The position numbers and the translations under genes were made by a program. Positions 1-64,000 of a stretch of DNA of 64,000 nucleotides are shown piece by piece (within the stretch, counting starts at the first letter, position 1; every line of letters begins with the position of its first letter). Origin of the DNA: an uncultured Thomasclavelia sp. (GTDB lineage Bacteria; Bacillota_I; Bacilli_A; Erysipelotrichales; Coprobacillaceae). The stretch lies in NCBI GenBank assembly GCA_910588165.1, contig CAJUOR010000001.1, positions 5,433-69,432 on the forward strand, in the 5' to 3' direction. The notes under the pieces are model-generated. The model was given only the letters and a program-made list of their open reading frames with translations, made no database searches and was not told the origin of the DNA.

Positions 1-1070
1 TTTGTTTCTTCACTCATAGGTGTATCCATCAATTCCTCATAAAAAGAAGTAAATAAAGCTAAAGGACTTAAAGTTGCCATGTGTTTAAGCTCATGGTGCA
101 GTTTACTTTTAGGTAGGGCGTTTAATTTTTTATAACTTAAACCTAATAAGTGGCTGTAAACATCTCTAGCCCGATCGGCAGCATTGACTTGCAAGGTTTC
201 ATCTAATAGTGTTAAGAAAACATATTGGTCGTTTTTAGGCTCTGCCAATAAATCGTTTAAGTGCCCTTCTTTGACAATTAAATCACGTTTGGCAACAACC
301 GGTAAGGTTTCAACCCTAACCATGCCTTTATCTCTTAAATCAATCATCATCAAGCCTTTTTTCTGCTTTGCCTCATCTATAGATAAACGCAAAGGACTTC
401 CGGCGTAATAGATTTCTTTTTGATTAACACGATGGCAAGCATGAAGATGCCCTAAAGCGACATAATCCAAACCGTCAAAGCATTGCGGACTCACCCATTC
501 AAGCCCTGCCACATCATCAACCCCCATGCCACCGATACAAGTCAGATGACCGATAAGGACATTGCGTTGACTAAAATCAAACCTTTGCCTAGCCATATAT
601 TCTTTCACTAAGCTATCTAAACTGATATGCTTATCCTCAATACCTAAAACAGCTTTCAATTCACTTTTAGTAAAATAAGGTAACATATAAAAATTCACAT
701 CGCCCTCATCATCTTGATAAGTTACTTTTTTTAATTGTCCTGTTATCTCTGTTACAATATGCAATCCTTTTTTTTCTAAGATGCCACTGCCGAAGTTTAA
801 ACGTGAAGCACTGTCATGATTACCGCTAATCAAAAGCACTTTGACTTGACACTCATTAACTAACCGCTCTAAGAATTCATTTAATAAATTAACGGCTTCC
901 ACACTTGGAATCGCTCGGTCATACACATCACCGGCAATCATCACTAAATCAATAGCTTCTTTATGAATGGTTTCATAAATAGATTCAAATAAATATTGTT
1001 GATCATCAATTAACGAATAGCCGTAAAGCATTTTGCCGATATGTAAATCTGCTAAATGTAAAAGTTTCAT
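1..1070 (-). CDS. sbcD: Exonuclease SbcD (Mre11-type metallophosphoesterase); C-terminal end lies beyond window start
   Basis: Not in ORF track (no stop in window). Reverse strand from ATG 1070..1068 reads MKLLHLADLHIGKMLYG..., followed by AGDVYDR, SGNHDS and GHLH phosphoesterase motifs. Start overlaps the stop of the upstream GNAT gene (ATGA). Confidence 0.85.
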   Translation of the reverse strand, partial: MKLLHLADLHIGKMLYGYSLIDDQQYLFESIYETIHKEAIDLVMIAGDVYDRAIPSVEAVNLLNEFLERLVNECQVKVLLISGNHDSASRLNFGSGILEKKGLHIVTEITGQLKKVTYQDDEGDVNFYMLPYFTKSELKAVLGIEDKHISLDSLVKEYMARQRFDFSQRNVLIGHLTCIGGMGVDDVAGLEWVSPQCFDGLDYVALGHLHACHRVNQKEIYYAGSPLRLSIDEAKQKKGLMMIDLRDKGMVRVETLPVVAKRDLIVKEGHLNDLLAEPKNDQYVFLTLLDETLQVNAADRARDVYSHLLGLSYKKLNALPKSKLHHELKHMATLSPLALFTSFYEELMDTPMSEET

Positions 1071-1477
1071 TTGTTCACCTCAATTTCATAAATCCATAAT
1101 CCATCTTCTACCTGATATTCTGCATCTTGGACGTCTTGGTCTAAATATTTTGTGATAATCGGTAATTTCTCTACCGTCTTTTGCGAAGCGATATTATGAT
1201 AAGCGACACTGATTCTTAATTGGCGAAAGCCCTCATCATAAAGTAAGGGCATCAATAAACACAAGCCTTGATAGGCATAACCGTGTCCTCGATATATCTC
1301 ATCAATATGATAGCCGATATGCCCGCAATATTTTAATTGTTCATTGGTTCCATATCTAAAAACAATTCTTCCGACCTCAACATCATTATCCAAACAGATG
1401 GCATAAATGATGTAGTCCCATGGAATCGTTTGATTCTTTTGAACATAAGTGTCTTTTTTCAGCTTCACTTTTCCCAC
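1067..1477 (-). CDS. GNAT family N-acetyltransferase
   Basis: 136 aa. RGHGYAYQGL acetyl-CoA-binding-type motif and GNAT-like size. Confidence 0.6.
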   Translation of the reverse strand: MGKVKLKKDTYVQKNQTIPWDYIIYAICLDNDVEVGRIVFRYGTNEQLKYCGHIGYHIDEIYRGHGYAYQGLCLLMPLLYDEGFRQLRISVAYHNIASQKTVEKLPIITKYLDQDVQDAEYQVEDGLWIYEIEVNK

Positions 1478-1600
1478 CTCTGATTTTATTATAACACGCT
1501 TGCCTCTAACTTGCTATGAAGGTTGAAAAGATTTCGTATGTTTTACTTGCATACCACCTAAATCTTTGTTATGTTTAAAGTTAAGGAAAGGAGTATGTAT

Positions 1601-2095
1601 ATGAATACAGTCGCAAAATTTGAAAAAGTATCTTTTGAACAATATGCTAAAGATGTTGAAAAAGCTGATGAAATCTATGAAAATATTCAATTACCCCAAC
1701 GTGCTACGAAAGGCAGTGCCGGTTACGACTTCTATATGCCTTATGATTTAACATTAGTGCCGGGGCAAACCGCTAAAATCCCTACAGGCATTCGAGCTAA
1801 AATCGCTGATGGTTGGGTTCTATGCTTATTTCCAAGAAGCGGTTTAGGTTTCAAGTACCGCCTCCAGCTCAATAATACTGTCGGTATTATCGATGCCGAT
1901 TATTATCTTTCTGATAACGAAGGACATATCTTCGCTAAAATTACCAACGACTCTAATGAGGGTAAAACATTGACCTTAAAACAAGGGGAAGGCTTTATGC
2001 AAGGAATTTTTATGCCTTTCGGTTTAGCCGAAGATGACAATGTCCAAACCATTCGCAACGGTGGTTTTGGCAGTACAACTAAAAAAGGAGAATAA
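1601..2095 (+). CDS. dut: dUTP diphosphatase
   Basis: GSAGYDFY, PRSGLG and GIIDADY dUTPase motifs. Start moved to ATG 1601, 7 nt after the AAGGAAAGGAG RBS. Confidence 0.85.
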   Translation: MNTVAKFEKVSFEQYAKDVEKADEIYENIQLPQRATKGSAGYDFYMPYDLTLVPGQTAKIPTGIRAKIADGWVLCLFPRSGLGFKYRLQLNNTVGIIDADYYLSDNEGHIFAKITNDSNEGKTLTLKQGEGFMQGIFMPFGLAEDDNVQTIRNGGFGSTTKKGE

Positions 2096-2099
2096 ATTG

Positions 2100-2351
2100 A
2101 TGTTAGAATATAAATTTGATACCCAACTGTTGATTAGCGGCACCAATCTTTCAAAGGAAGCCATCAATGATTATATTACGCAAAATATTGAAGGTGACTG
2201 TCTTTTAGCGGTTGGTGATGATGAGTTGATTAAAATTCACTTCCACACCAATACACCTTGGAAAGTTTTGGAATATGGGGCAAGTTTAGGTGATATTTTT
2301 GATGTAGTGGTTGAAAACATGGAGCGACAAGCTCAAGGATTAAAAGGTTAG
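2100..2351 (+). CDS. Stand-alone 83-aa protein homologous to the middle domain of fatty acid kinase FakA (YloV/DAK2-fusion family)
   Basis: GDCLLAVGDDELIKIHFHTNTPWKVLEYGASLGDIFDVVVENMERQ aligns with B. subtilis YloV [59 protein letters not shown] lies 9 nt upstream of ATG 2100; a terminator follows. Confidence 0.7.
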   Translation: MLEYKFDTQLLISGTNLSKEAINDYITQNIEGDCLLAVGDDELIKIHFHTNTPWKVLEYGASLGDIFDVVVENMERQAQGLKG

Positions 2352-2357
2352 ATATAC

Positions 2358-2390
2358 AAAAAGTGGTTTTACAGAAGTAAACCACTTTTT
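2358..2390. terminator. Bidirectional Rho-independent terminator between the FakA-like mini gene and aroK
   Basis: AAAAAGTGGTTT-loop-AAACCACTTTTT perfect hairpin flanked by A and T tracts. Confidence 0.8.
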
Positions 2391-2433
2391 ATAATGTTAA
2401 GCCATCTAAATTATTTCAACTCAACAGTCTTTT

Positions 2434-2925
2434 TTAAGAAGGCAAAACCTCCAAAATTTCCTTGACTGTATTTTCAATTGTTCCGTTATTATCAACAATA
2501 GCATCAGAAAACAAGGCATATAAATCTTTTCGGGCTTCATACAAATCCAGAATTTTCTCTTTCCCCTCTTTAAGTAGCGGACGTCCTTGAATGTCCACAC
2601 CAGCCATAATCTTATCCAAATCCCGCTGTAACCAAATCACAAACCCATTTTCCTTCAAATACAACATATTGATTGCCTTTAGGACAACGCCACCACCGCA
2701 TGAGAAAATCGTATCTTCCCTATTTTTCAAAAGAAAACAGATCTCTGTTTCTTTTTCTCTGAAAAAAGGCTCACCTAAGCGAAACATCTCAGGGATACTC
2801 ATTTTAAAATAATCCGTTAAATAATCATCTAAATCAATCAACTCATAGGGTATTTTTTTGGCTAAGACTTGCGAAATCGTCGTTTTTCCACAACCGGGCA
2901 TACCTATCAAAACAATATTTTTCAT
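2434..2925 (-). CDS. aroK: Shikimate kinase
   Basis: GMPGCGKTT P-loop, 163 aa, last gene of the aro operon. Confidence 0.85.
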   Translation of the reverse strand: MKNIVLIGMPGCGKTTISQVLAKKIPYELIDLDDYLTDYFKMSIPEMFRLGEPFFREKETEICFLLKNREDTIFSCGGGVVLKAINMLYLKENGFVIWLQRDLDKIMAGVDIQGRPLLKEGKEKILDLYEARKDLYALFSDAIVDNNGTIENTVKEILEVLPS

Positions 2926-3185
2926 TTTTCCATTTCTTCTTTTTGTAAAGCTTTAGACAAATCCATCAATTCTTTTAAAAATCTTTCACAAGCTTCTTGA
3001 TATTGACGTGAAGCGCATAGATCAGTCATCAACCGCTTTTCTCTTTCCGGTTGAAAAATAGGCATCTGATGTTCCTTTTTATAACGAGCGACTTCCTTTG
3101 AAAGCTCAAGTCTTTTTTCCAATAAGTCTAGCATCTCTTTGGTAATAGCTTCAATCTCTTGACGATATTTCTCTAAATCATTCAT
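2922..3185 (-). CDS. Chorismate mutase (AroQ-type, monofunctional)
   Basis: 87 aa helical protein with an RLELSKEVARYKK-type motif. Sits between aroC and aroK with overlapping stops and starts. Confidence 0.7.
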   Translation of the reverse strand: MNDLEKYRQEIEAITKEMLDLLEKRLELSKEVARYKKEHQMPIFQPEREKRLMTDLCASRQYQEACERFLKELMDLSKALQKEEMEK

Positions 3186-4236
3186 ACATAATCTCCTTTA
3201 AATTTTCAAAATTTCCATACGTTTCCAATAACAAATCATAAATAACTAATGCCCCGCAAGCCTCTATGATAGGCAATGCCCTAAGCCCGATACAACGGTC
3301 ATGGCGTCCTTTAATTTGGATTTCTTTGACGCTTTGACTGACTGCATCATAGCTTAGTTGAGGCTTGGCAATAGAGGCGGTCGGCTTTAAATAAGTTTCA
3401 AAAACAAGTGGCATTCCCGTTGTTAAGCCTCCTAAAATCCCACCATTATGGTTGGTTGTGGTTTTCAAATTTTCATCATAACAATCATTCATTTGCGAAC
3501 CCAAACTTTCCGGCATTTGAATGGCATCACCAAACATCACGCCTTTAACTCCCGGTACGCTAAACAGTAAGTGACTTAGTCTACTTTCGACTGAATCAAA
3601 TAGCGGCTCCCCAATCCCAACCGGTAGACCATCAATCAAACATTCGATTTTTGCCCCCACTGAGTCGCCTTCTAAAGTATCTAAATAAGCAAAAACTTCT
3701 TTTGGAATCTCCGTTTCTTGATGTGATGCTGTTTTCTCACAAGGATTATATCTATCAAAAGTCAAAGCTCCGACCTGTGTTAAATGAGAGGCAACATGAA
3801 TATGACATTGAGCCAATAAATCTTTGGCAATGGCACCGGCATAAACTAAAGGTAATGTCAAGCGAGCACTGAATTGTCCGCCACCCCTGGCATCATTAAA
3901 TCCTTTATATTTGATATAAGCCGGATAGTCACTATGTGATGGGCGAAACATCTTCGGATAATCTTGTGAGCGGGTATCCCCATTTTTAAAAATAACAGTT
4001 AAGGCACTTCCTGTAAAAGTATCATGATAAAGTCCGCAAAGAACTTGAGGTTCATCTTTTTCTAAGCGTTGCGTTGTGCCTTTTTGTCCCGGAGCACGTC
4101 TTTTTAGTTGTTGTTCAATCATCTGTTGAGGATAAGCATATCCGCTAGGCAATCCTTCTATCACAACCCCAACGGCTTTTTGATGACTTTCACCAAAGAC
4201 AGTTACTTTAAAATTTTTACCAAAGCTATAACTCAT
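3178..4236 (-). CDS. aroC: Chorismate synthase
   Basis: GESHG-like start (FGESHQKAVGVVIEGLP), RPSHSDY and GGGQFSAR motifs. Confidence 0.9.
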   Translation of the reverse strand: MSYSFGKNFKVTVFGESHQKAVGVVIEGLPSGYAYPQQMIEQQLKRRAPGQKGTTQRLEKDEPQVLCGLYHDTFTGSALTVIFKNGDTRSQDYPKMFRPSHSDYPAYIKYKGFNDARGGGQFSARLTLPLVYAGAIAKDLLAQCHIHVASHLTQVGALTFDRYNPCEKTASHQETEIPKEVFAYLDTLEGDSVGAKIECLIDGLPVGIGEPLFDSVESRLSHLLFSVPGVKGVMFGDAIQMPESLGSQMNDCYDENLKTTTNHNGGILGGLTTGMPLVFETYLKPTASIAKPQLSYDAVSQSVKEIQIKGRHDRCIGLRALPIIEACGALVIYDLLLETYGNFENLKEIMYE

Positions 4237-5428
4237 GCATTTTCCCTCCTAACATCTGATAGTCGTGATAAAACTTAGGCCATGACTTCGCCACACAATC
4301 CCCTTCAAGCAAAACCGTTTCTCCTTCTGCCACACTGGCGGCAATCGCAACCATCATGGCAATTCGATGATCTTGATAGCTTGAGATTTGAGCCCCTTTT
4401 AATTTTTTGACCCCTCTAATCATTAAACCATCTTCCATCATTTGAATATCCGCCCCCATCGCTTTTAATGCCCTATATGTCGATTCCAAACGATTAGATT
4501 CCTTATCCTTCAACCGCTTAGCGTGCGTTAGCTCATAGCGATAAGGGCTAAGTGCCAGTGCTAAACTTAAAATCGGTACAAGATCAGGCATATCCTTGAC
4601 ATTGATAGACACATCTTGTGTTTGGATTTCATCTAAGATATCAAAAATCTTAGCATCAGCTTGATATTGTGTTTCAAAATTCTGCCAACTGATTTCATGC
4701 CCTAAGTAATTAGCCACTGCCAAAAAAGCTAACGATGAAGCATCATACTCATTTAAAGTATCTTCAAACCGATATGACTGCAAACCGCTAATGTGATAAG
4801 TTTCTTGATGCTGTTCAATTTTGAGATGAGCTGCTCTTAAAATCGAAGTCGTTAAAGCGATATAAGGTTTAGAAACCCGTCCGTTTTGAATAGTTAAAAT
4901 AGAGTCTTGGTTCAATAAAGGTAAAGCCATCAACATACCACTAATAAACTGCGAGCTGGAAGAACCATCTAAAACATAATGTCCCCCAGTTAACTTCCCT
5001 GTAACGATTAAGCGATGCCCTTGGTAAGCAAAAGTCGCTTGCCCTTTCAAAGCTTCAATATATGGAGCGATAGAACGCCTAGCTAAGCTATCAGCCATTT
5101 CAAACACATAAGTGCCCGCTTGTGTCAAACAGATAGGAATTAAAAAACGCAAAGTCGAAGCCGAAGCCTCAACACACATACAGGGGTTATCAGCGTGAAA
5201 CAAGCGACTGCCATCAAGCCATAGATTTTGATTTTGCCATTGGTATTGACCGCCTAATGCCTTTAAAGCTTCGAGGGTTGCGATTGTATCATCACATTTT
5301 AACACATGGCTTAAAACCATTTCTCTTTTCGACAACATTCCCGCAATAATGCGACGATGGGAAAGACTTTTACTCGATGGTAAATCAACTTGCCCTTTCA
5401 GATGACTTGGATAAAATATGTAATTCAC
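4226..5428 (-). CDS. aroA: 3-phosphoshikimate 1-carboxyvinyltransferase (EPSP synthase)
   Basis: LPSSKSLSHR, DHRIAMM and KESNR motifs. Non-ATG (GTG) start, so the exact start is uncertain. Confidence 0.9.
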   Translation of the reverse strand: MNYIFYPSHLKGQVDLPSSKSLSHRRIIAGMLSKREMVLSHVLKCDDTIATLEALKALGGQYQWQNQNLWLDGSRLFHADNPCMCVEASASTLRFLIPICLTQAGTYVFEMADSLARRSIAPYIEALKGQATFAYQGHRLIVTGKLTGGHYVLDGSSSSQFISGMLMALPLLNQDSILTIQNGRVSKPYIALTTSILRAAHLKIEQHQETYHISGLQSYRFEDTLNEYDASSLAFLAVANYLGHEISWQNFETQYQADAKIFDILDEIQTQDVSINVKDMPDLVPILSLALALSPYRYELTHAKRLKDKESNRLESTYRALKAMGADIQMMEDGLMIRGVKKLKGAQISSYQDHRIAMMVAIAASVAEGETVLLEGDCVAKSWPKFYHDYQMLGGKMHEL

Positions 5429-5451
5429 ACCATCACCGCTTTCTTTTTTTC

Positions 5452-5480
5452 ATTCTACCTTGATGCTGTGATTTTGTCAA
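5452..5480 (-). promoter_or_regulatory. Sigma-A type promoter of the aro operon
   Basis: On the minus strand, TTGACA-17 nt-TAGAAT about 25 nt upstream of the aroA start. Confidence 0.5.
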
Positions 5481-5632
5481 ACACTATCAAAAAAAGCCAA
5501 AATACCCTAGATTTTATTATCATACTTTTTCCAAGTCTAAATGTTTATCTTAACATTGGACTACCTCATTTAATTTCCATAGCCATATTTTTAGAGATGT
5601 GGTAAAATAAGGTAAGTAAAGAAGGTGAAGTA

Positions 5633-6538
5633 ATGAAATGCTTATTGATAATCAATCCAACCTCCGGTCGCCAAAACATGACCTCTCAACTTGAAAAAAT
5701 AGCAGGTAAATTGATTCTAAATAAATTAGTCAGACAATTTGAAATCTATTATACGCAAGGTGCTAATGATGCTTTTGAATACACTCAAAAGTTAAAGAAG
5801 AAACAATATGATTTCATAATTGTCGTAGGGGGCGATGGAACAGTCAACGAAGTTATCGGTGGTCTAATTGAAAGCCAGGCAGATATTCCGTTAGCCATTA
5901 TGCCGGCAGGAACTGTCAACGATTTTGCCACTTACCTAAAACTGCCTAAGAGTACCGATGCCTTTGTGTCAATGATTGAAAATTTTGAATTACAAGAAGT
6001 TGATATTGGGCGTATCTCTAACCAATACTTTGCCAATGTCGTGGCAGGCGGTGCCTTTAGCGATGTCAGCTTGCGTGTTTCAAAACCTAAAAAAGCCCGC
6101 TTAGGCTCTCTAGCCTACTATTTAGAAGGAATTTTATCTATCCCCGAATTATTTAAAACCGAACTGGACTTATCGATTAGAGCTGATGACAAAACCTTTC
6201 ATGAAAAAGCCTTAATATTTTTGATTTCCAATACCAAAAGTGTCGGTGGTTTTAAACAGATTGCCTCACAAGCTGACGTTAGCGACGGTGTTTTTGACAT
6301 CTTAGTTATTCGGAAATGTGAGATTACCGATATGATTGCCTTATCTAAAGACATTCTATTGAATAAGCATATCGATAGCCCTTTTTTAAATTACTTTCAG
6401 GCAAGTCACATCGAAATTGATGCCTTACAAAAAGATTTACCTCTTGATATCGACGGAGAGAAAGGTCCAAATCTTCCGATTGTGATTGATAATATTCCTA
6501 AAGCTTTAAAAATTATTGTTCCAAGGAAAAAGAAATAA
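5633..6538 (+). CDS. Diacylglycerol/lipid kinase (YegS/BmrU/DagK family)
   Basis: VVGGDGTVNEV catalytic motif, 301 aa. Confidence 0.8.
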   Translation: MKCLLIINPTSGRQNMTSQLEKIAGKLILNKLVRQFEIYYTQGANDAFEYTQKLKKKQYDFIIVVGGDGTVNEVIGGLIESQADIPLAIMPAGTVNDFATYLKLPKSTDAFVSMIENFELQEVDIGRISNQYFANVVAGGAFSDVSLRVSKPKKARLGSLAYYLEGILSIPELFKTELDLSIRADDKTFHEKALIFLISNTKSVGGFKQIASQADVSDGVFDILVIRKCEITDMIALSKDILLNKHIDSPFLNYFQASHIEIDALQKDLPLDIDGEKGPNLPIVIDNIPKALKIIVPRKKK

Positions 6539-7089
6539 TGTGCGGTCGCTATTTTATCTTAGCTAATCACCCTAAGCTAACTGAAATCATTGAAAAAGCT
6601 CAAAAAGCAAGTCCCTCCGTCCCTTTCCAATTAGGCGAAGTCTTTCCCGGTACAAAGGCACCAATCCTCATAGGACATCAACACAAAATATATGCCCGTT
6701 TTGCCCATTGGGGGTTGTACCATAAAATTATCAATGCCAGACAAGAAACTTTGCTTAGCAAGCCTGTTTTCGCAAGAGATTTTGAAAAAAGGCGTGCACT
6801 TGTGCCTGTCAGCGGTTTTTATGAGTGGAATCAGCACAAAAAACGCTATTGCTTTGTCCACCAAGAAGAACCTATTCTATACTTAGCTGCCATCTATAAT
6901 GAAAATCACGAATTTACCATTATCACCACCGATGCCAAAGCACCCGTCCAAGCAATTCATCATCGTATGCCCGTCATTATTTGTCCTCACGATATACAAA
7001 AATGGCTCTTTGACACCTCAAAAGCTATGGAAATGTTAAAAGAGAGTTACCTTGATTTAAAAATAAAAGAAGAAGTCACTTCATCATAG
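6538..7089 (+). CDS. SOS response-associated peptidase (SRAP/YedK, abasic-site processing)
   Basis: N-terminal MCGRY with catalytic Cys2; FYEW and HHRMPVI motifs. ATGA-type junction with the upstream kinase gene. Confidence 0.8.
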   Translation: MCGRYFILANHPKLTEIIEKAQKASPSVPFQLGEVFPGTKAPILIGHQHKIYARFAHWGLYHKIINARQETLLSKPVFARDFEKRRALVPVSGFYEWNQHKKRYCFVHQEEPILYLAAIYNENHEFTIITTDAKAPVQAIHHRMPVIICPHDIQKWLFDTSKAMEMLKESYLDLKIKEEVTSS

Positions 7090-7109
7090 AAAGCGACTTC
7101 TTCTTTTTT
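7065..7109. terminator. Bidirectional terminator between the SRAP gene and trxA
   Basis: AAAAGAAGAAGTC-loop-GACTTCTTCTTTTTT hairpin spanning the SRAP stop codon. Confidence 0.65.
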
Positions 7110-7111
7110 GG

Positions 7112-7420
7112 TTACAAATAAGCATTCAATAATTCTTCAATTTGAGGGGCACCCGCAAAGCCTACATGCGTCTTCATCGGTTGTCCGTCTTTAAAGACAA
7201 TCATCGTCGGAATAGCTTGCACCCCAAACTTAGCAGCTAAAGCATTTGATTGGTCAACATCTACTTTATAGATGCTTGCACGCCCTTCGTATTGTTCGGC
7301 AAGTTTTTCTAAGATAGGCGCTACCATTTTACAAGGTCCACACCATGTTGCAAAGAAATCTACCAAAACAACACCTGAAGCAATTTTTTCATTAAAATTT
7401 TGTTCATTGATAATTTCCAT
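7112..7420 (-). CDS. trxA: Thioredoxin
   Basis: WCGPCK active site, 102 aa. Confidence 0.92.
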   Translation of the reverse strand: MEIINEQNFNEKIASGVVLVDFFATWCGPCKMVAPILEKLAEQYEGRASIYKVDVDQSNALAAKFGVQAIPTMIVFKDGQPMKTHVGFAGAPQIEELLNAYL

Positions 7421-7477
7421 TATTTATCACCTCATTCATATTATGACAAACTTGCGAAAAATAAACAACTATTTTGC

Positions 7478-9088
7478 TTAAGATTTAAAAGTCTTTTGTA
7501 AAGCTGCGATAATTAACGGTGAACGAAGCATTCTTATATATTCATCAGAAATAAATTCGCCTTGATCATTTTGTTGAGTATTTATTTTATAAATATCGAT
7601 GGCATCATCAGAATAAGAAAGTATCTTTTCGATAAATGCTTTTCTGTCTTTTGAATTGACTTCTATTTCTTCCAATAAATAATTTTTAAACAAATATCGC
7701 TGTTCATCTGTCAAAATCGTGTACTCTTTGTATTCCGGATATACTGCAAAACGCAAATTTTCTTCTCCCTCTAACCGCTCCAAAATATCATATTCGGGCG
7801 CTAAAAGAAACTCAAAGAAATCATCGTCCTCAAGAAACGGTTCTAAAATAGAGAGTAATCGTCCTATACCAAGTGTGTAGCTTCTTTGACTGTAACTATT
7901 AAAGCCCGTTTGATAAGTAATATTGACCCTGGCACTTCCAAGATGATCATAATCGTTATCTTCATCAATTAACTCACTATGAATTTCCCTAACCATCCAA
8001 ATAATCTTTTCGTTCTTCAAAGTATCGGTGTCACTATCCAATATTGAATTTCGTTCATCTATTGCAAGTATAACATTCTCAGGATTTTTAGGAATATAAT
8101 TTTCAATATAGCTCACAGAACCTTGGAAAAAGATAATAATGAAACCACACAGCAAAACACCGTATTTCAAACTATAAAACACCTTAGCATTCTTAGTGAA
8201 AACCATCTCAAAGACATAAACGACAATTAGGCAAGTAATCAGATAGACTAATAAGATATCAAATCTTCCTGTTACCACCTGCATAAAAGCCAAAGCACTG
8301 CTAGCTAATGTTAACGTCATCACAAAACGAATCACATAACCTAAAAGTTTAAAGGCAATACTTTGATGATGAGCTTCCGTATGGCGATACCTGGCTGCAA
8401 CTAATGTAAAAATAAAATAAACAGCCGCAACCCCTAAATAAAAGAGAATATATGCGTAAAGTGTTCCTTCGATTAAATGAAACATTCCACCAAATAATGG
8501 CAGTAATATTTCAATCGTATTAAAACTGAAATTAGCGAAAACATAACCATTAGCTAAAGACACAATAAACCACTGATACACAAAATACAAAATTAATGGT
8601 CCAAAGCTCGCAAATAATACCATAATGACATAAAATAATTTACTACCGCAAATATAACAACATAAAACACACACATGATAGTAATAAAGAAACAAGAAAA
8701 GATAGTGTGTGACTTGCTGAATCCACAAAGCCTGTGTGCCAACTAGAAGTGTTGTTAATGAGCAATAACCTAAAATAACGGTTAAACCAAAGATTAAGCC
8801 CAATAAATACTTGCTGATAAACATTTCCATTCTTGTCACAGGTAAACTAGATACAAAATGAACATTTGTTTCATGATAAAGATGCGGGAATAAAATCAAA
8901 GGAATCGACAAAGTATAAGCTCCCAGCACCACCAAAAACGGTATATCCAAAGTTGAACCATTATCTAAAGGTTTAAATACACCGACATAAAACAACATTA
9001 ATGTGAATAGTAAGATAGATATAAAGGTTGCAAAATAACGATAATATTGTCTAAATGTTTGTCTTTCCAACAATAATAATTTCATCAA
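7478..9088 (-). CDS. Polytopic membrane protein (putative ABC-2-type permease component) with an acidic C-terminal soluble domain of about 200 aa
   Basis: About 330 aa of hydrophobic segments followed by a hydrophilic, D/E-rich domain. Last gene of the GntR-ABC operon; overlaps the upstream gene by 4 nt. Confidence 0.5.
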   Translation of the reverse strand: MMKLLLLERQTFRQYYRYFATFISILLFTLMLFYVGVFKPLDNGSTLDIPFLVVLGAYTLSIPLILFPHLYHETNVHFVSSLPVTRMEMFISKYLLGLIFGLTVILGYCSLTTLLVGTQALWIQQVTHYLFLFLYYYHVCVLCCYICGSKLFYVIMVLFASFGPLILYFVYQWFIVSLANGYVFANFSFNTIEILLPLFGGMFHLIEGTLYAYILFYLGVAAVYFIFTLVAARYRHTEAHHQSIAFKLLGYVIRFVMTLTLASSALAFMQVVTGRFDILLVYLITCLIVVYVFEMVFTKNAKVFYSLKYGVLLCGFIIIFFQGSVSYIENYIPKNPENVILAIDERNSILDSDTDTLKNEKIIWMVREIHSELIDEDNDYDHLGSARVNITYQTGFNSYSQRSYTLGIGRLLSILEPFLEDDDFFEFLLAPEYDILERLEGEENLRFAVYPEYKEYTILTDEQRYLFKNYLLEEIEVNSKDRKAFIEKILSYSDDAIDIYKINTQQNDQGEFISDEYIRMLRSPLIIAALQKTFKS

Positions 9089-11070
9089 TATCCCACCCCT
9101 TTTATCTCTTCAAGTGTCACTGTGCCATTCTCTAAATCAACTAAAATACTTGCCGTCATGCTAAATTGCGTATCCTCAAAAAACAACTGATCAAATATTT
9201 CTACATCTTCTGTCGCCCTTACATAGTAAGGTACTTGCATTCGTATTTTCTTACCTTCCACAGAAATAATCGAAATAGCATAGGAATCATAATCTTCAAT
9301 AATCAGTTGATCAAAAGGCACTTCTTTAGTGGTACACTCTATTTGCTTAACTTCCTTTCTATTTGGTTCAACCAAATATCCGACATACTGTACAGCTTGA
9401 TTCCACTCATCTGCTTTTAACACTTTATTTGTATCACTCATAACACTGGCAGACCATTCGTTAAATGACAACGAACTAAATGAATATATATAAGCTGTAC
9501 CCATCAAATAATCACCGATACTCAATGCCTCTGCCACTGATGTCAAGTAATCGTCAGGAGGAGTAGCTTCAAATGAATCACATATCGCTCGAACCATTTC
9601 GCTTGAATGATAGACATTACCCTCGTCATCTAAAGTATAGTATTCCGGCTTAAAATTTGAAACAGCATTTTCTCTTTGTTGCTTAATCAGCTCTATGAAG
9701 TGATCTAATTTAAGAAATGCCTGATTAAAATCTTTGGCATAGAAATAATAGGTGTTACTAACACTGTAATCATCATTACTAATGGTTAAACTTAAACAAG
9801 GCTCCCCATTCCACCTAGGTGTCAATAAACATTTATCTTTGTTTTCCAGCACCATATTCTGCAATTCCTCAAATACTTCTTGGTTTTCATCTACTTTTAA
9901 GCGTTCAAAATAAACAGTAGAATAATAATATTTTGTTTCCAATAAAATGTTTGCATATTCCTGATTGACAATAATATTTCTGTTTTCGTTTAAATACAAA
10001 GGAATTAGAAAAATAGCACAAGCAAGCATGGACATCGCACAAGATTTAGATAGATATTGAATAAAACTTCTGTGATAATGATTTTCAAACCAAATTTGCA
10101 TCAGGATTGAAACAATCAAAGACGTACCTAGCAACAAGGCAAAGACCTTTAAATATAATTCTGTATTAAAATAGCTTCCATCATAAAGCACAAGCGAACA
10201 AATACTAAACAATGTATAAACAATCGTTAAGAAAATAACCGGTTGTAAGAAATATTCGTTTGTTCTTTTAAATACCGAAGCTTGCCCGGATAGCTCTGTC
10301 GCTCTTCTTTTCACTAAATATAAACATAAAACAAATAGTCCAATGACAATTAAAAGATGCACCCACCAATAAGGCCAAGCGTTAAAGAAATTTTCATTGC
10401 CATTATCCAACATATAAGAACCAAGACCGTAGGAATCAGTTCCAAATGCAATAGCTGACATAATCGGCAAAAGCCAAATCAAGATTTTATGATCAGTCGC
10501 TGACCAATTACCCCCACCGAATGCTAACCTTGTCACACCAAACTTGACTAATAAATAAATCAATACAGGGCCAAAAGCAATAGCACCCATCATGGCAAGC
10601 TGTGTTGGCAAATTACCACCGAGGACACACCCCAAACTTGCAATCGTAAAGTAAAAAACAGCTAAAGCAATTGCAGACAAAATGATGCGAAACTCAAACG
10701 TATTATCCATACAAATAGCTAATAACATTAAAATGATAGGTACAAGCAACAAAACTAAGCCTGCGAAATAGCTTGAGATAAAGATAGCAATTCTTGCAAT
10801 CGGCATAGAATGAAGATGACTTGCCTCATTTTTTTGGGCATAACTTCTGAAAATGATAAGAGCCGTTATCGGAACAATACACAAAGCATATGGAACCACT
10901 AACACCATTAAAGCTCCTAAAGGTATATCAAGGGCCAAACACAAAATCGCCAAACCCGTAAATATCCCTAAAGGCACAAACGCCAACCAACGATGACGTT
11001 TTAATTGTAATAAGAAATAGTCTTTATTAAACAACGTCGCCAAAAACTTCTTCGTAGGCACTTCTGTCAC
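9085..11070 (-). CDS. Polytopic membrane protein (putative ABC-2-type permease component) with a C-terminal soluble domain of about 290 aa
   Basis: About 370 aa with 10 or more hydrophobic segments, then a large hydrophilic domain. The start may be GTG 11061, 6 nt after GGAGGTG. Confidence 0.5.
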   Translation of the reverse strand: MTEVPTKKFLATLFNKDYFLLQLKRHRWLAFVPLGIFTGLAILCLALDIPLGALMVLVVPYALCIVPITALIIFRSYAQKNEASHLHSMPIARIAIFISSYFAGLVLLLVPIILMLLAICMDNTFEFRIILSAIALAVFYFTIASLGCVLGGNLPTQLAMMGAIAFGPVLIYLLVKFGVTRLAFGGGNWSATDHKILIWLLPIMSAIAFGTDSYGLGSYMLDNGNENFFNAWPYWWVHLLIVIGLFVLCLYLVKRRATELSGQASVFKRTNEYFLQPVIFLTIVYTLFSICSLVLYDGSYFNTELYLKVFALLLGTSLIVSILMQIWFENHYHRSFIQYLSKSCAMSMLACAIFLIPLYLNENRNIIVNQEYANILLETKYYYSTVYFERLKVDENQEVFEELQNMVLENKDKCLLTPRWNGEPCLSLTISNDDYSVSNTYYFYAKDFNQAFLKLDHFIELIKQQRENAVSNFKPEYYTLDDEGNVYHSSEMVRAICDSFEATPPDDYLTSVAEALSIGDYLMGTAYIYSFSSLSFNEWSASVMSDTNKVLKADEWNQAVQYVGYLVEPNRKEVKQIECTTKEVPFDQLIIEDYDSYAISIISVEGKKIRMQVPYYVRATEDVEIFDQLFFEDTQFSMTASILVDLENGTVTLEEIKGVGY

Positions 11071-11938
11071 CTCCTAAAGAGAATTTAAAGATTTCCTCTA
11101 AATCCAATGGCAATGTTTCTAAAATTAACGGATTATTATTTTCAATAGCTGCCGTAATCTCCTGCAAGTCCCCCTTAACAATCCAAGTATGAATTTTACC
11201 GGTTGTTTTTTCATTTAATAATTGAATATCAGATTTCGCTTTATCCTTCATCATATCCGAATGAAAAGCCACTTGTAATTTATGAATTTGATGTTTTAAT
11301 TCGTCCATTTGATACTCAAAGACAACTTTTCCTTGATGAATTAGACAAACTGTATCACACATCGCATCTAATTCCTTCAAATGATGGCTGGAAATGAGAA
11401 CTGTCATTTTTCTTTCTTCCACATCTTGAATTAAAATATCCCAAATTGTCTGCGAAATGATAGGATCAAGGCCATCAAATGGTTCGTCCATAATCAAATA
11501 ATCAGGTTTAATCGATAGAGCTAAGATAAACAGCACTTGTTTTTTCATTCCTTTGGAGAACTGATTAAAATTAGCTAATTCATCTTGATTGAAAGATGAA
11601 ATCAACTCCTGATATCTTGCCTCAGACCAACTTGGATAAAGTTTACTGTAAAAAGCAGCAATATCCTTAATATTAGAACCGAAGGCTGTCGGAAACTCAT
11701 CGGGGATATAAACAATTTGCGACTTAATGGCATTATTTTCAAAGACCTCTTGTTGATTAAATAAAACTTGGCCATCATCAGCAATATAGGAACCTATCAA
11801 ATGACGAATCAGCGTTGTTTTGCCTGCTCCATTGACACCAATCAAACCATAAATGCTTCCTTTTTTAACATGGATATTCACATTCTCTAAAATCGTTCTT
11901 GAACCGATTTTCTTTGTCAGATTTTTTACTTCAATCAT
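11027..11938 (-). CDS. ABC transporter ATP-binding protein
   Basis: GVNGAGKTT Walker A, FSKGMKKQ signature-like motif, LIMDEPFDGLD Walker B. Start set at MIEVKNL after a GGAGG RBS. Confidence 0.85.
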   Translation of the reverse strand: MIEVKNLTKKIGSRTILENVNIHVKKGSIYGLIGVNGAGKTTLIRHLIGSYIADDGQVLFNQQEVFENNAIKSQIVYIPDEFPTAFGSNIKDIAAFYSKLYPSWSEARYQELISSFNQDELANFNQFSKGMKKQVLFILALSIKPDYLIMDEPFDGLDPIISQTIWDILIQDVEERKMTVLISSHHLKELDAMCDTVCLIHQGKVVFEYQMDELKHQIHKLQVAFHSDMMKDKAKSDIQLLNEKTTGKIHTWIVKGDLQEITAAIENNNPLILETLPLDLEEIFKFSLGGDRSAYEEVFGDVV

Positions 11939-12302
11939 TTGAATTTGCCTCCTTTGTAAATGCCTTATCAATCAACTGTTTAATCTCATTGACTTCTAAA
12001 CCCGCTAACTTGCTTAAAATAAACAGTAGATGCACGACAGCTTCCACTTCTTCTTTTGTTTTATCTTGCTGACGATTTTCCGCCTTAGCCACATAATAGC
12101 CTTTAGCGGGAATTGAATAAACATAGCCATCGGCTTCTAAATTCGCATAAACTTTTGTAATCGTATTAGGATTAACACGATACTGACTTGATAATTCCCT
12201 AACACTAGGTAGACGATCCTCCGGTTGATAGATACCTAACGAAATATGTTCCATCAACTCTAAAGTCAATCTTTCATGAATAGATTTTACACCTGTCAGC
12301 AT
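11931..12302 (-). CDS. GntR family transcriptional regulator, YtrA subfamily (short)
   Basis: LPSVRELSSQYRVNPNTITKVY winged-HTH motif with a short C-terminal region. Start set at MLTG after an AAAGGGGTGGA RBS. Confidence 0.8.
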   Translation of the reverse strand: MLTGVKSIHERLTLELMEHISLGIYQPEDRLPSVRELSSQYRVNPNTITKVYANLEADGYVYSIPAKGYYVAKAENRQQDKTKEEVEAVVHLLFILSKLAGLEVNEIKQLIDKAFTKEANSND

Positions 12303-12340
12303 GGTTTCCACCCCTTTCAATGATAGTATAGCAGAAAGCT

Positions 12341-12367
12341 AACTGTATGGCTATACGTGATACAGTT
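12341..12367. promoter_or_regulatory. Candidate YtrA-type operator (inverted repeat) in the divergent promoter region
   Basis: AACTGTAT-N11-ATACAGTT perfect 8-bp arms, about 40 nt upstream of the GntR start. Also nested GTATAGC/GCTATAC repeat. Confidence 0.4.
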
Positions 12368-12484
12368 GTTTAAGAAAGCTTTAAGAATATGGTCAGATTT
12401 TCAAAAGATTTGTCCAAAAACATTGCATTTCTTTAAAATACTTTTATAATGGAGGTGTATTCTTATAGGAAAAGGGGGAGTTTC

Positions 12485-13804
12485 ATGTTTGAAAAAATGT
12501 TTAAACTGAAAGAAAAGGGTACAAGTGTTAAAACTGAGTTAATCGCCGGATTAACAACATTCTTAGCTATGGCTTATATCTTAGCTGTCAATCCGGGTAT
12601 GCTTGGTATTACCGGCATGAGCGTTCAGTCTGTTTTCTTAGCAACTGCTATTTCAGCCGGAATTTCAAGTATTATTATGGGTGTTTTAGCTAACTATCCG
12701 GTTGCCTTAGCACCTGGTATGGGGGTCAATGCTTTATTTGCGTTTACACTTTGCGGAAGTATGGGATATAGCTGGCAAGCTGCGTTAGCTGCGGTTTTCT
12801 TGTCAGGAATTATCTTCATTTTAATTTCTGTTACAGGTATTCGTAAAATGATCATCAATGCCATTCCTGCTCAACTTAAATTAGCAATCGGGGCAGGGAT
12901 TGGATTCTTTATTGCCTTTATCGGATTAAAAAATGCAGGTATCATTGTTGCCAATGAATCTACTTTCGTTGCCTTAGGTAAATTAAGTGAACCGACTGTC
13001 TTATTAGCTGTTTTCGGTTTAGTTATCACATTATTCTTATTAGCGAAAAAAGTTTCAGCTGCTGTCTTTGTGGGGTTAGTTATTACAGCAGTTGTAGGTG
13101 TTATCTGCGGTTTAATGGGAATTGAAGGAATGCCGATGCTTCCTCAACAAGTTTTCTCATTCGACTTTGAAATGCCTACACTTGGGGCATTTGCTTCCGG
13201 CTTTGGTGAATTATTCTCAAATCCAAATACATTTATCGCTTTATTCTCTTTACTGTTTGTAGACTTCTTCGATACAGCAGGTACATTATTAGGTGTAGCC
13301 AATCGTGCTAATCTAGTTGATGAAAACGGCGAATTAGAACGTATTGAACCGGCTTTATTAAGCGATGCCATCGGTACAACTATCGGTGCCATCTTAGGTA
13401 CATCAACTGTTACTTCATTTGTAGAATCTACTTCAGGTGTAGAATCAGGCGGACGTACCGGCTTAACGGCTTGTACAACAGGGATTTTGTTCTTATTATC
13501 TGTCTTCTTCTATCCATTATTAAGTACCATCACAAATGCGGTTACGGCTCCGGCTTTAATTGTTGTCGGTATCTTAATGGCTCAACAATTAGGCGGTATT
13601 GATTGGAACGATTTCGTTTTTGCAGCTGCCGGCTTTACAACAGTGATTATGATGATTCTATGCTATAGTATTTCTAATGGTATTGCTTTAGGTTTCATTA
13701 CATATGCTGTTGCTATGGTTGGTACAAACCGTACAAAAGAAATTAAACCAATCGTTTGGGTTTTAGTTGCTATCTTTATCGTTTACTTTGCAACTGCCCT
13801 ATAA
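12485..13804 (+). CDS. NCS2 family purine permease (AzgA/PbuG-type adenine/guanine/hypoxanthine)
   Basis: MFEKMFKLKEKGTSVKTELIAGLTTFLAMAYILAVNP N-terminus is typical of the AzgA/PbuG family. About 12 TM segments. RBS AAAGGGGGAG before ATG 12485. Confidence 0.85.
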   Translation: MFEKMFKLKEKGTSVKTELIAGLTTFLAMAYILAVNPGMLGITGMSVQSVFLATAISAGISSIIMGVLANYPVALAPGMGVNALFAFTLCGSMGYSWQAALAAVFLSGIIFILISVTGIRKMIINAIPAQLKLAIGAGIGFFIAFIGLKNAGIIVANESTFVALGKLSEPTVLLAVFGLVITLFLLAKKVSAAVFVGLVITAVVGVICGLMGIEGMPMLPQQVFSFDFEMPTLGAFASGFGELFSNPNTFIALFSLLFVDFFDTAGTLLGVANRANLVDENGELERIEPALLSDAIGTTIGAILGTSTVTSFVESTSGVESGGRTGLTACTTGILFLLSVFFYPLLSTITNAVTAPALIVVGILMAQQLGGIDWNDFVFAAAGFTTVIMMILCYSISNGIALGFITYAVAMVGTNRTKEIKPIVWVLVAIFIVYFATAL

Positions 13805-13824
13805 AAATTCCATATAGCGATAAA

Positions 13825-13857
13825 GATCTTTGAAAGTATATTTTCAAAGGTCTTTTA
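13825..13857 (+). terminator. Terminator of the purine permease gene
   Basis: GATCTTTGAAA-loop-TTTCAAAGGTC followed by TTTTAT. Confidence 0.7.
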
Positions 13858-13902
13858 TAATGTTTAAAAGCAATGAACTAATCACACTACTATAATTTAT
13901 AT

Positions 13903-13934
13903 AAAAGCGGACAAGTAAAGAACACTGTCCGCCT
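13903..13934 (-). terminator. Terminator of the MacB-type efflux operon
   Basis: GCGGACA-loop-TGTCCGC hairpin with a U-tract on the minus strand. Confidence 0.65.
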
Positions 13935-13946
13935 TATATTTAACTT

Positions 13947-15200
13947 CTATTCATGTCTTAAAGCTTCAATCGGATCAAGATTAGCCGCCTTATAAGAAGG
14001 GATAATACCGAAAACAATCCCTATCAGCATGGAAAATGAAACTGATAAAATAGCTGCCGGCACACTGATAGCAATCGGTATAACGTTAATTTTAGAAATC
14101 ACTTGAGCTAAAATAATTCCCACAATAACACCTAAAATACCGCCTAAACTCGTCAATACAACCGACTCGGTCAAGAATTGCATCAAAATCATTTTCTTTC
14201 TGGCACCAATCGCCTTTTTCAAACCAATCTCATTAGTTCTTTCCGTAACTGACACTAACATAATATTCATAACACCTATCCCACCGACTAACAGTGAAAT
14301 ACCCGCAATCCATATCAACATCATATTTGTCGACTGACTTAACTGTTGAATCTGTTTAGCTTGTTCCAATAAGTTTTCTGATTTATACTTGATATTTTCA
14401 TCGGCAACACTTAATCGCCCATTTAGAAGATCTGCTGTCTTTTGTCCGGCACTTGTCATAGCCTTTGTATCTTTTCCTTTAATCGCAATACTTTGCGGTT
14501 CATCATAGCGGTAAATCGCAGGCCATGTGGCATCGGGTACATAGACAATACCACTGGATCTTTGTTGATACATATAGTAATCCTCAATTGAGTTAATGAC
14601 AGGCTCAAATGTTTCCAATTTTGTCACAACCCCCACAACCACATAAGGTCTACCTTTAACTTCGATGGTCTTGCCGACAGCTTCTTCGCCCTGAAACAAT
14701 GACTTTGCCGAATTTTCATCTAAAATAGCTACCTTTTTAAATTGCTCATAGTCCTTTGACGTAAAGCCTCGACCCTTTCTCAAGACATAATCACAAGTTT
14801 CAAAATACTGTGGATCAACCCCATATATATACCCGCCGGAAATGGATTGGTTCAAATAATATACACCGTCATAATCTTGTCTAGACATAAATAATGAAAC
14901 ATTTTCCACTTCATCTAAAGCTTTAATCTTCTCCACCGTTTCCTTGTCAATCAGCGGAATACCTGAAGGAATCTGTTCATACGTAAAATCTAATGGATAA
15001 TCCCCTTGATATATTTGTACATTGACTGTACTGCCCCCCGAACCGATTAAGTTCTGCTCAATCTGTTGATTGGTTCCCTGAATAATCGAAACGATGGCGA
15101 TAATTGCCGCAATTCCGATAATAATCCCTAACATAGTTAAGAATGAACGCATTTTATGTGACCAAATGCCTTGAAACGATAATCTAATATTTTCAATCAT
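13947..15200 (-). CDS. ABC transporter permease, MacB/FtsX family
   Basis: N-terminal TM, large extracytoplasmic domain, C-terminal FtsX-type 3-TM bundle, ending DPIEALRHE. Confidence 0.85.
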   Translation of the reverse strand: MIENIRLSFQGIWSHKMRSFLTMLGIIIGIAAIIAIVSIIQGTNQQIEQNLIGSGGSTVNVQIYQGDYPLDFTYEQIPSGIPLIDKETVEKIKALDEVENVSLFMSRQDYDGVYYLNQSISGGYIYGVDPQYFETCDYVLRKGRGFTSKDYEQFKKVAILDENSAKSLFQGEEAVGKTIEVKGRPYVVVGVVTKLETFEPVINSIEDYYMYQQRSSGIVYVPDATWPAIYRYDEPQSIAIKGKDTKAMTSAGQKTADLLNGRLSVADENIKYKSENLLEQAKQIQQLSQSTNMMLIWIAGISLLVGGIGVMNIMLVSVTERTNEIGLKKAIGARKKMILMQFLTESVVLTSLGGILGVIVGIILAQVISKINVIPIAISVPAAILSVSFSMLIGIVFGIIPSYKAANLDPIEALRHE

Positions 15201-15214
15201 TGTTCAATCCCTCC

Positions 15215-16684
15215 CTATGCCCTTTTATTTGTTTTTACGCCTTCTTGGGCGGTCTTGCCATAAGGGAAAGCAATGTAATCTTCTTCTGTCAATCCCGCTT
15301 TAATTTCAATCGCATAACCACCTGAAACAATCTGACCGGTCGTTACATATTGCTTCACTAGTTTGCCGTTACTATCCTTCATCACATAGCTCTTGCCGTT
15401 TTCTTCACGAATATAAGAAGACTCTAAGTAAATGCGATTTGTTGTTGCCACATCTTGCGAAGCAAATGATAAAGACAAATATTGCCCATTTTTCAAATCA
15501 TCGGCATTCTCAATATAAGCTGTAAATGAATAATAAGAACAGTTAGGATTGCCCATGCCCCAATACATCGGCGATTCATTTGGATAGGTATCAATACTTT
15601 GAATTTTAGCTTGATAAGTTAAGCCTGTTTCCCATGAAGAAGCAGTAATTTCCTGACCAACCTTAATCTTGTCTAGCCACAACTCACTAATATCGGCTTT
15701 AACGTATAGTCCATCACTTCCCACAATACTTATGAAAGCTGAACCATCGTTAGGTAAGGCATTCACATCGCCGATCGTTTTAACCGTACCGCTGATTTCA
15801 GCGTAAATTGTACCGTCTTTAACCTGCTTTTCAGTACTCGACAAGACTAGATTGCTTTGTCTGATATTTAGGTCAATCTCTTTTAATTCGCTCTCTTTTT
15901 TACTAATCAACGCTTTTAATTCTTCTTGTGTATAAGTTTCCTCAACAGGTTCGCTAGGTTCTTCAATTTTAGGATTTCCGTTCAATTCCCACTTAGAATC
16001 ATCTTCACAATCGTGGAAGAATGATTTTTCGGTAATGATTTTTGCCGGTGTCCCCTCTATTCTGATTAACACCTTAAAATCTTTCATATCTCTGACCTTA
16101 TTGATAAAACTGCCTAAAAGAAATGCATCTTGACTGCAATTAAATTGATATTCTTTGACAATCTTGCCTTGCCACTCTATTTCATTGGGCTTAGCCTTGT
16201 CAATATCGTCAGCATCTAAATAATTCAATAACATTCCGTCAACCGTCGTTTTAGGTGGAAGTGAATCCTCCGGTTCTACCGGTTTGACAGGTTGAACACT
16301 TCTTAATCTATCTAACTCTTTTTTAGTTGCTTCATAAGTCTGTTTAAGTCTTTGCACTTCCAAACGCTGTCTATCCAAAGTCATATTTAAACTTTCCATA
16401 TCAAAAGAAATAATCGCATCACCGACATTTACTTGCTGACCTTGGGTAACATGGACCTCTTTGATTACTTGTGTAGCATCTACATAAACTGATTGAGCTT
16501 TATCGTTTGTAACCATGCCGTCAGTTTGCATCGTGTCCTGATAATAACCCATATTGATTAAAGCGACATTTTGAACTTCCGCAACTAATTGACTTTTATT
16601 ATATGCTCGCACGCCGAAAATAATACCGATAATCGCAACCACACTGATACTGACTAAAAGAATAATTTTCTTATATTTCATCAT
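15215..16684 (-). CDS. Efflux membrane-fusion (HlyD/periplasmic adaptor) protein with a large central insertion
   Basis: N-terminal TM anchor, lipoyl-like VNVGDAIISFD motif, coiled-coil segments, beta-barrel C-terminus. Confidence 0.7.
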   Translation of the reverse strand: MMKYKKIILLVSISVVAIIGIIFGVRAYNKSQLVAEVQNVALINMGYYQDTMQTDGMVTNDKAQSVYVDATQVIKEVHVTQGQQVNVGDAIISFDMESLNMTLDRQRLEVQRLKQTYEATKKELDRLRSVQPVKPVEPEDSLPPKTTVDGMLLNYLDADDIDKAKPNEIEWQGKIVKEYQFNCSQDAFLLGSFINKVRDMKDFKVLIRIEGTPAKIITEKSFFHDCEDDSKWELNGNPKIEEPSEPVEETYTQEELKALISKKESELKEIDLNIRQSNLVLSSTEKQVKDGTIYAEISGTVKTIGDVNALPNDGSAFISIVGSDGLYVKADISELWLDKIKVGQEITASSWETGLTYQAKIQSIDTYPNESPMYWGMGNPNCSYYSFTAYIENADDLKNGQYLSLSFASQDVATTNRIYLESSYIREENGKSYVMKDSNGKLVKQYVTTGQIVSGGYAIEIKAGLTEEDYIAFPYGKTAQEGVKTNKRA

Positions 16685-17360
16685 GACCGGTTACCTCCAT
16701 ACTTGAAATTTCACCATCTATAATATGGAAGCCACGTTTGGCATGATTGGCAACATTTTGATCATGTGTAATCATGACAACCGTCACACCTTCGTCGTTG
16801 AGTGTTTTAAAAAGCTCCATAATAGACTTGCCCGACTTAGAATCTAACGCCCCTGTCGGTTCATCGGCTAAAAGAATTTTGGGGTGATTGACAATTGCCC
16901 GTGCAATCGCAACACGTTGTTTTTGCCCACCTGAAAGCTGATTTGGCTTAAAGTCAGCCCGATCTTCCAACCCTACTTTCTTTAAGGCTTCTAAGGCTCT
17001 TTTTTTCCGTTCCTCTTTTTTCACTCCGGCATAGATTAAAGGTAATGCAACATTATCTAAAGCACTTTGACGTGGCAAAAGCTGAAAGTTTTGAAAAACA
17101 AAACCTATACTGTTTAAACGAATCTCAGATAAATGTTCATCATCTAATTTTGAAATATCAACACCATCTAACTCATAAACACCTGAAGTAGCTTTGTCAA
17201 GGCAACCGATAATATTCATCAAAGTCGACTTACCCGATCCGGAAGGTCCCATAATCGCCACATATTCGCCTTCACTAATCGTTAAAGAAATATCTTTAAG
17301 AACCGAAACGACTAAATTCTCTTGCGAATAGTCTTTAAATATATTCTTTAATTCAATCAT
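16671..17360 (-). CDS. ABC transporter ATP-binding protein, MacB/LolD type
   Basis: GPSGSGKST Walker A, LSGGQKQRVAIARA signature, LLADEPTGALD Walker B. Confidence 0.92.
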   Translation of the reverse strand: MIELKNIFKDYSQENLVVSVLKDISLTISEGEYVAIMGPSGSGKSTLMNIIGCLDKATSGVYELDGVDISKLDDEHLSEIRLNSIGFVFQNFQLLPRQSALDNVALPLIYAGVKKEERKKRALEALKKVGLEDRADFKPNQLSGGQKQRVAIARAIVNHPKILLADEPTGALDSKSGKSIMELFKTLNDEGVTVVMITHDQNVANHAKRGFHIIDGEISSMEVTGHDEI

Positions 17361-17372
17361 TTCTAATTCCTC

Positions 17373-18692
17373 CTATTCCGCAATCGGCTCCTTTGTGTCA
17401 TTTGGTGTAGCCCCTTCATCAACTGCTCCATCATCAATCATACCATCATCACTAGGCACCTCTTCACCATTAGAATCCGGATTATATAATGGTGAGTTAT
17501 AATCAACTTCCGATTCATCTCTAACGGTTGTGATACCTTTATAAAGACCCGGCATTGGCCATGTAATCGCATCTTCCATTGTTAAGCCTTCGGTAATTTC
17601 GTAACGCATCAATTCCTCATTGTACTCACCTAAAGTAACACTGCGTTTTTCTAATTTATGACTGTTAGTTGACGCCCAAACATAAGCTTTATTATCTTCA
17701 AAAACAATGTAGGATTCATCTAACCAGATACCTTCTAATTTTGTCGTTTGACCGTAGTCTAACTCAATTAAAACGTGTTGTCCAAGTAATAAACCATCAG
17801 TCTTTTCTAATTTAATATAAAATGGATATTGGCTTGTGCTTTCACCGCTACCGCCACCCATCATATAGTCATTAGAATTACCATCTTCAACTGTTTCGGT
17901 ATCTATTAAAGTAATGACGCCTTTCCAAACTTTCGTTTCATCAACTCTAGAACGCACTAAAACCGGCTGATCGGCCGTTAAACTAAAAACATTTTGTTCA
18001 TCTACTTTACCTTTGATTAAATAATCTCCGGTTGCCATAATCGACATAAAGGCTTGCGTATTGCCAAATTGGTCGTATCCTTCGTTGTTAATACTTTTCA
18101 CAACACCGGCGATTTTACTTGTCACAACAGAATTATCAATAGCTTGTTGGTAACGATTCATATCAGCATATTTGCTTTTCTTCGTGTATTCTTGTTCTTT
18201 GATTGCCATCTCATTATCTTGAATTTGAATTGTATACTCAAGTTGTTTATCGTCAGGCGCTTCGGCTTTTTCTTTTTTCAATTCTTCATTTTGAGCCTTG
18301 AGGCTTGCAATCTGATTGTCAATGCCTTCAATTTCTAAAGTTAAACTTGAAATTTGATAGTAAGCATCTTCTGTATCATAAGAAAATAATGGTGTTCCTT
18401 CTTCAACCGAATCACCTACCTTCACAAAAATCTCATTGACTTTCTGACTGTCATCTTTATTGATATTTTGCGTTTGAGTCGCCTCTACAATGCCTGAGTA
18501 ACTGTTGCTTGCTCCATTGTTTAATCCCATAATCTCTTCGATGGTTTGAACATAAACCTTGTCGTTATTCCCACCTGCACTTTTAAAGACAACTTGGTAA
18601 ATGATTATACTCACGACTATGACTCCCAAACCACCAAGTAGTAACCAGCGATTTTTATTTTTCGATAAATCGAGCTTCTTTAAATTTTCCAT
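17373..18692 (-). CDS. Efflux membrane-fusion (HlyD/periplasmic adaptor) protein with an acidic C-terminal tail
   Basis: TM anchor, VKVGDSVEEGTPLFSYD lipoyl-like motif, coiled coil. Start set at MENLKK after a GGGGAGG RBS. Confidence 0.7.
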   Translation of the reverse strand: MENLKKLDLSKNKNRWLLLGGLGVIVVSIIIYQVVFKSAGGNNDKVYVQTIEEIMGLNNGASNSYSGIVEATQTQNINKDDSQKVNEIFVKVGDSVEEGTPLFSYDTEDAYYQISSLTLEIEGIDNQIASLKAQNEELKKEKAEAPDDKQLEYTIQIQDNEMAIKEQEYTKKSKYADMNRYQQAIDNSVVTSKIAGVVKSINNEGYDQFGNTQAFMSIMATGDYLIKGKVDEQNVFSLTADQPVLVRSRVDETKVWKGVITLIDTETVEDGNSNDYMMGGGSGESTSQYPFYIKLEKTDGLLLGQHVLIELDYGQTTKLEGIWLDESYIVFEDNKAYVWASTNSHKLEKRSVTLGEYNEELMRYEITEGLTMEDAITWPMPGLYKGITTVRDESEVDYNSPLYNPDSNGEEVPSDDGMIDDGAVDEGATPNDTKEPIAE

Positions 18693-19008
18693 ACATTTCC
18701 TCCCCAATTTTTGCAATTATATTTTACACTATATGCCCTTGCTAAAGAATAGATAAGTTCTTAATATTTTCTTATTTCACATAATAGTCGACATTTACCT
18801 GAACACTTCTTCAAATTAAACATATTTGTTATGAATTTAATCATACCATCTTTGATGTTGTGCCTAATATTTGAAAAAGCCTATAATAGAACTTACCTTT
18901 TTCTTCTTTCTACTCCATTTTACAATACTCCCTCTTTTTTTACAAAACATATTGAAATGAAATGACAAATCCTAAAAAAATAGGTAGAATAAAGATGAGG
19001 TGAATACA

Positions 19009-19917
19009 ATGAAAAAATATTTAGTTTTTGATTTTGGCGGGACATTCATCAAATATGCCTTGATGAATGAAAATGGAGAGATTTTAGAAAAAAGTAAGTT
19101 TCCAAGCCAAAGGGACAAACATACTTTGGAAACCTTTATGTCTGAAATTCAGCACGTTTATCTTAACTACAAGGAACAAATTTCAGGGATTGCCATCAGT
19201 TCTCCGGGTCTAGTCGACACAGATAGCGGCATGATTTACATTGGTGGTGCTTTAGGCAAATTCTTAGCCGATGTGAATTTGATTGAAGTTGTCAGAAAAA
19301 CTTGTGATAATATTCCGGTGAGTGTTGAAAACGATGGTAAATGTGCCGGTTTAGCAGAGATTTGGAAAGGCAGTGCCAAAGATAAGGATAGTGCGATTAC
19401 GATTGCCTTTGGGACAGGCATCGCCGGATCTGTTGTTTGGAATAATCACGTCCATCATGGCAAACATTTAATTGCCGGAGAATTTAGTTCATTATTATTA
19501 GATGGGGATTATCAAAATTGTGAAGTCATTAACTTTTCAACCCGATGTGCCACTAGCTCCATGGTTAAAAAAGCAGCCCAAGTATTAAACTTGCCTTTAG
19601 AAGAAATGAGCGGAGAAATTTTATTTGAAAAAGCCAGTCAAGGCGATATGGCTATGCAGGATATTTTAAATGAAACATACTACCACACAGCTATTCAGAT
19701 TTTAAATATTCAAACGATTTACGATCCCGATGTCTTTTTAATCGGCGGTGGCATTTCGGAACAGCCATGTGTGATTGAGGGAATTAACCGCTACATTCAA
19801 GAAATTCATGCCCAAAGTCCTCGTTTAGTTATTCCTGTAGTCCGTGCTTGTACATTTAAAAATGATGCTAATTTACTTGGAGCTTTATATCATCATTTAG
19901 CTCAATTTGAAAATTAA
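19009..19917 (+). CDS. ROK family sugar kinase
   Basis: VFDFGGTFIKYA N-terminal ATPase motif, ENDGKCAGLAE, and GTGIAGS glycine-rich motif. Confidence 0.75.
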   Translation: MKKYLVFDFGGTFIKYALMNENGEILEKSKFPSQRDKHTLETFMSEIQHVYLNYKEQISGIAISSPGLVDTDSGMIYIGGALGKFLADVNLIEVVRKTCDNIPVSVENDGKCAGLAEIWKGSAKDKDSAITIAFGTGIAGSVVWNNHVHHGKHLIAGEFSSLLLDGDYQNCEVINFSTRCATSSMVKKAAQVLNLPLEEMSGEILFEKASQGDMAMQDILNETYYHTAIQILNIQTIYDPDVFLIGGGISEQPCVIEGINRYIQEIHAQSPRLVIPVVRACTFKNDANLLGALYHHLAQFEN

Positions 19918-19940
19918 GTTATTTAAATAGCGTTTATTTT

Positions 19941-19963
19941 AAGGGAATCTGTTCCCTTTTTTC
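19941..19963 (+). terminator. Terminator of the ROK kinase gene
   Basis: AAGGGAA-tctg-TTCCCTT followed by TTTTT. Confidence 0.7.
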
Positions 19964-20010
19964 TGATTTCATCTAAAAAACGTATCCTCATAAAGATACG
20001 TTTGATCAAA

Positions 20011-20877
20011 CTATTTTCTGACTTCTTTAAAAAAAACAGTAATCGCTAATGTTTCTTTAACTTTATAAATCATAATTGAAATAAGTGTACTGATTAAACC
20101 AATCAAAACAGCTAGTATAAGATTAAATACGAAGATAGAAACAGACGGTAAAATCGTTAATAACTGTTGAAACATAGTTGTTAGTGCAACTGAGAATGCA
20201 TTTACGATAATGGCTGAAATCAAAACGTATGGCAAATAAGTCAAACGCAAGCCGATATAAGTCATAAAATGACCTTTCATGCTTTTGACGGAAGCTGCTA
20301 AAGATGCAAATAATCCCATTTCATCTTCTATCACATAATAATAAGATAAACTGAAATAAGATTGAACGATAAATCCGATAATAATAGCTACGACAATCCC
20401 TAACAATGTCCCTAAGAAAATTGTAATGGCACCATCTGAGAAGAGGCTTTCGACATTACCTGTAAAAACTACTCTTAGAGCAGTGGCTAATTCATCTAGC
20501 GAATGGCTGGAAACATAAACAAAAATCATTAAGGTTAAAACCTGAACAAGATAGATGACTAATGTTCGCCCCACAAAAGGAATCATAATCTTAAAATATT
20601 TTTTAATTCCCGCAAATGTAAAAGAAGCTGTCTTAACTTCTTTAGCGCGATGCTCATAAGCTAATAAAGAAGCCTTTACCATACCGTATTCAATCGGACT
20701 AAATAAAGCCGCAATTAAATAAAGATAAGGTATATTAACTTCTGCGCCAATAATATCTAATACAGACTTAGCAACTGCCACAATACCTGTAACCGCAAAA
20801 AATGTACCGGTGATATAGTGACTGCTTCTGCTATATAGCAAATTGGCTTCATTTCTGATTTCTTTAATTGTTTTCAT
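20011..20877 (-). CDS. Integral membrane protein (DUF975-like)
   Basis: 288 aa with multiple TM segments. The N-terminal IKEIRNEA...helix pattern resembles DUF975 proteins. Weak call. Confidence 0.4.
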   Translation of the reverse strand: MKTIKEIRNEANLLYSRSSHYITGTFFAVTGIVAVAKSVLDIIGAEVNIPYLYLIAALFSPIEYGMVKASLLAYEHRAKEVKTASFTFAGIKKYFKIMIPFVGRTLVIYLVQVLTLMIFVYVSSHSLDELATALRVVFTGNVESLFSDGAITIFLGTLLGIVVAIIIGFIVQSYFSLSYYYVIEDEMGLFASLAASVKSMKGHFMTYIGLRLTYLPYVLISAIIVNAFSVALTTMFQQLLTILPSVSIFVFNLILAVLIGLISTLISIMIYKVKETLAITVFFKEVRK

Positions 20878-21018
20878 TTTAAATCCTCCCCGAATAGCTT
20901 CATTATATCATAACTTCAATAAAATTGAAATTTTATTAAAAAAAAGTTTTCTTTTCCTATATTGGTTGAGAATGATTTAAAAAAATGCTAGAATATATGA
21001 GAAAAGGAGGCGCCAACG

Positions 21019-21897
21019 ATGCCCAAAATCGCTATTATGACTGACAGCAACAGTGGAATTACCCAAAAGCAAGCTAAAGAATTAGGAATCTATGTCGTCC
21101 CTATGCCTTTTACCATTAATCAAGAAGATTACGAAGAAGATATTAACTTAACTCGTAAACAATTTTTTGAAATGTTAGAAAATGGAGCTACGGTATCCAC
21201 TTCACAGCCCTCTTTAGGTAAATTAGCTGCCTTATTTGAAAAATTATTAGAAGAATATGATGAAATTGTCTATATGCCGATGTCTAGCGGATTATCCGGC
21301 TCATATCAAAGCGCTAAGGTATTAGCCGAAGATTATCATGGACGTATTCAGGTAGTTAATAATCAACGTATTTCAGCAACTCTCGAACAAGATGTTTACG
21401 ATGCCTTAGTCTATGTCAAACAAGGTAAAAACGCTAGTGAAATTCGTCAAATTTTAGAAGATAAACGCTTTGATTGTTGCATTTATATCACCGTTGATAC
21501 CTTAAGTTATTTAAGCAAAGGCGGACGCATTACTCCTGCGGTTGCCGCTATTGGTAATCTCTTGAAAATCCGTCCGATCATGAATATTGACGGTGGGAAA
21601 TTAGATTTATTTGCGAAAGCCAGAACACAAGCAAAAGCCGAAAAAATTATGATTGATGCCTTGCGTCATGATATTGAAACACGAATAGATCCACAAGGAC
21701 ATGGAGATAATGTTTATGTACGCATTGCTCATTCCAACTGTTTAGAAGAAGCCGAAAAATTAAGAGAAAAATTAAAAGCAGAATTTCCGGGACAGGAAGT
21801 TCGTATCGTGCCTTTGGCATTATCTATCGCCTGCCACACCGGGCCTGGCGCACTAGGTTGTGGATGTGTATCAAAAATGGTTGAAAAGGATGCCTAG
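21019..21897 (+). CDS. DegV family fatty-acid-binding protein (FakB-like)
   Basis: IAIMTDSNSGIT start, STSQPS motif, LSGSYQSA motif. Confidence 0.88.
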   Translation: MPKIAIMTDSNSGITQKQAKELGIYVVPMPFTINQEDYEEDINLTRKQFFEMLENGATVSTSQPSLGKLAALFEKLLEEYDEIVYMPMSSGLSGSYQSAKVLAEDYHGRIQVVNNQRISATLEQDVYDALVYVKQGKNASEIRQILEDKRFDCCIYITVDTLSYLSKGGRITPAVAAIGNLLKIRPIMNIDGGKLDLFAKARTQAKAEKIMIDALRHDIETRIDPQGHGDNVYVRIAHSNCLEEAEKLREKLKAEFPGQEVRIVPLALSIACHTGPGALGCGCVSKMVEKDA

Positions 21898-21956
21898 CAT
21901 TCTTTTTTCCTTTTCATTTGGGTATAATATATAAAATTTAAGAAAGAGGTGACCCT

Positions 21957-23729
21957 ATGCCATATACTCAAAACAATATTTCTCGTCATCAAACGACAGG
22001 TAATAGACAAACCAGAAAACCTGTCAATAGACAGCAAAATACCTATGACCGCTTTAAAGATACACGTGTCTTTGCCTTAGGTGGTTTAAATGAAGTAGGT
22101 AAAAATATGTATTGTATTGAACATAATGACGAAATTATGATTATTGATGCCGGTGTCAAATTTGCCGAGTATACACTTCCGGGAATCGACTACGTTATTC
22201 CCGATTACACTTATTTAGTTAGAAATCAAAGAAAGATTAAAGGGCTTCTGATCACGCATGGTCACGAGGACCATATCGGAGGCATTCCGTTTCTTTTGCG
22301 TTTAGTTCATATTCCGATGATTTATGCCTCACCTTTAGCTTGTGCCTTAATCACAAGAAAGCTCGAGGAACATCGCTTGACTCATGTTACTAAATTCTTC
22401 CGCATTGATGATGAAACTCAAATCAAAACAAAATATTTTAATATCGGTTTTTTCAAAACCAATCACTCTGTTCCTGAATCTATGGGAATTATTGTCAATA
22501 CACCTAACGGTCGAATTGTTTCAACCGGTGACTTTAAATTCGATTTAACACCGGTCGGTGATGCTGCCGATTTACAGAAAATGTCTTTTTTAGGTTTTAC
22601 AGGTGTAACACTTTTAATGAGTGACTCAACTAACTCCGAAGTACCGGCTTTCTCAATCAGTGAAAAGAAAGTCGCTAATTCCATTCAAGATATATTCAGA
22701 AAAACCGATGGTCGTTTAATTGTCGCAACCTTTGCCTCAAATGTTCATCGTGTTCAACAGATTATTGATTCGGCGGTTAAGTTTGATCGTCGTATCCTTG
22801 TCTATGGACGTTCGATGGAAAATGTCATCACGACTTCCAGAAAAATGGGTTATATTAAATGTCCTGATCGCTTCTTCATTAAAAATTCCGAAGCTAAACA
22901 TTTTAAAGATAATCAAATTTTAATTTTATGTACCGGTAGCCAAGGAGAACCATTAGCAGCTCTATCAAGAATTGCCGCCGGAACACATCGTAATATTTCA
23001 ATTAAACCGGGTGATACCGTGGTCTTTTCAAGTAGTGCGATTCCCGGTAATGCGACTAGTATCAATCATGTCGTTAATCAACTCTTTAGATCGGGAGCTA
23101 ATGTCTTAACCCATTCAGCTTTCAACTCTTTACATACTTCAGGACACGCCGGTCAGGAAGAACAGAAACTGATGTTACTTTTGATGAAGCCTAAATATTT
23201 TATGCCAATGCATGGCGAATACCGTATGTTGAAAATTCACGCTAAGCTATCCCATGAAGTTGGCGTTAATCCACGCAATGCTTTTGTGCTTTCAAATGGC
23301 GATACTATTATTTTAAGAAATGAAGAAGCTTTTCGTGGTGCCCGTGTGCAAACAGACGATATCTACGTTGACGGTAATGATATTACCGGTTTATCAACTG
23401 CTGTCTTAAGAGATAGACAAAACCTTTCTAATGATGGTATGGTGTCCATTTTAATCAGCATGGATTCTCATGCCGGTAAGCTTCTAACCCGCCCGGTTAT
23501 CATTTCCAGAGGATTTGTCTACATGAAAGAAAGTACGGAAATGATTAAAGAAGCTGAAAATCTCATTCAGACAACACTGACTAAACTTCTATCACGCAAA
23601 ACAACATTTGCGGAAATCAAAAATACCATTCGTGATACCCTCGAGCCATATTTTTACACTAAAACTAACCGCAATCCAATGGTGATTCCTGTCATCATGA
23701 ACAAAAAACAACAGCCTCATGCTCATTAA
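21957..23729 (+). CDS. rnj: Ribonuclease J
   Basis: ITHGHEDHIGG metallo-beta-lactamase motif, beta-CASP region, HTSGHA motif. 590 aa with a basic N-terminal extension. Confidence 0.9.
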   Translation: MPYTQNNISRHQTTGNRQTRKPVNRQQNTYDRFKDTRVFALGGLNEVGKNMYCIEHNDEIMIIDAGVKFAEYTLPGIDYVIPDYTYLVRNQRKIKGLLITHGHEDHIGGIPFLLRLVHIPMIYASPLACALITRKLEEHRLTHVTKFFRIDDETQIKTKYFNIGFFKTNHSVPESMGIIVNTPNGRIVSTGDFKFDLTPVGDAADLQKMSFLGFTGVTLLMSDSTNSEVPAFSISEKKVANSIQDIFRKTDGRLIVATFASNVHRVQQIIDSAVKFDRRILVYGRSMENVITTSRKMGYIKCPDRFFIKNSEAKHFKDNQILILCTGSQGEPLAALSRIAAGTHRNISIKPGDTVVFSSSAIPGNATSINHVVNQLFRSGANVLTHSAFNSLHTSGHAGQEEQKLMLLLMKPKYFMPMHGEYRMLKIHAKLSHEVGVNPRNAFVLSNGDTIILRNEEAFRGARVQTDDIYVDGNDITGLSTAVLRDRQNLSNDGMVSILISMDSHAGKLLTRPVIISRGFVYMKESTEMIKEAENLIQTTLTKLLSRKTTFAEIKNTIRDTLEPYFYTKTNRNPMVIPVIMNKKQQPHAH

Positions 23730-24621
23730 AAAACTGATTAGAATTATTGTTGTACTGCTAATTCTCATTGGGATATGCGGGGGATTTTGGTATCACAGTT
23801 CCACGATTGCTCCCACTAAATATGTTATGCAAAGCGTCAATGTCCAAGATGAGCTTATTCCCAATGCCTTTGAAGGTTTTAAAATCGGCTTTATTTCAGA
23901 TTTTGATTTACAAACTTCTAAAGATTTAAGTAATTTAGAAAAGTGTATTGAGAAACTTAATCAAGAAAAGTGCCACATGGTTATCTTCGGTGGGGATTTA
24001 TTTGAGAATGGTGAGATTTTTGATGACGATAAGCTCATTTCAATTCTTAAAAGTATTGAAACAACACATGGCAAATTAGCCGTCTTAGGTGAAACAGACT
24101 TTTTATCCGATATGGAAAAAACAATTAGTTTATTAGAGAAAAGCGGTTTTGAAGTTATGCGTAATCAAGCTCATAACATCTACTACAATGATGCTGCGAT
24201 TACTTTTGCGGGCATGGAAGCCAGTGGTGATGTGGAAAATGTTTTATCTAGTTCACAAAAAAATAATTTCGTGATGGTAGCTGTTCATCAACCGGATTAT
24301 TTTGATAAGATAAGTACAAGCAGTGTTAAACTACAGCTATCAGGTCATTCAGGCGGTGGTTTTATCCATTTGCCAATCATAGGCTCAACAGTTAAATTTG
24401 AAGGTGCTACTAATTATACACACGGTCATTATACGAAAAACAATTGTCATTTGTATATTACTAATGGTGTAGGTATGGGGCATGAGCAAACAGCTCGTTT
24501 CAACTGCAATCCGGGTGCAACCATCATTACCTTACATAGTACCCAATTAAAAGATAAGAAAGAGCAAACACCTAAACAGGAAGAGCCCAAAGCAGATGAT
24601 CAAAAAAATAACAACAAATAG
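23719..24621 (+). CDS. Membrane-anchored YkuE/YpbG-like metallophosphoesterase homolog with substituted metal-ligand motifs
   Basis: Collinear with calcineurin-like phosphoesterases (GGDLFE, VHQPD). The other motifs read SDFDL (not DxH), GETD (not GNHD/E) and GHSGGG (not GHxHGG). Overlaps the rnj stop by 11 nt. Confidence 0.65.
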   Translation: MLIKKLIRIIVVLLILIGICGGFWYHSSTIAPTKYVMQSVNVQDELIPNAFEGFKIGFISDFDLQTSKDLSNLEKCIEKLNQEKCHMVIFGGDLFENGEIFDDDKLISILKSIETTHGKLAVLGETDFLSDMEKTISLLEKSGFEVMRNQAHNIYYNDAAITFAGMEASGDVENVLSSSQKNNFVMVAVHQPDYFDKISTSSVKLQLSGHSGGGFIHLPIIGSTVKFEGATNYTHGHYTKNNCHLYITNGVGMGHEQTARFNCNPGATIITLHSTQLKDKKEQTPKQEEPKADDQKNNNK

Positions 24622-24711
24622 TAAGCAAAAAGACGATATTATCAGAAAATAATCTGAATACTATCGTCTTTTTTAGTCTGAAAATGATAAGTTAAATAGG
24701 AAAGGCACTTC

Positions 24712-25182
24712 TTAACTTTCAATGATTTCAATAACCTCTCCCACATACATACGATGAGCGGCTTCTGTTTCATAATACTGCAAGATAACATCTTCACTCA
24801 TTTGCGTTACGTCTAAATCTTGCTTATAAATTTTGCGACAGACAAGCGTGATTTTAGCTTCCTCAAAAGTTACCCCATTTTCTAAAGCCTTAGCATGAAG
24901 TTTTGTCAATGCCACTTTATCCCCATCACGTCCTGATTTACTTCCTAAAATGCCTAAATCTTTACGATATTGCTTATCAAAAAAAGTAATTGTAAAGTAG
25001 TCATTCTTCTCTAAAAACTGATAAGTATAGCGGATCGGCTTAACATATACCGTAGCCACCTGTTTTGACCAAAGCGTACCCAATCCGCCCCAAGAAATAG
25101 TCATCGTATTATAATCGTCTAATGAACCGGCTGTTACCAATGCCCAATCATCATGATACATATTAGCAGTTAATCTTTGCAT
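24712..25182 (-). CDS. Flavin reductase-like (FMN-binding split-barrel) family protein
   Basis: DDWALVTAG...NTMTISWGGLG pattern is typical of the family. Start moved to MQRL after a GAGGAG RBS. Confidence 0.5.
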   Translation of the reverse strand: MQRLTANMYHDDWALVTAGSLDDYNTMTISWGGLGTLWSKQVATVYVKPIRYTYQFLEKNDYFTITFFDKQYRKDLGILGSKSGRDGDKVALTKLHAKALENGVTFEEAKITLVCRKIYKQDLDVTQMSEDVILQYYETEAAHRMYVGEVIEIIES

Positions 25183-25280
25183 TTTCATCATCTCCTCATA
25201 GTATATTATAGCATACATGATGCACTTTTCATGCCTTTTTTGTAGATACACCTTTATTATTTTCCATATCTTAAGCATAC

Positions 25281-25308
25281 TAAAAGCACTTCGATATTGA
25301 AGTGCTCT
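25281..25308 (-). terminator. Terminator of trkA-trkH
   Basis: AGCACTTC-loop-GAAGTGCT followed by TTTTAG on the minus strand. Confidence 0.7.
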
Positions 25309-25313
25309 ATTGA

Positions 25314-26753
25314 TTAACGGTGCATATCTTTCATAAATAAAACTAAGAACGGGAATAGTTCTAATCTTCCTACCAGCATATCAAAGGATAAAACCAATTT
25401 CGCTAAACCGCTTAAACTAGAGAAATTTCCTACCGGACCAACTACATTAAATCCCGGACCAACATTATTTAAACACGTAACAACAGATGAAAATGAAGAA
25501 GCAAAATCTAAATTATCCAAAGAAACAATTAGGAAGGAAATAAATAGAATTAAGAAATAGAAAATAAAATAAGCATGAATACTGTTTAAGACACTTGCGG
25601 AAAGTGGCTCTCCTTCTAATTTAACTGTTGATACACTATGAGGGTGAATCAATTGTTTTAATTCCTTTTTCGCATTTTTACATACAATCATAATCCGTGA
25701 AATCTTCATGCCACCACCGGTTGACCCCGCACAAGCACCTACAAACATCAAACAGAATAGGATTGCCTGTGAAAACATCGGCCACTGTCCGTAATCTGCC
25801 GTTATATAACCGGTTGTCGTAATCACACTGACGACTTGGAAAGAAGCATAACGTAAAGCCTGCAACATATTAGGGTAAAGGTGCAAAATATTCAATGTAA
25901 TGAAAAGCGTTGCCCCTACAATAATCGTAATATACCAACGTAACTCGTGATTTTTATAAACATCTCTAAAATGCTTAAGTAGCATAAAGTAAAACAAGTT
26001 AAAGTTAATACCAAATAGCAACATAAAAATAGTAATAACAGCATCTATATACGCACTGTCGTAAGCAGCAATACTCGCATTTTTAATGGCAAAACCACCG
26101 GTTCCGGCAGTTCCAAAGGAATTAACCAAGCTATCAAATAAAGGCATACCCCCAAACATCAGCAATACAACTTCCATTAGGGTTAATCCTAGATAAATCT
26201 TATATAAAATTTGAGCTGTCACTTTAATTTTAGATACAAGCTTACCGACAATCGGACCTGGTATCTCAGCTCTTAAAATATGTAAGGAACTTCCATAGGA
26301 ATCAGGTAAAATAGCCACGACAAAAACTAAGATTCCCATACCGCCAACCCAATGCGAGAAGCTTCGCCAAAATAATCCCGCATGGCTCATTCCTTCAATA
26401 TTTGTCAAGATAGATGAACCGGTTGTCGTAAAACCGGAAACAGTTTCAAAGAAAGCATCAATATAAGAAGGAATTTCACGACTTAGATAAAATGGTAAAG
26501 CCCCAAATAACGATAAGACAGTCCAAGCTAAAGCAACAATCAAGAACCCTTCACGCGCATGAATTTTCGTTTTAAGTGGTCGTTTATAGCTTAAAAGATA
26601 ACCTATCCCTAGTAATACCAAGGCAACTTCGCCAAAGATGAGGGCTACTTCTTTTTCTTGGTAAATCAAGCCAACCATAAATGGTAAGCCTAACATGATT
26701 CCCTCGAGCATAAGCATTCTGCCAAGTGTGTAAACAATCATTTTCTTATTCAT
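25314..26753 (-). CDS. trkH: Potassium uptake protein TrkH
   Basis: 479 aa polytopic protein with repeated selectivity-filter-like TTTGS / GTGG / TTTGY / STGGG motifs. Confidence 0.88.
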   Translation of the reverse strand: MNKKMIVYTLGRMLMLEGIMLGLPFMVGLIYQEKEVALIFGEVALVLLGIGYLLSYKRPLKTKIHAREGFLIVALAWTVLSLFGALPFYLSREIPSYIDAFFETVSGFTTTGSSILTNIEGMSHAGLFWRSFSHWVGGMGILVFVVAILPDSYGSSLHILRAEIPGPIVGKLVSKIKVTAQILYKIYLGLTLMEVVLLMFGGMPLFDSLVNSFGTAGTGGFAIKNASIAAYDSAYIDAVITIFMLLFGINFNLFYFMLLKHFRDVYKNHELRWYITIIVGATLFITLNILHLYPNMLQALRYASFQVVSVITTTGYITADYGQWPMFSQAILFCLMFVGACAGSTGGGMKISRIMIVCKNAKKELKQLIHPHSVSTVKLEGEPLSASVLNSIHAYFIFYFLILFISFLIVSLDNLDFASSFSSVVTCLNNVGPGFNVVGPVGNFSSLSGLAKLVLSFDMLVGRLELFPFLVLFMKDMHR

Positions 26754-26755
26754 AG

Positions 26756-28120
26756 TTACACCTCAAAAATATCGTTCAAATGGGCTATTTTACGATTTTT
26801 GACAACAATGACAATATGGTCGTTTAACTCAATAACAGTATCTCCTTTAGGTACGATAATATCTGTACCACGAAGAATTGCCGCAACCAATACACCATCT
26901 TTAATAGGAATTTGGCTTAGTGGCATACCGACGTATTTAATTTTAGAACCGACGATAAACTCTAATGCTTCAACTTGTTCGTCAACTAACTGATACATCG
27001 TTTGAACAGCACTGATTTCATCTCCGTTAACTTTAGCTCGCACATAACCTAGAATTTGGTTGGCGATAACTTGTTTTGGTGAAATTGTACTGTCAATATC
27101 TAGCTTAGAAACAGCATTATACATCGTCGTACTGTTGACCTTAGCAATAACCTTTTTAACATTCAACTGTTTGGCCAATAAAGATAAAATAATATTTTCT
27201 TCGTCCATACCTGTTAGGCAAACAAAGGCATCGGTTTTTTCAATATTTTCTTCAAGCAATAAATTTTCATCACTGCCATCGCCTTGAATAATGGTTGCTT
27301 CATGTAAAGCTTCAGCCAACTTCCAACAACTTTTCTGATCTCTTTCGATAATCTTAACGTGAATACCTTGAGCTAATAAAATTTTACTTAAGTAAAAGGC
27401 TACTCGGCTCCCACCGATAATCATCACATTTTTAATAGATTTTGATACAATACAAATATCTAAACTAAATAAAGCAATATCCCTATGTGTTCCGGTAACA
27501 TAAACTTCATCTTCGTCTTGCACAACAAAATTTCCACTAGGAATAATAATTTCATTATCACGGCGAACCGCACAGACTAAGACATTTGAACGTTTTGAAA
27601 CTTGAGATAGCTGATGCAAAGGCAAACCGTTAAGTTTTGAGCGTTTCGTCATACGTATGCCGACTAACTCTACTTTACCGCCGGCAAAACATTCAATACT
27701 GTTTGCGGTAGGAAATAAGATTAATCGAGAGGTTTCCTTAGCTATTTCCGCCTCTGGATTGGCAATCATTGAAAAGCCAAAGTTCTCTTTAAAGAAATGA
27801 GCCTGCGTTGAATAGTCCGGATTTCTGACACGGGCAATCACATATTTTACATCCAATCGCTTGCTGACCATGCCTACTAAAATATTTAATTCATCTTCGC
27901 TTGTAACCGCAATTAAAATATCGGCATTTTGAACATCGGCTTGAGTTAAAATATCAGATCGTGCCCCATTTCCGCAGATGCCATTGACATCAAAGTAATT
28001 AACAACATTATTAACCTTATCCTTATCTAAATCAATGACAATTAAATCATGATTTTCCGAAGCTAAAGCCTGAGCTAAAACCTGTCCGACTTTACCTAAT
28101 CCAACGATGATAATTTTCAT
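26756..28120 (-). CDS. trkA: Potassium uptake protein TrkA (tandem RCK/NAD-binding domains)
   Basis: MKIIIVGLGKVG and IIGGSRV Rossmann motifs in two halves, 454 aa, immediately upstream of trkH. Confidence 0.88.
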   Translation of the reverse strand: MKIIIVGLGKVGQVLAQALASENHDLIVIDLDKDKVNNVVNYFDVNGICGNGARSDILTQADVQNADILIAVTSEDELNILVGMVSKRLDVKYVIARVRNPDYSTQAHFFKENFGFSMIANPEAEIAKETSRLILFPTANSIECFAGGKVELVGIRMTKRSKLNGLPLHQLSQVSKRSNVLVCAVRRDNEIIIPSGNFVVQDEDEVYVTGTHRDIALFSLDICIVSKSIKNVMIIGGSRVAFYLSKILLAQGIHVKIIERDQKSCWKLAEALHEATIIQGDGSDENLLLEENIEKTDAFVCLTGMDEENIILSLLAKQLNVKKVIAKVNSTTMYNAVSKLDIDSTISPKQVIANQILGYVRAKVNGDEISAVQTMYQLVDEQVEALEFIVGSKIKYVGMPLSQIPIKDGVLVAAILRGTDIIVPKGDTVIELNDHIVIVVKNRKIAHLNDIFEV

Positions 28121-28230
28121 TTTTTTCCCTCAATTCCAAAATAATCATAGCGGAATTATTATATCATATTTTTTTAGAAGTTAAGAGAAAGTGTCAGGTT
28201 TTGTCGAATTACCTCATTATAAAAAGCAGG

Positions 28231-28986
28231 TTATCCCTGCTTCATCATCAAACGTGCCTTTTTGGCAGCTTTTAAAATAATATTTCTCGCTTCTATGGCC
28301 TCTTGCTTTGTTGCCGGATTGACATCTTTCAATGGATAATCCATCTTAAGATTCTCATATTTAACTACTCCCATCGTATGATACGGTAAAACATCTAGGG
28401 CTTTTAAATTACCTAACTTAGCAATAAATTCACCTAGTCTTTCTAAATGTTCTATTTTATCTGTCAACCCGGGAACTAAAACATGGCGAATCCATAAAGG
28501 GACATTTTTCTCATTCAAATAGGTTGCGAAATCTAAAATAGCTTCATTAGGTTGCTTAACTAAGTTTAGATGGACTTGAGGGTCGATATGTTTAATATCT
28601 AACATCACTAAATCCGTAACTTTCATCAATCTATCAAACTTCGCCAATTTCTCAGGTTGACGGCTAAATGTAATTCCTGATGTATCTAAACACGTATGGA
28701 TATGTAATTCATGACACTTTTCAAATAATTCAATCACAAAATCAATTTGAAGCAAGGGTTCACCACCTGTACAAGTAATACCACCCTTCTTATAAAACTC
28801 GGCTTTTGTGTTATACATCTGTAATATCTCATCGACGCTCATTAACGTACCGCAATTAGGTTGCCACGTATCAGGATTGTGGCAATAGGCACAACGCATT
28901 GGACAGCCTTGAAAAAAAACCACAAATCTTATACCCGGCCCATCTACTGTTCCACAGCTCTCTGTTGAATGTATATAAGCTTTCAT
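28231..28986 (-). CDS. pflA: Pyruvate formate-lyase activating enzyme (radical SAM)
   Basis: ESCGTVDGPGIRFVVFFQGCPMRCAYCHNPDTW contains the CxxxCxxC cluster motif and the glycyl-radical activase N-terminus. Confidence 0.92.
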   Translation of the reverse strand: MKAYIHSTESCGTVDGPGIRFVVFFQGCPMRCAYCHNPDTWQPNCGTLMSVDEILQMYNTKAEFYKKGGITCTGGEPLLQIDFVIELFEKCHELHIHTCLDTSGITFSRQPEKLAKFDRLMKVTDLVMLDIKHIDPQVHLNLVKQPNEAILDFATYLNEKNVPLWIRHVLVPGLTDKIEHLERLGEFIAKLGNLKALDVLPYHTMGVVKYENLKMDYPLKDVNPATKQEAIEARNIILKAAKKARLMMKQG

Positions 28987-29021
28987 TCCAATCACCACCT
29001 ACTATTATTTTATCACAAATT

Positions 29022-29051
29022 AAAAAAACATGAAATAAATTCATGTTTTTT
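29022..29051. terminator. Hairpin terminator between the orphan PTS EIIB gene and pflA
   Basis: AAAAAACATGA-loop-TCATGTTTTTT, symmetric with A and T tracts. Confidence 0.7.
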
Positions 29052-29054
29052 AAA

Positions 29055-29354
29055 CTATTTTTCCATTTCTGCCACAATGTCTGCGAAAATTTTAGCTGCA
29101 TTGAAGTTTGCGAAATCTTCTTCGGAAACTAAAATAACTTTCTTATTAGGATCCATGGCTTTAATTTTGTCATAAGAACCTTTTAACTGTGGTGTTACTA
29201 ACACAACATCAGCTAATTTAATTGAATGTTCAACCGCATGTTCAGAAGCTGACCATACCATAACATCATTTCTTTTACGAGATGCTGCATCTTTTAATTT
29301 TGAAGCGAATAGTGTAGATGTTACACCTGCTAAGCAACATAATAAAATTCTCAT
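29055..29354 (-). CDS. PTS EIIB component, lactose/cellobiose family (orphan)
   Basis: MRILLCCLAGVTSTLFASKLK has the N-terminal phospho-Cys loop. 99 aa. No EIIA or EIIC gene nearby. Confidence 0.75.
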   Translation of the reverse strand: MRILLCCLAGVTSTLFASKLKDAASRKRNDVMVWSASEHAVEHSIKLADVVLVTPQLKGSYDKIKAMDPNKKVILVSEEDFANFNAAKIFADIVAEMEK

Positions 29355-29407
29355 AAAATTTCCTCCCTTTGTTCTCTTGTTAATATTTTATCATAAAAGG
29401 CACAAGA

Positions 29408-29436
29408 TGAAAAGGTGCCAAAGCACCTTTTTTCAT
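29408..29436 (-). terminator. Hairpin after the 80-aa glycyl-radical domain gene
   Basis: AAAAGGTGC-caaa-GCACCTTTTTT palindrome. Confidence 0.6.
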
Positions 29437-29447
29437 CAAATCATTGC

Positions 29448-29690
29448 TTACATTGATTGGTGGAATGTACGTGCAATTACGTCATCTTGTTGTTCTTTTG
29501 TTAATTTAACAAAGTTAACTGCATAACCTGAAACACGAATAGTTAATTGAGGATATTTTTCAGGGTGTTTTTGAGCATCTAATAATGTATCTTTGTTTAA
29601 TACATTAACATTTAAGTGATGTCCGCCTTTTTCAGCATAGGCATCTAACATTTCTACTAAATTTTCAACTTGTTGTTTACTTGTTGACAT
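29448..29690 (-). CDS. Free-standing glycyl-radical domain protein (GrcA-like; equals the C-terminal domain of PFL)
   Basis: [59 protein letters not shown] carries the RVSGYAV glycyl-radical fingerprint. Own RBS AAGGAGAG upstream of the ATG. Confidence 0.85.
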
Positions 29691-29708
29691 AAATCTCTCT
29701 CCTTTTCG

Positions 29709-29915
29709 TTAATATAAGTCATCGTCGTCCATTGGCAAATTTGGAATCTTACAAGCGGTATCTCCGCTATCACAATCCATTTTTGATACAATGTTGACTT
29801 CATCTACTTGTAGCTTGCCGGGGGTATTGACCTTAACATTGATATGTCCTGCACCCTGTGCCATATTTTGATCCATCATTTTGATGAATGCTTCAATATC
29901 ATCTTTCTTTGTCAT
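29709..29915 (-). CDS. 68-aa protein, degenerate partial paralog of the start of the glycyl-radical domain, with a Cys-containing acidic tail
   Basis: DIEAFIKMMDQNMAQGAGHINVKVNTPGKL parallels [30 protein letters not shown] of the next ORF. No RVxG motif. Tail is MDCDSGDTACKIPNLPMDDDDLY. RBS is weak, so expression is uncertain. Confidence 0.5.
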   Translation of the reverse strand: MTKKDDIEAFIKMMDQNMAQGAGHINVKVNTPGKLQVDEVNIVSKMDCDSGDTACKIPNLPMDDDDLY

Positions 29916-29929
29916 CTTAAGACTTCTTT

Positions 29930-31996
29930 CTATTCATCAATTTTAATTGAATCGATATCTAAATCACCGGCAAATACTTGGTCATCTTTACCTAAAGCAT
30001 CCGGGATTACTGTAAATGTGTTTGAGATACCATCTTGTGCATCTTTGAATGGTAATTTAGCAACTGAAGCTAATGATGAAATAGCACCATGACTATCTCT
30101 ACCATGCATTGGGTTTGCACCAGGAGCAAATGGCTGTCCGCCTTTTCTACCATCAGGTGTATTACCTGTTGCTTTACCATAAACAACGTTAGAAGTGATA
30201 GTTAAGATTGAAGTTGTAGGTAAGCTTTCTCTGTAAGTGTGGTGAGAACGTACCATATCCATGAATGTTTCAACTAACCAAGCAGCAATTTCATCTGCTC
30301 TATCATCATCGTTACCGTATTTAGGGAAATCGCCTTCTACTTCGTAATCAACAACAACGCCATCTTCATCTCTGATACATTTTACTTTAGCGTATTTGAT
30401 TGCGGATAATGAGTCAGTTACAACTGATAAGCCGGCAATACCTGTAGCGAAATAACGTTTAACTTCTCTATCATGTAAAGCCATTTGAATTCTTTCGTAA
30501 GCATATTTATCATGCATATAATGAATGATGTTCAAAGCATTAACGTAAACGCCTGCTAACCAAGACATCATATCAACATATTTAGACTTAACATCTTCGA
30601 AATCTAAGTAGTCACCTTCTACCGGACGGTATTTAGGACCAACTTGTTTCTTAGTTTTTTCATCGATACCGCCGTTGATAGCGTATAATAAACATTTAGC
30701 TAAGTTAGCACGAGCTCCGAAGAATTGCATTTCTTTACCAACACGCATTGAAGATACACAACAAGCAATTGCATAGTCATCACCGTGTGTTACACGCATC
30801 AAATCATCGTTTTCATATTGAATTGATGAAGTTTCGATAGACATCTTTGCACAGTATGATTTGAATCCGATTGGTAAACGTGTAGACCATAAAACAGTCA
30901 TATTAGGTTCCGGTGCAGTTCCTAAGTTTGTCAATGTATGCAAATATCTGAATGAAGTTTTGGTAATCATGTGTCTACCATCAACACCGACACCACCGAT
31001 TGATTCAGTTACCCAAGTTGGATCGCCGGCAAAGATAGCATTGTAATCAGGTGTTCTCGCAAATTTAACGATTCTTAATTTCATGATGAAATGGTCGATA
31101 AATTCTTGAATTTGTTCTTCTGTGAAAACTCCGTTTTTCAAATCTCTTTCGACATAAATATCAATGAATGTTGACGTACGTCCTAAAGACATAGCCGCAC
31201 CATTTTGCTCTTTAACAGCTCCTAAGTAACCGAAGTATAACCATTGGATAGCTTCTTGAGCATTAGTTGCAGGTTTAGAAATATCGCAGCCGTATTTTGC
31301 AGCCATTTCTTTTAATTCACCTAAAGCTCTGATTTGTTCACTTAATTCTTCACGTAAACGAATGTTAGCTGAAGTCATTCTGGTTTGTGAAGTTGCAAAT
31401 TGATTCTTTTTATCTTCAATCAATTTATCAACACCGTATAAAGCGACACGACGGTAGTCACCGATAATACGACCACGTCCGTAACCATCTGGTAAACCGG
31501 TAATGATGTGGCTTGAACGACATGCTCTGATTTCCGGTGTATAAACATCAAATACACCTTGGTTATGAGTTTTTCTGTATTCTCTGAAAATATAAGAAAT
31601 TTCAGGATCTACTTTATATCCGTTTGTTTCGCAAGCTTGTTCCGCAATACGAATACCGCCAAAAGGTTGTAATGATCTTTTAAAAGGTTTGTCTGTTTGT
31701 AACCCAACAATTTTTTCTTTACTGCTATCTAAGTACCCAGCATCATGGCTTGTCAAAGTAGATACAATTTTTGTATCCATGTCTAAGACACCGCCGGCTT
31801 CTCTTTCCTGCTTGGTCAAATTCATGATTTGATCCCATAAGTCTTTAGTTGCCTGTGTTGGTCCGGCTAAGAAAGCATCGTCCCCATCATAAGGCGTATA
31901 GTTTAATTGGATAAAGTCTCTGAGGTCAACATCTTTGTTCCATTTACCCGGGCGGAAGCCTTCCCAGGCGTCATTCCATTTTTCTCTAAAAGTCAT
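29930..31996 (-). CDS. pflB: Pyruvate formate-lyase catalytic core (formate C-acetyltransferase) lacking the C-terminal glycyl-radical domain
   Basis: 688 aa with strong PFL collinearity, including the active-site ACCVS Cys-Cys. Ends ...[22 protein letters not shown], where canonical PflB continues into the radical domain. Confidence 0.9.
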
Positions 31997-32187
31997 TGCT
32001 TTTTCCCCCTGTAATATATTTTTATGCTTAGTATTGTACTTTTACTAGGCACACCTATTATAGCAAATTACTTTTAGACTTGCTAGGTTTTTGCACCTAT
32101 CTTTTATAAAAAATTCACACGGGCATACTGTCGTTTCAATGTTATGCGTTTACATTGATGTCATTTTAAATACTTCGCCATAAAAAA

Positions 32188-32203
32188 TATGAAATACGTC
32201 ACA
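32188..32203. promoter_or_regulatory. Rex-like (or Crp/Fnr-like) palindromic box upstream of pflB
   Basis: TATGAAATACGTCACA compared with the Rex consensus TGTGAA-N4-TTCACA has one mismatch per half-site. Lies about 190 nt upstream of the pflB ATG. Confidence 0.3.
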
Positions 32204-32258
32204 TCAAACATTATAATATTATATTCTTACATGTTGATTTAACGGTCTTTATGGTGGA

Positions 32259-32285
32259 CAAAAAAAGAAGGTTTACAACCTCCTT
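32259..32285 (-). terminator. Terminator of the EIIB-like membrane protein gene
   Basis: Minus strand AGGAGGTT-gta-AACCTTCT followed by TTTTTTT. Confidence 0.65.
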
Positions 32286-32317
32286 TGATTACTTATTAAA
32301 TGTCTATTTTGCTTGTC

Positions 32318-32659
32318 TTAACTTAATTCCTGACTGATTTCGCTTGCCAATGCCTCACTGGCTTTTCCGAAAATCACCGTCAATTTATCTTTAGAAACAA
32401 CAATCCCACTTGCACCTAAAACTTGCAGATTCTCACTACTTGCCTTTTGGACATTATCTAATATAAAAATAACCTTTGAACCATTGGCACTCACAGACTT
32501 AATGTTAGCTTTTCCTCCTAAAGCCTCACATAAGCGAACTAAATCAATCCCGCTTTTCACAACTTTTTTTCTTGACGTCTTGGCATGGGATAAATAATAC
32601 CAAATGCTTAAAGCTATAATCACAACTGCAACAATACCTATGACAATATAATTATTCAT
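32318..32659 (-). CDS. Membrane-anchored PTS EIIB(Glc)-like domain protein lacking the phospho-Cys
   Basis: N-terminal TM (IVIGIVAVVIIALSIWYYL), then LCEALGGKANIKSVSANGSKVIFIL, matching the EIIB-Glc pattern LGGxxNIxxxxxCxTRLR with C-TRLR replaced. Start set at MNNY after a GGAGG RBS. Confidence 0.6.
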   Translation of the reverse strand: MNNYIVIGIVAVVIIALSIWYYLSHAKTSRKKVVKSGIDLVRLCEALGGKANIKSVSANGSKVIFILDNVQKASSENLQVLGASGIVVSKDKLTVIFGKASEALASEISQELS

Positions 32660-32728
32660 GATTTTATCCTCCGAAATCTTTTCTTTTTTTAAACAAATAT
32701 AGTATACTATATTTTGAGGTGATTTCCT

Positions 32729-33154
32729 ATGAAAATTATCAAAGCCTATACACAAAAACACTTTTTTGAAGCTATGATGATTAGAGGCAGAGTCTTTGTC
32801 GATGAACAACATGTCCCTTCATCACTTGAAATAGATGAACTTGACCAAAGCTGCTTACATATTTTATTATACGATGACATGAATCTGCCTAAAGCTGTCT
32901 TACGTCTTATCGAATATGAAGATTATTTTAAAGTCGGACGCGTCGCTGTCTTAAAGGAAAACCGACAACAAGGCTATGGCAAAAAACTTATGTTAGGTAT
33001 CGAAAATTTAGATACGGTTAAGGCAAAAGGTATGCTTAAGCTCGATGCTCAAGTAAGTGCAATTGATTTTTATCGAGCCCTCGGTTATACAATTGAAGAA
33101 GAACCGTTTGAAGAGGCCGGCATCATGCACTGCCATGCCTATAAAAAGCTATGA
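32729..33154 (+). CDS. GNAT family N-acetyltransferase
   Basis: RQQGYGKKLM acetyl-CoA-binding motif, 141 aa. Stop overlaps the start of the FtsW/RodA gene. Confidence 0.7.
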   Translation: MKIIKAYTQKHFFEAMMIRGRVFVDEQHVPSSLEIDELDQSCLHILLYDDMNLPKAVLRLIEYEDYFKVGRVAVLKENRQQGYGKKLMLGIENLDTVKAKGMLKLDAQVSAIDFYRALGYTIEEEPFEEAGIMHCHAYKKL

Positions 33155-34311
33155 AAAAACACCCTTTAATTATCTTTTTACTCCTTTTTGCCTCCATCAG
33201 TATTTATGCCACAGCCGCAAGTGACCCTTTAATCAATGTCCGTCACTATCCGCTAGAATATTGTTTTAAACAAATTCAATGGTACATCTTAGCCTTTTTA
33301 GCTATCTACTGCATTGCTAAAATCAACAACCAAGATATCTTCAAATACGCTAAATGGCTTTTTGGGATATGTATAATTGCCGTTTATCTTTTAGCTTTGC
33401 AACATCAGATTACCCAATCGGGGAGCGATTTGAAGCTGATTCCATTTAGCCATAACGTCAATGGGGCAACCGCTTGGTTTGAGTTTCCCGGCATCGGTGC
33501 TATTCAACCTAGTGAATTTCTTAAAATGACTTATCTTCTGATGCTTGCCAATATCGTTTATCGCCATCACCAAAAATATTCTCATGCCCAATTAAAATCT
33601 GATTTGAAGCTCATCGGATCAATCCTATTGTTGACTATTCCGACTTGCCTTGGCATTTTGCTTCAAAATGATACGGGGGTCATGTTGATTGTTTTAGCCG
33701 GCACTATCGCTGTAATCTGTGTTAGCGGCATTCAAAAATATTGGTTTATCCTTGCTTTGATTATCTTAGGAATTAGCGGCTATTTTGCTTATCAATATAT
33801 CCTACCCTATCTGCAAAATGTAGACAGCACAGCACTATCCTATCGCTTTGGCAGAATTTTAGGGTGGCTCGATCCGGAAACTTATTATGAAAGCTACGGC
33901 TATCAATTATATAATGCCTCGCTAAGCATGGCTACAGCCGGTTTGTTTGGACATGGCTTTCAAAGTATTGTCATGGCTTTTCCGGAGCCCCAAACCGATT
34001 TTATCTTTGCGGTGCTTGTTTCAAATGCCGGTTTAATCGCAGGCGCTATGCTTATTCTAATGATTATCGCTTTTGATCTTTACCTACTTAAACTTGTCAG
34101 CCAAACAAAAGACCAAGAACATTATCTAGTCGTTGGTCTTGTCGGCATCTTATTTTTTCAACAGTTTTGGAATATCGCCATGATTCTTGGCTTGGTACCT
34201 ATCACCGGTATTACGCTACCTCTGATTTCTTATGGCGGTTCTTCCTTAATGAGTTATATGATGATGTTTGGTTTAGTCTACAACTTGGAAAAACGTTTCA
34301 TCAAAGCATGA
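33151..34311 (+). CDS. FtsW/RodA/SpoVE family peptidoglycan glycosyltransferase
   Basis: PSEFLK, PEPQTDFIFAVL and LPLISYGGSS SEDS-family motifs. Confidence 0.85.
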   Translation: MKKHPLIIFLLLFASISIYATAASDPLINVRHYPLEYCFKQIQWYILAFLAIYCIAKINNQDIFKYAKWLFGICIIAVYLLALQHQITQSGSDLKLIPFSHNVNGATAWFEFPGIGAIQPSEFLKMTYLLMLANIVYRHHQKYSHAQLKSDLKLIGSILLLTIPTCLGILLQNDTGVMLIVLAGTIAVICVSGIQKYWFILALIILGISGYFAYQYILPYLQNVDSTALSYRFGRILGWLDPETYYESYGYQLYNASLSMATAGLFGHGFQSIVMAFPEPQTDFIFAVLVSNAGLIAGAMLILMIIAFDLYLLKLVSQTKDQEHYLVVGLVGILFFQQFWNIAMILGLVPITGITLPLISYGGSSLMSYMMMFGLVYNLEKRFIKA

Positions 34312-35133
34312 AGGTAAATCTTGAAAGACCATCTCTTGCTTGGTGGAAGGGTGCTTGAAAGCTAAATAATAACTATATAAAGCCTGCCCTTTAAATAAGG
34401 GGTGGGCTTTTCCGTATAAAACATCACCCAATAAAGCATGACCCAAATGACTGAAATGGACACGAATCTGATGGGTTCTACCCGTTTCCAATTTAGCTTC
34501 AACTAAGCTTTGTTTACCGTCGGTCCAAATCATACGATAATGCGTAATCGCCTTTTTACCCTTTGGCATAACCAAACGCTTAATTGAATCAGCTTTTCGT
34601 CCAATCGGTGCATCAATGATACCGACTTCCTTTGGCATTGCTCCCTCTATCCACAAACGGTAGCGGCGTTCAAAGTTATTTTCTAATAGATGATGCATTC
34701 GCCTATTTTTCGCAACCAAAATAATCCCTGCTGTATCCTTATCTAAACGACTGACTAAATGAACCGTGCTTGAAATATGTTGCATTTCATAGTAAGCGAT
34801 AATGATATTCGCTAGTGTATGAAAAGGATAGCGCCGTGTCGGAATGCTTGGAATACCGGAAGGTTTACGTACAACCATCAAATCGTCATCTTCATATAAA
34901 ATATGCAAAGGAAAATACCAAGGTTGTAGTTTTGTTTCCGCTCTTTCATCAGGATAAAACAGCTCTAAAATATCTCCTGCCTCAAGTTGATAACGCACCG
35001 TCCGATTTTGTCCGTTGACTTGAATCCCACCTTCATATTTTAGGGACTTTAAAGCTCTTTGAGAAATATGTTGTTCTAAAAAGGTACGAACAAGCATGGG
35101 CTTTGTAATCTCAAAACACTGATAATCACTCAC
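34273..35133 (-). CDS. RluA family pseudouridine synthase (RluD/YjbO-like)
   Basis: SRLDKDTAGIILVAK catalytic Asp motif and GRTHQIRVH motif. Confidence 0.88.
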   Translation of the reverse strand: MSDYQCFEITKPMLVRTFLEQHISQRALKSLKYEGGIQVNGQNRTVRYQLEAGDILELFYPDERAETKLQPWYFPLHILYEDDDLMVVRKPSGIPSIPTRRYPFHTLANIIIAYYEMQHISSTVHLVSRLDKDTAGIILVAKNRRMHHLLENNFERRYRLWIEGAMPKEVGIIDAPIGRKADSIKRLVMPKGKKAITHYRMIWTDGKQSLVEAKLETGRTHQIRVHFSHLGHALLGDVLYGKAHPLFKGQALYSYYLAFKHPSTKQEMVFQDLPSCFDETFFQVVD

Positions 35134-35905
35134 TGATAAATGCCCTTCTTAAACGCTGACATAAGGTCACTTGATGAAAGTGGACAAAGGAAATAAACTG
35201 TTTTGCAACACTTATTTTAACGTAACTGTTATCTTGTCCAAAAGGAATCGTTTCTCTATCTACTCCTAAAATCATTCCCTGACTCATTTGAGGCTTTAAA
35301 GTAATGGTTACACTTTCATCTAAAACTAAACTAGACTGTAAAGAACGATAAGCATTATGATGGATACCGGCAATCTCCGATAATTGCAAACTGGGAATAG
35401 AAGCAGCAATGATACTGCCACCTAAAGAACGATTGTAGGCTGTCGAGCCGGAAGGGGTACTGACACATAAACCATTTCCTCTAAAGCATTCTAAAAATTC
35501 ATCATTCAAATAAACATCGCAGACCATTGTCCGATGATTTTCTTCTAAACGCATCTCATTGAGAGCATACATTGTTTGATCATCTATTTCAATTTTTAAT
35601 AAAGAACGGCGATCGATACGATAATTGCCTTGTTGAATATCAGTGACTAACTTTTGCCATTGATGATGATTATAATCGGCATAAAAGCCCAATGTCCCTG
35701 TATGAACACCGACAAAATAAATATGCTCAACTTGATCCATATACTGATGGCAAGCATCTAACATTGTCCCATCTCCGCCAATACTGATGACAAGCTCGGG
35801 ATTTTTTTCATCATAGCACATTGTTTTTTCTAAAGCTTCTTTAATTTCGAGATAGCGCCGATAAGAAAGCTCATCATTTTTTTTGACAATCGCAAATCGT
35901 TCCAT
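35126..35905 (-). CDS. nadK: NAD kinase
   Basis: IGGDGTMLD motif and STPSGSTAYNRSLGG motif. Confidence 0.9.
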   Translation of the reverse strand: MERFAIVKKNDELSYRRYLEIKEALEKTMCYDEKNPELVISIGGDGTMLDACHQYMDQVEHIYFVGVHTGTLGFYADYNHHQWQKLVTDIQQGNYRIDRRSLLKIEIDDQTMYALNEMRLEENHRTMVCDVYLNDEFLECFRGNGLCVSTPSGSTAYNRSLGGSIIAASIPSLQLSEIAGIHHNAYRSLQSSLVLDESVTITLKPQMSQGMILGVDRETIPFGQDNSYVKISVAKQFISFVHFHQVTLCQRLRRAFISE

Positions 35906-36006
35906 CTTATCTCCCCCTTATTTTTCATATTATAGGTGTTATTCATATTCTTTGTCAACACTTTACATATCGGGTATAATAAATATAGGAAAGAAGGAAT
36001 GAATCT

Positions 36007-36579
36007 ATGGAAACGAACTTAGAAATAGAATTTAAATGTTTAATTAACGCTCAACAATACAATCAAATTAAAAATGATTTATTTTCGAATAGCCAAGGCT
36101 TTACCCAAACAAATGAATATCTCATCGACAAAAAACAGTTGTTAAAAAAGCACCGCTGGTCGCTAAGGGTTAGACACATTCATAACCAACTCGAATTTAC
36201 CCTCAAAAAGCCCGAAGGCTTTTCTAAGCTGGAAATCAATGAACAGCTCACCCCTATGCAATATCAACAGCTTTGCCGTCAAGAAAAATTTGAAAGTGGT
36301 ATTTTACAAGAACTTAAGCAAATCGGTATTAGTATTGAGGATTTAACCATTGCGACAAGCCTCACAACAACACGATTAGAAAAAAGCTACAAACACGGTT
36401 TGCTTTGTTTAGATTTGAATACCTACCAAAACCTAACTGACTACGAAATCGAATATGAAGCTTTAAATGAAAAAGAAGGGCGTGAAATCTTTAAAGAACT
36501 TCTTGCCCCTTATCAAATTATCTATCAAGCAAATTGCCTTGGTAAAATGGCACGTGCCCTTAATGCGTCAACCATTTAA
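36007..36579 (+). CDS. CYTH domain protein (YjbK-like triphosphatase)
   Basis: EIEFK start motif (ExExK), 190 aa, position next to nadK as in Bacillus yjbK. Confidence 0.7.
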   Translation: METNLEIEFKCLINAQQYNQIKNDLFSNSQGFTQTNEYLIDKKQLLKKHRWSLRVRHIHNQLEFTLKKPEGFSKLEINEQLTPMQYQQLCRQEKFESGILQELKQIGISIEDLTIATSLTTTRLEKSYKHGLLCLDLNTYQNLTDYEIEYEALNEKEGREIFKELLAPYQIIYQANCLGKMARALNASTI

Positions 36580-39061
36580 CTAATTCATTATAGGCAATCG
36601 GACATAAACACAATCCGGTAACGACACCCCAACACGTATAATTGAGCGGTGTCGTTTTTAACAGCCAACTTAACGGTGCAAAATGAACACACGCAACCTG
36701 TAGTAAAACCAACGCCAACACAACTCCTAGCAATAAGCGATAGGGTTTAAAATCCACTTTCATTAAAGAATGCTTCATACTAATAAAATTAAGTGTATGG
36801 GTTAATTGGGCAATAGACAAAACCATAAAAGCCATTGTGGAAGCATGACCGGAAGAAAGCTCCAAGCCATAGCGATAAGCCACTAAACTTAAAATACCAA
36901 TTAACGCTCCATTTGTTACCATGAAAACAAGTCCTCCATGGGCAAATAAACTTTCATTTGGATCACGAGGCGGATCTTGCATTAGATCATCGCCGCTTTT
37001 CATCATACCTAAGCATAATGCCGGAAAAGCATCTGTAACTAAGTTAATCCATAAAATCATTACCGGTGTTAAAACAACAGACATTTCGCTTAACAAAAGC
37101 ATACCCACAAACAAAGTCATAATCTCCCCTAAATTACATGACAGTAAGTACCATATAGTTTGGCGAATATTCACATAGATTTGACGCCCTTGCCTAATCG
37201 CATCGACAATCGTTTTAAAATGATCGTCCATCAAAATAACGTCCGCTGCCCCTTTAGCCACATCTGTTCCGGTTAATCCCATCGCTACCCCAACATGAGC
37301 CTTTTTAAGTGCCGGAGCATCGTTAACTCCATCACCGCTCATAGCCACAATATGATGTTGCTTTTTCAAAGCCTCGACTATGCGGACTTTATCATTAGGC
37401 TTCGCTCGTGCCACAACTCGAATATTCTCTACTTGACGACTTAAAGTCTTATCATCTATTTCAGCTAAATCCTTAGATGTAACCACTTGTTTACGATACT
37501 GTGTCAACTGCAATTCTTTAGCGATGGCAAAGGCTGTATCCGGATTATCACCGGTAATCATCGTCACTTTGATACCGGCTTTGCGACAAGCTTCTAAAGC
37601 AGGTTTAACCTCCGGACGACAAGGATCCATCATACCGACTAAGCCGACAAAAATCATTTCCGAAACTTTGGTACTTGCGCTTGTCAAGGGCTGATAGGCT
37701 AAGCTTAAAACACGCAAAGCCTTTTCGCTCATACCTCTTTGAGCTTCCATGATTTTAGCCTTGAGCTTTTCATCTAAAAGCGTTACAACCCCATCGACCA
37801 ATACCCGATCACATTGGGGCAAAATCACTTCTAAAGCGCCTTTCTCATAAGCGGTATAATGATCATCTTCTTTAACGATCACTTGCATTTTCTTTGATTT
37901 TGAATCAAAAGGAATTTCGCTTGAGCGAGGATATAACTCCCTTAGCACTTCAATATTTTCATATCTGATAAAATGTCTTGTCAAAGCTTTCTCTGTCGCA
38001 TCACCTACCAAGATGCCATCTGCTTCATAGGTATTGTTTGCCAATAACATTCCTTTAGCTAATCTGCCATTATCATTAAAAGAAAAAATATCGACAACAC
38101 GCATTTCATTTTGCGTTAATGTACCTGTCTTATCTGAGCAAATAATACTGACACACCCCAATGTTTCAATGGCGTGTAAATGTCTGACTACCGCTTTTTG
38201 CTTGGCCATCTTGCTTGTCCCTAAAGCTAAAACAATGCTTACCACAGCTACTAAGCCCTCCGGAATAGCAGCCACAGCCAACGAAATAGATAAAAGCAGC
38301 ATATCAAAGAAATCTCTTCCCTGAACGACACCGACAATAAACATACATAGACAAACCATTAAAGCAAGCAAACCCAATTTCTCACTTAACTTCTGTAAAT
38401 TTTTTTGCAAGGGTGTTTTTTGTTCATCTTTCTGTTTTAAAACAGCTGCAATTTTCCCAATCTCTGTCGCCATACCGACCGCAAACACAAGCCCCTTTGC
38501 CTTGCCGTATGTAACACTTGTTGACATATAGGCTTTATCGCCATCTTCCTTCATGATAGCTACACTTTCTCCGGTCAAAACGGATTCATCAATTTGAATC
38601 GAAACATTGTCAAAAAGATAGACATCAGCAGGAACATACATCCCTGTCTTTAAATCAATAATATCTCCTACAACTAAATCAGAAGCTTTAATCGTTTGCC
38701 AATGTCCGTCACGAAAACATTCACAAGTCGGCAAATTCATCTGTTTTAAGCTCTCCAAAGCTTTTTCCGCTTTTAACTTTTGCGCCATTCCGATACTGGC
38801 ATTAATCAAGACCACGACAATCATAATGAAAGCATCAATAAATTCGCCCATCAAACCTGAAATCAAGGTTGAAACTAACAAAATCAAAACTAACGGATCC
38901 TTCATTTCAGATATAAAGACTTGAATTAGACTTTCTTTTTGTTGCTTGTCTAACTCATTAGCCCCATAACGCTCTTTCATCAAGGGTATTTGACTGCTTT
39001 TTAAACCTGTTTGCCTATCTACATGATATTTTTCAAAAAATGCATCTATTTTGTTGTTCAT
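36560..39061 (-). CDS. P-type cation-transporting ATPase (type IIA, Ca2+-type)
   Basis: TGES, ICSDKTGTLT, MITGDN and SGDGVNDAPALKKA motifs. Start set at MNNKID after a GGAGGGG RBS. Confidence 0.85.
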   Translation of the reverse strand: MNNKIDAFFEKYHVDRQTGLKSSQIPLMKERYGANELDKQQKESLIQVFISEMKDPLVLILLVSTLISGLMGEFIDAFIMIVVVLINASIGMAQKLKAEKALESLKQMNLPTCECFRDGHWQTIKASDLVVGDIIDLKTGMYVPADVYLFDNVSIQIDESVLTGESVAIMKEDGDKAYMSTSVTYGKAKGLVFAVGMATEIGKIAAVLKQKDEQKTPLQKNLQKLSEKLGLLALMVCLCMFIVGVVQGRDFFDMLLLSISLAVAAIPEGLVAVVSIVLALGTSKMAKQKAVVRHLHAIETLGCVSIICSDKTGTLTQNEMRVVDIFSFNDNGRLAKGMLLANNTYEADGILVGDATEKALTRHFIRYENIEVLRELYPRSSEIPFDSKSKKMQVIVKEDDHYTAYEKGALEVILPQCDRVLVDGVVTLLDEKLKAKIMEAQRGMSEKALRVLSLAYQPLTSASTKVSEMIFVGLVGMMDPCRPEVKPALEACRKAGIKVTMITGDNPDTAFAIAKELQLTQYRKQVVTSKDLAEIDDKTLSRQVENIRVVARAKPNDKVRIVEALKKQHHIVAMSGDGVNDAPALKKAHVGVAMGLTGTDVAKGAADVILMDDHFKTIVDAIRQGRQIYVNIRQTIWYLLSCNLGEIMTLFVGMLLLSEMSVVLTPVMILWINLVTDAFPALCLGMMKSGDDLMQDPPRDPNESLFAHGGLVFMVTNGALIGILSLVAYRYGLELSSGHASTMAFMVLSIAQLTHTLNFISMKHSLMKVDFKPYRLLLGVVLALVLLQVACVHFAPLSWLLKTTPLNYTCWGVVTGLCLCPIAYNELVKWLTH

Positions 39062-39146
39062 CTTATCCCCTCCTAGCATACTGTATGTCCTAGAAATGAA
39101 TATAGAACCAAAAAAATCCCGATGTGCCTAACACATCAGGAATCTA

Positions 39147-39974
39147 TTATTGATATTTTTCCAAAAAGGCTTGTGAATCTGCGAAATACTCCTCTAAAAT
39201 ATCCAATTCGCCATCTTCTTCATTAGAATACCTGGCAACACGTCCAATGGCATCTTTCATCTCTTGAGTTCCGTTTGCCATCACAAAACCGTATTTAGCT
39301 AACTGTAACATTTCCAAATCATTTTTGGCATCGCCAAACGCCATCACTTCTTCTTTTTTTATATTCCAAATATTCATTAGGGTTTCTAAAGCGTGCCCTT
39401 TATGAACACCCGAAACAATTAAATCAATACAGCCATGCCCACTTGTCACAACGCTTAATTTCTCGTCGATAACCTCATTTAACTTAGCGGCAATCTCATC
39501 AACTTTTTCTTCGCTTGTCATTAAGGCAAATTTAATAATCTGATCATCAACATCATGCAAGTCCTTCACTCTTTGCATTACCGGAAAATAATTCAAGAAA
39601 ATATTAAAGACCTTTTCAGGCATTTCTTCCGTAACGTAAGCCGATTTCTTACCACAGATAATATTCACGTTGATTTCCGGATATTGATTTAAAACATCAA
39701 CAATTTGATGATAGGTTTCTTTGGCAATTTCAACCGAGAAAATCTCTTCACCTTCCTTGACAATATATCCCCCGTTTTCAGATACAAATGTCAATTTCTC
39801 AGGGTGATCGAAAAATGAGATCAACTGATAGTATTGGTTACCGCTTGCCACTACAAAGCGAATATCATTTTCTTCCATCTTTTGATACAAGGCATCAAAG
39901 CGAGCTTTATCATAGCTTAAATCCTTGTGATAAAAAGTCCCATCTAAATCTGTAACAATCATTTTAATACTCAT
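39147..39974 (-). CDS. Cof-type HAD-IIB phosphatase
   Basis: VTDLDGTF, SGN and FGDAKNDLEM motifs. Confidence 0.8.
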   Translation of the reverse strand: MSIKMIVTDLDGTFYHKDLSYDKARFDALYQKMEENDIRFVVASGNQYYQLISFFDHPEKLTFVSENGGYIVKEGEEIFSVEIAKETYHQIVDVLNQYPEINVNIICGKKSAYVTEEMPEKVFNIFLNYFPVMQRVKDLHDVDDQIIKFALMTSEEKVDEIAAKLNEVIDEKLSVVTSGHGCIDLIVSGVHKGHALETLMNIWNIKKEEVMAFGDAKNDLEMLQLAKYGFVMANGTQEMKDAIGRVARYSNEEDGELDILEEYFADSQAFLEKYQ

Positions 39975-40039
39975 AAAACTACCTCCTATTCCCATCATAA
40001 CAGAAGCCCTATTTTTACGCAAATAAAAAAATGCCCATA

Positions 40040-40474
40040 TTAAGCTAATACAGACATTTTTTCTAATTTCGCTTTTTCAAATTGCGGACAATCTTCTGTT
40101 TTACAGTCCACAAGCCTTCTTAACTCACGAGGAATAAAAGCTCTAATCTCCTCACTGTTATATCCTACTTGAAAACGGCGCTCATCTAACATAATCGGAC
40201 GCTTTAAAACAGAAGGGTTTTCCTGAATAAAACTAATCAGTTCATTTAAAGACATATCCTCAACATCAACATCACTTTCTTTAATGACTTTTGAACGTTT
40301 GGAAATAATATCGTCTGTTCCATTTTCCGAGCGTTCTAATAATTCAACTAATTCCTCTTTGCGAAGAATCGTAGAAAAAATATTTTTTTCCATATACGGT
40401 ATATCGTTATCTCTTAACCATGCCTTGGCTTTGCGACAAGAGGCGCAGCTGGGTGCTGTGTAGATTCTAATCAT
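40040..40474 (-). CDS. spx: Spx/ArsC-family redox-sensing transcriptional regulator
   Basis: MIRIYTAPSCASCRKAKAWL with CxxC; RPIMLDERRFQVGYN. Carries a C-terminal extension containing CKTEDC. Confidence 0.85.
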   Translation of the reverse strand: MIRIYTAPSCASCRKAKAWLRDNDIPYMEKNIFSTILRKEELVELLERSENGTDDIISKRSKVIKESDVDVEDMSLNELISFIQENPSVLKRPIMLDERRFQVGYNSEEIRAFIPRELRRLVDCKTEDCPQFEKAKLEKMSVLA

Positions 40475-40663
40475 ATCGACCGGCTCCTCTCTTTTATCTG
40501 ATATATACATCTTATCCTCTTTTCTTTAACTGAATATGAATTTTTCAATATTTTAAGGATTGCCGCTTTTTTTATCTCTAATCAATATTTCTATGGTTAA
40601 TCAAGAAATGATTGTTTTTAGTGTTAGAAAAGTTTATAATGAAAGCTACAAGGAGTGATTTTT

Positions 40664-41653
40664 ATGGAAAGAATGTTAAGTGGTATCAAACCTACCGGGC
40701 GAATCACTTTAGGTAATTATATCGGTGCAATCAAACCATTTGTAGGCTATCAAGATGAACATGAAATGTTTATCTTTATTGCCAATTTGCATTCCATGAC
40801 CGTTTATCAAGAACCTAAAGAACTTCGCCAAAATACTAAAGACCTTATTGCATTGTATATAGCTGCCGGACTTGATCCTGAAAAAGTAACTTTATTTCTT
40901 CAATCCGATGTGATGGAGCATTCTCAACTAGGCTGGTATTTAACTTGTTTATCAGGTATGGGCGAACTTTCAAGAATGACCCAATATAAAGATAAAGTTG
41001 CTAAAAATGAAACTATCGGTACGGGTATCTTTGTTTACCCAACCTTAATGGCTGCGGATATTTTAATCTATAATCCTAAATATGTCCCTGTGGGCGACGA
41101 TCAAAAACAACACGTTGAATTGGCAAGAGATTTAGCTGAGCGTTTCAATAAACGCTATAGCGAAACCTTTACAATTCCCGAACCGGTCGTTAGAAAAGTA
41201 GGCAGTCGTATCATGGATTTACAAAATCCGGAAAAGAAAATGTCTAAGTCAGATAAGAGCGATAAAGGCTGTATCTATATTTTAGATGATATCAATATTT
41301 CTAAAAAGAAAATTATGTCTGCGGTAACAGACAGCGAAGGAAGTATTCGCTTTGACCCTAAAAATAAACCGGGTATTTCAAACCTATTAGAAATTTACAG
41401 TACGCTATCAGGTAAAAGCATCGCCGAATTGGAAGCTCAATACCAAGGTGTAGGCTATGGTACATTTAAAAAGGAATTAGCTGACCTTGTGGGTGATGAA
41501 TTAGCTAAAATTCAAGCTCGCTATAATGAAATTATCCAAGGTGATTACATTGATCAGATTTTACATGAGGGTGCTAAAAAAGCTAAAGCAATCGCAGCTA
41601 AGACATTAGCGAAAGTTGAAAGAAAAATGGGTATCACAATCTATAAACGTTAA
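40664..41653 (+). CDS. trpS: Tryptophan--tRNA ligase
   Basis: SGIKPTG...LGNYIG (HIGH-like) and KMSKS motifs. Confidence 0.92.
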   Translation: MERMLSGIKPTGRITLGNYIGAIKPFVGYQDEHEMFIFIANLHSMTVYQEPKELRQNTKDLIALYIAAGLDPEKVTLFLQSDVMEHSQLGWYLTCLSGMGELSRMTQYKDKVAKNETIGTGIFVYPTLMAADILIYNPKYVPVGDDQKQHVELARDLAERFNKRYSETFTIPEPVVRKVGSRIMDLQNPEKKMSKSDKSDKGCIYILDDINISKKKIMSAVTDSEGSIRFDPKNKPGISNLLEIYSTLSGKSIAELEAQYQGVGYGTFKKELADLVGDELAKIQARYNEIIQGDYIDQILHEGAKKAKAIAAKTLAKVERKMGITIYKR

Positions 41654-41705
41654 AAAAACAAAAAGCGATATTCTCAGTCTAAACACTGAAAATATCGTTT
41701 TTTAA

Positions 41706-42281
41706 TTAAGATAATCTTTTTTGGGTAACAAACTGTTCATATAAATATTGATGCAACATATCATACCCATATTCCATACGCTTTAAAAGCCTAGCTCGAC
41801 TTACTGTTTCATCTAACGGTAAAGCTAATTGATAAACACTTCTTAACTCGCTTTGATCCAATAGCTCAATGTGTTCAAAAAGCCACTGTTTCTTCTCTCT
41901 TTCTGTTCGACTTAAGCCGTATTCTTTAGCCTCTGCCCGAGCGACTAAATCATACTCAAGCTCTGTCAAAGGCAAGCACTTCGCCAGTTTTGCCATCGCA
42001 CTGCGATATTCAAAAGGTAAAGCACTACGATAGACTAATTGCCCTTGTTCATCAATTTGTAAAGCAATAGTCATATTGCCGTCACTACACAGATAGTCCC
42101 CGGCTTCCAAGTTTTTAAAACGCATAATCCCATAATATAAATCACTCATCACATCATAACTCACACGAAGCAATTGTGCTGATTTTAAAACTTCTAAATC
42201 ATCTTCTGCTTCCCATTCATAAGGTTCTAAAACTTCCTCATCATCTAACGACCAGTTAACTAATATATGTTCAATTTTCAT
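41706..42281 (-). CDS. UPF0736/YjbA-like protein
   Basis: [12 protein letters not shown]...[20 protein letters not shown] parallels B. subtilis YjbA HDVWVNWFEGEE...[34 protein letters not shown] parallels GLTRKERQLKQLLF. Next to trpS, as I recall for Bacillus. Confidence 0.6.
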   Translation of the reverse strand: [191 protein letters not shown]

Positions 42282-42466
42282 AATAGCCTCCCATTCTCTT
42301 GTCTTTCCAGAATGACTAATAAACAACCGATAACCAAAGCAACAATTTCTTTAGATTGCCACATTTCAAGCCATGCGACTTGCTTGGTTGCTTTTGTTAT
42401 ACCTATCGTGAGTATTCCCTGTAAGATTAAGATTAAACTCATTAAACGAAGGATTGTTCTTTTCAT
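42278..42466 (-). CDS. 62-aa two-TM membrane peptide, translationally coupled to the YjbA-like gene
   Basis: Two hydrophobic segments. Its TGA stop overlaps the ATG of the downstream gene (ATGA). Confidence 0.45.
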   Translation of the reverse strand: MKRTILRLMSLILILQGILTIGITKATKQVAWLEMWQSKEIVALVIGCLLVILERQENGRLL

Positions 42467-42594
42467 ATTTTATTCCCCCTAATTTAATCTATGACAAATC
42501 CCTATTTTTGAACCTGTTTTATTGTAAAACAGCATTAACCCATAGATCGTGTTTAGCTTTCTAATAATATAAAGGATAACCAAAAAAACCGCTA

Positions 42595-43140
42595 TTAAGC
42601 GGTTTTAAATGTTTTTTCAATAGCATTTAACAGGGCATAGGCATATTCTCTTTCCCCAACTATTAAGGTCTTATAATCAGGACCATCGACATACCCATAA
42701 TAAACTAAAACATTGCTTTTGGCTAATGAATTTTCTATCAATGGCTCATATGCTTGAACATTTTCGGCAGGCTTTTCCATCTTGCAACAACTTCTTACCA
42801 TATAACCGAAATCTTCAAAAGCGCACTTCAAGTTATTCGCAAAGATCTTGTCATTATGTTTGGCATAACGAATCTCAATCCCCTTTTTTCTTCCGGCGTT
42901 TAGATGATTTGAGATCAATAAATCTACGCCTTTAGTTTGAGCCAATCTTTCAAAGTAACTGACATCTACATCTGAATAACGTGTTAACACAACATCATAA
43001 TGATGCCTCTTTAATAAATCTTGTTGCAGCCTCGACAAAGAAAGCACATAATCTTTTTCGACAATATGGGCATATTTATCAAACGATTGATGTCCTAACT
43101 GTGTCCCGCCACCAGTTGGATCAATGACAATTTTGATCAT
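42595..43140 (-). CDS. N-acetylmuramoyl-L-alanine amidase-like (Amidase_3/CwlD-type) protein
   Basis: IVIDPTGGG start and SNHLNAGRKKGIEIRY motif. Start set at MIKIV. Ligand set looks partly divergent. Confidence 0.55.
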   Translation of the reverse strand: MIKIVIDPTGGGTQLGHQSFDKYAHIVEKDYVLSLSRLQQDLLKRHHYDVVLTRYSDVDVSYFERLAQTKGVDLLISNHLNAGRKKGIEIRYAKHNDKIFANNLKCAFEDFGYMVRSCCKMEKPAENVQAYEPLIENSLAKSNVLVYYGYVDGPDYKTLIVGEREYAYALLNAIEKTFKTA

Positions 43141-43567
43141 AGTCTTGTCGTCCTTTCTCGAATATAGCATAGCGCAAGGCAATCCCGTCCGAAATATGCT
43201 TTTGCCAGCTTCTCTTGCTTAATTGCTCATAGCCATAACGATTAAACGCAGTCATCGGTTCACGCAGACAATAATCTAAGCTCATCCAAACACACTGTTT
43301 ATTTCTTATCGATGAAGTTGGAATAAAAATTTGATTACAGCTTCCGCCGATATAAATCGGACGTTTATATGCACCTTTAAGCAAATATCCGCTCGATGCA
43401 TAACTGCCGTCTAATGTCGTCCCATTTCTCAAACATAAATCTTCCATATACTGATTTGATGAAGCATAATGATTAGCGATATGTAACTGTCCATCTTGAT
43501 ACAGATGTACCTCCCCCGCCCGTTTTCCCGGTGCTACAAAGTCTATCTTCGGTACCATAAAACACAA
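43121..43567 (-). CDS. comK: ComK family competence transcription factor
   Basis: LCLRNGTTLDGSYASSGYLLKGAYKRPIYIGGSCNQIFIPTSSIRNKQCVWMS aligns with B. subtilis ComK SCRFFGSSYAGRKAGTYEVTKISHKPPIMVDPSNQIFLFPTLSSTRPQCGWIS. Confidence 0.75.
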   Translation of the reverse strand: MCFMVPKIDFVAPGKRAGEVHLYQDGQLHIANHYASSNQYMEDLCLRNGTTLDGSYASSGYLLKGAYKRPIYIGGSCNQIFIPTSSIRNKQCVWMSLDYCLREPMTAFNRYGYEQLSKRSWQKHISDGIALRYAIFEKGRQDYDQNCH

Positions 43568-43595
43568 AAAAGAGCTTGCGCTCTTTTAATCATAC

Positions 43596-43976
43596 TTATC
43601 CGACATGAACGATAACTTCAACCTCAATTAGAGCGCCTTTTGGCAGTTTAGCAACTTCAACAGCGCTTCGTGCTGGGTAAGGTTCGACAAAATATTCCGC
43701 ATAAATGCTATTCATCGTTGCAAAATCGTCCATTGAATCAAGGAAAACAGTTGTTTTAACGACATTGGCAAAAGTTAATCCTTGACTTTCTAATAAGCCT
43801 TTCACATTATCTAAAGATTGTCTAGTCTGGGCTTCAATTCCTTCAGGCATTTCACCTGTAGTTGGATTGATAGGGATTTGTCCCGAAAAGAAAATTAAAT
43901 CGCCTATTTTCATTCCCTGACTATATGGTCCAATAGCTCCAGGTGCTTTATCTGTAACAATACGTTCTTTCATCAT
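43596..43976 (-). CDS. ridA: RidA family reactive-intermediate deaminase
   Basis: APGAIGPYSQG, PARSAVEVAKLPKGALIEVE. Confidence 0.9.
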   Translation of the reverse strand: MMKERIVTDKAPGAIGPYSQGMKIGDLIFFSGQIPINPTTGEMPEGIEAQTRQSLDNVKGLLESQGLTFANVVKTTVFLDSMDDFATMNSIYAEYFVEPYPARSAVEVAKLPKGALIEVEVIVHVG

Positions 43977-44071
43977 ACATCGCCTCCACATATCTATTAT
44001 AACAGTTTTTTCGTCTTAACTAAAGATATTTTGTTATTTTTTTGGTAATACTAAAGAAAAGGAGGTGCTTT

Positions 44072-44260
44072 ATGAATAAAAAAAATCAATCCCCTCTCAA
44101 GAAGGATATAGCTCATCATTATGTTGAAGCTAAAAATCAACGTTTTCAAGATTCAATGGAGGTTGCCAATGAATTTTTCGCAGACGACTATGTAAGACCC
44201 TTAGAAGCCGAGGATATATTAGTTGATCAGCTTACCGAAAAAATAATAGACGAAAGTTAA
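44072..44260 (+). CDS. Small acidic hypothetical protein (62 aa)
   Basis: ATG 44072 preceded by an AAGGAGGTG RBS. No recognisable family. Confidence 0.4.
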   Translation: MNKKNQSPLKKDIAHHYVEAKNQRFQDSMEVANEFFADDYVRPLEAEDILVDQLTEKIIDES

Positions 44261-44325
44261 AATAAAATCTGTAACCACAACAAATATTCTAACATATTGA
44301 TTGAGGTTACAGCCTTTTTATTATC

Positions 44326-44898
44326 TTAAAATAAGCTCAAATATTCATTTTTAACGACTTTGACTAAAAAAACAAGATTGGCAACTAAAGCTAAAACATG
44401 GATAAAAACTAACATAATACTTGCAAGCTGGATTCCATTTAAAATAGCTGCTGCATTGTTTGTCGCTAAAACTTGAAGTAAATATGCCACAATGCCCCCA
44501 AGTAAAAGTAGACGGCCGCCAAAATAAGCACCTAAAATACACAACATGATTTTAGAGATGTGACTATGATGAGAAAGTATAAAAAAACATAGTCCCGCCA
44601 TTAACAGCCAATCCCAAAAAGAAAAAGATTTGGCGATTAGACTAAGGTAAGTTAGCACAGTCGAAAAAGAAAATGATAGATAAGCTGCACCTGAACTTAA
44701 ACAAGAATTAAAAAAATAAGCCAAGAACCCTCGTTGACTTTGTGTTTGAAGTTGAAGCAACTGGTTAAAAGAAGGGGCTTTTAAAACCTCGAACCCAAAC
44801 ATCAAATCCAGCAACAATACAATACTTAAACTAAACAAAAGAACTATCGCAACGCCATATACTCTTTTTTTAGGCGTATCTACTAATATATCAAACAT
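44326..44898 (-). CDS. Hypothetical polytopic membrane protein
   Basis: 190 aa with 5-6 hydrophobic segments. No recognisable motif. Confidence 0.45.
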   Translation of the reverse strand: MFDILVDTPKKRVYGVAIVLLFSLSIVLLLDLMFGFEVLKAPSFNQLLQLQTQSQRGFLAYFFNSCLSSGAAYLSFSFSTVLTYLSLIAKSFSFWDWLLMAGLCFFILSHHSHISKIMLCILGAYFGGRLLLLGGIVAYLLQVLATNNAAAILNGIQLASIMLVFIHVLALVANLVFLVKVVKNEYLSLF

Positions 44899-45040
44899 TA
44901 TGCTCTCCCCTTATATTAATCAATGGACCCATTGTACCATAAACTAAACCTATCTTCAATGATTGACATGATTTCACATCAGTTGCTTGTTGAAAAGAAG
45001 AAGTAATTTTGATATGATATAAAACAAGGAGGCAACGACT

Positions 45041-45484
45041 ATGGATAAAATTAAAAAAATTTGGAAAGAATTAAGTGTTTTCGGTGTTGTTCTTGTCTGC
45101 ATCTTAGGTTTATATATTTATCGCTTAATCGTAACAGTTGATATTCCTACGGTTTCCGGTGATAAAGTGGTGAGTATGATTGAAAATGATAAATCATTTG
45201 TCCTATATACAGGTAAAGAAAGTGTGGCTAATACATCTGTTTATGCTACGACCATTGAAACTTACTTAAAGAAAAATCGCTCAGATAAAATCTATTACTT
45301 AGATACTGAAAAACTCGATGAAGCTGAGGCTTTTGTGAAGAAATATTTTGGTGAGGAAGGTGTCGATTCAACTAACCCTCATACTTATGTCTTTATTAAC
45401 GGCGACTTAACTACTAAATATACGAGTGCCTTAGGTTACTATGACCTAGACAAGTTAATGAACTCATTTAACGAAACAAAGTAA
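45041..45484 (+). CDS. Membrane-anchored hypothetical protein (possibly a thioredoxin-like fold without CxxC)
   Basis: N-terminal TM plus a domain of about 110 aa. RBS AAGGAGG. Followed by a hairpin terminator. Confidence 0.4.
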   Translation: MDKIKKIWKELSVFGVVLVCILGLYIYRLIVTVDIPTVSGDKVVSMIENDKSFVLYTGKESVANTSVYATTIETYLKKNRSDKIYYLDTEKLDEAEAFVKKYFGEEGVDSTNPHTYVFINGDLTTKYTSALGYYDLDKLMNSFNETK

Positions 45485-45507
45485 ACATGACTAATGAAAA
45501 AAACTTT

Positions 45508-46116
45508 CTATAAAGAAAGTTTTTTTGTTTTATAACGATATAAGCCATAAAGAATCAATGCACATAAGACAACGATTAACACAATCGCAAAGAATCCATG
45601 CATAAAGAACTGCTCAGGCAATATGCTAATGACAGGATCGGTCCTGACATCAAATATCCAATAGTCATTGCGGAAAAAAAGACGATGAAAAGTAACAAAA
45701 GCCGCACTGAAATTAAGCGAAGCCGTAATACCGATAGCTAAAGGAACTAAAATCATCAACATAGCTGTTTTTTTCAAAAAAGTAAAATCCTGCTGCTTAA
45801 TCTCAAAATAAGCCCCGATTCCTCCGCAAATGCCTGTTATTAACCAAAGAATCTGCAAAGCATCGACAATATTTTTAACCTCCGCAAAATGAACCACTCC
45901 ATTTGTGGACATTACAAAACTTTCCAAAGTTAAAGGTTCACGATTAAAAATCCACAAATAATTAGCCAAACTTGAAAAGTTACGCGCAATTTCTTCCTTG
46001 CTTAAGCCACTGTATATATCTAAGCGATAGTGGTTAACATCTAAACGATGAATGAGCGGTGAAATTAAAATGGTTAACATAATCCCTGAAAGGATAAAAA
46101 ACACCATCAAAGCCAT
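45508..46116 (-). CDS. TIGR01906/DUF1461-like integral membrane protein (possible lipoprotein intramolecular transacylase Lit family)
   Basis: Topology and the VVHFAEVKNI (H..DVK-like) motif resemble DUF1461. Moderate call from memory of the family. Confidence 0.45.
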   Translation of the reverse strand: MALMVFFILSGIMLTILISPLIHRLDVNHYRLDIYSGLSKEEIARNFSSLANYLWIFNREPLTLESFVMSTNGVVHFAEVKNIVDALQILWLITGICGGIGAYFEIKQQDFTFLKKTAMLMILVPLAIGITASLNFSAAFVTFHRLFFRNDYWIFDVRTDPVISILPEQFFMHGFFAIVLIVVLCALILYGLYRYKTKKLSL

Positions 46117-46118
46117 CT

Positions 46119-46637
46119 TTAAATTTCTTCATCATAAAGGAAATCCTCTCCTTTTTGCACTTCTACTTTAGAAAGTGTCGGGAAATCCTGCTGTCTTAAA
46201 GCTTCATATAAAATCATCATAGCGCAGTTAGACAAATTCAAACTACGAACATTATCGCTCATGGGAATACGCATACATCTATCTAAATGGGCTTTAAGAA
46301 TATCATGAGGAATCCCATCGTGCTCATGCCCTAACACAAAATAGTGGGCTTTTGAACTGTCGCTAAAATCAAAATCACTGTAACAGCGTTTTGAATAACG
46401 GGTTAAAAAATAATATTCGCCCGGATTTTTAGCACAAAATTCTTCCCAATTTTCATAAACATACATATTCAGGTATTTGACATAATCCAAACCCGAACGT
46501 TTCATATACTTATCATCTAATGAAAAACCCAAAGGCTTTATGAGATGAAGTGTCGCCTTACCGGCAACACAACTACGCATGATATTACCTGTATTTTGAG
46601 GAATAGCCGGATGAACTAAAACGATATGATTACTCAC
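46119..46637 (-). CDS. trmL: tRNA (cytidine/uridine-2'-O)-methyltransferase TrmL (SpoU family)
   Basis: IVLVHPAIPQNTGNIMRSC and SLNLSNCAMMILYEALRQ SPOUT motifs. Confidence 0.85.
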   Translation of the reverse strand: MSNHIVLVHPAIPQNTGNIMRSCVAGKATLHLIKPLGFSLDDKYMKRSGLDYVKYLNMYVYENWEEFCAKNPGEYYFLTRYSKRCYSDFDFSDSSKAHYFVLGHEHDGIPHDILKAHLDRCMRIPMSDNVRSLNLSNCAMMILYEALRQQDFPTLSKVEVQKGEDFLYDEEI

Positions 46638-47229
46638 CTTGCTTCATCTCCTTAATCATTTCTAAAACATGGCGTGTCGCTTTGGCACGATGAGAATATA
46701 AGTTTTTCTCTTCTAAATTCATTTGAGCAGCGGTTTTCTTCACCAATGGGAAATAGAAAATCGGATCATAACCAAAACCGTTTGTCCCACTTGCCTTTAA
46801 AGCAATTTCACCTTCCATCGTTTCTCTGAAAACAACTGTTTCTTGATTCGGAATAGCGATTGCCATCGCACATACATAGCGTGCAGTACGCTGTGTTTGT
46901 CCTCTTAAAAGCTCCAATAAATAATTGTTTTTTATATCATAAGGTGTATCATGTCCTAAAAAACGTGCTGATTGAACACCCGGTTCTTTATTTAATGCAT
47001 CAATCTCTAAACCTGAATCATCGGCAATGACCATCTTACCTGTCATTTCACAAATAGCTTCTGCCTTAATTTTAGCATTTTCTTCAAATGTAGTGCCTGT
47101 TTCTTCAATATCAATAGGTTGCTCAAAAACATCTTTTAAAGCCTTCACCTGAATATTCAACTCATCAAATAACATTTGCATTTCTTTGACTTTACCTTCA
47201 TTATTTGTAGCCATGATAATTTCTTTCAT
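46630..47229 (-). CDS. rdgB: Non-canonical purine NTP pyrophosphatase (RdgB/HAM1)
   Basis: ATNNEGKVKE, ETGTTFEENA, FGYDPIF motifs. Start set at MKEII after an AAGGAGG RBS. Confidence 0.88.
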   Translation of the reverse strand: MKEIIMATNNEGKVKEMQMLFDELNIQVKALKDVFEQPIDIEETGTTFEENAKIKAEAICEMTGKMVIADDSGLEIDALNKEPGVQSARFLGHDTPYDIKNNYLLELLRGQTQRTARYVCAMAIAIPNQETVVFRETMEGEIALKASGTNGFGYDPIFYFPLVKKTAAQMNLEEKNLYSHRAKATRHVLEMIKEMKQGE

Positions 47230-47320
47230 GCGGGTACCTCCTTTAAACTCAACCACATCATTTTAACATATATAAATAAAAAGCAAAGTATTATTTTCAT
47301 ATTTTAAAAAAAAGCAATTC

Positions 47321-47343
47321 ATCTAATCGCTTTCATGTATAAT
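47321..47343 (+). promoter_or_regulatory. cre-like box overlapping an extended -10 promoter of the ChbG tandem
   Basis: ATCTAATCGCTTTCAT compared with the cre consensus WTGNAANCGNWNNCW has one mismatch, at the conserved G. It abuts TGTATAAT. Confidence 0.3.
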
Positions 47344-47368
47344 GAAAGATAAGAAAAGAGGGAAAAAT

Positions 47369-48124
47369 ATGAAATTAAAAAAATTGATTGTCAATGCCGA
47401 TGATTTTGGTATGACAGAAGGAAACACTATTGCCACTATTATGTGTCATGAAACGGGGATTTTAACATCTACGACTTTAATGGTTAATATGCCATTTGCA
47501 CCTCTAGCTGTCAATTTAGCTAAAAGACATCAAAACTTAGGTGTAGGTATTCACTTAGTTTTAACTGTGGGACGTCCTTTAGTTGAAGGGGCTACTAGCT
47601 ATACAGATGAAGAGGGTAATTTCCGTCGTCCTAGCTCTTATGAAGATGGTAATCCACACGCTAACTTAGATGAACTTTATACAGAATGGAAAGCTCAAAT
47701 TGAAAGATTCATTGAATTGATGGGAAAAAAACCAACACATATTGACTCTCATCACCATGTGCATTTATTGCCTTGGCACTTTGAAGTAACCAAACGCTTA
47801 GCCAACGAATATGATTTACCAATGCGTTTAGAGGAATTTGAAGATGACTATGCTTATCCCCACGCTTATCTTGCCCGTGGTTTTTATGAGGATACAGCTA
47901 ATACTGACTACTTTACAAATGAAACTAATCCATTTGGCTTATTCGATCATGAAATTGCCGAAGTTATGTGTCACCCGGCTTTTATCGATCAAAGATTATT
48001 GGACATGAGCTCCTATGCTCTTCCTCGTGCTAAAGAAATGATGACTTTAAGATCTTCTTTATTGAAAGAATGGGTTCAACAAAACGGCATCGAACTTATT
48101 AACTTTAGTGATTTAAAAAAATAA
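47369..48124 (+). CDS. ChbG/YdjC family carbohydrate deacetylase, copy 1
   Basis: LIVNADDFGMTEG, GVGIHLVLT, HIDSHHHVH motifs. Confidence 0.85.
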   Translation: MKLKKLIVNADDFGMTEGNTIATIMCHETGILTSTTLMVNMPFAPLAVNLAKRHQNLGVGIHLVLTVGRPLVEGATSYTDEEGNFRRPSSYEDGNPHANLDELYTEWKAQIERFIELMGKKPTHIDSHHHVHLLPWHFEVTKRLANEYDLPMRLEEFEDDYAYPHAYLARGFYEDTANTDYFTNETNPFGLFDHEIAEVMCHPAFIDQRLLDMSSYALPRAKEMMTLRSSLLKEWVQQNGIELINFSDLKK

Positions 48125-48142
48125 ACAAAGGAGAATAACGAA

Positions 48143-48895
48143 GTGAAATTAAAAAAATTAATTGTCAATGCGGACGATTTTGGCATAACCGAAGGTCATA
48201 CCATCGCAACAATTATGTGTCATGAAAATGGTATCGTAACTTCCACAACCATGATGACTAATATGCCTTTTGCACCTCTAGCTGCAAAATTAGCGAAAAA
48301 ACACCCGACTTTAGGTGTAGGGATTCACTTAGTTTTAACTGTGGGACGTCCTTTAGTTGAAGGGGCTACTAGTTATATAGATGAAGACGGTAATTTCCGT
48401 CGCCCTAGCTCTTATGAAGATGGTAATCCACACGCCAACTTAGATGAGCTTTATACAGAATGGAAAGCTCAAATTGAAAGATTCATTGAATTGATGGGAA
48501 AAAAACCAACACATATTGACTCCCATCACCACGTTCATATGTTACCTTGGCACTTTGAAGTAACAAAACGTTTAGCTAATGAATATGATATTCCTATGCG
48601 TTTAAAGGAATTTGATGAAGATTACAAATATCCGCACGCTTATTTAATAGGAGATTTTTACAAAGATAAAGCTGTTCCTGAATATTTCAGTGATGCAACT
48701 GCTTCTGATTTCTTAAATAAAGAATGTGCCGAGATTATGTGCCATCCGGCTTTTGTCGATCAAAGATTATTAGACATGAGCTCATATACTAAAGACAGAG
48801 CTAAGGAAATGGCGATTTTACGTGATCCCAAAGTCAAGGCTTGGATTGAAGAAAATCATATTGAATTGATTAGCTTTGCCGATTTTAAAAAATAA
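48143..48895 (+). CDS. ChbG/YdjC family carbohydrate deacetylase, copy 2 (GTG start)
   Basis: LIVNADDFGITEG, GVGIHLVLT, HIDSHHHVH motifs. RBS AAAGGAG. Tandem paralog of copy 1. Confidence 0.85.
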   Translation: MKLKKLIVNADDFGITEGHTIATIMCHENGIVTSTTMMTNMPFAPLAAKLAKKHPTLGVGIHLVLTVGRPLVEGATSYIDEDGNFRRPSSYEDGNPHANLDELYTEWKAQIERFIELMGKKPTHIDSHHHVHMLPWHFEVTKRLANEYDIPMRLKEFDEDYKYPHAYLIGDFYKDKAVPEYFSDATASDFLNKECAEIMCHPAFVDQRLLDMSSYTKDRAKEMAILRDPKVKAWIEENHIELISFADFKK

Positions 48896-48898
48896 CGA

Positions 48899-48933
48899 CA
48901 ATCCCTATGAGTAGCATTCATAGGGATTTTTAT
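48899..48933 (+). terminator. Terminator of the ChbG tandem
   Basis: AATCCCTATGA-loop-TCATAGGGATT followed by TTTTAT. Confidence 0.8.
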
Positions 48934-49000
48934 ATTTCTCTTTACTTCCTTGTTATTTTTAGGTATCATTTTGAATAGAGAAAAATAAGGGGGAAATGCC

Positions 49001-50017
49001 ATGGCAATTATTTTACCTAAAAACTATCATTCAAAATTAAATCTTCAAGAAACGGAAATTGCGATTAAATTGATTAAAGATACATTTGAAAGAAGATTAG
49101 CGGAGTCACTACGCTTAACCCGTGTTTCCGCACCTTTATTTGTGAATGCGAGCAGTGGCTTAAACGATGACTTAAATGATGTCGAGCGCCCTGTCAGCTT
49201 TGATATTCCCGATATTCACGAGGACAATATTCAAATTGTTCATTCATTGGCAAAATGGAAAAGACACGCCCTCCATCGTTACCATTTCGGCACTTTAGAG
49301 GGACTGTATACAGATATGAACGCGATTAGAAGAGATGAAACCTTAGATAACCTGCACTCTGTCTATGTCGATCAATGGGATTGGGAATTAGTCATTTCTA
49401 AGGAAGAGCGCTGTGAAAAATTCTTATATTATACCGTCAATAAAATTTATAGTGTGCTGCAAGAAATCGAATATTTAATGCATAAACGCTACCCACAATT
49501 AGAAGATAGTGCCGATTGCTTACCATCGACCATCTATTTTATTACAAGTCAGGAGTTAGAGAACCGTTATCCTAACTTAACCCCTAAACAAAGAGAGTAC
49601 AAAATTACAAAACAACATAAAGCCGTCTTTATCTCAAAAATCGGTTATCCTCTAAGTTCCGGTCAAGCCCATGACAAACGAGCACCTGATTATGACGATT
49701 GGGAGCTTAACGGTGACATTTTAGTCTTCTATCCTTTACTAGACTGCGCTTTAGAGCTATCTAGTATGGGAATTCGGGTTGATGAGAACACCTTGAAAAA
49801 GCAATTGGAAGTGGCAAACGCAACGCACAAAATAGCTTTTCCTTATCACCAAGAAGTTTTAAATAAAGTCCTACCCTTAACAATCGGAGGAGGCATCGGT
49901 CAATCAAGACTTTGTATGTACTTCCTTAAAAAAGCCCATATCGGTGAAGTTCAGGCTTCAATATGGTCTGATGAAACCCTAGAGATTTGTGCTAAACATC
50001 ATATTCATTTACTCTAA
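49001..50017 (+). CDS. asnA: Aspartate--ammonia ligase (asparagine synthetase A)
   Basis: LTRVSAPLFV...SGLNDDLN...ERPVSF and GGGIGQSRLCMYFL motifs. Confidence 0.9.
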   Translation: MAIILPKNYHSKLNLQETEIAIKLIKDTFERRLAESLRLTRVSAPLFVNASSGLNDDLNDVERPVSFDIPDIHEDNIQIVHSLAKWKRHALHRYHFGTLEGLYTDMNAIRRDETLDNLHSVYVDQWDWELVISKEERCEKFLYYTVNKIYSVLQEIEYLMHKRYPQLEDSADCLPSTIYFITSQELENRYPNLTPKQREYKITKQHKAVFISKIGYPLSSGQAHDKRAPDYDDWELNGDILVFYPLLDCALELSSMGIRVDENTLKKQLEVANATHKIAFPYHQEVLNKVLPLTIGGGIGQSRLCMYFLKKAHIGEVQASIWSDETLEICAKHHIHLL

Positions 50018-50078
50018 GTGACCGCTTGTGGTCACTTTTTTTAGTTCTTAGCATAACTTAAGATAGAGGTGACTGACT

Positions 50079-50540
50079 ATGCAAATATTTAGATTTTTAC
50101 TCATACCGTTTTTAACGTATGTTTTATCACTTGTCAAGGTTCAAAAAACGGTTTTCAAATTTCTCAATCCCCAAAATCATTGTCCCTATCAAAAAACAAA
50201 ATGGTTATGGGTTCCTTTATTAATTCAAACTATTATTGAATATCCTACACATACCTATTTAGCTTATTTGCCCACCCGCCTATGTATGATAATCCTAACT
50301 TTATTGTCGATGTTTCTAACATCTAGCTTTCTCCAATATGTTTTACAGACAAATCATAAAACAATCGACATTCTTAGCTATATTACAGCTTTAACGCTCG
50401 GCTTTCTTTTTGAAAGCTATTATATCACCGCTTTGCTGACCTTTCACCCTTACGATCCGATTTTTGCCTTTTTAGGCTTGATTTTTCTATTATTGATTTA
50501 TATCTTAAATGATTTTTATTTAGAAGATACTTCTTCGTAG
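50079..50540 (+). CDS. Hypothetical membrane protein
   Basis: 153 aa with 4-5 hydrophobic segments. No motif recognised. Confidence 0.4.
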   Translation: MQIFRFLLIPFLTYVLSLVKVQKTVFKFLNPQNHCPYQKTKWLWVPLLIQTIIEYPTHTYLAYLPTRLCMIILTLLSMFLTSSFLQYVLQTNHKTIDILSYITALTLGFLFESYYITALLTFHPYDPIFAFLGLIFLLLIYILNDFYLEDTSS

Positions 50541-50609
50541 TCATAGAAAAGCAGTAACCTTATAAATAAAAAGATGGAAGCTTAATGTTCCACCTTCATT
50601 TGACATCAT

Positions 50610-51875
50610 CTATTCACAAGCGATTCGCACTTTTTCTAAAAGAATGGCACTTGGTACAACCGCATTGTTGTATTTTGATAATTCTTTTGAGAGAACCATC
50701 GTTTTTTCATTATCCTTAATATTGCCCGAAATACTGCCTTTGGATATAACTACTTTTTTCTCTCCATCAAAATAATAACCTAGACGAATTTCACCATTAA
50801 AATCCCCGGTAATCGGGTGACATAAGAAATCAGAAAACTGAACAATTTCAAGATAAGGCTCACTTTTCATCTTCTCAAGAGTTATTGAACCGGGAGCTAT
50901 CTTAAAGTTATAAACCATCGTTGTATCCAAATTGTCCGTATAACTTGAAAAAATATGATCACCCCAGAAATTTTGAACTTGTCCCTTGTCGACTAGAGTC
51001 ACTTGACGGCATGGTCGCCCTTCTCTATCATAGGCAAAGTTCATAGAAGAATGCTCTAAATAAGGCAAGCCTTCTAAATGAAAATCAGCTGGTCCTAGCT
51101 TATCGCCAATTGCAACAGTGCTATATTGTTGATAGAGTGCATCAACCCGTAACTGAAATAAGTAGTATCTGAAAATAGACAACACATTTTCCTGACTGAT
51201 AATAATACGCTGACAGATATGTTGCTGTTTTAAAGGCTCTGCTTTGACACGATCTTTAGCCTGTCTAGTCGCTTTACCTAATTGATGTTTTAATTCCACA
51301 ATATTCGGTTCTCCAAAATGAATATCTTGATAGATTTCTATTTCATGATCTTCATTTTTGGCGTTGATAATCACTTCTAATTCATGACTAGGATAACTGT
51401 AAGTAACATCAACCCCTTTAGAATTGACAATGCGTACCTCAGTCATACTTTCAAATAATTCATATGAGTTTAAAGCGATATCCTCGTCTTCATGGAAATC
51501 AGCCATGACATCAAAAACACCTTGAATCGTTCCTAAAGAAGAAGATGCTTTCCCTTCTATATCAGAAGATGGGGAAGGTAATTCATAATATGGGTTCTTG
51601 ACATAACCGGCTTCTTTAACTAAATCACAAATACGCTCTTGAATGCGTTTAATATCCCATGCTTCACTTAATTTGCATGAGGCACTGCCTTTATAACGTT
51701 CATTGCATTCATAAATCGTTTGATAAACCGTTAAATAGAAATGCTTCACTTTTTTAGCTCTGGACATATCTAATTTTTTGCCTATGCAAAACCACTCTTT
51801 GCCGTAAACTGTTTCTTCCACAATTAAATATTCATTGATTTTTTCTTCCTTTAAAGCTTGTAGGATTTTTTCCAT
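50610..51875 (-). CDS. pmbA: TldE/PmbA family metallopeptidase subunit
   Basis: 421 aa, directly downstream (1-nt gap) of the TldD homolog. Lacks HExxxH, as is typical for PmbA. Confidence 0.7.
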   Translation of the reverse strand: MEKILQALKEEKINEYLIVEETVYGKEWFCIGKKLDMSRAKKVKHFYLTVYQTIYECNERYKGSASCKLSEAWDIKRIQERICDLVKEAGYVKNPYYELPSPSSDIEGKASSSLGTIQGVFDVMADFHEDEDIALNSYELFESMTEVRIVNSKGVDVTYSYPSHELEVIINAKNEDHEIEIYQDIHFGEPNIVELKHQLGKATRQAKDRVKAEPLKQQHICQRIIISQENVLSIFRYYLFQLRVDALYQQYSTVAIGDKLGPADFHLEGLPYLEHSSMNFAYDREGRPCRQVTLVDKGQVQNFWGDHIFSSYTDNLDTTMVYNFKIAPGSITLEKMKSEPYLEIVQFSDFLCHPITGDFNGEIRLGYYFDGEKKVVISKGSISGNIKDNEKTMVLSKELSKYNNAVVPSAILLEKVRIACE

Positions 51876-51876
51876 T

Positions 51877-53304
51877 TTAACCTAACCTCGCTTTCGCTTT
51901 TAAGTAAGGTCCGCCATCACTGACTTTAACCCATTCTTTATAGCCCTTGCCACAAGACCCGCCACCATGTAAGACAACTTCATCACTAACCATTGTAATA
52001 GATTTCAAAAGCTCAGGCACATAGCCGGTCAAAATCACCGGTGCAAAAATTCTACCTGTCAATTGTCCATCTACAATTTCTTTAGCTTTAGCTAAAACGC
52101 ATTGAATCCCCCAATGCTTAGGATCTTCCATGCCCGAATTAACCCCATCTAACAAGAACCCATATCGAATAGAGGCAATCATATCTTCAACTTTCGATTC
52201 ACCTTTTTCAAAATAAGTATTTGTCATACGGCTGTACGCCTTACGTTCAAAGGATTCACGACGTCCATTACCTGTCAACTTTGACTTTAAACGAAGTCCC
52301 GAAGCCTCATCACAAATGCCTTGTTGCAAAATACCTTTTTCAATCAAAACCGTTTCTTGTCCTAGGTTTCCTTCATCATCAAATAAGTAGCTTGCAACTT
52401 CTTCTTTTGGAAGAGCCCCGTCTACCATCGTCACCAAAGGACTAGCTACGACTTCGCCGATATGATTTTTAGCTAAGGCACGATTTTTCACAAACATATC
52501 CATTTCAACCCCATGACCGAAAGCTTCGTGGGCGATAACGCCACTGACAAGCGGTGTACAAATAACATCATAGACACCCGGTGTCAGAGGTTCACTTTTT
52601 AGAAGTTCCAACGCTTCTTTAGCAACTAACTCTATTTTTTCATCTATACACTCTAAAATTTCAAGACCTTTAAGCCCTGTTGCAAATTGATATTCCGAGA
52701 AAACTTTATCACCTTCACGAACAGTGGCATTAACCATTAGTTCGGAGTACATATAACCCTGATATAATTCTTTACATGAAGCGATAAACGCTTTAGAAAC
52801 ATGAACATTATTTAACGTAATAACTGCATTAACAATTCTCTCATCAAAAGCTAAAAGCTTATCTTTAGCTTTGGTAAGTATTCCAATAACAGCAGCTACA
52901 CCTATTTCATCTAAAGAAGTTTGAATTGTCTTTTCGTCACTTTCATAAATCATCGCATCACTGCACATGATTTCATCAAAATTTTCCAAATGGGATTCTC
53001 TTTGAATTTGTAAATCTTCTAAATACAGTTTTTTCACAAGCTCGAATATCACTGCCGGTTCATCCCACTCATTAAACGAATATTCAAAATAACGCCCGGC
53101 TTTTAAAACACGCACAACAAAGCCACATTCATTACCTGAAAAATCCTGAATGCTTGTCGCTTTGGCAGTAACTGAAAATGTCTTTCCTTTTGTATCACTG
53201 CCTAAGATACTCGCATAATCAAAATAATTCATTAATAATGCCACTAATTCTGTCATTACATCTATTTTATCTCTTAAATAACTTGAACACTTTATTTTAG
53301 CCAT
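51877..53304 (-). CDS. tldD: TldD family metallopeptidase
   Basis: HEAFGHG zinc motif and a GGSCGKG-type C-terminal region, 475 aa. Confidence 0.85.
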   Translation of the reverse strand: MAKIKCSSYLRDKIDVMTELVALLMNYFDYASILGSDTKGKTFSVTAKATSIQDFSGNECGFVVRVLKAGRYFEYSFNEWDEPAVIFELVKKLYLEDLQIQRESHLENFDEIMCSDAMIYESDEKTIQTSLDEIGVAAVIGILTKAKDKLLAFDERIVNAVITLNNVHVSKAFIASCKELYQGYMYSELMVNATVREGDKVFSEYQFATGLKGLEILECIDEKIELVAKEALELLKSEPLTPGVYDVICTPLVSGVIAHEAFGHGVEMDMFVKNRALAKNHIGEVVASPLVTMVDGALPKEEVASYLFDDEGNLGQETVLIEKGILQQGICDEASGLRLKSKLTGNGRRESFERKAYSRMTNTYFEKGESKVEDMIASIRYGFLLDGVNSGMEDPKHWGIQCVLAKAKEIVDGQLTGRIFAPVILTGYVPELLKSITMVSDEVVLHGGGSCGKGYKEWVKVSDGGPYLKAKARLG

Positions 53305-53325
53305 GCTGACCTCCTTCTACCATAA

Positions 53326-53356
53326 ATAAAAAAGAGATATGGTATCCATATCTCTA
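53326..53356 (-). terminator. Terminator of the riboswitch-controlled P-type ATPase
   Basis: Minus strand AGAGATATGG-ata-CCATATCTCT followed by TTTTTTAT. Confidence 0.75.
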
Positions 53357-53384
53357 TTATAATTAATTCATCTAACAAATTGAA
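53356..53384 (-). promoter_or_regulatory. Candidate tldD-pmbA promoter abutting the terminator
   Basis: Minus strand TTCAAT-17 nt-TATAAT. The predicted start site would fall inside the 5' arm of the terminator hairpin. Confidence 0.35.
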
Positions 53385-53440
53385 GCGAAATATGCTATAA
53401 ATGCCTATTTTTTCATATAATTGCCGACTTTTTTCAATCA

Positions 53441-56011
53441 TTAAACCCGTTTTCTATGAAAAAGCTTCAATATCTCATTAAAGATAATTGTTGTCATGGA
53501 AATACCGAAGACAAAAATCCAATCTCTGACACTTAACAAGAAGGTATCAAAGATACTACTAATCAACGGCACAATCGCCACGACCATCTGTAAAGCTAAG
53601 CCTAACACAAAAGCCCCTAACAGATATTTATTTTTGAAAACACCTGTTGTGAAAATAGAATGTTTTAAACTATGCAAGTTAAACGCATGGAATAACTGAC
53701 TGATTGAAAGGACCATAAATGCCATCGTTTGAGCGTGTTGCAATGATTCCGGATAATGATGTGTTCCATAATAAAAACTAACTAATGTTATCAAACCGAT
53801 AAATAAACCATTCGCAATCACAAAGAAAGTTCCGCCGTCCGCAAAGATAGATTGATCTCTTGGTTGTGGTTTCATTTTCATTAAATCTCCGTCATCACCA
53901 TCTACCCCTAAGGCTAAAGCCGGAAGCGTATCAGTAATTAAGTTTACCCACAAAATATGAATAGCTCGAAGCGGTGTCGCCCAATTCAAAACAATCGCCG
54001 TAAATAGCGCTACTGCCTCACCGATATTACATGATAATAAGAATAAAATCGCTTTTTTGATATTTTGGAAAATACCCCGACCTTCTTTAACAGCCGTAAC
54101 GATAGTGGCAAAGTTATCATCGGCTAAAATCATATCGCCGGCTTCTTTGGAAACATCACTGCCGGTAATGCCCATAGCTACACCGATATCAGCGGCTTTT
54201 AAACTCGGCGCATCATTGACACCATCGCCGGTCATTGACACCACATAGCCTTTAGACTGTAAAGCTTGAACAACCATCACTTTATGCTCAGGCTGAACAC
54301 GAGCAAAAACACGATATTTATCGATGGTCGTATTTAAATCTTCCTGCGTCATAGTACTTAAGGTTTGTCCATTCATAACTTGACTAGCATCATCGGCAAT
54401 ACCTACTTCCTGAGCGATTGCCAAAGCTGTATCTTGATGATCACCTGTAATCATGACTGTTCGAATACCTGCCCCTTTAGCGACTTGAATCGCTTCTTTC
54501 ACCTCAGTACGAGCAGGGTCAATCATTCCCACTAATCCGATAAAGCATAAATCACTTTCCATGGGAGCATCTTTTTGGTACTTGCGATAAGCTAAAGCTA
54601 AAACCCGCATTGCTTTTTGTGCCATGAGTTTACTAGCTTCACTAATTTCAGCTAACACTGTATCTATGGCCACTTTTTCATGATTGATATAGGCGAAATC
54701 ACAATGTTCCAATAAACAGTCCAAAGCCCCTTTGGTATAAACAATCTTCTCGCCATTGATATGATGAGCAGTACTCATCAACTTTCGATCAGAGTCAAAT
54801 GGTAACTCATCAAAACGAGGATAGGCTTGATCCAAAGCTTTTTTAGAGAGCTGAAGTTGACTTCCCATATCCAATAAAGCAATTTCAGTCGGATCGCCTG
54901 TCAAAGAATCTTCATTGCTTGCATCATTACATAACATCATACCTTCAATTAAAAGACGATGTTCTTCTTGTTCTAGTTTATCTATTTCATCTAAGATGCC
55001 ATTCATATAAAACATTTTAACTGTCATCTTATTTTGTGTAATTGTTCCTGTCTTGTCTGAGCAGATAACATTGACACTACCTAAAGTTTCAACAGCAGGT
55101 AACTTCTTGACAATAGATTGACGCTTAGCCATTTTTTCCACACCTAGAGCCAAAACAATAGTTACGACGGCTGTCAAGCCTTCCGGAATAATCGCAACAG
55201 CTAAAGAGATAGAAGTGATGAGCATTTCCATTGCATCTCGTCCTTGAAGTAAACCGACAATAAACATTAAAACACAGATACCCACGCATAATTTGCCGAG
55301 TTGTTTACTTAAAGCAGCCAACTTTAACTGTAAAGGTGTCAAACGATTGTCCTCTTTATCTAACATTTTGGCAATTTTACCGATTTGCGTATCCATGCCA
55401 ATCGCCCCTACAATACCCTCACCTCGACCATAAGTGACAAAAGTTGACATGAATGCCTGATTGACACGTTCAGCTAAAGGCGTATCTTCGTTGATTTCCT
55501 TGGCTTCTTTTTCAACCGGCACCGATTCACCGGTTAAAGCAGATTCGTCAATTTTCAAATTAGCTGTTGTTGTTAAATATAAATCAGCCGGAATATAGCG
55601 CCCCGCCTCTAAGCTAACAACATCTCCCACAACTAAGTCGCTGACATTAACGGTTTCTAAAACCCCATTTCTTTTTACGACAGTCATTGGACTTGCCATT
55701 TTCTGTAAAGCCTCCAATGACTTTTGAGCTTTATTTTCCTGTGCAATCCCAATAGCTGCATTTAATATGATAACCACAAGGATAATGAGGGCATCAATAG
55801 CCTCACCAATCACCATTGAAATAATAGCTGCTGCCATTAAAATATAAATCATAGGATCTTTTAATTGATCTTTAAGCTTGGCAAACAACGTTTTTTTAGG
55901 TTCACCTTTTAATTCATTCTTACCTAAAGCTTGACGCTTCTTCACTTCAGTGGCATCTAAACCTCGCATAAGATTTGTGTTAAACTTTCGTTCCAAATTT
56001 TCTTGGTACAT
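53441..56011 (-). CDS. P-type cation-transporting ATPase (type IIA, Ca2+/Mn2+-type)
   Basis: TGES, ICSDKTGTIT, MITGDH, TGDGVNDAPSLKAA motifs. Start set at MYQENL after an AAAGGAGAT RBS. The track's upstream extension covers the riboswitch. Confidence 0.88.
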   Translation of the reverse strand: MYQENLERKFNTNLMRGLDATEVKKRQALGKNELKGEPKKTLFAKLKDQLKDPMIYILMAAAIISMVIGEAIDALIILVVIILNAAIGIAQENKAQKSLEALQKMASPMTVVKRNGVLETVNVSDLVVGDVVSLEAGRYIPADLYLTTTANLKIDESALTGESVPVEKEAKEINEDTPLAERVNQAFMSTFVTYGRGEGIVGAIGMDTQIGKIAKMLDKEDNRLTPLQLKLAALSKQLGKLCVGICVLMFIVGLLQGRDAMEMLITSISLAVAIIPEGLTAVVTIVLALGVEKMAKRQSIVKKLPAVETLGSVNVICSDKTGTITQNKMTVKMFYMNGILDEIDKLEQEEHRLLIEGMMLCNDASNEDSLTGDPTEIALLDMGSQLQLSKKALDQAYPRFDELPFDSDRKLMSTAHHINGEKIVYTKGALDCLLEHCDFAYINHEKVAIDTVLAEISEASKLMAQKAMRVLALAYRKYQKDAPMESDLCFIGLVGMIDPARTEVKEAIQVAKGAGIRTVMITGDHQDTALAIAQEVGIADDASQVMNGQTLSTMTQEDLNTTIDKYRVFARVQPEHKVMVVQALQSKGYVVSMTGDGVNDAPSLKAADIGVAMGITGSDVSKEAGDMILADDNFATIVTAVKEGRGIFQNIKKAILFLLSCNIGEAVALFTAIVLNWATPLRAIHILWVNLITDTLPALALGVDGDDGDLMKMKPQPRDQSIFADGGTFFVIANGLFIGLITLVSFYYGTHHYPESLQHAQTMAFMVLSISQLFHAFNLHSLKHSIFTTGVFKNKYLLGAFVLGLALQMVVAIVPLISSIFDTFLLSVRDWIFVFGISMTTIIFNEILKLFHRKRV

Positions 56012-56029
56012 TGTCCTATCTCCTTTCAT

Positions 56030-56158
56030 AAACAGAAAAGACTTATGATTGTCCTTTCTGTGTCCAACCATAAGTCTTGCAATTTCATTCTTTACCAGGC
56101 AATATGTCCGAAATGATGATAAAGAAACCAAATCTATTGGTTTGCTACTCCCCTATGT
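56030..56158 (-). ncRNA. yybP-ykoY (Mn2+-sensing) riboswitch with terminator expression platform
   Basis: Minus strand ACAUAGGGGAGUAGC...UCGGACAUA...UUGCAAGACUUAUGG matches the hallmark GGGGAGUAGC, GACAUA and GCAAGAC elements of this class. The 3' aptamer strand overlaps the terminator AAGACUUAUG-N21-CAUAAGUCUU plus UUUCUGUUU. Confidence 0.75.
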
Positions 56159-56164
56159 ATTTTT

Positions 56165-56193
56165 ATTATATGCAATATTTAAAAGAATAGCAA
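56165..56193 (-). promoter_or_regulatory. Sigma-A promoter driving the riboswitch-ATPase transcript
   Basis: Minus strand TTGCTA-17 nt-TATAAT, about 7 nt upstream of the aptamer 5' end. Confidence 0.65.
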
Positions 56194-56226
56194 GAATTTT
56201 AATAAAAATAAACTTTTCAAAGAAAC

Positions 56227-56478
56227 TTATCGCATAACTTCAATAAATGTTTCTTGGTTTAGCATTTCACCTTTTTCCAAAATCGCATTTTGTTCCTTTT
56301 CATCTAACTCCAAAATCTGATTGATTTCCTGTGGTGAAAATCCCATTAAAGATAACCTTACTGTTTGATAGTTAAAGCCCAGCATCATAATCAACATTCC
56401 GATAACAACCATCACTAATGCCAGTAAATCTGCAAATGTTCTATTTTCGTTTTCCATCTTCATCACCTTCAACGACAT
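56227..56478 (-). CDS. 83-aa membrane-anchored protein duplicating the N-terminal module of the adjacent VanY-type carboxypeptidase
   Basis: TM, then LMGFSPQEINQILELDEKEQNAIL. The neighbour has LSQKGYEKQEIQAIMDVDKEQRALF. Confidence 0.5.
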   Translation of the reverse strand: MSLKVMKMENENRTFADLLALVMVVIGMLIMMLGFNYQTVRLSLMGFSPQEINQILELDEKEQNAILEKGEMLNQETFIEVMR

Positions 56479-56527
56479 TTTATATGCTAAGACTTAACAA
56501 AATAGAAGCATAATCCTTAACAATTCC

Positions 56528-57523
56528 TTAATTCATAGCTTTATATTCTTCTAAAGCCCAATTGTTTTCCTTCATTATTTGAGCCGCTTTCTTGCCCACA
56601 TATCTAAAGTGCCAAGGTTCATTGGCAACATTGGTGATTTCCGTTTTATCTTCGGGATAACGTAATATAAAACCATAATCTACACAATGTGCGACAACCC
56701 AATCGTAATCGGGACTATCACCAAAAACAAAGTATGTGCCATCTTGAACGGACTCACTGCTTAAGTCAATTGCCAAACCTGATTGATGTTCGCTATAGCC
56801 CGGATCCCCGACATACATATCGCAATAAGCTTGCCCATATTCACCTAGATAATAATCATAAATATCCTCTTGATCAAAATAACTACGATAACTGCTGTTG
56901 TTTAAAAGGATATATCCTTCTTCTCCTGCATCATCAGCCATAGCTTTTAAAGCCTCATTAGCCTCTTGACGTAAATATTGTAAAGGCTCATTGTCCTCGG
57001 AACTGGGAATAGCACATTTTTCCAAATCCGATGGAACATAACTCATACTAAAATGCGCCTTGTTTGTGACTAATAATTCAATATCTGTTGGATTTGACAT
57101 CAACTCATTGGCATTCGTATCTTCTATATAATCTTCAATCTTATCTTGTTTCACTTTTGCATAAAAGGACTTTTTTGTATCAGGGCTAGTAAAGATAAAA
57201 ATATTTGGGTTCTCCAAAATTAAATCAACGGTCGTTTTCACTTCTTCACTATCCATGTCTGTATGCAACGACTGATAATCTACATAATCTTGATATCTTT
57301 CGATATTTGGCGATAACCTTAGCCAAGTCATAACATCATCTATTTTTTCTGTTTCAAAAAATAACGCACGTTGCTCTTTATCCACGTCCATAATCGCTTG
57401 AATTTCCTGCTTCTCATATCCCTTTTGACTAAGCTGTATGCGAGGAACTAAATAACCGGCACCAATTCCGGATAAACCCGCTATAGCAACAACGCTTATT
57501 TTTAATTTTGTTAAGCGTTTCAT
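56528..57523 (-). CDS. D-alanyl-D-alanine carboxypeptidase, VanY/M15B family
   Basis: SYRSYFDQ, SEHQSGLAIDL and EPWHFRYVG zinc-peptidase motifs. N-terminal TM anchor. Confidence 0.85.
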   Translation of the reverse strand: MKRLTKLKISVVAIAGLSGIGAGYLVPRIQLSQKGYEKQEIQAIMDVDKEQRALFFETEKIDDVMTWLRLSPNIERYQDYVDYQSLHTDMDSEEVKTTVDLILENPNIFIFTSPDTKKSFYAKVKQDKIEDYIEDTNANELMSNPTDIELLVTNKAHFSMSYVPSDLEKCAIPSSEDNEPLQYLRQEANEALKAMADDAGEEGYILLNNSSYRSYFDQEDIYDYYLGEYGQAYCDMYVGDPGYSEHQSGLAIDLSSESVQDGTYFVFGDSPDYDWVVAHCVDYGFILRYPEDKTEITNVANEPWHFRYVGKKAAQIMKENNWALEEYKAMN

Positions 57524-57595
57524 ATGCTCCCCCTCTCATACGTCTATTATAGGAACTAAAATTTAAGATATACTGTTCAAAGTATTAAAATATTC

Positions 57596-58156
57596 TTAAC
57601 TTTGGCAAGATGCTAAATAATGCTCCCTACCTAATGTATATAAATTGTTTCCCTCATCATCAATAATGACAACTAAAGGCAAGTCTTCTACTTCAAGACG
57701 ACGAATAGCTTCCGGTCCTAAATCTTCAAACGCAATCACTTCAGCTTTTTTGACTGTATTTCCGATTATTGCTCCTGCTCCGCCAATCGCTCCGAAATAA
57801 ACCGCATGGTTTTCTTTCATCGCTTCAATCACTTCCTTGTTACGATAACCTTTACCAATCATGCCACTTAAACCTAAACCTAGCAATGTCGGTGTATAAG
57901 CGTCCATGCGTCCTGAAGTTGTAGGTCCGCCACTACCGAAAACTTGCTTAGGAGGAGTTGGAGTTGGTCCTACATAATAAATCACACTATCCTTCACTTC
58001 AAAAGGTAAAAGTTCTCCTTTTTGCACCAAGGCTACTAAACGCTTATGAGCGGCATCTCTTCCGGTATAGATAGTTCCGGATAATAAAATCTCGTCACCG
58101 GCTTTTAAATCTTTCACCTTATCCTTTGTCAAAGGCGTTGTTAATCTTTTCCTCAT
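57596..58156 (-). CDS. Fe-S hydro-lyase beta subunit (class I fumarate hydratase / L-tartrate dehydratase type)
   Basis: GTIYTGRDAAHKRL and GKGYR motifs. Overlaps the alpha subunit gene by 4 nt. Confidence 0.8.
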   Translation of the reverse strand: MRKRLTTPLTKDKVKDLKAGDEILLSGTIYTGRDAAHKRLVALVQKGELLPFEVKDSVIYYVGPTPTPPKQVFGSGGPTTSGRMDAYTPTLLGLGLSGMIGKGYRNKEVIEAMKENHAVYFGAIGGAGAIIGNTVKKAEVIAFEDLGPEAIRRLEVEDLPLVVIIDDEGNNLYTLGREHYLASCQS

Positions 58157-58998
58157 ATAATCACCTTCTTATGTCTAGCTACATGACAACAAATCGCAAC
58201 GGCAACAGGCATTCCGGCAATATGTGTCGGTAATGTTTCAATATGTAAAGCAAGTGCTGTCGTCTTGCCACCAAAACCTGCCGGACCAATGCCCAACTGA
58301 TTGATGGCTTCTAATAATTCTTGTTCTAAGGCAGCATATCTTTGATCTTGATGGTGGCTGTCTAAAGGCTTTAACATCGCCTTTTTAGCACTTAGCGCAA
58401 CCGTTTCAAAATTACCGCCAATCCCTACACCGATAACCATTGGCGGACAAGCATTCGCTCCGGCACTTTCTACAGTTTTCAAGACAAAATCTTTAACACC
58501 CTCTACCCCGTCACTTGGCTTTAACATTTTTATCTGCGACATATTCTCAGACCCAAAGCCTTTAGGCGCCAAAGTAATGGCAACCTTATCTCCTTGAACG
58601 ATCGATACATGAATGGTTGCCGGCGTGTTGTTTTTCGTATTAACTCGATCAAATAATGGATCATCGACAATTGATTTACGTAAATAACCCTTTTCATATC
58701 CTTGCGCCACACCTTGATGGATAGCTTCATACAAATCTCCGCCCACAAAATGAACATCTTGTCCTATTTCCAGCATTACCACCGCCATACCTGTATCCTG
58801 ACAAATCGGAATATGAGTCTTGGCGGCAATCTTAGCATTATCCACAATGACTTGAAGTGTTTCCTTAGCCATCGCAAATGGTTCATTTTCTAAACATTCT
58901 TCTAATCTACCTAATACGTCAAAAGGCAGCTGCACACACGCCTTTAACGCTAAATCACAAATAGCTTGTGTGATTTCACAAACATCAATCTCTCTCAT
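58153..58998 (-). CDS. Fe-S hydro-lyase alpha subunit (class I fumarate hydratase / L-tartrate dehydratase type)
   Basis: PICQDTGMAVV motif plus Cys ligands (ICCHV). Confidence 0.8.
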   Translation of the reverse strand: MREIDVCEITQAICDLALKACVQLPFDVLGRLEECLENEPFAMAKETLQVIVDNAKIAAKTHIPICQDTGMAVVMLEIGQDVHFVGGDLYEAIHQGVAQGYEKGYLRKSIVDDPLFDRVNTKNNTPATIHVSIVQGDKVAITLAPKGFGSENMSQIKMLKPSDGVEGVKDFVLKTVESAGANACPPMVIGVGIGGNFETVALSAKKAMLKPLDSHHQDQRYAALEQELLEAINQLGIGPAGFGGKTTALALHIETLPTHIAGMPVAVAICCHVARHKKVII

Positions 58999-59082
58999 TT
59001 TTTCACCCTCTTAGCGATATTTTACCATATTTTACTTCATCTTGGAAAGATTTATGTTACAATTATGAAGAGGTGACTATAG

Positions 59083-59739
59083 ATGCATAAAACACAATAT
59101 GTTATTTTCGATATGGACGGTTTAATGTTCGATACGGAACGTTTAGCTATGATAGCGATGCAAAAGGTTTACGCCAAATACGGTTATCAATTAACCGAAG
59201 AAATCTATCTGAAATTAGTTGGGACAAACGGCGTGGTTTCTTTAAATATTCTACATGAACATTTTGGCAAAGATCTTCCGTTTGAAATACTTGAACAAGA
59301 AACAAGAGCTTTAATGGATATAGAAATTCAACAGAACGGTCTACCTTTCAAGCCAGGTTTAGAAACTTTGTTAAAATATTTAAAAGCGAACAATATTCCT
59401 TGTGCTGTTGCTTCTTCGACTAACCATCGCTATGTAGAGCAGTATCTTACAATTGCCAAGCTAAAAGATTATTTCACATTTATTATCGGTGGTGATGAAG
59501 TAACTAAAACCAAACCTTTCCCTGATATTTTCTTAAAAGCTTTACAAAAGGCAAATGTTGAGGCTTCCCACGCTTTAGTATTAGAAGATTCCGAAAATGG
59601 TATTTTAGCTTCTTGTCGAGCTGAAATACCGGTCATCTGTATCCCCGATATGAAAATACATGGCAAAGAAATTAACGATTTATGCCTAGCTGTTTTGCCT
59701 AGCTTAGATAAAGTGATAGACTATTTACCTACTTATTAA
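59083..59739 (+). CDS. HAD-IA family hydrolase (beta-phosphoglucomutase/phosphatase-like)
   Basis: VIFDMDGLMFDTE, ASST and LEDSENG motifs. Confidence 0.8.
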   Translation: MHKTQYVIFDMDGLMFDTERLAMIAMQKVYAKYGYQLTEEIYLKLVGTNGVVSLNILHEHFGKDLPFEILEQETRALMDIEIQQNGLPFKPGLETLLKYLKANNIPCAVASSTNHRYVEQYLTIAKLKDYFTFIIGGDEVTKTKPFPDIFLKALQKANVEASHALVLEDSENGILASCRAEIPVICIPDMKIHGKEINDLCLAVLPSLDKVIDYLPTY

Positions 59740-59775
59740 AATACAATATTGATATTAAGAAATACATTATTACTT

Positions 59776-59811
59776 GCCTATACAAAACATATATTTTGTA
59801 TAGGCTTTTTT
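59776..59811 (+). terminator. Terminator of the HAD hydrolase gene
   Basis: GCCTATACAAAA-loop-TTTTGTATAGGC followed by TTTTTT. Confidence 0.8.
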
Positions 59812-59814
59812 CTA

Positions 59815-59849
59815 AGAAGAAAACAGAACGGAAATTATCCGTTCTGTTT
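59815..59849 (-). terminator. Terminator of the RpiR-family regulator gene
   Basis: AAACAGAACGG-loop-CCGTTCTGTTT with a U-rich tail on the minus strand. Confidence 0.7.
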
Positions 59850-59853
59850 AAGC

Positions 59854-60672
59854 TTAAGCTTCTTTATTCTCATGTGAATATAGAGCAAAATAACGACAAG
59901 ACAATAATTCAATTGCTGTTAGTAGCGTATGTTTCCCGATTTTCATTTGTTCATGATTGCCTAAGACAATTAAATGATCGACTTGACTAGCTAAACTCAA
60001 TGTAGGATTTTGCGTAATTAAAATAGTTTTTACGCCATTTTTCTTAATGTAACTCAATGCCTTAGATCCCGTACCTAAGTAATTGCCGTTGACAGAAATA
60101 ATGACAGCCACAGAGTCGCTATCTAGTTTTTTCGCACATTCCAATTGCCTTTCTGCGTCCATATATGCAATTGAGAATTTATCTAACATCATCAAATCTG
60201 TTTGGAAATGTAAAGCGGCACTATGCGAAAACTGTGTTCCAAAAAAAGCCACATTTTTCTTATCATGAATTAAACGTAATGCCCCATCAATTTCGTCCCA
60301 ATCTAAGTACTCTGTCAAATTCATAATCTGATTAGCTACCCGTTTTACATAATCAGCCGTTGCCATTTTAGGATCATTTAAAATCAATTGTTCAGACACG
60401 CTTGCCAAGTTACTTGACCGGGTTAAATTCATCTGAAATAACCCACATTCCTGTTTTAAATGAGCAAAATTTTCATAACCTAAAGTTCGACAAAAACGGC
60501 TGATAGTCGCCGGACTGACATAACAGGCTTTAGCTAATTCGCTAATCCCCATACGTGATACCTTTTTAAAATTATTCGCCATATACCAAGCAATATTATA
60601 ATTCGTGTCACTTTCATTAGCTGTATCTAAAAAAATAATCAATCGATAAAATAGGTATTTCACATAACTCAC
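59854..60672 (-). CDS. MurR/RpiR family transcriptional regulator (HTH plus SIS domain)
   Basis: MGISELAKACYVSPATISRFCRTLGYENF HTH_6 motif, with a SIS-like C-terminal half. Confidence 0.85.
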   Translation of the reverse strand: MSYVKYLFYRLIIFLDTANESDTNYNIAWYMANNFKKVSRMGISELAKACYVSPATISRFCRTLGYENFAHLKQECGLFQMNLTRSSNLASVSEQLILNDPKMATADYVKRVANQIMNLTEYLDWDEIDGALRLIHDKKNVAFFGTQFSHSAALHFQTDLMMLDKFSIAYMDAERQLECAKKLDSDSVAVIISVNGNYLGTGSKALSYIKKNGVKTILITQNPTLSLASQVDHLIVLGNHEQMKIGKHTLLTAIELLSCRYFALYSHENKEA

Positions 60673-60829
60673 CCCATGCCTATTATACTATAAAATAACA
60701 TTTTTGGCATTCTTTTTTTTCAAATTCTGAAACTAACTTGACAATTAAGATGTTTTCGCTTGCGAAATTAACTAAGTATATAGACATAATCAATCCAAAT
60801 AATCAACGGATTTAACGTTATTGAATAGC

Positions 60830-61498
60830 TCAATTCAGATGAGCCTTTTTGACTTGAAGCTGATAATACCGCATTCCCAAAAGGGCAAGCACCGCTGTCA
60901 AAACAAAGGTTATAATAGCTAAATGATAATCCTGACTTGCTACCAAATCTCCGCCAACCGTGCTTGTAATGATTGACGGAATCCTCGCAACTGTTGTAAT
61001 GATTAAAAACTGAGTTAAATTTAAACTTGTCAAGGGCATCATATAGGTTAATAAATCTTTAGGTACACCCGGAATCAAGAAAATAAAAAATAAAATCGAA
61101 AATAATTTTTGTTCATTCTTCAAAAAATGCAACTGTGATATTTGTTCCTCTTTAAAAAACTTTGCGACCAACGGTAGTCCTAACTTTTTAACTAAAATAT
61201 AAATAATAATCGAACCTAGCAGTGCCCCGATTAAACATAATAATAAACCTAACCAAGAACCGTAAAGCACCCTTGCCATAATTTCCAAAGGCTCGCCCGG
61301 AAGAAATGCAATCACTATTTGCAACACAACTGCAAAAATAAGCATTAATGCGCCACTAAAGCCAGCCTCTTTTAAACTGGCACTGTTTGTCAACCACTGA
61401 CTGAACGGCTCATACAATAAGCAAGTCAACCCACCAAAGATTAAACAAACAAGACCGATCATCAACCACGAATTTCTTTTTTTAAACATAAACGCCAC
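60830..61498 (-). CDS. TVP38/TMEM64 (DedA-related) family membrane protein
   Basis: FLPGEPLEI and RIPSIITSTVGG motifs, 222 aa. Confidence 0.7.
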   Translation of the reverse strand: MAFMFKKRNSWLMIGLVCLIFGGLTCLLYEPFSQWLTNSASLKEAGFSGALMLIFAVVLQIVIAFLPGEPLEIMARVLYGSWLGLLLCLIGALLGSIIIYILVKKLGLPLVAKFFKEEQISQLHFLKNEQKLFSILFFIFLIPGVPKDLLTYMMPLTSLNLTQFLIITTVARIPSIITSTVGGDLVASQDYHLAIITFVLTAVLALLGMRYYQLQVKKAHLN

Positions 61499-61624
61499 CT
61501 CTTTACATCATGTAGTATAGCCTTGTTTTCCAAAGAAAAAACGTGCATTCAAATTAACTGTTTCTTAACAAACATTATTTTTTTCTTAACGTTGGGCTGT
61601 GCTTCTAAATAAAAAAAGAATTGG

Positions 61625-62200
61625 TCATTTTTCACCAACTCTATCTTGATCTATTTTTTTAATAACTTTAGCCGGAACGCCGGCTACTAAACTATAATCC
61701 GGGACATCTTTTGTCACAACAGAGCCGGCTGCAATCACACAGCCTTGACCAATCGTAACACCGGGCATGATAGAAACGTTAGCGCCAAACCAACAATCAT
61801 CACCTACTGTAATAGGCAAGGCTTGTTCCAAACCTTCGTTTCTTCTTTTGGCATCTAAAGGGTGCGAAGCTGTATAAAAACCACAGTATGGTCCTATGAA
61901 AACATGATTACCGATAGTAATATTTGCCCCATCCATCAAATAACAATAACAGTTAATAAAAACATCATTTCCTAAGTGGATATTTTTCCCATAATCACAA
62001 GTAAAGGGTGGAACAATTTCCAAACCTTGAGGTAAGTAACCCAATATTTCGGAAATAATCTCATATCTTTTTTTGTCGCTTGGTCTAAGCTGATTCAATT
62101 CAAAACATAAATCAAAGCAGTCATATCTTTTTTTAACCAATTCTTGATCATGGTTTGCATCATACCACATACCTAATTGCATTTTTTCCGATTCTCTCAT
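61625..62200 (-). CDS. Maltose/galactoside O-acetyltransferase (left-handed beta-helix)
   Basis: [17 protein letters not shown]-terminal Mac domain; hexapeptide repeats; [12 protein letters not shown]. Confidence 0.85.
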
Positions 62201-62241
62201 TTTCTACCCTACCTCCTTCTATTGAAACATTCTTTTGCATT

Positions 62242-62832
62242 CTATTCTGTAATATTTTGATTATACAACTCGACTAATGTGAAAATGCCATTTTCGTATT
62301 CGAACTTTAAGATACAGCAGTTATAGAATCTTTCTTTTTTCAACACTTTGGCATATTGTTCCCAAGCACGATAAAACTGAGCACAAGCCGCACCATGCGA
62401 TACTGCCAAAACAGTTTGATGTCCTTCTTTATTCATAATTTCCGTCAAGGTCTGATTCATGCGCTCTCTTAATTCCATTTCCGTATCGCCACCATAAGCT
62501 TTAAAGAAATCACCGTAAGGCAGCTTAGGATTTAAACATTCATCTTTGCCTTCAAAAGCCCCGAAATTCCATTCTTTTAATCCTTTTAAACGCGTATAGG
62601 GCATCTTGCCCTCGGTTACAATCTCCAAAGTATCACAAGCTCTTTCCGATGTTGAACTATACGCATAATCAAATATAATGTTGTTGTTTTTAAAGTATTC
62701 GCCCGCTATTTTTGCCTGCTTGATGCCAAGCGGGGTCAAAGGCGCATCGCACCAACCTTGAATTTTATGTTGCAAATTAAATAAAGTTTGTCCATGGCGC
62801 ATTAAATACAATGTCTTTTTCATTCTCATCAA
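62242..62832 (-). CDS. Histidine phosphatase family protein (GpmB-like)
   Basis: LYLMRHGQTLFN RHG motif and VSHGAA motif. The start may be 9 nt downstream (MKKT). Confidence 0.8.
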   Translation of the reverse strand: MMRMKKTLYLMRHGQTLFNLQHKIQGWCDAPLTPLGIKQAKIAGEYFKNNNIIFDYAYSSTSERACDTLEIVTEGKMPYTRLKGLKEWNFGAFEGKDECLNPKLPYGDFFKAYGGDTEMELRERMNQTLTEIMNKEGHQTVLAVSHGAACAQFYRAWEQYAKVLKKERFYNCCILKFEYENGIFTLVELYNQNITE

Positions 62833-62932
62833 TCCTTTCTTTGCAAGCTTATTATACTAAAACTTTTTTTAAAAGTATAATAATGGTATAGAAATCTGCT
62901 ATAATGAAATAGAATAATGAAAGGAGATGCCT

Positions 62933-63784
62933 ATGATTGAATTTGAAACATTACAACACTTAATTGCCTTTGAAAAGTATAAAACCCTCTCAAACGCAGC
63001 GAAAGCTCTCCATGTTTCCCAACCGGTTTTAACACGGTCGATGCAAAAACTTGAAGAGGCTTTAGAAGTCCAATTATTTGACCGAGCAAAAAATCGCATT
63101 GCTTTAAACGAAACCGGTCTAATAGCTGTCGAATATGCTAAGCGAATCGTGTCTGATACAAACAATATGAAAAATCAAATCAAAGCCTTTGACCGCAAAC
63201 AGCACACCTTTTCCATCGGTTCATGTGCCCCTGCCCCTAATATTCTTCTATCGCAAAAGGCTTCCACCTTTTTCCCTGAAAAAACAATCTCAAGTGAAAT
63301 TAAAGATATGGAAATTTTAAGTGCCGGTTTAGCTGATAAAACCTACAGTGTCATTATCATGCCTTATGATATTGAAGATGACGACATTGAAAGTATTCCT
63401 TTTATGGACGAAGCACTTTATTTCTCTTTACCCTATGACCACCCCTTAGCTAAAGCCGAAAGTCTGTATCTTAAGGATTTAGACGGTCAAAGGATGCTAC
63501 TGATGTCAAACATTGGTTTTTGGCATAGCATTCACCAAAACAGTATGCCTAACACTAAATTTCTGATTCAAGAAGATCGTGGTAACTTTTATGATTTGAT
63601 TGAACTATCATCACTACCGTCATTTACATCTAGTTTCACTATGCACCATGACGGTATGCCACCCAATCGTAAAATTATTCCTATCAAAGATAAAGAGGCG
63701 CAAGCGACCTTTTACTGTTGGTATCGAAAAGAAGATGAGAAAAAATTTGCCTCTTTCCTCTATCATTTAAATGAAGATAAATAA
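62933..63784 (+). CDS. LysR family transcriptional regulator
   Basis: LQHLIAFEKYKTLSNAAKALHVSQPVLTRSMQKLE HTH. RBS AAAGGAG before ATG 62933. Confidence 0.85.
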   Translation: MIEFETLQHLIAFEKYKTLSNAAKALHVSQPVLTRSMQKLEEALEVQLFDRAKNRIALNETGLIAVEYAKRIVSDTNNMKNQIKAFDRKQHTFSIGSCAPAPNILLSQKASTFFPEKTISSEIKDMEILSAGLADKTYSVIIMPYDIEDDDIESIPFMDEALYFSLPYDHPLAKAESLYLKDLDGQRMLLMSNIGFWHSIHQNSMPNTKFLIQEDRGNFYDLIELSSLPSFTSSFTMHHDGMPPNRKIIPIKDKEAQATFYCWYRKEDEKKFASFLYHLNEDK

Positions 63785-63789
63785 AGAAG

Positions 63790-63816
63790 AAAAAAGCGTT
63801 GTAAAACGCTTTTTTA
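63790..63816. terminator. Bidirectional terminator between the LysR gene and the convergent transporter gene
   Basis: AAAAAGCGTT-gta-AAACGCTTTTTT. Confidence 0.7.
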
Positions 63817-64000
63817 TGATACTGTTTTGGTTTCCGCTGTTAAATCTTTCAACCACTTGCCTTGTTTATATCTAACTAAACCTATCAATAATCTAGCTAA
63901 CTGTTCAACTTGAATAATGATAAACAGGAGTGCATAAGATTCAATCCCGAAGACTAAAATGGAAAGATAGGCAATCGGAAGTCCGACAAGCCACATTACA
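63814..64000 (-). CDS. C-terminal fragment of a polytopic transporter (MATE-like); the N-terminus lies beyond the window end
   Basis: The hydrophobic C-terminal helices and the basic tail RYKQGKWLK resemble MATE efflux C-termini. The ORF is open to the window edge. Confidence 0.4.
   Translation of the reverse strand, partial: VMWLVGLPIAYLSILVFGIESYALLFIIIQVEQLARLLIGLVRYKQGKWLKDLTAETKTVS

Follow-up and report, generated by a model that had tools for sequence, protein, structure and literature searches.

The uncultured Thomasclavelia sp. studied here very probably makes a functional split pyruvate formate-lyase (PFL), in which a small free-standing glycyl-radical domain (GRD), GrcA3, acts in trans on a catalytic PflB core, as judged from the sequences. 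In the window (the whole stretch of 64,000 nucleotides that was analysed), the genes lie on the minus strand in the order 688-aa PflB core without a GRD, a 68-aa ORF (ORF68), the 80-aa free GRD and, further on, pflA (Table 1). Our overall explanation is that PFL is probably assembled from separate polypeptides, namely the core, GrcA3 and ORF68. The enzyme is best read as multi-part with an exchangeable radical subunit, and we infer that this arrangement is obligate.

Table 1. Coordinates of the split PFL genes and their flanking elements in the window
Feature	Position	Strand	Basis or remark
Terminator-like hairpin belonging to the upstream gene	32286..32264		
Promoter-like site, TCAACA-16-TATAAT	32210..32237	-	5' of the pflB core; consensus scan only
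pflB core, 688 aa	29930..31996	-	PF02901 and TIGR01255 matches; alignment to E. coli PFL
ORF68, 68 aa	29709..29915	-	Homologues, HHalign, dN/dS
Shine-Dalgarno, AAGGAG	29699..29704	-	8 nt 5' of the grcA3 ATG; read off the sequence
grcA3, 80-aa free glycyl-radical domain	29448..29690	-	NF038360, Gly_radical and PDB matches
Hairpin AAAGGTGC-TTTG-GCACCTTT plus T-rich stretch	29411..29430	-	Directly 3' of grcA3
PTS IIB gene	29055..29354	-	Between grcA3 and pflA
pflA, PFL-activating radical-SAM enzyme, 251 aa	28231..28986	-	TIGR02493, 298.6 bits vs cut-off of 231.75

The first-pass annotation of this DNA had recognized the 688-aa ORF as PflB with its active-site cysteines, and this identification stands. 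The protein contains IACCVS, and matched both the Pfam PFL-like family PF02901 (E 6.5e-218) and the NCBIfam model TIGR01255 (1121 bits, cut-off 994), the latter over profile positions 1-666 of 744 only. It contains the barrel domain above the curated cut-off, the adjacent active-site cysteines Cys411 and Cys412 and the pyruvate-binding arginine segments; the counterparts of E. coli C418/C419 and the substrate-binding segments presumably have the same roles as in E. coli PFL. Residues 4-675 align with residues 4-681 of the E. coli enzyme, and the chain ends 16 residues after ALGKDD, which is located at about E. coli residue 681, with a short acidic C-terminal tail followed by a TAG stop codon. 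The C-terminal RVSGY glycyl-radical domain is absent from this polypeptide and is encoded apart. The alignment predicts a ten-stranded barrel with the Cys-Cys site, in which strand beta10, the Gly loop and the C-terminal helix are missing. The closest solved relatives are PDB 38la_A and 38lb_A (1143 bits, compared with 1022 for E. coli 1h16). Two longer apparent cores (P0072 and P0078) were rejected as assembly artefacts, as they contain exact internal duplications.

The missing domain had been placed in its own ORF about 240 nt downstream of the core and in another frame. We located it 239 nt 3' of the core in a frame that differs from that of the core, and it matched Pfam Gly_radical over positions 49-106 of 106 (E 6e-24) and the NCBIfam model NF038360 'GrcA3' (165.9 bits, cut-off 158). 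The scores for the GrcA model TIGR04365 (100.3 vs 170) and the GrcA2 model NF008341 (113.1 vs 145) were below the cut-offs. The family assignments of the core and of GrcA3 are far beyond chance. GrcA3 carries RVSGY, with Gly55 as the predicted radical glycine, and 49 of its 80 positions are invariant within the family. Residues 19-80 align with E. coli PFL 698-759, the entire protein corresponding to PFL residues about 680-759, and residues 12-79 align with YfiD 59-126. The best PDB matches were YfiD (6owr, E 6e-25) and PFL residues 698-759. By alignment, the core (E. coli 4-681) and GrcA3 (698-759) together represent a whole PFL in sequence terms, as had been proposed for the 688-aa and 80-aa products. 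The strong ribosome-binding site reported before the 80-aa ORF is likewise present as AAGGAG, and a Shine-Dalgarno match of at least 5 nt at a spacing of 6-10 nt precedes grcA3 in 23 of 26 loci.

The first-pass annotation had also noted an intact pflA, in line with the TIGR02493 score. Its start is most likely the ATG at 28986, giving the 251-aa form that is called on hundreds of contigs, rather than the GTG at 28998 of the mechanical ORF. A cognate PflA is therefore encoded nearby in the window, and pflA is also present in most related loci. The hairpin 3' of grcA3 has a folding energy of -17.5 kcal/mol (z-score -4.1 vs shuffles), and was not called by the consensus terminator scan; it is likely an intrinsic terminator or attenuator of the pflB-orf68-grcA3 transcript. 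The promoter-like site 5' of the core is weak evidence, because such sites are no more numerous in this region than in shuffles.

ORF68 starts 14 nt past the core stop codon, and a clear Shine-Dalgarno sequence is absent. Across 26 loci its start lies -1 to 20 nt after the core stop codon, and 13 of the 26 are without a Shine-Dalgarno sequence; ORF68 thus appears to be translationally coupled to the core. Its N-terminal half consists of a helix and a GxGH(I)NVxV strand that are paralogous to the opening segment of the radical domain: HHalign of ORF68 residues 1-32 against residues 1-33 of the GrcA3 family gave a probability of 96.4% (E 1.4e-9), and 88 of 141 ORF68 family members weakly matched the GrcA3 HMM. 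The C-terminal half contains a conserved Cys-loop (MDCDSGDTACKIPNL) followed by an acidic tail, and homology of this half to the Gly loop was undetectable by HHalign. ORF68 therefore has the helix and beta10 homology expected of a glycyl-radical domain (PF01228), without the RVxG[FWY] motif. Of 141 family members, 140 contain two or more Cys as well as a C-x(1,2)-P-[TN] motif. The motif Cys lies a median of 31 residues from the strand His, compared with 30 between the strand and the radical Gly in GrcA3, and this spacing suggests that the ORF68 Cys may be equivalent to the radical Gly. The CDSGD of ORF68 was considered as a degenerate RVSGY and rejected: its Gly varies in the wider family while Cys55 is invariant, and the HHalign match covers the N-terminal half only.

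The AlphaFold model of ORF68 alone was of moderate quality (pLDDT 70.6), with a helix at residues 2-19, a strand at 24-27 and the Cys-loop as coil. A Foldseek search with this model against the PDB gave no match, and PDB sequences yielded no significant hit to an ORF68 profile. The family includes 50 close homologues of about 68 aa, and clustering at 50% identity gives at least 150 groups. ORF68 is new, and its family is widespread, unannotated and uncurated, with no model in Pfam or NCBIfam.

To investigate the occurrence of the split, one genome per species was scanned, giving loci L001-L033. The order core-ORF68-GrcA3 occurs in all of these 33 species-level genomes, from Coprobacillaceae/Erysipelotrichaceae and Lachnospiraceae, usually followed by pflA, with identities of 76-94% for the core, 74-94% for GrcA3 and 33-68% for ORF68. 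Three cultured isolates, Massilimicrobiota timonensis, Beduini massiliensis and Tannockella kyphosi, have this gene order too. The 688/68/80/99/251-aa gene order recurs in four independent sequencing runs, and the exact proteins recur on 31 (core), 215 (ORF68) and 291 (GrcA3) contigs. Over 274 pairs, the median dN/dS was 0.12 (core), 0.25 (ORF68) and 0.14 (GrcA3), and all three genes are under purifying selection. The first-pass annotation had asked whether relatives conserve the split and whether it is under purifying selection, and both were found. The GRD is missing from 119 of the best 120 PflB core homologues (79-94% identity). The sole unsplit close relative, P0118, is a mosaic, sharing about 90-95% identity with the window core over roughly the first 500 residues and 46-72% over residues 501-650, with a pflA of only 46% identity. 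The 4.6-kb contig L051 has an unsplit PFL in the same chromosomal context, which counts against the split reading, though this PFL is a mosaic. Selection has maintained the split layout in many species, suggesting that the portion of the enzyme that is sensitive to oxygen is designed for exchange.

The Cys-loop occurs in two forms. Where the core tail has no Cys, ORF68 and GrcA3 come next (window, L001-L033, L037-L039 and L044), and in three loci located via distant ORF68 relatives (L041-L043) ORF68 is directly upstream of GrcA3. In sister lineages the Cys-loop is instead fused to the C-terminus of the core and ORF68 is absent, the Cys-rich-tailed core being followed directly by GrcA3 (L034, L036, L040, L045 and L046). 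The Cys-loop is present in every locus sampled, as the separate protein ORF68 or as a fused part of the core, and the complementarity between Cys in the core tail and ORF68 had zero exceptions among the sampled loci. The two-part and three-part locus types are interleaved in the core tree. The structure model of a Cys-tailed core (P0156) was poor (pLDDT 65, tail below 40), and therefore says nothing on the docking site of the Cys-loop. We conclude with good confidence that ORF68, or the Cys-loop, has a functional role in the system. The 68-aa ORF had been treated as optional in the first-pass annotation, and its conservation and the ubiquity of the Cys-loop contradict this.

We propose the following mechanism. 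PflA would install the radical on Gly55 of GrcA3, and GrcA3 would dock non-covalently into the core, supply beta10 and put its Gly loop beside the active-site cysteines. Oxygen-cleaved GrcA3 might then be swapped without remaking the 77-kDa core; we infer this exchange step, which would be possible because the radical carrier is small and is separately and strongly translated. ORF68 is most likely an integral third component, in which GRD docking elements (a helix and a beta10-like strand) are joined to the conserved two-cysteine loop. Our tentative preference is that it serves as a stand-in, or plug, rather than a clamp: a radical-dead GRD substitute that would sit in or cover the vacant GRD slot of a core to which no intact GrcA3 is bound, with a possible redox role for its cysteines. 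In the sister lineages the Cys-loop is tethered to the core C-terminus, so the docking elements would be unneeded there.

A possible but rather unlikely alternative is that ORF68 is a clamp or adaptor that binds alongside GrcA3 and holds or recruits the free radical domain on the core, which would make it the natural equivalent, on a separate chain, of E. coli PFL 696-733 and of the YfiD N-terminal region. Both of these are required in E. coli for YfiD to bind tightly and for the radical to be installed efficiently (PMC8683613; review PMC13450708), and the N-terminal half of ORF68, with its helix and beta10, is homologous to that same PFL region. As E. coli PFL without residues 696-733 binds YfiD weakly, the core and the GRD may work poorly by themselves, and this would agree with a clamp role too. 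GrcA3 lacks a YfiD-like N-terminal extension (the disordered region of about 60 residues is absent), translational coupling of ORF68 to the core fits a stoichiometric subunit, and in two-part loci the Cys-loop is a permanent part of the core chain. However, the two-part systems keep the Cys-loop and contain no second copy of the helix and beta10, and the duplicated docking element is therefore dispensable for GrcA3 function. GrcA3 sequences from two-part and three-part loci are not visibly different either, and thus give no sign of an ORF68-specific surface on GrcA3. Moreover, the canonical PFL barrel offers a single beta10 slot.

The stand-in reading, which we tentatively prefer, can be extended to a three-component glycyl radical enzyme that carries its radical on a disposable 80-aa subunit. 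GRD mimics, with an invariant Cys replacing the radical Gly, would reversibly fill the core slot as an oxygen- or redox-responsive cap, shielding the active-site cysteines and gating the exchange of the damaged subunit. The mimic might be ORF68 when free, and the Cys-loop tail when fused. We regard this extended version as speculative and doubtful.

It is improbable that GrcA3 is a mere spare part in an organism that relies on a full-length PflB elsewhere, with the truncated core as a secondary or back-up scaffold or non-functional. NCBI/PGAP already use 'autonomous glycyl radical cofactor GrcA3' for the 80-aa protein and its homologues, and this name, like that of the NF038360 family to which the protein belongs, implies a spare part, unlike the reading proposed here. 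In addition, the absence of a second PFL applies to the 64-kb window, which is a small fraction of the genome. Nevertheless, the truncated core is strongly constrained (dN/dS 0.12), lies in a conserved housekeeping context beside pflA, passes the PFL equivalog cut-off and retains the Cys-Cys site and the substrate-binding segments. Essentially all close homologues of the core are truncated alike, and neither this locus nor any related one has a GRD on its adjacent PflB, leaving no adjacent GRD-bearing PflB for GrcA3 to repair. A GRD-less core cannot work alone and yet is conserved, which implies its use together with GrcA3.

Joining of the three ORFs by recoding (read-through, frameshifting or ribosomal bypassing), or a split arising from sequencing or assembly artefact or from recent pseudogenisation, is scarcely credible: ORF68 and the 80-aa ORF share a frame in the window, separated by TAA and 18 nt, but this is coincidental, because 7 of 9 possible frame relations occur among 26 loci and differ between species, which excludes recoding; gaps range from -1 to 26 nt, stop codons vary (TAA or TAG), ATG starts are found in every grcA3 and in 25 of 26 ORF68 (that of L037 starts with TTG), grcA3 has its own Shine-Dalgarno sequence, the intervening ORF68 shows conservation at the protein level, Rfam gave no family at threshold (intron or frameshift element) over the complete window, and identical sequence is present in many independent assemblies. 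The first-pass annotation had named a recently disrupted pflB as the alternative to a working enzyme, which is ruled out by the exact 688/68/80-aa layout in many independent assemblies, the order core-ORF68-GrcA3 in 33 species and the low dN/dS.

PFL is the archetypal glycyl radical enzyme and catalyzes a central fermentation step in gut anaerobes. The searchable literature, including a June 2026 review, describes the radical domain only within the catalytic chain, and YfiD/GrcA as an emergency spare part; we found in it no description of a naturally split PFL, no paper using the term 'GrcA3', and none describing the GRD-less partner PflB or ORF68. In a whole clade of gut Coprobacillaceae/Erysipelotrichaceae and Lachnospiraceae with the radical domain in trans only, what is a spare-part arrangement elsewhere would be the usual form of PFL. 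Such a clade would also provide a natural system for questions raised in E. coli, namely how a free radical domain is recognized, activated and inserted, and what roles are played by beta10 or residues 696-733 and by the YfiD N-terminus. ORF68 and its fused Cys-loop counterpart offer a clear and testable link to this radical-domain process, and the cap reading, if true, would represent a new strategy for PFL oxygen tolerance in abundant gut Firmicutes. Because the core is annotated as 'formate C-acetyltransferase' and ORF68 as 'hypothetical', metabolic reconstruction and heterologous expression would fail unless all parts are included.

Comparison with other glycyl radical enzymes shows both parallels and differences. 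Benzylsuccinate synthase (beta and gamma subunits) and 4-hydroxyphenylacetate decarboxylase (gamma subunit) also have small Cys-containing subunits encoded beside the catalytic subunit. Such accessory subunits are reported to influence the radical domain or thiyl-radical formation. The title of PMC12590467 is 'Accessory Subunit Regulates Thiyl Radical Formation in Benzylsuccinate Synthase'. They bind a [4Fe-4S] cluster via four cysteines and are unrelated to the GRD, whereas ORF68 has two or three Cys and a GRD-paralogous N-terminal half; PDB profile, Foldseek and family-model searches detected no homology between them and ORF68. Among solved structures, the 'Formate acetyltransferase' chains 38la_A (687 aa) and 38lb_A (739 aa) are GRD-less like the core, since the GrcA3 query matches neither of them. 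The tail of 38lb contains Cys (...ALGKSGNVMFGECDMCEMKELDD), and the GrcA3 and ORF68-profile PDB searches returned no GRD-like or ORF68-like chain from either entry.

The closest parallels are the enterobacterial and phage systems. Enterobacterial GrcA/YfiD is a separate radical-domain spare part for oxygen-cleaved PFL, and PflB there keeps its own domain. E. coli PflB with GrcA/YfiD (6owr), and phage T4 Y06I, likewise involve a small free PFL-type radical domain with RVSGY that is activated by the activase and can supply the Gly radical in trans. In E. coli, however, PflB is full-length and YfiD rescues only damaged or inactive enzyme, whereas the adjacent PflB here never carries a GRD. YfiD is a 127-aa protein with a disordered 60-residue N-terminus, while GrcA3 has 80 aa and begins at the helix just after ALGKDD, and the operon studied here encodes ORF68 as a third protein, unlike E. 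coli PflB and YfiD. The binding of YfiD depends critically on residues 696-733 of oxygen-cleaved PFL, and truncated PFL (tPFL) without them binds YfiD weakly (Andorfer et al. 2021, PMC8683613; review PMC13450708). The loss of these residues also weakens radical installation (PMC8683613), and the disordered N-terminus of YfiD contributes to binding (PMC8683613; review PMC13450708). Engineered E. coli tPFL(1-695) with YfiD nevertheless reached wild-type activity once activated (Andorfer et al. 2021, J Biol Chem, PMC8683613), and its truncation is nearly the same cut as that of the natural core (E. coli residues 1-681 plus a 13-residue tail). Together with the gene order in 33 species, the purifying selection and the GRD-less state of 119 of 120 homologues, this precedent (PMC8683613) supports the earlier proposal of a functional PFL made of separate polypeptides. 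The engineered pair is artificial, with poor binding and activation of YfiD, while the natural system would combine co-evolved partners with ORF68 or the Cys-loop.

Searches with PFL family profiles matched the 688-aa protein to PF02901 (E 6.5e-218) and to TIGR01255 (1121 bits, cut-off 994), the latter over profile positions 1–666 of 744 only. The protein is, by its sequence, an unmistakable PFL, and it ends in an acidic tail, 16 residues beyond ALGKDD. The 80-aa protein corresponds to the latter half of Pfam's Gly_radical domain. With 165.9 bits it clears the cut-off (158) of the NCBI curated model NF038360, "autonomous glycyl radical cofactor GrcA3", and it stays below those of the GrcA/YfiD and GrcA2 models. 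Alignment to solved structures of E. coli PFL placed the core on residues 4–681 and GrcA3 residues 19–80 on residues 698–759. Judged by these alignments, the core and GrcA3 are one PFL, cut right behind ALGKDD. The first-pass annotation had proposed a split PflB, consisting of a core without a glycyl-radical domain (GRD) and a free 80-aa GRD ORF, and every detail was borne out by the ORF coordinates, the three profile matches and the E. coli PFL alignment.

Genes and features at the split PFL locus (window coordinates)
Feature	Coordinates	Strand	Remarks
GNAT acetyltransferase gene	32729..33154	plus	start overlapped by 164-aa ORF
164-aa mechanical ORF	32318..32812	minus	upstream of pflB; gene callers prefer a shorter 113-aa form, which has no Pfam match
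PflB core, 688 aa	31996..29930	minus	ORF
Core tail after ALGKDD	29930..29977	minus
ORF68, 68 aa	29915..29709	minus	begins 14 nt past 688-aa ORF
GrcA3, 80 aa	29690..29448	minus	18 nt past ORF68; AAGGAG ahead of ORF
Stable hairpin	29430..29411	minus	-17.5 kcal/mol, z-score -4.1
PTS IIB (lactose/cellobiose-type), 99 aa	29354..29055	minus	between grcA3 and pflA
pflA, 251 aa	28986..28231	minus	most likely start = ATG at 28986

All GRD-less cores carry a short tail, (V/I/L)FxG(D/E)(L/I)(D/E)(I/V/L)D, after ALGKDD, with F674 and G676 nearly invariant (alignment A6); its alternation of acidic and hydrophobic residues resembles an amphipathic strand. The mechanical ORF for pflA starts at a GTG at 28998 (255 aa), and the ATG start is used by gene callers and on hundreds of contigs. 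The PTS IIB insertion is also present in the related loci L003, L007, L008, L011 and L027. The IIB gene lies just past pflA in L026, and in other relatives pflA comes immediately after grcA3, while IIB is a few kb off or was not detected. An Rfam scan of the window gave no match.

An assembly artefact is ruled out by the occurrence of the exact proteins on many public contigs (core 31, ORF68 215, GrcA3 291), and of the identical 688/68/80/99/251-aa gene order in at least 4 unrelated sequencing runs. Recoding to a single chain is likewise excluded, since 7 of the 9 possible frame relations occur and every gene begins at a start codon of its own; across loci, intergenic gaps span -1 to 26 nt and both TAA and TAG serve as stop codons.

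An ORF68-profile scan of one genome per species returned 36 loci, 33 of which (L001–L033) have GrcA3 directly after ORF68. A PflB with the same end point precedes ORF68 wherever the contig extends upstream, and pflA usually follows. The hosts are Lachnospiraceae and Coprobacillaceae/Erysipelotrichaceae, the latter represented among others by the complete Massilimicrobiota timonensis genome; the same triad was found via the core in Beduini massiliensis and Tannockella kyphosi. The window itself stems from a near relation of Massilimicrobiota and Coprobacillus. The radical domain is absent from 119 of the 120 closest core homologues (79–94% identity) in a collection of 5.8 billion proteins. Median dN/dS was 0.12 (core), 0.25 (ORF68) and 0.14 (GrcA3), from 274 locus pairs having a core dS of 0.15–1.5. 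The 33 loci and these ratios indicate that the split is conserved in relatives and under purifying selection, a point raised by the first-pass annotation. Its alternative, a recent disruption of pflB, is contradicted by the triad in many species, the GRD-less close homologues and the low dN/dS.

Three side cases were encountered. A weak ORF68-profile match (26 residues, E 1e-4) in a gammaproteobacterial MAG (L035), at a locus without PFL core, GrcA3 or pflA, is probably spurious. In two seemingly longer cores, P0072 (805 aa) and P0078 (821 aa), an internal stretch of ~120 residues is duplicated exactly and in tandem, which most likely reflects misassembly of the public contigs. The unsplit exception, L051, encodes a full-length 748-aa PFL (P0118, 1611..3857) in the same chromosomal context, on a single 4.6-kb Logan contig. 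P0118 is ~90–95% identical to the window core over residues 1–500 and 46–72% over residues 501–650; for the pflA downstream of it, identity is 46%. L051 is a mosaic, with its 3' part and pflA from a distant PFL: it arose either by a recombination that "repaired" the split, or as a chimera during assembly.

In 23 of 26 loci, grcA3 is preceded by a strong Shine–Dalgarno sequence of at least 5 nt (AAGGAG or GGAGG type, 6–10 nt spacing). The start of ORF68 lies -1 to 20 nt past the core stop codon, with no recognisable Shine–Dalgarno sequence in 13 of 26. These signals suggest translational coupling between the core and ORF68, with GrcA3 being translated independently and efficiently.

The 50 close homologues of ORF68 are all about 68 aa, and the family has no model in Pfam or NCBIfam. 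In a profile search covering 1.84 billion representative proteins, at least 150 matched at E ≤0.001 (one per 50%-identity cluster), nearly all of 55–85 aa; the three distant members examined all lie directly upstream of a 76–80-aa Gly_radical protein. The GrcA3 model is weakly matched by 88 of 141 family members, and profile–profile comparison identified ORF68 residues 1–32 as homologous to GrcA3 residues 1–33 (probability 96.4%, E 1.4e-9). The shared segment is the helix and GxGH(I/M)NVxV strand corresponding to the helix and beta10 that open the radical domain. An AlphaFold model from 141 sequences has a helix at 2–19 and strands at 24–27 and 40–43, with moderate confidence (pLDDT 70.6). The C-terminal half, which had no detectable relation to the Gly loop in the profile–profile comparison, consists of a two-cysteine loop (Cys-loop) and an acidic tail, with the family consensus DCxxGxxACx(V/I)P(T/N)L..G(I/L)D. 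Cys55 never varies, and conservation reaches 90% or more at D15, H24, C48, A54 and P58; the motif C-x(1,2)-P-[TN], together with two or more Cys, occurs in 140 of the 141 members. A median of 31 residues separates the strand His from the motif Cys, and 30 residues separate the equivalent His from the radical Gly55 in GrcA3.

Some cores carry a Cys-rich tail beyond the acidic linker (for example ...GDIDVDLDCGPGDTACKIPNLMEGLDRE, ...ECGNQACNIPNIMESIDNE, ...GCCEGNVCGSDEN and ...DCACCEPNLSVDEAE). At each of the five loci of this kind that were inspected (L034, L036, L040, L045, L046), GrcA3 directly follows the core and ORF68 is absent; cores without tail cysteines are followed by ORF68 and then GrcA3 in every sampled locus. 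Each sampled locus has a single Cys-loop, free or fused. GrcA3 is alike in both arrangements. Two-part and three-part cores are interleaved in a neighbour-joining tree, and the Cys-loop has therefore probably switched state, fused or free, more than once. The predicted structure of one Cys-tailed core was too poor to position the tail. ORF68, or the Cys-loop, appears to be an undescribed part of the system.

Sequence comparison supports well a PFL that would obtain its radical domain in trans from GrcA3, with activation of that domain by the adjacent PflA. Such an arrangement is workable, because engineered E. coli PFL(1–695) with YfiD had wild-type activity once activated; without residues 696–733, YfiD binding and activation were weak (Andorfer et al. 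2021, PMC8683613). The split would make the oxygen-labile part cheap to replace. As for ORF68, we tentatively propose that it may sit in the empty radical-domain slot as a stand-in, using GrcA3-type docking elements and placing its invariant Cys at the radical-Gly position. This would account for the need for docking elements solely where the Cys-loop is untethered, for the matching His–Cys and His–Gly spacings, and for GrcA3 being unchanged between two-part and three-part systems. ORF68 could instead be a clamp or adaptor, the natural counterpart of the E. coli 696–733 recognition element, which E. coli requires for tight YfiD binding; we regard this as somewhat less likely. Both readings fit the data.

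The 80-aa protein belongs to the NCBI GrcA3 family (NF038360), and is hence already known to curators. Unlike GrcA/YfiD, it lacks the long N-terminal region, scores below the GrcA cut-off and has no full-length PflB partner at the window locus. A literature search found no paper mentioning "GrcA3" or a naturally split PFL, and in a glycyl radical enzyme review of June 2026 the spare-part role of YfiD is all that is mentioned (PMC13450708). Among solved structures, the nearest to the core, nearer than E. coli PFL, are two very recent PDB entries titled "Formate acetyltransferase", 38la (38la_A, 687 aa) and 38lb (38lb_A, 739 aa), for which no description or paper was found. Both lack the radical domain, and 38lb has a Cys-containing tail (...GECDMCEMKELDD). 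GRD-less PFL-type enzymes are evidently already under study by others, and these entries temper the novelty of the split PFL.

Follow-up and report, generated by a model that had tools for sequence, protein, structure and literature searches.

PFL is central to anaerobic carbon metabolism and among the most abundant gut glycyl radical enzymes (GREs). In its textbook form PFL is a single chain, and its spare part, YfiD/GrcA, comes into play only once oxygen has damaged the enzyme. Small accessory proteins are familiar from other GREs. The beta and gamma subunits of benzylsuccinate synthase (BSS) and the gamma subunit of 4-hydroxyphenylacetate decarboxylase (HPD) are Cys-containing proteins of 60-90 aa, encoded beside the catalytic subunit, with a presumed role in tuning the glycyl-radical domain and how it is activated. 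Each binds a [4Fe-4S] cluster via four Cys, and none is related to the radical domain. The PDB matches 4pkf and 9o8u are GRE complexes of this kind. In the literature that was searched, neither GrcA3 nor a natural split PFL nor the 68-aa peptide described here is mentioned. For PFL, a 2026 review of GREs gives spare parts of the YfiD type only, and has no natural split PFL and no third peptide.

The most pertinent study is the dissection of Escherichia coli PFL by Andorfer et al. (2021, PMC8683613). A PFL that stops at residue 695, when combined with YfiD 61-127, was catalytically normal once activated, but its binding and activation were poor. Full-length YfiD did not measurably bind this truncated PFL, and its activation was 32-fold below that seen with oxygen-cleaved PFL; with truncated PFL and truncated YfiD it was ~6-fold lower, and removal of YfiD residues 1-60 lowered radical installation 4-fold. 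The segment that makes the difference, residues 696-733, is kept in oxygen-cleaved PFL and includes a beta10 strand that duplicates the first strand of YfiD. These residues must move aside for YfiD entry, and yet their removal reduces radical installation 32-fold and abolishes measurable binding. Both oxygen-cleaved and truncated PFL are highly protease-sensitive (PMC8683613).

Layout of the split PFL locus

The locus studied here lies on the minus strand of the window, i.e., the whole 64-kb stretch of DNA that was analysed, in the gene order core, 68-aa ORF, GrcA3, PTS IIB-like protein and PflA. The PFL catalytic core (29930..31996, minus strand, 688 aa) matches PF02901 with 725.9 bits and TIGR01255 with 1121 bits; the ACCVS cysteine loop is present and the glycine-radical loop is absent. 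Its C-terminus is conserved across loci as [QK][VI]F[AS]GD[LI][DE][LIV]D after ALGK[DE]D (ALGKDD in the window core). About 210 nt upstream of the core start, a promoter-like site (TCAACA-16-TATAAT, 32210..32237, minus strand) agrees with the consensus in 10 of 12 positions of the scan, which is no indication of function. The 80-aa glycyl-radical subunit (29448..29690, minus strand) carries the loop RVSGYAV, with the single RVSGY found by a motif scan of the window. It scores 165.9 bits against NF038360 ('GrcA3'; cut-off 158), and its matches cover positions 49-106 of PF01228 and 58-126 of TIGR04365. Along the 744 positions of TIGR01255, the core spans 1-666 and the 80-aa protein 663-744. Because core and GrcA3 together span this model end to end, the 68-aa ORF is an extra copy and fills no gap.

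The 68-aa ORF itself (29709..29915, minus strand, ATG to TAA with the stop included) starts 14 nt past the TAG stop codon of the core. The 14-nt spacer (29916..29929, minus strand) holds only a weak, purine-rich Shine-Dalgarno-like AAAGAAG, so the ORF may possibly be translationally coupled to the core; AGAAAGAAGTG-like stretches also precede the homologues in Erysipelotrichales loci. The 18-nt spacer on the other side (29691..29708, minus strand) has a strong Shine-Dalgarno, AAAGGAGAG, for GrcA3, and GGAGG-type sites stand upstream of GrcA3 in nearly all loci. An earlier reading of this DNA, made from the sequence alone, had noted that the 68-aa ORF is in one frame with the 80-aa ORF and that TAA plus 18 nt, RBS included, lie between them; this is correct, as are all the peptide strings that it quoted. 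Its suggestion of readthrough at the TAA does not hold as a conserved mechanism, since the small ORF is in frame with GrcA3 in 29 of 64 loci and the spacer between them varies from 2 to 177 nt.

Directly past the GrcA3 stop, a hairpin read from the sequence, AAAAGGTGC-CAAA-GCACCTTTT (29410..29431, no strand assigned), may tentatively be seen as a bidirectional terminator that ends the core-ORF-GrcA3 transcript; the consensus terminator scan made no call for it. Lachnospiraceae loci have strong hairpins in the core-to-ORF and ORF-to-GrcA3 spacers alike, in an inconsistent pattern. Nor do the hairpins point consistently to expression of the ORF together with the core as opposed to GrcA3. Further downstream lie a 99-aa PTS IIB-like protein of the lactose/cellobiose type (29055..29354, minus strand; PF02302, E 6e-10), whose gene is found at the same position in several Erysipelotrichales loci, and PflA, the PFL-activating radical SAM enzyme (28231..28998, minus strand; TIGR02493, 298.6 bits with a cut-off of 231.75). 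PflA has Radical_SAM and Fer4_12 domains only. Its start differs between the mechanical ORF, which has 255 aa from a GTG, and the gene callers, which give 251 aa (L081-L084).

A small-protein family tied to split PFL

The 68-aa ORF is a real, conserved small-protein gene and a dedicated third component of a naturally split PFL. It belongs to a family of unannotated proteins of 60-80 aa that are specific to split PFL loci. An initial search returned 50 proteins of 51-85 aa with 39-99% identity, and a profile search of 1.84 billion representatives returned 151 clusters at 50% identity, mostly of 55-95 aa. The longest of these have at most 130 aa and no full-length PFL is among the matches. Two proteins of 126-130 aa (P0056 and P0057) were considered as fusions and dropped, as their N-termini are unrelated (one is RimM-like) and they look like chimeric assemblies. 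A profile built on the diverse members matched at least 1220 clusters (90% identity), all of them unnamed or 'hypothetical protein' and none with a Pfam domain. The hosts are Erysipelotrichales, Lachnospiraceae and other Clostridia, and the family is present in hundreds of gut Firmicutes. The exact 68-aa protein of the window is present on 215 contigs, and the cluster of the core includes Massilimicrobiota timonensis, Coprobacillus sp. and Allocoprobacillus halotolerans among its members; the window thus stems from an Erysipelotrichales bacterium of a Coprobacillaceae-like kind.

A scan of species-representative genomes gave at least 363 loci, of which the best 80 were analysed; these belong to Erysipelotrichales and to Lachnospiraceae, with Eisenbergiella and Acetatifactor as examples of the latter. 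All 80 have an intact ORF with its own start codon, and all 80 show the order core, small ORF, GrcA3, usually followed by PflA; identities are 75-94% for the core, 34-68% for the small ORF and 72-94% for GrcA3. Three more subfamilies have the identical gene order, and three loci that were selected via GrcA3, not via the ORF, contain the small ORF too. In an independent metagenome scan with a third subfamily, the family ORF was found in 76 of 76 loci, with the same arrangement where flanks suffice; two of the 76 match the first 24 residues only and look like chimeric contigs. Checking homologues and their synteny, as the sequence-only reading had advised, thereby tied the family to split PFL, with the linkage of core, small ORF, GrcA3 and PflA extending over ~170 loci in all. 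The neighbour is always a PFL-type core (TIGR01255). The only real variant in gene order is L166 (GrcA3, small ORF, PflA), whereas L169 and L171 were rejected as arrangement variants because they look like chimeric contigs. In many Lachnospiraceae and Erysipelotrichales PFL is permanently in separate pieces, with the third piece included throughout the loci that have enough flank.

The ORF sits right where PFL is split and repeats the beginning of the gene that follows, which speaks for a non-functional relic of the gene split, as the sequence-only reading had considered, or for a spurious ORF. We give this explanation almost no chance of being right. The ORF is intact at every related locus, i.e., across ~170 loci at 28-99% identity and in two Firmicutes classes, and it carries an invariant Cys motif that is missing from the parent domain. 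The dN/dS of the small ORF is 0.21 in Erysipelotrichales and 0.10 in Lachnospiraceae, next to 0.13 and 0.07 for GrcA3 at the same loci, and such values (0.1-0.2) place the small ORF under purifying selection.

Homology to the radical domain and the cysteine motif

BLASTP aligns the 68-aa ORF with GrcA3 at 10/28 identities (E 7e-6). When a profile of 119 diverse family members was compared by hhalign with GrcA3 sequences from related loci, family columns 1-33 matched GrcA3 columns 2-34 with a probability of 96.6%, an E of 6.3e-10 and a score of 47.3. The same comparison against 100 column-shuffled GrcA3 alignments gave a mean of 9.1 (sd 2.2) and a maximum of 19.8. Judged by these profiles, the N-terminal similarity to GrcA3 is homology and chance is excluded. 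The sequence-only reading had seen in the ORF a degenerate version of the beginning of the radical domain, followed by a new tail, and the hhalign match and its shuffle control bear this out; the similarity is significant in a profile comparison. It had also judged that the duplication is not recent, with which we agree: nucleotide identity to GrcA3 is 52% over the 33 aligned codons, and the duplication is therefore old.

Standard domain models barely register this relationship. The GrcA-family models tested were PF01228, TIGR04365 (GrcA), NF008341 (GrcA2) and NF038360 (GrcA3). Pfam gave zero matches for the 68-aa ORF at E up to 1, PF01228 included, and the sole NCBIfam match is NF038360, at 13.2 bits (E 0.069, residues 4-31, cut-off 158). 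The family profile found no PFL or YfiD among PDB sequences, only spurious helical matches. Past column 33 nothing in the ORF is alignable to GrcA3, with hhalign giving forced alignments at zero confidence, and no relative of the C-terminal half was detected.

Residues 1-33 (29817..29915, minus strand) form what hhalign and AF2 suggest is a radical-domain-like docking element. The N-terminal family consensus is x-I-D-D-[IL]-V-x-M-L-D-x5-G-x-G-H-x-N-[VI], with the strand motif GxGH[IV]NV. D15 and H24 are conserved at 90% or more in both family alignments (A2 and A3), and G21 and N26 attain this level solely in A3, an alignment in which Lachnospiraceae forms weigh more heavily; the equivalent GrcA3 positions D16, G22, H25 and N27 are invariant. 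When aligned to the known sequence of E. coli PFL, these positions correspond to LMD...GGQHLNV. The site of the glycine loop reads CDSGD in the window protein, with no RVxG[FYW], and no loop glycine is among the invariant or at least 90% conserved columns of the family. With no conserved glycine in the loop, the protein of the 68-aa ORF cannot carry the radical. The profile comparison thus identifies the ORF as a glycine-less paralogue of the GrcA3 radical 'cartridge'. Gly51 was examined as an alternative radical site and dropped, as the Lachnospiraceae subfamily lacks it (SRTPLAC) and it is unconserved family-wide.

What follows the docking element is specific to the family. After a linker of variable length comes the motif C-x(2-8)-A-C-x-[VI]-P-[TN]-[LM]-x-x-G-[LI]-D and then an acidic tail; in the window protein these are residues 46-60, MDCDSGDTACKIPNL (29736..29780, minus strand; alignments A2 and A3), and residues 61-68, PMDDDDLY (29712..29735, minus strand). 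Erysipelotrichales have the form MDCDSGDTACKIPNLPMDDDD and Lachnospiraceae the form MGCTDCSRTPLACSVPTLEQGLDD, and the motif is absent from the parent radical domain. Cys55 is the sole invariant column in the diverse alignment, and Cys48, Ala54 and Pro58 are conserved at 90% or more. The number of Cys, counted in 71 representatives, is two in 45 of them, three in 20 and four in 6. Conservation is limited to two Cys positions, and the Lachnospiraceae forms add a third Cys. The C-terminal tail is acidic in all subfamilies and variable in sequence. The 33-residue tail of the window protein has 9 Asp/Glu, 2 Lys/Arg and 2 Cys, so that of the 'Cys-rich acidic tail' described earlier the acidic part stands, whereas 'Cys-rich' overstates two residues, which are nevertheless the most conserved of the family. 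Two further ideas on this half were discarded. A-C-K-I-P-N-L might be a diverged form of the post-glycine A-V-N-F-V-K-L, as MAFFT pairs Ala54 with Ala57 of GrcA3, but hhalign has zero confidence past column 33; and an SSB-like acidic tail (DDDxF) is confined to the Erysipelotrichales subfamily.

The AF2 monomer model, built from 139 sequences, is of moderate confidence (pLDDT 68.8) and predicts a helix at residues 4-19, strands at 24-27 and 40-43, and a short helix at 45-49. Foldseek with this model returned no solved fold and no GRE, the best E being 4. As a control, the AF2 model of GrcA3 (pLDDT 64.1) finds YfiD (6OWR, E 3e-5) and E. coli PFL.

The strict conservation of Cys invites the view that the Cys pair is the functional centre of a thiol-based radical or redox control, a view that we consider distinctly unlikely. 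Cys55 is invariant and a second Cys stands 2-8 residues upstream in essentially all members; the variable spacing would be typical of a redox loop and not of a fixed metal knuckle, the loop after the docking element would be placed near the active-site funnel, and the hosts are oxygen-exposed gut anaerobes. Such a protein might quench the glycyl or thiyl radical by hydrogen-atom donation (a 'deactivase'), or might, on oxygen exposure, park the core in a protected state through a disulfide or shared metal with the catalytic Cys-Cys. However, the argument is inferential throughout, no redox family is matched in Pfam (zero matches) or NCBIfam (weak GrcA3 match only), a protein with two or three Cys is unable to bind an Fe-S cluster by itself, and this control overlaps the placeholder model discussed below and does not exclude it. 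An Fe-S small subunit of the BSS/HPD kind was rejected, as only two Cys positions are conserved and the neighbour is a PFL-type core and not an X-succinate synthase or HPD.

The product of the ORF is small, contains Cys and has a conserved motif in its C-terminal half, and a radical SAM gene lies nearby, so that a RiPP-like precursor, modified by the radical SAM enzyme and with no structural role in PFL, was also considered. This is very improbable here, because the radical SAM neighbour is the canonical PflA (TIGR02493, 298.6 bits) with no SPASM/twitch match, the conserved neighbourhood has no transporter or protease genes, and the N-terminal half of the protein is homologous to the PFL radical domain.

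Possible roles of the third piece and comparison with known systems

Of the roles proposed by the sequence-only reading, a placeholder at the docking site of the radical domain and a regulator of activation both appear plausible from sequence. The placeholder idea fits because the exact docking motif shared with GrcA3 is kept. The reading that we prefer, although tentatively and with considerable doubt, is that the 68-aa protein serves as a dummy cartridge, occupying the beta10 slot of the core until GrcA3 takes its place. The N-terminal helix and strand retain the docking motif I-D-x-L-V-x-M-L-D ... G-x-G-H-x-N-V that is common to GrcA3 and full-length PFL, so the beta10 slot of the radical-less core would take up the 68-aa protein as well. 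Once in this slot, its Cys loop would project to the place at which the glycine finger ordinarily contacts the two catalytic Cys. The dummy may in this way keep the open, protease-prone core folded and the active-site thiols shielded, until it is swapped for GrcA3, the sole part that is able to carry the radical installed by PflA. Several points count against the dummy reading. Were it to do no more than compete with GrcA3, the dummy would inhibit PFL unless exchange is favoured, and a simple filler role leaves the strict two-Cys conservation and the acidic tail unexplained. The moderate confidence of the AF2 model, which matches no solved fold, and the hairpins in both flanking spacers weigh against it too.

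The main rival, which we rate as somewhat unlikely, is that the small protein is a permanent third subunit or assembly factor (core : small protein : GrcA3) that helps GrcA3 to dock and PflA to reach the glycine loop. The obligate linkage with core, GrcA3 and PflA in ~170 loci suits such a subunit, and other GREs have small accessory subunits (BSS beta/gamma and HPD gamma). The protein would then be a trans-encoded version of the 696-733 'recognition element', to whose helix-beta10 part it is homologous, and would replace the YfiD N-terminal extension that is missing in GrcA3, which amounts to YfiD minus this extension (TIGR04365 58-126); its acidic tail or Cys loop would contact GrcA3 or PflA. 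Consistent with this are the 32-fold less installation and the lack of measurable binding after loss of 696-733, and the 4-fold effect of losing YfiD 1-60 (PMC8683613). The E. coli data argue that 696-733 aids spare-part binding rather than merely blocking, which favours the third subunit. On the other hand, the retained barrel-insertion motif should compete with the identical motif of GrcA3 for one slot, and a second binding site would need no conservation of the same residues.

The dummy reading can be extended to one in which the conserved Cys also have a task, and this extension we hold to be unlikely. Split PFL would then be a cartridge-exchange enzyme with GrcA3 as the live insert, and the Cys-bearing dummy would plug the core in the absence of the live cartridge, its Cys pair engaging the catalytic Cys-Cys and making the core oxygen-safe. 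The engagement might be a reversible disulfide, a shared metal or hydrogen-atom donation, and the dummy may also plug the silent protomer of a half-site-reactive dimer. The core could thus be stored radical-free and oxygen-safe, and be quickly re-armed. If true, this two-insert exchange of cartridges would be a new mode of control and protection for GREs. Docking, swapping and protection of cartridges bear on the oxygen sensitivity that limits the engineering of GREs.

We regard the 68-aa protein, which descends from the GrcA family, as a dead paralogue of the radical cartridge and an accessory part of a naturally three-piece PFL. Andorfer et al. (PMC8683613) left unclear why binding and activation of the spare part depend on the duplicate beta10 segment, even though it has to move aside. 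In nature this segment appears to have become a separate gene, and the question can be addressed with clean components; cultured hosts exist in Massilimicrobiota timonensis, Allocoprobacillus halotolerans and Lachnospiraceae bacterium YSD2013.

Compared with known systems, the natural pair of core and GrcA3 has the same architecture as E. coli PFL-695 with YfiD 61-127 (PMC8683613). With the GrcA/YfiD cofactors, including GrcA3 (NF038360), the 68-aa protein shares that it is a small stand-alone protein encoded with PFL, that its N-terminal helix and beta10-like strand are homologous, and presumably that its docking partner is a PFL without a radical domain of its own. It differs from them in having neither the RVxG[FYW] loop nor the C-terminal helix, in scoring far under the cut-offs, and in that its model misses YfiD and PFL in Foldseek, whereas the GrcA3 model finds both. 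The BSS and HPD small subunits are different as well: members of the 68-aa family mostly have two or three Cys, are paralogous to the radical domain, and occur with PFL. The E. coli 696-733 'recognition element' (PMC8683613) likewise has a duplicate of the beta10 strand and no usable glycine, must share or vacate the cartridge slot, and matters for assembly and activation but not for catalysis. By sequence homology the 68-aa ORF is a separately encoded counterpart of the helix-beta10 part of this element, and by analogy the two may be functionally equivalent. However, 696-733 is a covalent remnant of damage, whereas the 68-aa ORF is separately encoded, is under selection, and has an added Cys motif and acidic tail.

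Promoter-like match and hairpins flanking the small ORF

The final codons of the 68-aa ORF, directly upstream of the ribosome-binding site of the glycyl-radical subunit GrcA3, contain a promoter-like match (TTGCCA-16-TATATT, window 29711-29738, minus strand) that agrees with the consensus at 10 of 12 positions. Judging from this consensus match, GrcA3 could also be expressed from a separate transcript that starts here. In many Lachnospiraceae loci (among L026-L080 and L096-L171 in our set of related split-PFL loci), the spacers on both sides of the small ORF form long, highly stable hairpins, with energies reaching -61 kcal/mol. Several of these spacer hairpins have similar sequence in common, e.g., AAGAATTTCTA...AGAATCGC, a pattern suggestive of a repeated intergenic element.

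Genes accompanying the split PFL

In the Lachnospiraceae-type loci L085 (6427-6597), L089 (6502-6669) and L094 (3814-3984), pflA is followed by a gene coding for a 2x[4Fe-4S] ferredoxin of 55-56 aa, which may be the electron donor of the PflA activase. L085 and L089 carry an additional, divergently oriented DUF1858 gene upstream of the PFL core (2330-2530 and 2408-2632, respectively).

Within the pfl gene cluster of the window, an orphan gene for a 99-aa PTS IIB protein of the lactose/cellobiose type (PF02302; 29055-29354, minus strand) lies between GrcA3 and pflA. A PTS IIB gene is also found a few kb away in several other Erysipelotrichales loci (L002, L006, L007, L010 and L025). Upstream of the pfl cluster, window 32318-32812 (minus strand) reads as a gene whose product is anchored in the membrane and, judging from its sequence, resembles a PTS EIIB domain in its C-terminal part, although without the usual cysteine. 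Gene callers give this gene as 113 aa, and a Pfam search of it returned no matches.

GrcA3 variant, gene order and the acidic tail of the core

One GrcA3 homologue, of 89 aa (L091, 4001-4270), has a tandemly duplicated glycine loop; because it is known from a single ENA contig only, the duplication is possibly an assembly artefact. On a single metagenome contig (L166, 1-1158), the gene order is GrcA3, small ORF and PflA, rather than core, small ORF and GrcA3.

The split cores of all loci end in a conserved acidic C-terminus, [QK][VI]F[AS]GD[LI][DE][LIV]D, downstream of ALGK[DE]D; in the window, this tail is encoded at 29930-29980 on the minus strand. Possibly, this tail is what is left of the helix with which the radical domain begins (LAGLMDGYF in E. 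coli); if so, it would be the third degenerate copy of this helix.
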